Notes: generated by a model from the letters alone, not told the origin. Positions 1 through 20,000 are shown, counted from the first letter of the stretch. The stretch: DNA of 20,000 nt from an uncultured virus (IMG/VR IMGVR_UViG_3300024283_000012) (IMGVR_UViG_3300024283_000012), one strand, 5' to 3'. Translations and numbers: made by a program.

Positions 1-598
1 GGATCTGAGCTTGGATGCTGTCACGGCCGCAACGAAGCGGTATATCCTGAACGGCAAATTCTTCCCGAAGATTGCCGAGATTCGCGAACTGTGCGCCGGT
101 TCGACTGAAGATCAGGTTCAGAACGCCTGGAACCTGCTGAACAAAGCCTACCGCAAAGCTGGTGAAATGGACTCAGTTTGTTTTCAGGATCCGGCTATGG
201 CTTACGCGCTGACCAAAACGTTCACCACCTGGACGAACTGCGCGAACGAACTTTACACCTTGTCGCCCGAGATGCTGGCATTCAAGAAAAAAGAATTCGG
301 CAAGAATTATAAACTCTACGCGATCGAACAACCGGACAGCCAGCCGCTCTATTTTCCCGGCAAGGCGGAGTCGTCGAATCGTCAGTCCGCTGGCAAATGG
401 ATGATTAAAATCGATTCATTCAAGCAGCCGGTTCATCTGGTCGGACCCGCGGACGTGGATACAGTAAATCTGAACTTCGACGGTGGTACAGGACTGCTGA
501 CTGAAGCGAGCGCCAAACGGCTTTACGCATTCCAGACGGGTATTCGCGAGATCAAGGCTGGCAACGTACAGGCGCAAATAGTCGAAACGATTCAGTAG
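1..598 (+). CDS. 5'-truncated phage replication-region protein, DUF6475-like (helicase loader/inhibitor-like N-terminus)
   Basis: Frame is open from the window edge (no stop before 11). The motif KFFPKIAEIRE followed by AW..L.KA.R..G..DSVCFQDP....W..C ..L.F.KKEF.K.Y is the pattern I recognise from DUF6475-type phage proteins. Confidence 0.6.
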   Translation, partial: DLSLDAVTAATKRYILNGKFFPKIAEIRELCAGSTEDQVQNAWNLLNKAYRKAGEMDSVCFQDPAMAYALTKTFTTWTNCANELYTLSPEMLAFKKKEFGKNYKLYAIEQPDSQPLYFPGKAESSNRQSAGKWMIKIDSFKQPVHLVGPADVDTVNLNFDGGTGLLTEASAKRLYAFQTGIREIKAGNVQAQIVETIQ

Positions 599-658
599 CA
601 CCCCTCGCACACCTGGAGCGGCTGGAGGAGGCACGGTGGAAGGTTTACGGGAGGTGAA

Positions 659-1369
659 TTGATGCGCTTCGGCTCGTTATTTTCAGGTATTGGCGGAATT
701 GATTTAGGTCTTGAACGCGCGGGTATGTCCTGTGCGTGGCAGGTGGAGATTGACGATTATGCAAACAGGGTACTTGCAAAACACTGGCCCGATATTCCCA
801 GATTTAGAGACGTGCGCGAAGTCGGAAAGCACAATCTTGAGCGAGTCGACCTTATCGCTGGCGGATTCCCCTGCCAGGACGTTTCGGTCGCAGGACTCAA
901 CGCTGGACTGTCAGGTGAGCGATCTGGCCTATGGCGGGAGTATCTCCGGATTGTTTGCGATCTACGACCCCGATTCATCATCGTGGAAAACGTTGCAGCG
1001 CTCCTTGGTCGAGGGGCAGGACGAGTACTCGCGGACCTTGCCAGCGTCGGGTACGATGCGGAATGGCAGACTATACAAGCGTCCGACGTTGGCGCACCAC
1101 ACAGTCGCGCCAGAATCTTCATTGTTGCCTACTCCGACAGCTTCAATGGGCAAACGGGGCTGGGGTCTTTCGAGAACGGGCCGCCTCAGATATTCACAGA
1201 CGGTAACAGACAACGCTTTCCGATTTGGCTACAGACCGCCGATCGGTTTATTGGAGTGGATGATGGGGTTTCCGGAAAACTATACAGAAATCGCAGCGTA
1301 GCAATTGGAAACGCAGTAGTCCCGCAAATTGCGGAATACATCGGCCGGGCAATCCTGGCAGCAGCCTAA
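659..1369 (+). CDS. DNA (cytosine-5)-methyltransferase, large (alpha-like) polypeptide
   Basis: Motif I SLFSGIGG, catalytic motif IV GGFPCQD, motif VI ENV, motif VIII R.RIFIVA and motif X GNAVVP. RBS GGAGGTG at about 650-656; the start is TTG 659 or ATG 662. Confidence 0.95.
   Translation: MMRFGSLFSGIGGIDLGLERAGMSCAWQVEIDDYANRVLAKHWPDIPRFRDVREVGKHNLERVDLIAGGFPCQDVSVAGLNAGLSGERSGLWREYLRIVCDLRPRFIIVENVAALLGRGAGRVLADLASVGYDAEWQTIQASDVGAPHSRARIFIVAYSDSFNGQTGLGSFENGPPQIFTDGNRQRFPIWLQTADRFIGVDDGVSGKLYRNRSVAIGNAVVPQIAEYIGRAILAAA
759..1301 (+). CDS. Alternative-frame ORF nested in the C5-MTase gene; putative small (beta-like) subunit carrying TRD segment and motif IX
   Basis: Frame is open 711-1301. 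ATG 759 has GGAG at 745-748. Encodes LLPTPTAS (TRD-like) and a C-terminal LLEWMMGFPENYT (motif IX-like) that is absent from the main frame. Confidence 0.7.
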   Translation: MQTGYLQNTGPIFPDLETCAKSESTILSESTLSLADSPARTFRSQDSTLDCQVSDLAYGGSISGLFAIYDPDSSSWKTLQRSLVEGQDEYSRTLPASGTMRNGRLYKRPTLAHHTVAPESSLLPTPTASMGKRGWGLSRTGRLRYSQTVTDNAFRFGYRPPIGLLEWMMGFPENYTEIAA

Positions 1370-1416
1370 CCCCTGTCCGCAATTGCGCGGGCGGTGGTCG
1401 GCGGAGGAGATGAGCG

Positions 1417-1929
1417 ATGGCAACGGTATTTCGAATGGACAATCGATTCGGTAAAACGCACAAGGAAGAGTGGTTGACTCCGCCTGAGATTATCCGCGCG
1501 CTTGGAAGATTCGACCTGGATCCCTGTGCGCCAATTATCCGGCCGTGGCCGACCGCTGATCAGCATTACACGATTGCTGACGATGGATTAAAGCAGCAAT
1601 GGACAGGCCGCGTCTGGATGAATCCACCGTTTGGCGCAAAGGCACGTGTGTGGCTAAAGAAACTTGCGGATCACGGTAACGGAATCGCTCTGATCGCTGC
1701 GAGAACAGAAACCAGAGCCTTCTACGAATCGGTCTGGATGCGCGCCGATGCTGTTCTGTTCCTGATCGGTCGACCGCATTTTCATCACGTTAACGGCGAA
1801 AGAGCATCGGCGAATAGTGGCGCTCCGATTTGCCTGGTTGCTTATGGCAAACAGAACGTTGTTGCTCTGCGTGAGTCAGGGCTTTGGGGACACTTGGACG
1901 AGTTTTCACAAGAGAACATCGTCGTGTGA
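1417..1929 (+). CDS. Phage DNA N6-adenine methyltransferase (Dam/PF05869-like)
   Basis: EW.TP, FDLDPCA, DGL.Q.W.G.VWMNPPF (NPPY/F catalytic motif) and ARTET. RBS GGAGG upstream. Confidence 0.9.
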   Translation: MATVFRMDNRFGKTHKEEWLTPPEIIRALGRFDLDPCAPIIRPWPTADQHYTIADDGLKQQWTGRVWMNPPFGAKARVWLKKLADHGNGIALIAARTETRAFYESVWMRADAVLFLIGRPHFHHVNGERASANSGAPICLVAYGKQNVVALRESGLWGHLDEFSQENIVV

Positions 1930-1974
1930 GTATAGCGCCAGCCCCTGCGCTGCGAAATGGGGTGGAGGTTGATT

Positions 1975-2265
1975 GTGGATTATGTAATTGATCAATTACC
2001 GGATTGCAGCGTCGATTACTGCGGTTCGGTCGCGGCAAAGCGGTTCTCGACCATAATGGAGAGCCACGGCGAAGTGGAGCTTTTCTATTGCGATGATCAT
2101 TTTCAAGCTTTTGAAACGAAGCTCGCGGAAGTGATCGGACTGCCGCGTGATCAGGTTAATCTTGCGATGTCGCCGTTGAATTTGGTGGCCGGCCAGATTC
2201 GCGACGTGATTGATTGGCTGGACGGCAAGGCGAAACCGCTGGCGACTGCGGAGCAAATGCGATGA
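1975..2265 (+). CDS. Hypothetical protein (possible Cys/His metal site: C..C...C / YCDDH)
   Basis: ORF 1957-2265. GGAGG at 1964-1968 favours GTG 1975. The stop overlaps the next start (ATGA). Confidence 0.6.
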   Translation: MDYVIDQLPDCSVDYCGSVAAKRFSTIMESHGEVELFYCDDHFQAFETKLAEVIGLPRDQVNLAMSPLNLVAGQIRDVIDWLDGKAKPLATAEQMR

Positions 2266-2444
2266 TCTGCCCTGAGTGCAAAAAGACTGAGGGTAAATCC
2301 CGCCTTCGCGTTACTCACACGCTGAGCCTGAATGATGGCAGTACGACCCGTCGCTACTATCGCTGCCCCGTCTGCTCGAAGAGCTTTATTACAACGGAAT
2401 CCCGGCCTGAGCGTGTTAAAAAGCGAAATCAAGAAGCCGCATAA
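2262..2444 (+). CDS. Small zinc-ribbon protein, Ogr/Delta- or NrdR-N-terminus-like; candidate late-gene transcription regulator
   Basis: MICPEC...RVTHT...TRRYYRCPVCSKSFITTE fits CxxC...RRxxxCxxC..FxTxE. ATGA coupling at 2262-2265. Confidence 0.75.
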   Translation: MICPECKKTEGKSRLRVTHTLSLNDGSTTRRYYRCPVCSKSFITTESRPERVKKRNQEAA

Positions 2445-2452
2445 AAGATTAG

Positions 2453-2499
2453 TGCTACATATAGCATACGGAAATCTTTGCAATACCACGTATAGCATA
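2453..2499. promoter_or_regulatory. Tandem imperfect 16-bp repeat, first copy palindromic; candidate operator/activator sites
   Basis: TGCTACATATAGCATA (2453-2468; TGCTA-N4-TAGCA dyad) and TACCACGTATAGCATA (2484-2499), 31 bp apart, in the gap before the holin-like gene. Confidence 0.45.
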
Positions 2500-2521
2500 G
2501 TGTGGGTTAACCTTGGCTGAA

Positions 2522-2893
2522 ATGAACAAAGACACCCAGATAAAAGCAAGCGGAGCGCTCTATTCGTTCATCCGTGCCGTGGTCTATCTGGTCTCCGCAT
2601 GGCAGCTAAAGAAATCCGGCGGTCACCCTGACGACACCGTGGTTGACTGGATGACCGGGCTGATACTGCCGGTGGCTGCACCCGTGGCCGCGTTCGTCTG
2701 GGGTCAGTACCAGTTGCATTACAGGACCGATAGCGCGGCGCTGAAGATCGACACGGCGCTGGAATTGCCCAGCGGCACAACGAATTCACAGTTGAATGCG
2801 GTGGTTGCCGTGCTGAAGCCCGAGATTGCTAAATCACCTGAGACGCCGCTGACTGTTTTAGTGGATCAGGCGTCACAAGGAATTGTCAAATAA
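2522..2893 (+). CDS. Putative phage holin (two hydrophobic segments, soluble C-terminal tail)
   Basis: SFIRAVVYLVSAW and WMTGLILPVAAPVAAFVWGQY resemble small two-TM phage holins. Start is ATG 2522 or TTG 2513. Confidence 0.55.
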   Translation: MNKDTQIKASGALYSFIRAVVYLVSAWQLKKSGGHPDDTVVDWMTGLILPVAAPVAAFVWGQYQLHYRTDSAALKIDTALELPSGTTNSQLNAVVAVLKPEIAKSPETPLTVLVDQASQGIVK

Positions 2894-2901
2894 GGAGATT
2901 T

Positions 2902-3165
2902 ATGGGCCCACAATACATTGTCGAAGAAGGCTCAACGGTTAGTTTCACGATTCAGGATGGCCCAATCAAAGAGGTCGGCGTCAACGGCTGTCAAATTGAC
3001 GACGTGGTTGAATGGGCAAAGAACAAGATCGAAGGTTTCCAGAAAGCGTATCCCTGCCGCGAAAACGCGCTGGTAATCACAAAGCTAGATGAGGCGTTAC
3101 TGTGGCTCTACAAACGCAAGGCCGACCGTGAAAAACGCGGCGTGGAAGGACAGAATAAATTATGA
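2902..3165 (+). CDS. tad1: Tad1-family (Acb2/Tad1 hairpin) anti-defence sponge protein
   Basis: F.IQ.GPIKE.GVNG...DD......I.GFQ...PCRENA..ITKLDEALLWL..R..DR..RGVEG.N matches the Tad1 core as I recall it. RBS AAGGAG. Confidence 0.8.
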   Translation: MGPQYIVEEGSTVSFTIQDGPIKEVGVNGCQIDDVVEWAKNKIEGFQKAYPCRENALVITKLDEALLWLYKRKADREKRGVEGQNKL

Positions 3166-3671
3166 AACGACTTACCCGTACCCCGCTCGTGCTCCTGCTG
3201 CTGTCGATGATGGCGATGACGGCGTGTGGACCTGGCAAACCGCCTGTTAACACAAACCCGACCGTATACGACCGGCCTGCGCAGATTCTTGGCAGCGTGA
3301 TCGATTCGACAAACGCGATTGAAGCCGTTTTAAAGAATCACCACGTCGCAAAGGTCGCCTCGATTCGTTCTGATTCAACCTTGACCAGCCAGGCGCGAAA
3401 GAAAGCACTCACAGCAGAGACTAACAGCTTTGAATCGCTGAATAATATCTACAAACGGGCGCTATCGACCGAACGCGATGCCGCAAATACGATTCAATCG
3501 CTGGCCAAGTCCGGTGGATCGCCACAAACGGCTGTCGACAAGGTGCAAATCATCGCCAATATCGTTGTCAATGAACTGCTGGGCGCCGTGAGTGATCCCG
3601 AAACGCGGCAATCTTTGACGCAGCTAAACACGCTGATTCAGCAATTGATTACGAGTTTGAAAGGAAACTAG
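3162..3671 (+). CDS. Lipoprotein with alpha-helical mature domain
   Basis: Basic N-terminus MKRLTR, hydrophobic core and lipobox MTA-C (Cys22), followed by a Pro/Gly linker. ATGA coupling to the upstream gene. Confidence 0.75.
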   Translation: MKRLTRTPLVLLLLSMMAMTACGPGKPPVNTNPTVYDRPAQILGSVIDSTNAIEAVLKNHHVAKVASIRSDSTLTSQARKKALTAETNSFESLNNIYKRALSTERDAANTIQSLAKSGGSPQTAVDKVQIIANIVVNELLGAVSDPETRQSLTQLNTLIQQLITSLKGN

Positions 3672-3788
3672 GTGTCCATTTTGTCAATCGTCGCATGGGA
3701 CGCTAAATCGCCGCGCCAATGGGAAGCGCACGGGCGCAGGATACGAGAGCGGCAAAGCGGCGGATGGATGGATGAGGAAGGTGAAGAT

Positions 3789-3992
3789 ATGTCAACAAAC
3801 ACAGTTTTAACCGACGGAATTATCATCACAACGCTTTTACTCAAGATCAAATCGCTAACCGGTCTCGGCTATGCGGAAATCCTGGCGCAGTCATTCCCGG
3901 AACTGGATGCGGGCGTGGCTGAATCGCTGGCAAATGATGCGATGATCGCAGAGGAACGGAAGTTTAATGCGGCAATTGATGACGGCGCGTAA
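3789..3992 (+). CDS. Small hypothetical protein
   Basis: ATG 3789 follows purine-rich GAGGAAGGTG; the longer ORF from GTG 3672 is also possible. Confidence 0.5.
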   Translation: MSTNTVLTDGIIITTLLLKIKSLTGLGYAEILAQSFPELDAGVAESLANDAMIAEERKFNAAIDDGA

Positions 3993-4285
3993 GATACTCG
4001 CGGTCGCATCGGAGCGCACTTCATGTCTTGAGGTGATGGGGCTAGATTTGATTAACCGCGAATTGTGGCCTGCTGTGATTGCGACCGTGGGGAGATTTTG
4101 AATGGATGTATATGGAATTTGCGGTCGCGCCCAGCGATTCTCCGCGCCTCTAACTAAGCGATATTTGAATCTGTGGCGAGACTGCGAAAAGATTGAATAA
4201 GCCAGCAAAACAGACTGGCGCAAAGCTTTCACCCTAATGGAAGCAGGTACAATGATTGCTTTATTGTTGAAAAGGTGAACGTGAG

Positions 4286-4732
4286 GTGCCTGAAAGACAA
4301 TGGGAAACCCCGGAATGGTTCAAAGATCAGGAACGCCGACATCTTTGGACCTACCAGAATATAACTGAACTTGGGGCTACGATGAGCGCTCTTGTAAAGG
4401 TTGTCGAAACAATGCGAGAGGACGTAGATGACTGTAAAGAAAAAGACAGCGACACGTCCACGAAGTTAGATATCGTTATCCAGCTCCTGAAACCCTTTAC
4501 CGATGCGCACGATCAGCAGATACAGCGCCAGATACTAACTGCTGTCACGCCCCAGGGCACAACTATTCAGCAAACCACAACGACAACCGTCACACAAAAC
4601 CCGATTGAGTGGGCGGTAAAGAATCCTTTAAAAGCGGTGATTACCGCAGGCTTTTCGATTCCAGCTATTATCTACGTCTGGAAGGCCCTTGTCTGGTTCG
4701 TGCAGCTCCTGGCGACGTATGGCAAACCGTGA
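4286..4732 (+). CDS. Coiled-coil protein with C-terminal transmembrane helix (holin/XhlA-like architecture)
   Basis: Heptad-like central region, Thr/Gln linker and hydrophobic AVITAGFSIPAIIYVWKALVWFVQLL. Confidence 0.65.
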   Translation: MPERQWETPEWFKDQERRHLWTYQNITELGATMSALVKVVETMREDVDDCKEKDSDTSTKLDIVIQLLKPFTDAHDQQIQRQILTAVTPQGTTIQQTTTTTVTQNPIEWAVKNPLKAVITAGFSIPAIIYVWKALVWFVQLLATYGKP

Positions 4733-5447
4733 ATCTATTCTGATTATCGAGGATATCGACGACACCCGCGAACTGTTCGAGGTCGGGCTACCAATGTACG
4801 GGTATAAGACGTACACGGCCCGCGATGGGCAGGAAGGCCTCGACCTTTACGAAAAGCACCGATGTCCGGTTGCGATCGTCGATGTAATGCTGCCTTCCGC
4901 TGTCACCGAAGATCTGAACGGCTACAAGGTATCTGCGAAAATCAAAGAGAAAAACCCTGACGCTATCGTAATAATCGTGACGGGTGCAACTGAGCCCGAG
5001 CAGCCAATCTCGAAGGTTCGGATCCTCGACAGCCACGCCGACATAATACTGACGAAGCCGGTCACGGTCGATCAGGTGGTAACAGAGATTCAGTACATAC
5101 AGGCAAAGCGGGACGCGATAAAGCCGCGTGTATTGCGTGCGCCATCGAATCGCCTGATGTGGATCGGCCTTGCCATCCTGTTCGGCGCCCTCGTGGTCGG
5201 TCTGTGCGGCATCTCCGCGGCGAGCTATCACTTCTATGCTGTCGAGACTGCGCGTCACGGTCAGGAAATGATGGACCTGCGACGCGATGAGGACAGGCGA
5301 TTTCTGGATCTGCAACACGCGATGGAGCGCGAAACGGATATGAAGCTCGCACAGATGCAGGGCCAGATTAATTACCTCGAACCGCGTGTCCTGACCCTGG
5401 AAAAAGAATTGTCACGTATGCACGGTGAGATAGGGAGGAAGAAGTAA
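4719..5447 (+). CDS. CheY-like receiver domain fused to a TM helix and C-terminal coiled coil
   Basis: ILIIEDIDD (acidic pocket), A.DG.EGL, VAIVDVMLP (phospho-acceptor Asp), NGY, IIVTG and ILTKP. These are followed by the TM LMWIGLAILFGALVVGLCGISAA and a coiled coil. ATG 4719 overlaps the upstream gene by 14 nt. Confidence 0.88.
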   Translation: MANRESILIIEDIDDTRELFEVGLPMYGYKTYTARDGQEGLDLYEKHRCPVAIVDVMLPSAVTEDLNGYKVSAKIKEKNPDAIVIIVTGATEPEQPISKVRILDSHADIILTKPVTVDQVVTEIQYIQAKRDAIKPRVLRAPSNRLMWIGLAILFGALVVGLCGISAASYHFYAVETARHGQEMMDLRRDEDRRFLDLQHAMERETDMKLAQMQGQINYLEPRVLTLEKELSRMHGEIGRKK

Positions 5448-5833
5448 TGGACTGCGATCAGCGTTGTCAGAAGATATTGCTCTGTATGCTTTGCGCCGCG
5501 TTTAATCTGCTCGCACAGAATACGGCACAGCGCAGGTGGAAAAGCGATCATCAAACCCTGAGCGACGATTTCAAGGCAAGGCAACTGGCGCGACTGATGA
5601 GCCTGCAAGTGATCCTGGATGAATGCTATGTGATTATCGGCGTCCAGCCCGCCCGGGCTCCGGTGACGTTGCGGGCGCTGTCCGCTCAGCTCGAATGGTT
5701 ATCGAAGCCGCGCGGGTTGGAAGAGGCAAAGCAGTGGGATCTGATCGAAAAGAGCGAACAGATTGAATCGATCTGCGATGAGAATCAGGCAGAGTATTTG
5801 GCCGAGATAAAGTATCTGCCGAAAGCCGCGTAG
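5447..5833 (+). CDS. Hypothetical protein with Cys-rich hydrophobic N-terminus
   Basis: TAATG coupling to the REC gene and RBS GGGAGG; begins MDCDQRCQKILLCMLCAAF. Confidence 0.65.
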   Translation: MDCDQRCQKILLCMLCAAFNLLAQNTAQRRWKSDHQTLSDDFKARQLARLMSLQVILDECYVIIGVQPARAPVTLRALSAQLEWLSKPRGLEEAKQWDLIEKSEQIESICDENQAEYLAEIKYLPKAA

Positions 5834-5841
5834 GTGCAAAC

Positions 5842-6213
5842 GTGCCTGAAGAATCGATCAGCCTGACGAAGTATTTTATCTCGCTGCTGCGCGAACTGGA
5901 AAAGCGCGTCTACCAGAGATTCAAGGATCTTCGGCGCGCTCTCAGGACCGATCTCGATTCTCTGAACAAACGCCTCGATGCGATGAATGAGATACGCGGG
6001 ACGTTGAAAGATCAGCAGACCCAATTTATTACCCGCGCCGAACATAACGCGCTGGCGGATCGCGTATCAAAGACTGAAGCATTCCAATCTGAGATAGGCG
6101 GCACAACAAAGGCCCAGCGCGAAGGCAAGCAGAATAATCAGTGGCTCATCGGGATAGTCATCAGCATCGTGGTCGTGGTGGTTATACAGGTGATAACGCT
6201 GCTGCGGAAATAG
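5842..6213 (+). CDS. Coiled-coil protein with C-terminal TM anchor
   Basis: Long amphipathic helix, then WLIGIVISIVVVVVIQVITLL and a basic RK end. AGGTG upstream of GTG. Confidence 0.7.
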   Translation: MPEESISLTKYFISLLRELEKRVYQRFKDLRRALRTDLDSLNKRLDAMNEIRGTLKDQQTQFITRAEHNALADRVSKTEAFQSEIGGTTKAQREGKQNNQWLIGIVISIVVVVVIQVITLLRK

Positions 6214-6414
6214 TCAGGTCTTCGCGATCGGCCCCGGTTTCTTCTCATACGCTGCCAGTTTCTCCACGTCCGCATCTGACAGGATATGCACATTGCCGAC
6301 GGTGGCGACTGGCTCAATGCCAAGCGCGCGCATCTGGCGGTAGAGTGTGTTGTATTTGCGATCTAAACGCTTAGACAGCGCTGAGAGTGTATTCTGTGGA
6401 TTTATGTCGGGCAT
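6214..6414 (-). CDS. Small helix-turn-helix DNA-binding protein
   Basis: TLSALSKRLDRKYNTLYRQMRALGI followed by a wing-like VGNVHILSDADVEKL and basic KKPGP. RBS AAGGA. Confidence 0.65.
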   Translation of the reverse strand: MPDINPQNTLSALSKRLDRKYNTLYRQMRALGIEPVATVGNVHILSDADVEKLAAYEKKPGPIAKT

Positions 6415-6417
6415 TGT

Positions 6418-6621
6418 TTATCCTTGTGTTTCTTTATCGCGGAACTTGCAGAGAATACAGGTCCGTGATTTTGCGCATCGTCCATAATAGTGATCAATTG
6501 CTTCTTTAACTTCGTCCAGTGAGCGGGCCTCAACTGAATAGCCGCGCGATCCCGAACCGGGATTTGACATCTTCAGCGTATAACCGTCCATTGTCTTTAT
6601 CGATCTGTCAATTGTCAGCAT
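6418..6621 (-). CDS. Small hypothetical protein (C-terminal HYY..C....C..C possible Zn site)
   Basis: RBS AAAGGAGA before ATG 6621; tightly packed in the leftward operon. Confidence 0.65.
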   Translation of the reverse strand: MLTIDRSIKTMDGYTLKMSNPGSGSRGYSVEARSLDEVKEAIDHYYGRCAKSRTCILCKFRDKETQG

Positions 6622-6622
6622 C

Positions 6623-6820
6623 TTAAAACATCTCCTTTGTATCAAATAAACTCAGTGTTCGCGTGTCTTTGCGCTTGCGCGCGGGCTTCGGTTGTTCGAT
6701 CAAGGATCGGCCAGCCAGCATACCGACGCGCAATAACTCTTCGGTGGGCACAAGGGAGCGCGCTGGCTCCCTATCTGTTTCGTGCTGTTCGGGCATAAGG
6801 TCGAGTGTGGCTTGTGTCAT
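6623..6820 (-). CDS. Small hypothetical protein
   Basis: RBS AAGGGAG before ATG 6820; operonic spacing. Confidence 0.65.
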   Translation of the reverse strand: MTQATLDLMPEQHETDREPARSLVPTEELLRVGMLAGRSLIEQPKPARKRKDTRTLSLFDTKEMF

Positions 6821-6831
6821 TGTGATCTCCC

Positions 6832-7416
6832 TTATGCGTACCAGCTTCGATATTGCGGTGAGCCGTCCCAAAGATCGGCGTACCCGTAGGACATTTTAAC
6901 ACTGGCCTCTTTGCCGTTATTCTGAATGAGCTTCTGAAACGGCTGTGAGTTCTCTTTGAACGAATCTTTAACGCCGATGCAATAATCTGACATGTCGCTC
7001 ATACCTGCGCCCATTCCTTCGACTCGGTGGGTATTGATTGACTGCAGAACGACGGTTTTGCCTTTGAGTTCGACAATCTGGTAGAAGTCCTGATTCGTCT
7101 GCTCCCAGCCCCACGAATAATTGAGAATGTCGCCGACTTGCCACGGGCATACAAAAGCTTTGATTGCTGCCTTGCGTTGCTGCTTCTCATCAAAGTCTTT
7201 CTGCAATTGATCGGTGTATCGCTTAATCCAGTCTTCGCGCTTCTCTGCGGTCGAGAATGCGTAGTTGACTTCAGCTTTCCGTTGCTTGCCTTTGTAGCTG
7301 ATCGCGCAAGGCCGGCCATTCGAATAATAAACATAAATCTGTGCAAGGTGCGCGTGCTCTTCTACGAGTTCGGCCCCTGCGGGAACATATCGTTGAATCT
7401 GTGATATAGTGCTCAT
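6832..7416 (-). CDS. Conserved phage/plasmid hypothetical protein (VGDIL..SWG.EQTN.DFYQ family)
   Basis: RBS AAAGGAG. Motifs YKGKQRK...NYAF, VGDILNYSWGWEQTNQDFYQIV and C-terminal WDG.P.Y.SWYA are recognisable from mobile-element hypothetical proteins. Confidence 0.8.
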   Translation of the reverse strand: MSTISQIQRYVPAGAELVEEHAHLAQIYVYYSNGRPCAISYKGKQRKAEVNYAFSTAEKREDWIKRYTDQLQKDFDEKQQRKAAIKAFVCPWQVGDILNYSWGWEQTNQDFYQIVELKGKTVVLQSINTHRVEGMGAGMSDMSDYCIGVKDSFKENSQPFQKLIQNNGKEASVKMSYGYADLWDGSPQYRSWYA

Positions 7417-7506
7417 TGATCAAATCTCCTTTTGCGGGTGATGCGGTCAATTCGGCCCCGGGTGTTACAAGCGCTCGGGGCTTACTGTTTCCTGCTGACA
7501 AGAGAG

Positions 7507-7535
7507 ATAATAAAGAATCATTGATTAATTGTCAA
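7507..7535 (-). promoter_or_regulatory. Near-consensus sigma70 promoter for the leftward operon
   Basis: TTGACA (7535-7530), 17 bp, TATTAT (7512-7507) with AT-rich upstream DNA. The dyad AATCA-T-TGATT (7516-7526) lies in the spacer. A possible second promoter TTGCGA-16-TATCTT is at 7569-7542. Confidence 0.8.
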
Positions 7536-7643
7536 GCATAAAAGATAAAATATATTTGATTATTCGCAAGCTGAACGAATGCAATGGTTTACAGGCGATA
7601 GATATTTAATAGTGTACTTTATATAACAAAGCACTTGTAGGTA

Positions 7644-8126
7644 ATGAAAGCAGGGTTTAGAATCAGGGAGATGTCCACTGTTTTACACAAGCCAAACAAA
7701 AGTGAACACGTCGGCACAAGGAACCTGAAGCCGTTCCAGCCGGGTCAGTCCGGTAATCCCCTCGGGCGCTCTATCCGCAAATACAGCGTCGTCAATCAAA
7801 TGAAAGACCTGCTTGCCGGGGTCCATTATGACAAGTATACAGCGGAGAAGCTCGCGCTTGAGTTTATGAAACGGCTGTACAGCAAGAAGACGACACCGAC
7901 GGTCTGGGTCCAAATGGTCAGCCTGCTATTCCAATACACCGAACAGAAGCCCGTCCAAAAGATCGAAGTGTCCACCGACGATGACGACTTTCGCCGCAAG
8001 ATGGCTATATTCCTTGAGGAATGCAAGCGCCTGGGGCTGAAGACAAGCGAGGATGAGGCAGCGCGGTTTCTGAATGAGGCCGTGATCGAGACGACCGCGG
8101 AGGTGGGTGGCGATGCTGAAGTGTAA
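7644..8126 (+). CDS. Putative terminase small subunit (DUF5681-type N-terminal motif)
   Basis: NLKPFQPGQSGNPLGR motif, helical middle and KPVQKIEV; first gene of the rightward packaging operon. Start 7644 or 7671. Confidence 0.65.
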   Translation: MKAGFRIREMSTVLHKPNKSEHVGTRNLKPFQPGQSGNPLGRSIRKYSVVNQMKDLLAGVHYDKYTAEKLALEFMKRLYSKKTTPTVWVQMVSLLFQYTEQKPVQKIEVSTDDDDFRRKMAIFLEECKRLGLKTSEDEAARFLNEAVIETTAEVGGDAEV

Positions 8127-8349
8127 CGACTGCGGGACTGAGCTTATTAACGAAGCCGTTGAATCGCCTATTGGGTGGATCTGTATGCGGTGTTTCAGCA
8201 AGGCTATCTATTGGGACGGTGCGGGCCATACAGAGTTGAAATGCGCTGCCTCCGATGGGCAAGTCAATATACCGGCGTTCACCGTTGAATCAACTGTTAT
8301 CGATTACCCCGACTGGCCTGACTTTGTGGATAAGGACGCAAGATTATGA
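8113..8349 (+). CDS. Small zinc-ribbon hypothetical protein
   Basis: CNDC...CMRC; overlaps neighbouring genes. Confidence 0.55.
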   Translation: MLKCNDCGTELINEAVESPIGWICMRCFSKAIYWDGAGHTELKCAASDGQVNIPAFTVESTVIDYPDWPDFVDKDARL

Positions 8350-8582
8350 GCACTGAGATTGAGCGAAAACAAAAGCTAGCTCAGATGGTCAATCACAGGC
8401 CGGGCGATGAGCCGTTACTGATCAATGACGCCATAGCCCAGGAGCGCCAGCGGTGTGCGGGGATTGTGGAATCGCTGAAGGTTGAACTCGATGACCTGCG
8501 CGGCTATGCAATGGACATCAAATACGAAACGGATAAACTGATCGACAGCAAGATCAAGGAGATCAACGCAGATGGCGAATGA
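8346..8582 (+). CDS. Hypothetical protein
   Basis: ATGA coupling; AQERQRCA.IVE is a common small phage protein motif. Confidence 0.65.
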   Translation: MSTEIERKQKLAQMVNHRPGDEPLLINDAIAQERQRCAGIVESLKVELDDLRGYAMDIKYETDKLIDSKIKEINADGE

Positions 8583-8754
8583 AAAAGATACCGGCATCTA
8601 TGGCGAGTTTGCCGTTATGTCGCGTGACGAGAAAACGCAGACAGCAGAATGCGTTGACCGCGATAGTCGAATCATCCGAATGACGCAGGATGCCTTGGAA
8701 TCTGCTCGCGGATTACCCGTGCCAATACTCAATAGTCAGGAAGATAAACAGTAG
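8572..8754 (+). CDS. Small hypothetical protein
   Basis: RBS AAGGAG upstream; overlaps the previous gene. Confidence 0.55.
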   Translation: MANEKDTGIYGEFAVMSRDEKTQTAECVDRDSRIIRMTQDALESARGLPVPILNSQEDKQ

Positions 8755-8919
8755 CACAAACGCGCCTCTCGCCAGATTCCCTGTCCACGCATAGTTAGGA
8801 CCGCCAGCAGTCCAGCCAATCCCACATAGCAGAATAAACGTTGCGAGAATCCAATCGACCATTAGCCAGGTGAGCGCGAATGGAGCGGACAGCAACAACA
8901 GAAATGTAATAACAGGCAT
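8713..8919 (-). CDS. Small integral membrane protein (2-3 TM), moron-like
   Basis: Almost entirely hydrophobic 68 aa, RBS GAGGT, and an extended -10 TGG-TATACT at 8974-8966 on the minus strand. Confidence 0.6.
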   Translation of the reverse strand: MPVITFLLLLSAPFALTWLMVDWILATFILLCGIGWTAGGPNYAWTGNLARGAFVLLFIFLTIEYWHG

Positions 8920-9004
8920 AGCGAAACCTCACGGTAAGGAATTGCGCTGGAGGTCGCTTTGGGTCAGTATACCACACCCCTGACAGCAGTATGTCAGTAT
9001 CTTG

Positions 9005-9815
9005 CGGCACCCCGGGTTAATGCGCGGTCAAAATGATACGAATTGGATGGGGTGATGTGTCGCTAAACGTAGTAATGCCCGGTGCTTTAAGGAAGGATTG
9101 TGCAGATCGAATCCGAAAGATACACCGGGCAATACATTTCGACGCAATTTGAGGCAGCAAGCCCCGACTAGGGTCATAATGACATAAATAACCCTTGCGT
9201 TCAATGTCAAAATGGGTTTATTATCGAAATCGTGCAGATTGAATTTACACCATTTCATTGACGATTACGACAAAGCGGTGGAAGCCCGTCTGCACACGGG
9301 CATGCTCAAGGGTTGCCCAGTGTTCTTTGATAACTCGATTACTTTTGTAATCCCCGGTTAAATTAAGGGTGCGACGTTTCCGGGCACACAAAACAAGAAA
9401 CCCGCCTGCATGTCATTATCCGCTGACGTAAATTCGTCCTATGGATTCATCGGCTCAGGCAAAGGTGACAAGAGACGCCAAGTTGTAGGCGTTGATTACG
9501 AAGGCTAGGTCAACTGGTTTTCCTGTCTGGCTGCAGATAGGTTTTTCCGGGCTACGGGATGGTGATTGATCCATCAATGCAGGGTTACGCCCCGGTCGAT
9601 TCGGCTCATATGCGAAATAAATCAGGTAAGGCCGAACCTGTAGATGCTTACGAGTCTACACTAGCCGACAGTTGAAAGTCCCACAACCAAACAAATGTGA
9701 GTTATCAAGGTCACTATACGAGCATGATTCCCTATTAACAGTATCCGGTAGGGCGCAGAGGCGTCTAATAGGATATATGAGAGAGGGAAACCCTGCACCA
9801 TGGTTTCTTTTTTTA
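9005..9815 (+). ncRNA. Candidate large (~810 nt) highly structured phage ncRNA (GOLLD/ROOL-like size, or new class)
   Basis: No convincing ORF. More than 15 helices are visible by eye, including long-range 9325-9336/9699-9710, 9302-9307/9720-9725 and 9405-9411/9577-9583. Non-Watson-Crick positions are G-U on the + strand. A hairpin plus U-run ends the region at 9786-9814. Confidence 0.75.
9782..9814 (+). terminator. Intrinsic terminator-like hairpin closing the candidate ncRNA
   Basis: GGAAACC (9786-9792), loop CTGCACCAT, GGTTTCT (9802-9808), followed by a T-run to 9814. Confidence 0.55.
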
Positions 9816-9823
9816 GGCTTTTT

Positions 9824-10294
9824 ATGATTTATGCAGAAAATCAACCTTGTCCATCACGGAATTGTGATAGCTGGCTGAAGGTTCGTCGTCGACCTGCCGG
9901 ATGGAAACCTGATCCTTCGTACAAGTATCAATATGCGGTGTGGTATGTTTGCAAGCACGGCCATACTCACTTCAACGATGTCGACAAACGATTCCCTGAG
10001 CATATTCGCGCCGAAAAAACTGAAAAGCGATTATTTAACCCTGACGAGATTACTGTCGTTAAAGCCCCAAAGCCGTCTATAATTGCTGCGAAGTCAGAAC
10101 AGAAGGTGCTTGGTCCTGCGCGAATGTCAGCAACCCAGGCCGCCCGTGCAACCGCAGGCCGTCACCTGCTCACGAACCTGCTGCGCGCTCGCTACGTTGA
10201 CCAGGGCGACGAGGATGTGACGGAGACTATGGGTAAGATCGAGAAGAGAAAGCAACGGAGTCTGAAGCGGAAGATGAAAAGGAAAACAGGATGA
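9824..10294 (+). CDS. Basic hypothetical protein with N-terminal Cys/His zinc site
   Basis: CPSRNC...CKHGH and a Lys/Arg-rich C-terminus (KRKQRSLKRKMKRK). ATG 9824 lies just after the terminator-like hairpin; ATG 9800 lies inside it. Confidence 0.7.
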   Translation: MIYAENQPCPSRNCDSWLKVRRRPAGWKPDPSYKYQYAVWYVCKHGHTHFNDVDKRFPEHIRAEKTEKRLFNPDEITVVKAPKPSIIAAKSEQKVLGPARMSATQAARATAGRHLLTNLLRARYVDQGDEDVTETMGKIEKRKQRSLKRKMKRKTG

Positions 10295-10491
10295 ACGTAG
10301 AACTAACGCCACAAGAGATCAAGCTAATCAGTGAGGCGCTTGCGGTATCTCACCGGAGCATCGCCACGATGTTTGTTGATGGGGCCCGCAAGTCAATAGA
10401 TCACGTTGAAAACAGGAAAGCCGAATTCAAAGCCCTGCGAATGAAGATCGACAGCCTTGTGCTGCAAAACGCAATAGACGGCAAGCTGTAA
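10291..10491 (+). CDS. Small hypothetical protein
   Basis: ATGA coupling; MNVELTPQEIKLISEAL is a typical small phage protein start. Confidence 0.7.
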   Translation: MNVELTPQEIKLISEALAVSHRSIATMFVDGARKSIDHVENRKAEFKALRMKIDSLVLQNAIDGKL

Positions 10492-10512
10492 GGAAAGGAA
10501 ACGGGTGAGCGC

Positions 10513-10833
10513 GTGAAGATTCAGGCGCGAATTGTGCTAGATAAGCAATGGGGCAATAACAAAGTCACCTGCCCTTCGTGCTTGCGTTACGACGACGTGA
10601 AAATGAGCAGATATGTCAGTAGTTATACCACAAGGGCACGATACTGCCTGCGCCGCAGCTGGCTTTCGCGTAAACTCTGCGCGCTGCGCAACAAGATCAC
10701 AGAAGACCATTGGCACGTTAAATGCGCATTTTGCCGTTACAAATATCTGATGGGCAAGCCCGTTCCGCAAGAGCAGGTCGAGGAATTCACGATCAGCAAG
10801 CTCGAATCGTTATGGAAAGGCGGCCCGGAATGA
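10513..10833 (+). CDS. Zinc-finger hypothetical protein
   Basis: CPSC...H..CAFC; purine-rich RBS region. Confidence 0.65.
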   Translation: MKIQARIVLDKQWGNNKVTCPSCLRYDDVKMSRYVSSYTTRARYCLRRSWLSRKLCALRNKITEDHWHVKCAFCRYKYLMGKPVPQEQVEEFTISKLESLWKGGPE

Positions 10834-11036
10834 CCCCGACCCTCGCCCTCTCTGTCCACTCTGCGCCGCCCGACTGGTACGCAGCGCTACCACGGCCCAA
10901 AGCGTTCAATGCGTCGAACTCGCTTACTTGTCGCTGCGGTATGGTGATCGGATACACCCTGGACGGTGTACAATATGGCGTGATTAGGGCGGAGTCTTTT
11001 GGGGATTGGTGGAAGGAAATGGAGAATTGTTTATGA
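10830..11036 (+). CDS. Small hypothetical protein
   Basis: ATGA coupling at both ends. Confidence 0.55.
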   Translation: MTPTLALSVHSAPPDWYAALPRPKAFNASNSLTCRCGMVIGYTLDGVQYGVIRAESFGDWWKEMENCL

Positions 11037-11293
11037 AGATAATGGACAGGACGATAAAGACTATCGGCGTCACGGTTGTCAATACCAGCAGCCGAATAGT
11101 TACATTTACGGCGAATAATGGCGCGGTCGGCGTTCATATTAAGCCGGGTGAGCAGTTTATCAGTGAGTCATCGCCGCAGAATCCAAATCCGTTCCGCGTT
11201 TTCCTTGCTGGGCGCGGCGGTAAATTCTCGGTGTCGAAAACCATTATTCCGGGATATTCGACGATGATTCAGATAGCCGACAGATTAAGGTAA
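11033..11293 (+). CDS. Small hypothetical protein (beta-rich)
   Basis: ATGA coupling, GGAG RBS. Confidence 0.6.
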   Translation: MKIMDRTIKTIGVTVVNTSSRIVTFTANNGAVGVHIKPGEQFISESSPQNPNPFRVFLAGRGGKFSVSKTIIPGYSTMIQIADRLR

Positions 11294-11295
11294 TT

Positions 11296-11829
11296 ATGAC
11301 CGAACTTGAATCATATCGTCAGTGGATGCACCCGGCGCATAAGCATTTTGGCGCCAAGCCGCTGGCGGTCGATCGCGCAATCAATGAGGCGATTTATCGT
11401 GATGGCGGTACGGGTGGACGCGACAACCCTGACCACGTATTCAATCCTGACGAATGGTGCCTCGATTGCAATCCATCGCGAGACGCCGAGCACGAACCCC
11501 TTACCGCAACAGTGCCGACGGAGTATTGGACGCCGAAACCTGTTATGTACTCCCGCTATTGCTCCACCTGCCATACGGTTTTCGATAGTTTTGACCCGTT
11601 TGACCGAGTGTACTGCGAGGGCTGTAAAGCACCAGAGCCGATGACGCTGGCGAGGGCGGTCGAGGTGCTGAATGAGCACAAGTGGGACGGTTGCACGAAT
11701 TGGGTAGCCAGCGAGAATTCAATTAACGGCGCGTTCGCAATTCCAGCAGACTCGGATAGCCCGCGCAAGGACATGGTCGAGCCGTTCGTCGCCATTGCAA
11801 TCGCTGAAAAGCTCCTGCGTGAATCCTAA
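11296..11829 (+). CDS. Hypothetical protein with several CxxC motifs
   Basis: CLDC, CSTC and CEGC; TAATG coupling to terL. Confidence 0.65.
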   Translation: MTELESYRQWMHPAHKHFGAKPLAVDRAINEAIYRDGGTGGRDNPDHVFNPDEWCLDCNPSRDAEHEPLTATVPTEYWTPKPVMYSRYCSTCHTVFDSFDPFDRVYCEGCKAPEPMTLARAVEVLNEHKWDGCTNWVASENSINGAFAIPADSDSPRKDMVEPFVAIAIAEKLLRES

Positions 11830-13727
11830 TGGACGAGTATCAGCAAAAACTGGAGCTGGCCCAAAAGATCAACCTGATGGCCGGGATTAAGAACGGCAAG
11901 GCTCGCTCTATTGAATCCTCCCTCATCGAGGCCGACTGGCGCGTGTGGCTCAAAACCGTCGGCCCGCATACGTTCACAAAAGAATTCTCGTTCTTCCACG
12001 CAGAGTTATGGCAGTGGTACTGGGCGATCACTCAGAAGCTGCGCCACAAAGAGCCGCTGACAGAGGACGATCTGGTGTTCTTCGCAATCTGGGCGCGGGG
12101 GTTCGGCAAGACATCAAACGCCGAATGGTGTGCGATCGCTGAGGGCGCGCTGATTGGCTCTGGCTATGTGCTCTATGTGAGCGGCACAGCGGTTCAGGCT
12201 GAAGGCCACGTCGCGTCGATTCGTTCCCGCCTGGAATCCGAAGAGATAACGAAATACTATCCCGCGCTATCGAATCCGAAGATAGGCGAGCACGGCAATC
12301 AGCACGGCTGGGGTAAGGAGTTCCTGAAGACTGACAGCGGCTGGTCGATACGTCCGGTAGGCCTCGATCAGAACATCCGCGGCGTCAAAGAAGGCGACAT
12401 GCGCCCGACGCTGATAATCCTCGACGATATTGACGATGTGAACGATTCCCCCCACGTTGTCGACCAGAAGATCAGGAAGATCACGGGATCAATTCTACCG
12501 ACAGGGACGGCCTATACGCGCAAGATATTCGCTCAAAACCTGATTCATCGTAACAGCGTGCTAAACCTCGCGTTCACCCGTAAGCGGGATTTACTCCAGC
12601 GTCGAATCGTCAAAGGGCCGTACCCGGCATTTCAGGATCTGCAGATAGAGGTCGATTCAACGCCTGCTGGCCCTATTAACCGGATCACTGCCGGCCGCCC
12701 GACCTGGCCCGGTATTGATATGCAGGAAGTGCAACGATTCCTTGATGACTCCGGGCGGGATCTATTTCTCGCGGAGTATCAGCACGATTTCAGCGGCGTC
12801 GATCAGAAGCGCGTTATCCCTGAGTATGACGAGACGATTCACATCATTACGTGGTCGCAGTTCGAGAAAGTATTCGGCGTTCGTTATATCCCCGAGCACT
12901 GGCTGCGCGAAGTCGGTCACGATATTGGGTACACTAAAGAGCATCTTTCAAGCTGGTCGTTTGTGGCAACGAGCGCAAAGAATTCGCCGTTTCCTAACCT
13001 GAAGTTCCTTTATCGAGGGCTGAACTACTGCGAGCCATTGCTCGACGATATGGCAGCCGATGTGATTCGAATACTTCAGCCTGACTATTCTGTGGGGCGT
13101 CGCTTTGACGAAAAGGAATGCATTACCCGCTGGAAAATGAGCCACGAGAAGAAGGGCGAGCGGATGACGTATCAGCAGAAATACAAGTTGCCGTTTACGC
13201 CCGTCGACTTCAGCAAATCCGACGGTATTTCGCAATGGCGCCATTATCTGCGATGTGATCACAAACTGAAGCATCCGTTTATGGACGACTATCAGGCCAG
13301 CGCTGACTCACCCTGGTCAATTGGCCGCCCGTCTCTCTACTACATTGTCGATGACGACCAGGTCACGATGCCGCGTAATGACGCTGGCCTTGCCAATCAC
13401 AGGCGCGAATTGCTGAACTGGGAGATGCGTCGGAGCGTTGAGACCGATACCGGATACAGCAAAGAACAGCCGGTAAAGGCGCGCGACGATGCGGCCGATT
13501 CCTTCAGGATGATCACAGCGTCTTGGGGACCTGGCGCGCTGGAACTAACCCCAGCCGAACAACAGGAGGTCGACCTGCCCGACCCGTACAAGATCGAGAA
13601 CATCGCCAAGGCTTCCCCTCTCGCGCAGCAGCAGTTGTATATGGCGCGGATGGCTGAAATACAGGCTCAGAAAGATAAAAAGGCACAGGCGCAAGGAGAT
13701 TGGATCAAATCGCCTTCGTCGTGGTAG
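11829..13727 (+). CDS. terL: Terminase large subunit
   Basis: Walker A WARGFGKTS, Walker B LIILDDIDD preceded by IRG...RP, F.AEYQ, and RNase H-like nuclease residues in GHDIG and DDAADSFR. Confidence 0.92.
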   Translation: MDEYQQKLELAQKINLMAGIKNGKARSIESSLIEADWRVWLKTVGPHTFTKEFSFFHAELWQWYWAITQKLRHKEPLTEDDLVFFAIWARGFGKTSNAEWCAIAEGALIGSGYVLYVSGTAVQAEGHVASIRSRLESEEITKYYPALSNPKIGEHGNQHGWGKEFLKTDSGWSIRPVGLDQNIRGVKEGDMRPTLIILDDIDDVNDSPHVVDQKIRKITGSILPTGTAYTRKIFAQNLIHRNSVLNLAFTRKRDLLQRRIVKGPYPAFQDLQIEVDSTPAGPINRITAGRPTWPGIDMQEVQRFLDDSGRDLFLAEYQHDFSGVDQKRVIPEYDETIHIITWSQFEKVFGVRYIPEHWLREVGHDIGYTKEHLSSWSFVATSAKNSPFPNLKFLYRGLNYCEPLLDDMAADVIRILQPDYSVGRRFDEKECITRWKMSHEKKGERMTYQQKYKLPFTPVDFSKSDGISQWRHYLRCDHKLKHPFMDDYQASADSPWSIGRPSLYYIVDDDQVTMPRNDAGLANHRRELLNWEMRRSVETDTGYSKEQPVKARDDAADSFRMITASWGPGALELTPAEQQEVDLPDPYKIENIAKASPLAQQQLYMARMAEIQAQKDKKAQAQGDWIKSPSSW

Positions 13728-13736
13728 AATGACTAT

Positions 13737-14015
13737 ATGAGAAGAGGAATAAAAATAGATCAGCCGACGTATACCACGATTCGATCCTGTGACCATTGCC
13801 GGCGCGACATTGACGTGATTTTAGATGGAACAAAGTCAACACTGCCGACTTGCTATGCAGTAACAGTCGAGTCGGAGTTTTTCGACAGCGGCAAAATTCA
13901 CAATGATTTCTGTTCGCTGAACTGCCTGATATTGTGGGCGAATGAGCAAGGAAAGACGAGTCCGGGACTGCTTGCAAATGCTTATCCGAGCTACTGGAAA
14001 TTGGAGTCGAGATGA
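13737..14015 (+). CDS. Small zinc-binding hypothetical protein
   Basis: CDHC...DFCSLNCL. Confidence 0.65.
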   Translation: MRRGIKIDQPTYTTIRSCDHCRRDIDVILDGTKSTLPTCYAVTVESEFFDSGKIHNDFCSLNCLILWANEQGKTSPGLLANAYPSYWKLESR

Positions 14016-14260
14016 CATTCCGCGACTACTACCGCGCCCTCGGCTTCTTCGCCTTCTTTGCATCGCGCAGAGAGGCATACGACCGTGAACAGCGGTTGTT
14101 AAATGAACTGGCCCGCAAGGATGAACTAATCGAATTCCACCGCCGCAAACTCACCGACGCTATGATGGTGACTGCGAATCGCAAGCCGGTGTACGATGTG
14201 CCTGAGACGAAGGTGGAAGAGTACAAAGACCCGGTTGTCGGGTATCAGAGGATGCAATGA
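14012..14260 (+). CDS. Small hypothetical protein (coiled coil)
   Basis: ATGA coupling at both ends, GGAG RBS. Confidence 0.65.
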   Translation: MTFRDYYRALGFFAFFASRREAYDREQRLLNELARKDELIEFHRRKLTDAMMVTANRKPVYDVPETKVEEYKDPVVGYQRMQ

Positions 14261-14448
14261 GCTATCAATTCAACCCGGATGGCGAGCACGCTAAAGACAT
14301 ACTTGCTCAGGTCGATCTGAAGCCCGGCGAATCGCAAGGCGTCTGCGAGAAGTGTGGTTACTGCCTTGAAAAGAACTCAGCGATTGCGCACAATAAATGC
14401 CCGTACTGTCGCGGGCGATTAGCGGTGCTGTCGGAGCCAAAGCAATGA
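14257..14448 (+). CDS. Small zinc-ribbon protein
   Basis: CEKCG...CPYC; ATGA coupling. Confidence 0.65.
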   Translation: MSYQFNPDGEHAKDILAQVDLKPGESQGVCEKCGYCLEKNSAIAHNKCPYCRGRLAVLSEPKQ

Positions 14449-14909
14449 AAGGCGAGCCATTTACGCGGCTGGCCCGCGACCAAAGACGATTGGTTATTTT
14501 GGCGGGTGACGCGCTCGGCAACGTTCATTATTTCACTCAAGACTGGCTGGAAATGAGCGGCGTCAAAATGACTTTCCGCGACGCGACGCCCACAAGGGAA
14601 ATAGAGTTATCATTCAAAGAAAAACGATTTACGACTCATTCCGATTTGGTATGTAATGAAAATTCTCTACCGCCCAGCGCCTTACTGACCTGCTCGGAAG
14701 GGTCGCGGACCGTCGCCCTGATTCCGCTCCGATCTCACGATAAAAAAGAAGTGCTTTGTCTGGCTGGATTCGATAAGGCCACCGGGCAATGGTACGTAAA
14801 TAGAGAGTCGGAGGCCATCAAATACGTTCTCGATCAGCGCGCGTTCGCCACCGAGATATATACCGCAATGGACTGGCCCAGCGAATTACCATTAAATTTC
14901 AGGATGTGA
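14445..14909 (+). CDS. Hypothetical protein
   Basis: ATG 14445 in an ATGA overlap with GGAG upstream. Confidence 0.65.
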   Translation: MKGEPFTRLARDQRRLVILAGDALGNVHYFTQDWLEMSGVKMTFRDATPTREIELSFKEKRFTTHSDLVCNENSLPPSALLTCSEGSRTVALIPLRSHDKKEVLCLAGFDKATGQWYVNRESEAIKYVLDQRAFATEIYTAMDWPSELPLNFRM

Positions 14910-15021
14910 GCGCTTTTGCTTATGATTACCGTCCAGTACTTCGCTGACGCGATCGAACTCGCCCAAGTCCACAACGGCGATAACTGGACGCTGAATGTAG
15001 CGTGGGGCAGGCAGGTGTGCG

Positions 15022-15222
15022 ATGGCTGAACTATTCGAAGATCTTCAAATAACCACGAAAATTGAGGGCGACAAAACGACCTGTACGCTCAGCGCCCGAG
15101 TCAATCACCCCGGAATCAAAGCAGCGCTGGATTATTATATTCCCCGTGCCCGAGTGATTCACACAGACTACGGCGATATCTTCTACATCACTGACCCGCC
15201 TGTAAATTCTCCGCTTTCCTAA
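15022..15222 (+). CDS. Small hypothetical protein
   Basis: AGGTG RBS; same orientation as the operon. Confidence 0.55.
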   Translation: MAELFEDLQITTKIEGDKTTCTLSARVNHPGIKAALDYYIPRARVIHTDYGDIFYITDPPVNSPLS

Positions 15223-15277
15223 TCTGACACATTGGTATATTCTCGGCGTGTCATCCCGATACACTGAGGTAAGGCCA

Positions 15278-18046
15278 ATGTCCACATATGCCCCAAGTAA
15301 TCCGCAATCATTAATACCGCTGCCTGATAAGATCGTCGAAGAGTACGAGCGGGACCTAAAATCCGACGAGCAATACAACAAAGTTGACCTTGAAGACTGG
15401 TTTATGTCGGAGATTGACCGGGCTGAAGGCGCTGACAAGACCGCTGAGCTCGCCCTGCAATGGAAGCTGTTTCGCCTCGAATCGTTCTTTCATAACCGGC
15501 AGTTCTGGCAACGGAAGCTCAAAGCCGACGGGTCATACGACATTTTCTTCAACTCGTGGGATGTTCAGACCACTGATGAAGGCAGAATGCGATATCTGAC
15601 TAATAATCAGGTCCGCCGCGATGGCAATACCCTGATTGCACAGTGTGCATCGTCAAACCCGGCGTGGGTGTTTAGCGGTCGCTCTGAGGCTGACAGCGCG
15701 GAGTTGGCCGCGAGTTTTGCCAAAAAGATATGGGAATACCACCGCGATCGGTATCTGGGTATTAGTTTCCGCCTTGCCCGCGCAAAGATGGGCGTCCTGG
15801 ATGGCAATTACTTTGGTAAATGGTGCTTTGATCTGGATGCTGGCAGCAGGACACAGCCCGTAACGGAAGTTCAGGTGCAGGAGAAAGATTTAGGCTCGTC
15901 GATGCATCATTGCCCCGGCTGCGACGGAATGGTTAACATCCAAGACCCGCAGGAGCAGCCTGAGCAGCCACAGGAACAGCCGTTATTACCCCAACCTGAG
16001 AGTGAAGCAACAGGGCCAGCGCCCGACGATGAGGCCGCTGAGGGCGAGCAGCCAAACGCGCCCTGCCCTGCCTGTGGACAGACTGAGCAACCGCTGGAAT
16101 TTGTTAAACGCAACGTGGCGCCGATGCCCCAGCAGGTCGTAACCGGCGAAGAACCTTTAGGCGACTTTACGTTCCAGATCTTCCATCCGCGCAACGTCAA
16201 AATCGATTTAACCGCTCGCTATGATAAGGGCACGGTCAAAAAGACGCCGTGGGTTTTGCATCGGTACATCACCACGAAAGAGGAATTAGAGCGCCGTTAT
16301 CCCTATATGGTCGTCAAGGCCACCGGTGAACTGTCGCAGGCTGGTCTCTATCAGCGGCGACTGCAGACCGCAACCGGATTTCTTGGCACTGAAGGCGGAC
16401 AGGTGGGTGATCAGGCAAGCTATACCCATCAGGTCGAAGCCCGCGATCTGTATATGGATCCGGCGATGTACGAGCGCAAGACCGCAGAGAAAGATTGCCG
16501 CATCGGACAGATTGATTTTAAGGCAGGTGATAAGTTAATTGAAAAATACCCGAACGGCATTGTGATCTGCGCGACCAGGGGACAGTTACTCGCTATTGAC
16601 GACTGCGATAAAAACGCCACCTGGACCTGGGGCGTCGCTGATATTGGCGATGACCAGTGTTACGCGGACGGCGTGCTCGATGACGCGATTGACCATCAGA
16701 TTGCGATCAACTACGCCAGCCGATTCAACCTCGTCAATCTGGGCGTCAATGCTGACAGCCAGAAGGTCATTAACCCCGACTGGATTGCCGCTAGTGAGTT
16801 TGAACCCGGGCGCGGTCGCATCGCTCAAATGAAACCGTCGGTTGGGAGTGAGCTGATTCATCCGGCGCTCGCGGTCCATCAAACCCAAGGGACTGAGCTT
16901 GTCGGCGCAATGCAGACGATTGAGTACCACGAAGAAGCGATTCATCAAGGGACTGGCTCGTCAGATGAACTTGGCGGCGACACTGACCCGTCTAATCGAA
17001 CGATGGGCGGCCAGCAGATCGCAGCTGGTAATGCACGACGTCGGCTTGGCCCAATGCTGCAGATTGGAACTGAATGGGAGCTTGAGGTTATTTATCAGTG
17101 CCTCGAACTGGTAAAAGAACATTACGGTGACGGCGCGCGGTACAAAGGTCTAATAGGCAAATACGGCAGCAAAGAGGAAGAAGCATTTCTGAATTGCAAT
17201 ATCAGGGATGAGATTGACGTGCGGCATCAGGATGGCTCAGAGATGCCGCGCTCGGCCCAGGACGACCTGAATGCGTTTCAGGCAGCGACAACCGCTGGTG
17301 GACTGCCTGGCGGGATCTTTAATCCGATGGTGCCAAAGTCTGTGCTGAAACACGGTCTTAAGATTTACAATCAGCCGATTGATATTGACGACATCTGGCC
17401 CGCCGCGAGACTGGCGACAACGCGACTGGAAAAACTGAAGTCGATGTTTGCCAAGAATCCCGACTGGCACGGTATCCCCTATCCGCCAATAGACCCGATG
17501 ACGCAGCAGCCTATGCCAGCAATGGGACCGAATGGTCAACCGATTATCGGGCCGGACGGACAGCCGCAGCCATCGCAGCAGACGATAGAGTTTGCGACGC
17601 TTGCCGGGCAGATCGTGTCAGCAATTCCGATCAGGCCGAAGCTCGACCCGCACGAATTACTGGTCAAGGAATATCAGGACTGGTCGCTCACAGATGATGG
17701 AATCAACGCCTGCCCACTGGAGGAAACCGTCGTTTCGATGTGGTGCGCTCAGCACGAGCAGCAGATCCAGCAACCGCAACAAGAACAACAGCAGGCGATG
17801 ATTCACTCGCAGCAGGAAGCGCAGCAAAAAGATATGCAGGCTCAGGCCCAGGTGGAAGCGGCGAAGGCACAGCAGCAGGCTCAACTCGAAGGCGATCACG
17901 CGAACGCAGCAGCGCACACAGATGTGCTGACCCATTTGGCAAAAACGGCAATTGATGTCCATGCGGACGCGCAAAGGGCGAAAATTGAGATTGATAAAGC
18001 CAAGAAAATGCCAAAACCGCCGGTTAAGCCCGCGGCGAAGAAGTAG
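15278..18046 (+). CDS. Portal protein (large, P22/podovirus-like architecture with Q/A-rich C-terminal tail)
   Basis: Lies between terL and the scaffold gene. Shows portal-type segments N.VR.....LIAQ, G....K..FD, F.I.HP.NV.ID, TGSSDELGG.....RT.GG and a long Gln-rich tail. RBS GAGGT before ATG 15278. Confidence 0.85.
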   Translation: MSTYAPSNPQSLIPLPDKIVEEYERDLKSDEQYNKVDLEDWFMSEIDRAEGADKTAELALQWKLFRLESFFHNRQFWQRKLKADGSYDIFFNSWDVQTTDEGRMRYLTNNQVRRDGNTLIAQCASSNPAWVFSGRSEADSAELAASFAKKIWEYHRDRYLGISFRLARAKMGVLDGNYFGKWCFDLDAGSRTQPVTEVQVQEKDLGSSMHHCPGCDGMVNIQDPQEQPEQPQEQPLLPQPESEATGPAPDDEAAEGEQPNAPCPACGQTEQPLEFVKRNVAPMPQQVVTGEEPLGDFTFQIFHPRNVKIDLTARYDKGTVKKTPWVLHRYITTKEELERRYPYMVVKATGELSQAGLYQRRLQTATGFLGTEGGQVGDQASYTHQVEARDLYMDPAMYERKTAEKDCRIGQIDFKAGDKLIEKYPNGIVICATRGQLLAIDDCDKNATWTWGVADIGDDQCYADGVLDDAIDHQIAINYASRFNLVNLGVNADSQKVINPDWIAASEFEPGRGRIAQMKPSVGSELIHPALAVHQTQGTELVGAMQTIEYHEEAIHQGTGSSDELGGDTDPSNRTMGGQQIAAGNARRRLGPMLQIGTEWELEVIYQCLELVKEHYGDGARYKGLIGKYGSKEEEAFLNCNIRDEIDVRHQDGSEMPRSAQDDLNAFQAATTAGGLPGGIFNPMVPKSVLKHGLKIYNQPIDIDDIWPAARLATTRLEKLKSMFAKNPDWHGIPYPPIDPMTQQPMPAMGPNGQPIIGPDGQPQPSQQTIEFATLAGQIVSAIPIRPKLDPHELLVKEYQDWSLTDDGINACPLEETVVSMWCAQHEQQIQQPQQEQQQAMIHSQQEAQQKDMQAQAQVEAAKAQQQAQLEGDHANAAAHTDVLTHLAKTAIDVHADAQRAKIEIDKAKKMPKPPVKPAAKK

Positions 18047-18248
18047 CCCGGCATTCTGGTGTGCAAGTGTGCGGTGCGCGGATTATAGCCCCGCCGCACA
18101 TTCCACAGAATAAACTGTCGTGCAGGTTTGCGACCATGCAGCTATCGCAAATAACCCAGTGTCCGTTATTCGGCAGTCCGGCGCTCTTCAGGTTTTCCGC
18201 TGGGGTGATTTTTCGTGCTTGGTCGATCAGGTCTTGCCCTCTACCCAT
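18024..18248 (-). CDS. Small zinc-ribbon protein (RanBP/DZR-like W..C..C...N......C..CG)
   Basis: WVICDSCMVANLHDSLFCGMCG; GGAG RBS; overlaps the upstream minus-strand gene by 8 nt. Confidence 0.6.
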   Translation of the reverse strand: MGRGQDLIDQARKITPAENLKSAGLPNNGHWVICDSCMVANLHDSLFCGMCGGAIIRAPHTCTPECRATSSPRA

Positions 18249-18522
18249 TTGAATTACTCCTCGACTGTGCTCCGTACTCCATTTCGCTCGTCATCCGAAT
18301 CATCCGCTTTGTATCATACGCCATTATTTCCTGACCGCTCGGCTGAATTCCGGTCATCCACCGATCGTAGAGGTCGCTGTGACGCGCGGCAAGCTCGTCG
18401 TGCAGGCCCTTCCACCGATCAGACACATATCGAATCGTCGCCACGTACCGCTTGTACTGCCAGATGATGAAAATCAACGCTGGAACCCCGACGATTGTCA
18501 TTCCGATACAGATGTTTGCCAT
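18241..18522 (-). CDS. Small protein with N-terminal TM helix and coiled coil
   Basis: ICIGMTIVGVPALIFIIW; RBS AAAGGGG; TATAAT at 18559-18554 upstream on the minus strand. Confidence 0.65.
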   Translation of the reverse strand: MANICIGMTIVGVPALIFIIWQYKRYVATIRYVSDRWKGLHDELAARHSDLYDRWMTGIQPSGQEIMAYDTKRMIRMTSEMEYGAQSRSNSNG

Positions 18523-18609
18523 TTTGCCCCTTTGTGTGCCGAAAGTTGGGTCGATTATACCGCTAATAGTGCCTGGCGTGTCAGAAAATCCAATCTGTAG
18601 CGTTTTTCC

Positions 18610-18638
18610 TTGCCTTTTTTGATACAGACGTTTAACCT
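18610..18638 (+). promoter_or_regulatory. Putative sigma70-type promoter for the scaffold/capsid genes
   Basis: TTGCCT (18610-18615), 17 bp, TAACCT (18633-18638). Confidence 0.45.
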
Positions 18639-18790
18639 AATCTCGTTCAAGCCAATTGTGACCAGGAGAATCTCTATGCTTTTCTCACAATTGGCGTTTC
18701 TTTCTTCTAGTCACAATTCCGCACGGGGCTGCATAAGCCCCTCGAACAATCCCAAACAACTCGATTCGTCTGAGGCTAGAGGGATAATCC

Positions 18791-19948
18791 ATGCTCGAAG
18801 ATGAAGTAATTGCCGAAGTTGAGCCGACAGAGGACACCGATTCGTCTGGTGAGCCTGAAGTCGTCGAAACTCCCGCACCGGTAGAATCTGCACCCGCTTT
18901 GCCGGCTGATGTAGCCGCAAAATTAGCTCAATACGAACAATACGAAGCCAGCCACAAATTCGTCGATCAATTCGGCGGCATTGAAGCACTGCAAGCCAAA
19001 GTGGACCTTGACGCGGCGATCCGATCAGGTGACCCGGTTAAAATCCATCAGGCAATCGCAGAACGGAATGCCAGAGCCGTCACTGGGCTTGCAAACCATT
19101 ACGGTGCGCAAGGCCAGCAACCAGTTGACGAAACAGCGATACTCGAAAAGTATCTGGGCAAAGGCGTAAACCAGGAAACCCTTCGGGAGTTTGCTGCTTA
19201 TCGCGAGTCGCCCGACAGATTTTCGAATATTCCTGAAGAGTTTCGTTTCATCAAGGACGAATACGGTCAACTGACGCCACGCGCGCCGGATGATCCAGTT
19301 CTCCAGCAGGCTCAATTCTTCCAAAAGCTAATTCAGAACCAGGCTAATGAACTCGCCGCACTCAAATCTGAGGTGCGACAACCGAAAGAAGTTGAAGCAC
19401 AGCAGCGTTTTGAGCAGCAGTGGACAGCAAGCCAGGATCGGCTTGTCGGTCCCGTAAAAGACGAAGCCACGAAGCTTGGTCTTTACACAGCGCCCGCTGG
19501 CGAGACACCGGAAGCGAAGGCAGAACGCGAATATCAACTTAAATCATTTGTTTACGCAAGCACTGGCGAATTCCAGAACGACCCGCAGGTCAAGCGAGAC
19601 CTGGCCGAACTGGAAGGCCATTACCAGCGCGGTGAAACTGTTGCCGCAAGGGAAAAGGAAGCCAAGCTATCGCGTCGAATGCGAGAGATTGCGCAGGCAA
19701 ATATTCAAGTTGTAGGCAAAAACTGGACTGCCGCCCTCCAAAAGAAAACGACAGTCGTCAAGAAAGCAACGAGTGCGAAAACTGACCCGAAAACCGTCAA
19801 TAACTCGGCCAAGCTGCCCGACCTGCTGGAAAAAGCACAGCAAAAAACGGGCGGATTAGGCGGCCTCGCGGATTACATCAAAAAGCATCCGCAGTTTCAG
19901 GGCCGACCCGAAGTCGTTGACGAGATACTGGGCCAGCGTCATTCGTAA
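18791..19948 (+). CDS. Putative capsid scaffolding protein
   Basis: Acidic Pro-rich disordered N-terminus, helical Gln/Ala/Glu-rich body, Lys/Thr-rich C-terminal linker; located after the portal gene. RBS GAGGG. Confidence 0.65.
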   Translation: MLEDEVIAEVEPTEDTDSSGEPEVVETPAPVESAPALPADVAAKLAQYEQYEASHKFVDQFGGIEALQAKVDLDAAIRSGDPVKIHQAIAERNARAVTGLANHYGAQGQQPVDETAILEKYLGKGVNQETLREFAAYRESPDRFSNIPEEFRFIKDEYGQLTPRAPDDPVLQQAQFFQKLIQNQANELAALKSEVRQPKEVEAQQRFEQQWTASQDRLVGPVKDEATKLGLYTAPAGETPEAKAEREYQLKSFVYASTGEFQNDPQVKRDLAELEGHYQRGETVAAREKEAKLSRRMREIAQANIQVVGKNWTAALQKKTTVVKKATSAKTDPKTVNNSAKLPDLLEKAQQKTGGLGGLADYIKKHPQFQGRPEVVDEILGQRHS

Positions 19949-19962
19949 GGGAGCGAATCGCC

Positions 19963-20000
19963 ATGCCTCAACAGGAAGATTTAGCGGCTATTGCCGACAT
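19963..20000 (+). CDS. Start of next gene (probably major capsid protein, by synteny only)
   Basis: RBS AGGGAG, then ATG 19963 (MPQQEDLAAIAD...) open to the window end. Confidence 0.4.
   Translation, partial: MPQQEDLAAIAD

Follow-up and report, generated by a model that had tools for sequence, protein, structure and literature searches.

The DNA analysed here, a stretch of 20,000 nt from an uncultivated soil phage (hereafter the window, with positions counted from its first letter), contains a gene-free gap of about 900 bases (8920–9823), and the question that it raises is what this gap does. The original prediction saw in the greater part of it a single giant structured RNA of about 800 nt, transcribed from the plus strand between the genes for the small and large terminase subunits (terS and terL), closed by long-range helices, and either a divergent member of a class such as GOLLD or ROOL or the first of a new one. 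The reading that we tentatively prefer, with a probability of roughly 0.4, is that the gap is a plus-strand spacer or leader, rich in hairpins, through which the entry of transcription into the packaging operon is gated.

The gap itself is real. On the left, coding ends at 8919 with a leftward ORF for a hydrophobic protein of 68 residues, which was taken as a real gene because, of the 11 substitutions that contigs from sequencing runs X19 and X21 have at 8809–8902, 10 fall in third codon positions; a 3-nt insertion in the same contigs keeps its frame. The adjoining spacer probably provides this leftward ORF with its promoter and 5′ UTR. On the right, the next ATG is that of a 156-aa ORF with a Cys/His-rich amino-terminus and a basic tail. 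It belongs to no family found in Pfam, PHROGs or NCBIfam, and was judged probably real because it has one relative, at 58% identity, beyond its own cluster. ESM Atlas predictions for two ORFs neighbouring the gap were uninformative, with all scores below 0.9. The coordinates of these and the other features are collected in Table 1.

Table 1. Features of the gap and of its flanking genes, in window coordinates.
Feature	Position	Strand	Remarks
terS-like gene (160 aa)	7644–8126	+	weak DUF5681 hint; tblastn relatives
68-aa hydrophobic ORF	8713–8919	−	left border of the gap
Left spacer	8920–9002	undefined	no ORF, no coding signal
Block D1, two hairpins	9003–9150	+	hairpins 9008–9054 and 9056–9146
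Variable linker	9151–9316	undefined	folding no better than shuffles
Block D2, row of local hairpins	9317–9727	+	nominally closed by 9302–9336/9699–9725
Internal terminator-like hairpin and T5	9522–9546	+	found by terminator scan; 8 pairs, 4 of them G-C, loop of 4
Stable hairpin just before the terminator	9741–9776	+	pair probability 0.97–0.98
Terminator-like stem	9780–9815	+	GAAACC 9787–9792/GGTTTC 9802–9807, T7 at 9808–9814
156-aa ORF, first gene right of the gap	9824–10294	+	ATG at 9824
terL	11829–13727	+	PHROG 38, terminase large subunit, E 3.4e-16

The gap is non-coding, as had been predicted. It contains no ORF longer than 76 aa, and a codon-usage score trained on 24 genes of the window stays at or below 0.14 bits per codon in all six frames of 8950–9800. 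These 24 genes use all three stop codons (TGA 11, TAA 8 and TAG 5 times), and no frame spans the gap when TGA, TAG or TAA is read through. For the internal ORF of 76 aa there is no candidate homologue, while one of 62 aa gave only three multi-stretch, low-complexity matches (E 8e-6 to 8e-4) to proteins of 638–1645 aa. A further internal ORF (9212–9361) has its frame broken by indels in a relative's contig. A pseudogene remnant was looked for by tblastx against the proteins of 74 loci and rejected (best E 0.47).

The predicted location between terS and terL is loosely right. The gene at 7644–8126 is called terS-like because it has tblastn relatives (31–34% identity; E 5.5e-6 and 1e-6) that, in the two loci L046 and L058, immediately precede terL. 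Here, 3.7 kb separate it from terL, containing nine small ORFs besides the gap, and this 3.7-kb block is absent between the two genes in the distant relatives. The terL gene has 365 homologues; two close ones, P0004 (85% identity) and P0005 (71%), are encoded in Logan assemblies. A profile search with it yielded 44 + 4 + 18 loci, in all of which terL is at most 60% identical, and none of these loci shares with the window the genes upstream of terL, except for the terS-like gene in the two loci just mentioned. Relatives of terL at 32–38% identity are located in prophage-like loci on the chromosomes of MAGs assigned to Pyrinomonadaceae, and the phylum Acidobacteriota is thereby hinted at as host of the wider terL family. 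Some terL homologues, of 998–1071 aa, contain intein or Hint domains (P0047 and P0070; L046–L048). Four of the ORFs between the terS-like gene and terL (8107–8349, 9824–10294, 10513–10833 and 11296–11829) are Cys-rich orphans with paired CxxC-type motifs.

Early-type genes occupy positions 1–6200, among them genes for a C5 methylase, a Dam methylase and a receiver-domain protein. The surrounding DNA had been described as tightly packed, which is not uniformly so, as ORF-poor stretches other than the gap exist. One ORF-free interval of 293 nt (3993–4285) separates two plus-strand ORFs, where it may represent a small folded element or a cluster of terminators; the 300-nt tile 3901–4200 has a folding z-score of −4.13 on the plus strand (12 shuffles) and the next tile one of −3.07. 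Upstream of the terS-like gene, between it and a leftward 194-aa ORF, a strong pair of divergent sigma-70-like promoters is located (7507–7556), one on the minus strand (7535–7507, 11/12) and one on the plus strand (7529–7556, 10/12). A GC-rich hairpin of 13 pairs (7454–7482) adjoins these back-to-back promoters, and the region 7454–7556 as a whole looks like a classical divergent control region.

Membership of a known RNA family was not found. Cmscan of the whole window against Rfam, whose families include GOLLD, ROOL, introns and ribozymes, gave no match at gathering score, and a permissive scan of 8700–10000 at E ≤ 10 returned two noise matches only, to Yar_3 (E 0.29) and 5.8S (E 1.1). The gap was thus rejected as a member of GOLLD, whose covariance model is unmatched at either threshold, and equally of ROOL, whose Rfam model is unmatched at gathering score and at E ≤ 10. 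Group I and II introns and self-cleaving ribozymes were discarded as well; they have no match at E ≤ 10 in 8700–10000, and the ORFs flanking the gap are not the two halves of one gene. ARAGORN lists no tRNA or tmRNA gene in the 20-kb window.

GOLLD and ROOL are large ornate RNAs associated with phages and prophages, with lengths from about 600 to over 800 nt, which are often, not obligatorily, located near tRNA islands, and cryo-EM structures of both contain disordered internal linkers, according to the account given in PMC12286853. The gap resembles them in being phage-borne, non-coding, of similar size and without a known protein partner. It differs from them in matching neither Rfam model, even at E ≤ 10, and in its surroundings, since they are often near tRNA islands and the window has no tRNA gene. 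Covariation defines the folds of GOLLD and ROOL, which include pseudoknots and long-range contacts; the long-range helices of the gap are at chance level (see below).

Homologues of the gap were also sought at the nucleotide level. Blastn found none in INPHARED, PLSDB or E. coli genomes, and no match was obtained with four exact patterns against IMG/VR and one against GTDB genomes. The other 73 of our loci (L001–L074 in all) contain neither a homologue detectable by blastn or nhmmer nor a comparable element; the same is true of ten related phage records of IMG/VR. In four MAGs carrying distant terL relatives the best match (E 0.007) was a 35-nt chance match, and 401 Acidobacteriota genomes contained no homologue. 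Single queries of IMG/VR with the 156-aa ORF and with terL found no relative. Six ORF-poor stretches of relatives were considered as candidates for an analogous gap; they have stop-free runs of 100–286 codons and no consistent excess of hairpins. The gap sequence is present in soil-metagenome runs, and among the 23 runs listed with it there is no RNA dataset.

All 17 helices listed in the original prediction are complementary as described, with 111 pairs of which four are G-U. The partition function gives ten of them a mean pair probability of at least 0.65, two of 0.2–0.3 and five of 0.10 or less; the closing helices (9302–9336/9699–9725) reach 0.65–0.70. As a measure of long-range pairing, all pairs of 50-nt segments separated by 250 nt or more were compared and the most stable duplex was taken. 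In the gap it amounts to −32.5 kcal/mol on the plus strand and −31.9 kcal/mol on the minus strand, the latter being the proposed closing helix, while 206 dinucleotide shuffles average −35.4 ± 2.9 kcal/mol. Closing helices of this quality are expected by chance, because 174 of the 206 shuffles equal or surpass the gap. The proposed long-range closing helices are thus at chance level. Moreover, the minimum free energy (MFE) structure switches to a different long-range topology when folding is started at 9003 instead of 9005. Since the long-range duplexes are at chance level, separate modules are favoured over one fold. More generally, long-range helices found by hand in a stretch of 800 nt carry no weight alone, as shuffled sequences provide equally good ones.

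As to the folding energy, the whole stretch is better than its shuffles on both strands (z −2.46 on the plus strand and −3.67 on the minus strand, with 20 shuffles each), in line with what had been expected of it, and the excess over the shuffles, about −21 kcal/mol, is equal on both strands. With the pairing span restricted to 100 nt or less, z is −3.13 on the plus strand and −2.36 on the minus strand, against values between −1.8 and +2.4, on both strands, for 12 of 13 controls of equal length. In the same test, control 18900–19712 gives −3.0 on the plus strand and −5.8 on the minus strand (25 shuffles). This is the strongest-folding stretch of the window, with 300-nt tiles of −2.3 to −3.7, and it lies within an ORF (18791–19948) for a charged, coiled-coil-like, scaffold-like protein of 385 aa that matches no family. 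A z near −3 is therefore not proof of function, because this coding stretch folds as well as the gap or better. When the gap is divided into 300-nt tiles, these are unremarkable on the plus strand (−0.8, −1.0 and −1.5), and on the minus strand 9001–9300 has a z of −3.23. The gap shows a real, though moderate, surplus of local hairpins.

These hairpins are unevenly distributed. Block D1 folds with a z of −3.06 on the plus strand, matched or surpassed by none of 200 shuffles, and with one of −2.88 on the minus strand, where 2 of 200 reach it; its second hairpin is built around a GC-rich core of 9 bp (9076–9084/9123–9131) with a pair probability of 0.99. In the linker that follows, 9151–9300 has z-values of only −0.71 on the plus strand and −1.27 on the minus strand. 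Block D2 contains hairpins at 9337–9352, 9474–9493, 9500–9522, 9523–9540, 9558–9575 and 9640–9659, with pair probabilities of 0.80–0.99, and the region 9300–9727 has a z of −3.20 on the plus strand (0 of 60 shuffles as good) and −2.63 on the minus strand (1 of 60). The 3′ module (9727–9815) folds only on the plus strand, where z is −2.86 (1 of 200), compared to +0.26 on the minus strand (114 of 200). The plus-strand bias of folding stems mainly from this module. Such strand specificity in the 3′ module supports the plus-strand orientation of the original prediction. No GNRA-type loop is present among the eight most probable hairpins.

At the right end of the gap, the hairpin and U-run that had been pointed out are both present (Table 1). 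With a core of 6 bp, a loop of 9 nt and a pair probability of 0.6, the stem would be a mediocre terminator, and it is not listed by the terminator scan, which has a loop limit of 8. Its T7 run ends 9 nt upstream of ATG 9824, so that a predicted intrinsic terminator directly precedes the first gene after the gap, as in a Q-type leader. The internal terminator-like hairpin at 9522–9546 has pair probabilities of 0.90–0.99; it is absent from the sequence of the X23 contig, in which similarity begins at 9541. The hairpins preceding the putative terminators of the gap do not have hexaloops. The ORF at 4689–5447 encodes a response-regulator receiver domain (Pfam E 1e-15), followed by a carboxy-terminal half of about 115 aa without family match. 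An ANTAR-type antiterminator was considered for this ORF and rejected, as only the receiver domain is recognised and ANTAR is not matched. No antiterminator family was found among the ORFs of the 20-kb window (29 in Pfam, 16 in PHROGs and 9 in NCBIfam).

A promoter for the gap is harder to place. The best plus-strand sigma-70-like sites in 8880–9900 all stay below 9/12. The possible −10 element TATCTT at 8998–9003 that had been proposed does not hold up: no −35 element is located at usable spacing, and 9003 is precisely the point upstream of which relatives lose similarity. The gap is touched by just one site of 9/12 or better, on the minus strand (9853–9824, TGGACA-18-AATCAT), where weaker promoter-like sites are also found at 9061–9033 (8/12) and 9204–9176. 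A 16-nt near-repeat containing TGCAGAT occurs at 9097–9112 and 9229–9244, with 14 of 16 positions identical and the two copies 132 nt apart; about 0.1 such pairs would be expected by chance by our own estimate. A third partial copy (9532–9545) falls within the internal terminator-like hairpin. The repeat is therefore a possible protein-binding motif. A replication origin with iterons was rejected, because there are only these two to three copies, without an iteron array, and the skew does not change.

The comparative data consist of fragmentary Logan contigs from four runs, with patchy cover and a depth of 2–4, so that single differences may be errors. In two of them (X19 record 7 and X23 record 11) similarity is lost exactly upstream of 9003, and both have the same foreign flank. 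To the right of this border, the X23 contig has 6 differences in 143 nt (9003–9145, 96% identical). Two of its differences, A to G at 9089 and G to A at 9115, are opposite each other across an internal loop of the 9056–9146 hairpin; this swap of facing purines might preserve a non-canonical pair or, at a depth of 2.6, be coincidental. In 9267–9313 the same contig has nine deletions, totalling 22 nt, plus several substitutions, and these linker deletions remove the 9302–9307 strand of the proposed outer helix. In 9317–9407 there are again only three substitutions, two of which (9365 and 9395) are unpaired in the centroid fold and the third (9317) is in a weak hairpin of 3 bp. Helix 9405–9411/9577–9583 is altered on both strands without compensation, if records 12 and 13 are from one genome. 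The X21 contig, from a closer strain, has no difference in 8903–9035 (133 nt) compared to eight, at wobble positions, in 8788–8902 (115 nt), a pattern which points to constraint or to recent recombination.

Blocks of about 95% identity beside DNA that cannot be aligned suggest sequence-specific constraint, which would suit a functional RNA, a protein-binding site or a leader alike. Such a mosaic, in which conserved blocks lie on either side of an indel-rich linker, agrees with separate functional modules between which the linker is free to vary; as judged from these contigs, it does not fit one co-folded RNA of 800 nt.

According to the preferred reading, the gap would be an untranslated, hairpin-rich spacer within the lineage-specific 3.7-kb block that separates the terS-like gene from terL; transcribed rightwards, it would form a long leader to the genes for packaging and structure, which make up one operon, and would not yield one giant RNA. 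Polymerase would start either at the strong sigma-70-like promoter 7529–7556 or at an unrecognised promoter within the gap, and, moving rightwards, would have to pass both intrinsic-terminator-like hairpins, 9522–9546 and 9780–9815 (T7). Since only 9 nt separate the second of these from ATG 9824, there is no room for a promoter between them. The spacer would therefore act as a transcriptional gate, and the late genes could be controlled through termination, through read-through or antitermination, or by attenuation. The independently folding hairpins may be elements for stability, processing or factor binding, and the leftmost 80–140 nt would function as promoter and 5′ UTR for the leftward 68-aa gene. 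Transcription of the gap, termination in it and its gating role are what we infer from the features described above.

The nearest textbook analogue in function would be the late leader of lambdoid phages. Lambda 6S RNA is about 200 nt long, and the leader proposed here, of up to about 800 nt, would be far longer. In the lambdoid leader, which runs from PR′ to tR′, an intrinsic terminator precedes the late genes and the Q antiterminator is needed for read-through; this Q-type arrangement, with a terminator ahead of phage late genes, is established (10.1101/651190 and PMC7547250). The likeness of the gap lies in its predicted terminator, with a T-run 9 nt before the first downstream ATG. The difference is that neither a plus-strand sigma-70-like promoter of at least 9/12 nor a Q-binding or pause element was found in the gap, and no Q-family protein among the ORFs of the 20-kb window.

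Other explanations share part of this evidence. The conserved blocks could belong to one or several independent, modular, new plus-strand ncRNAs, made for their own sake and not as a leader, with regulatory, anti-defence or factor-sequestering roles, a reading that we regard as possible, if rather doubtful. The units might for instance be D1 (9003–9150) and a second one ending at the 9522–9546 or the 9780–9815 terminator, as both plus-strand terminator-like sites could set 3′ ends. The identity of about 96–97% of 9003–9145 and 9317–9407 in a relative that cannot be aligned next to these blocks, the sharp start of similarity at 9003 in two contigs, the unchanged 133 nt of the X21 contig alongside 115 nt with eight wobble changes, the z near −3 of D1 and D2 each and the 9089/9115 purine swap across the internal loop of the best hairpin all agree with such units. 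However, they would have no recognised promoter and no Rfam relative, GNRA-type loops are missing from their eight most probable hairpins, D1 and D2 have similar z on both strands, and, at depths of 2–4 with possible errors, mosaic recombination could mimic constraint. A single giant ornate RNA of about 800 nt, closed by its long-range helices and forming a new class resembling GOLLD and ROOL, is very improbable. Its size, phage origin and non-coding status would be right, and the pair probability of 0.65–0.70 for the closing helices, the whole-stretch z of −2.46 on the plus strand and the terminator-like stem at the 3′ end speak in its favour; yet long-range duplexes no better than chance, an MFE topology that changes upon a 2-nt shift of the 5′ end, an unstructured and indel-rich 9151–9316 and the loss of the 9302–9307 strand in a relative are not what such a fold would lead one to expect. 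The uncompensated changes on both sides of helix 9405–9411/9577–9583, a terminator-like hairpin inside the proposed RNA and the absence of Rfam matches and of nearby tRNA genes add to this.

An explanation without any RNA function, in which the gap would act at the level of the DNA (through binding sites for proteins, as a junction of modules or of recombination, or as a site for packaging or replication) or would be decaying filler that gene loss has left in a variable region between terS and terL, is unlikely. It would agree with the position of the gap in a block that distant relatives do not have between the terS-like gene and terL, with the sharp break of homology at 9003 and the indel-rich segment, with the near-repeat at 9097 and 9229 (14/16) and its partial third copy at 9532, and with the finding of similar z-values in a coding region. 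On the other hand, tblastx against 74 loci uncovered no protein remnant (best E 0.47) and there is neither an iteron array nor a skew inflection; the 3′ module, which folds on one strand only, speaks for a signal at the RNA level, and the conserved blocks argue against pure filler. With leftward transcription, starting from the promoter-like site 9853–9824, the gap would be a long 5′ leader belonging to the 68-aa gene. This is very unlikely, even though that site, on the minus strand, is the only one of at least 9/12 touching the gap and the minus-strand z-values are −3.67 for the whole stretch and −3.23 for 9001–9300. The 9727–9815 module is unstructured on the minus strand, the z for local folds is weaker there (−2.36 versus −3.13), and a leader of 900 nt would be odd for an ORF of 68 aa that has weak promoters closer by (9061–9033 and 9204–9176).

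A further idea is that 9003–9150, 9317–9727 and the 3′ module together make up a phage ncRNA of about 800 nt between the terminase genes, new and restricted to this lineage, with independently folding modules connected by a disordered, fast-evolving linker. Such an arrangement would resemble GOLLD and ROOL, in which modules are joined by a disordered linker as described in PMC12286853. We consider it decidedly unlikely; such an RNA might have a role in packaging or in late-gene control.

What the gap means for the biology of this phage depends on the reading. A discrete RNA would be a new phage ncRNA between terS and terL, and would raise the question whether RNA has a role in packaging or in late control. 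If the gap is the transcriptional leader or gate that we favour, it would be a regulatory spacer of an ordinary kind, belonging to a lineage of phages that is very poorly known, and an example, from an uncultivated soil phage, of a kilobase-long, hairpin-rich untranslated stretch beside the terminase genes.
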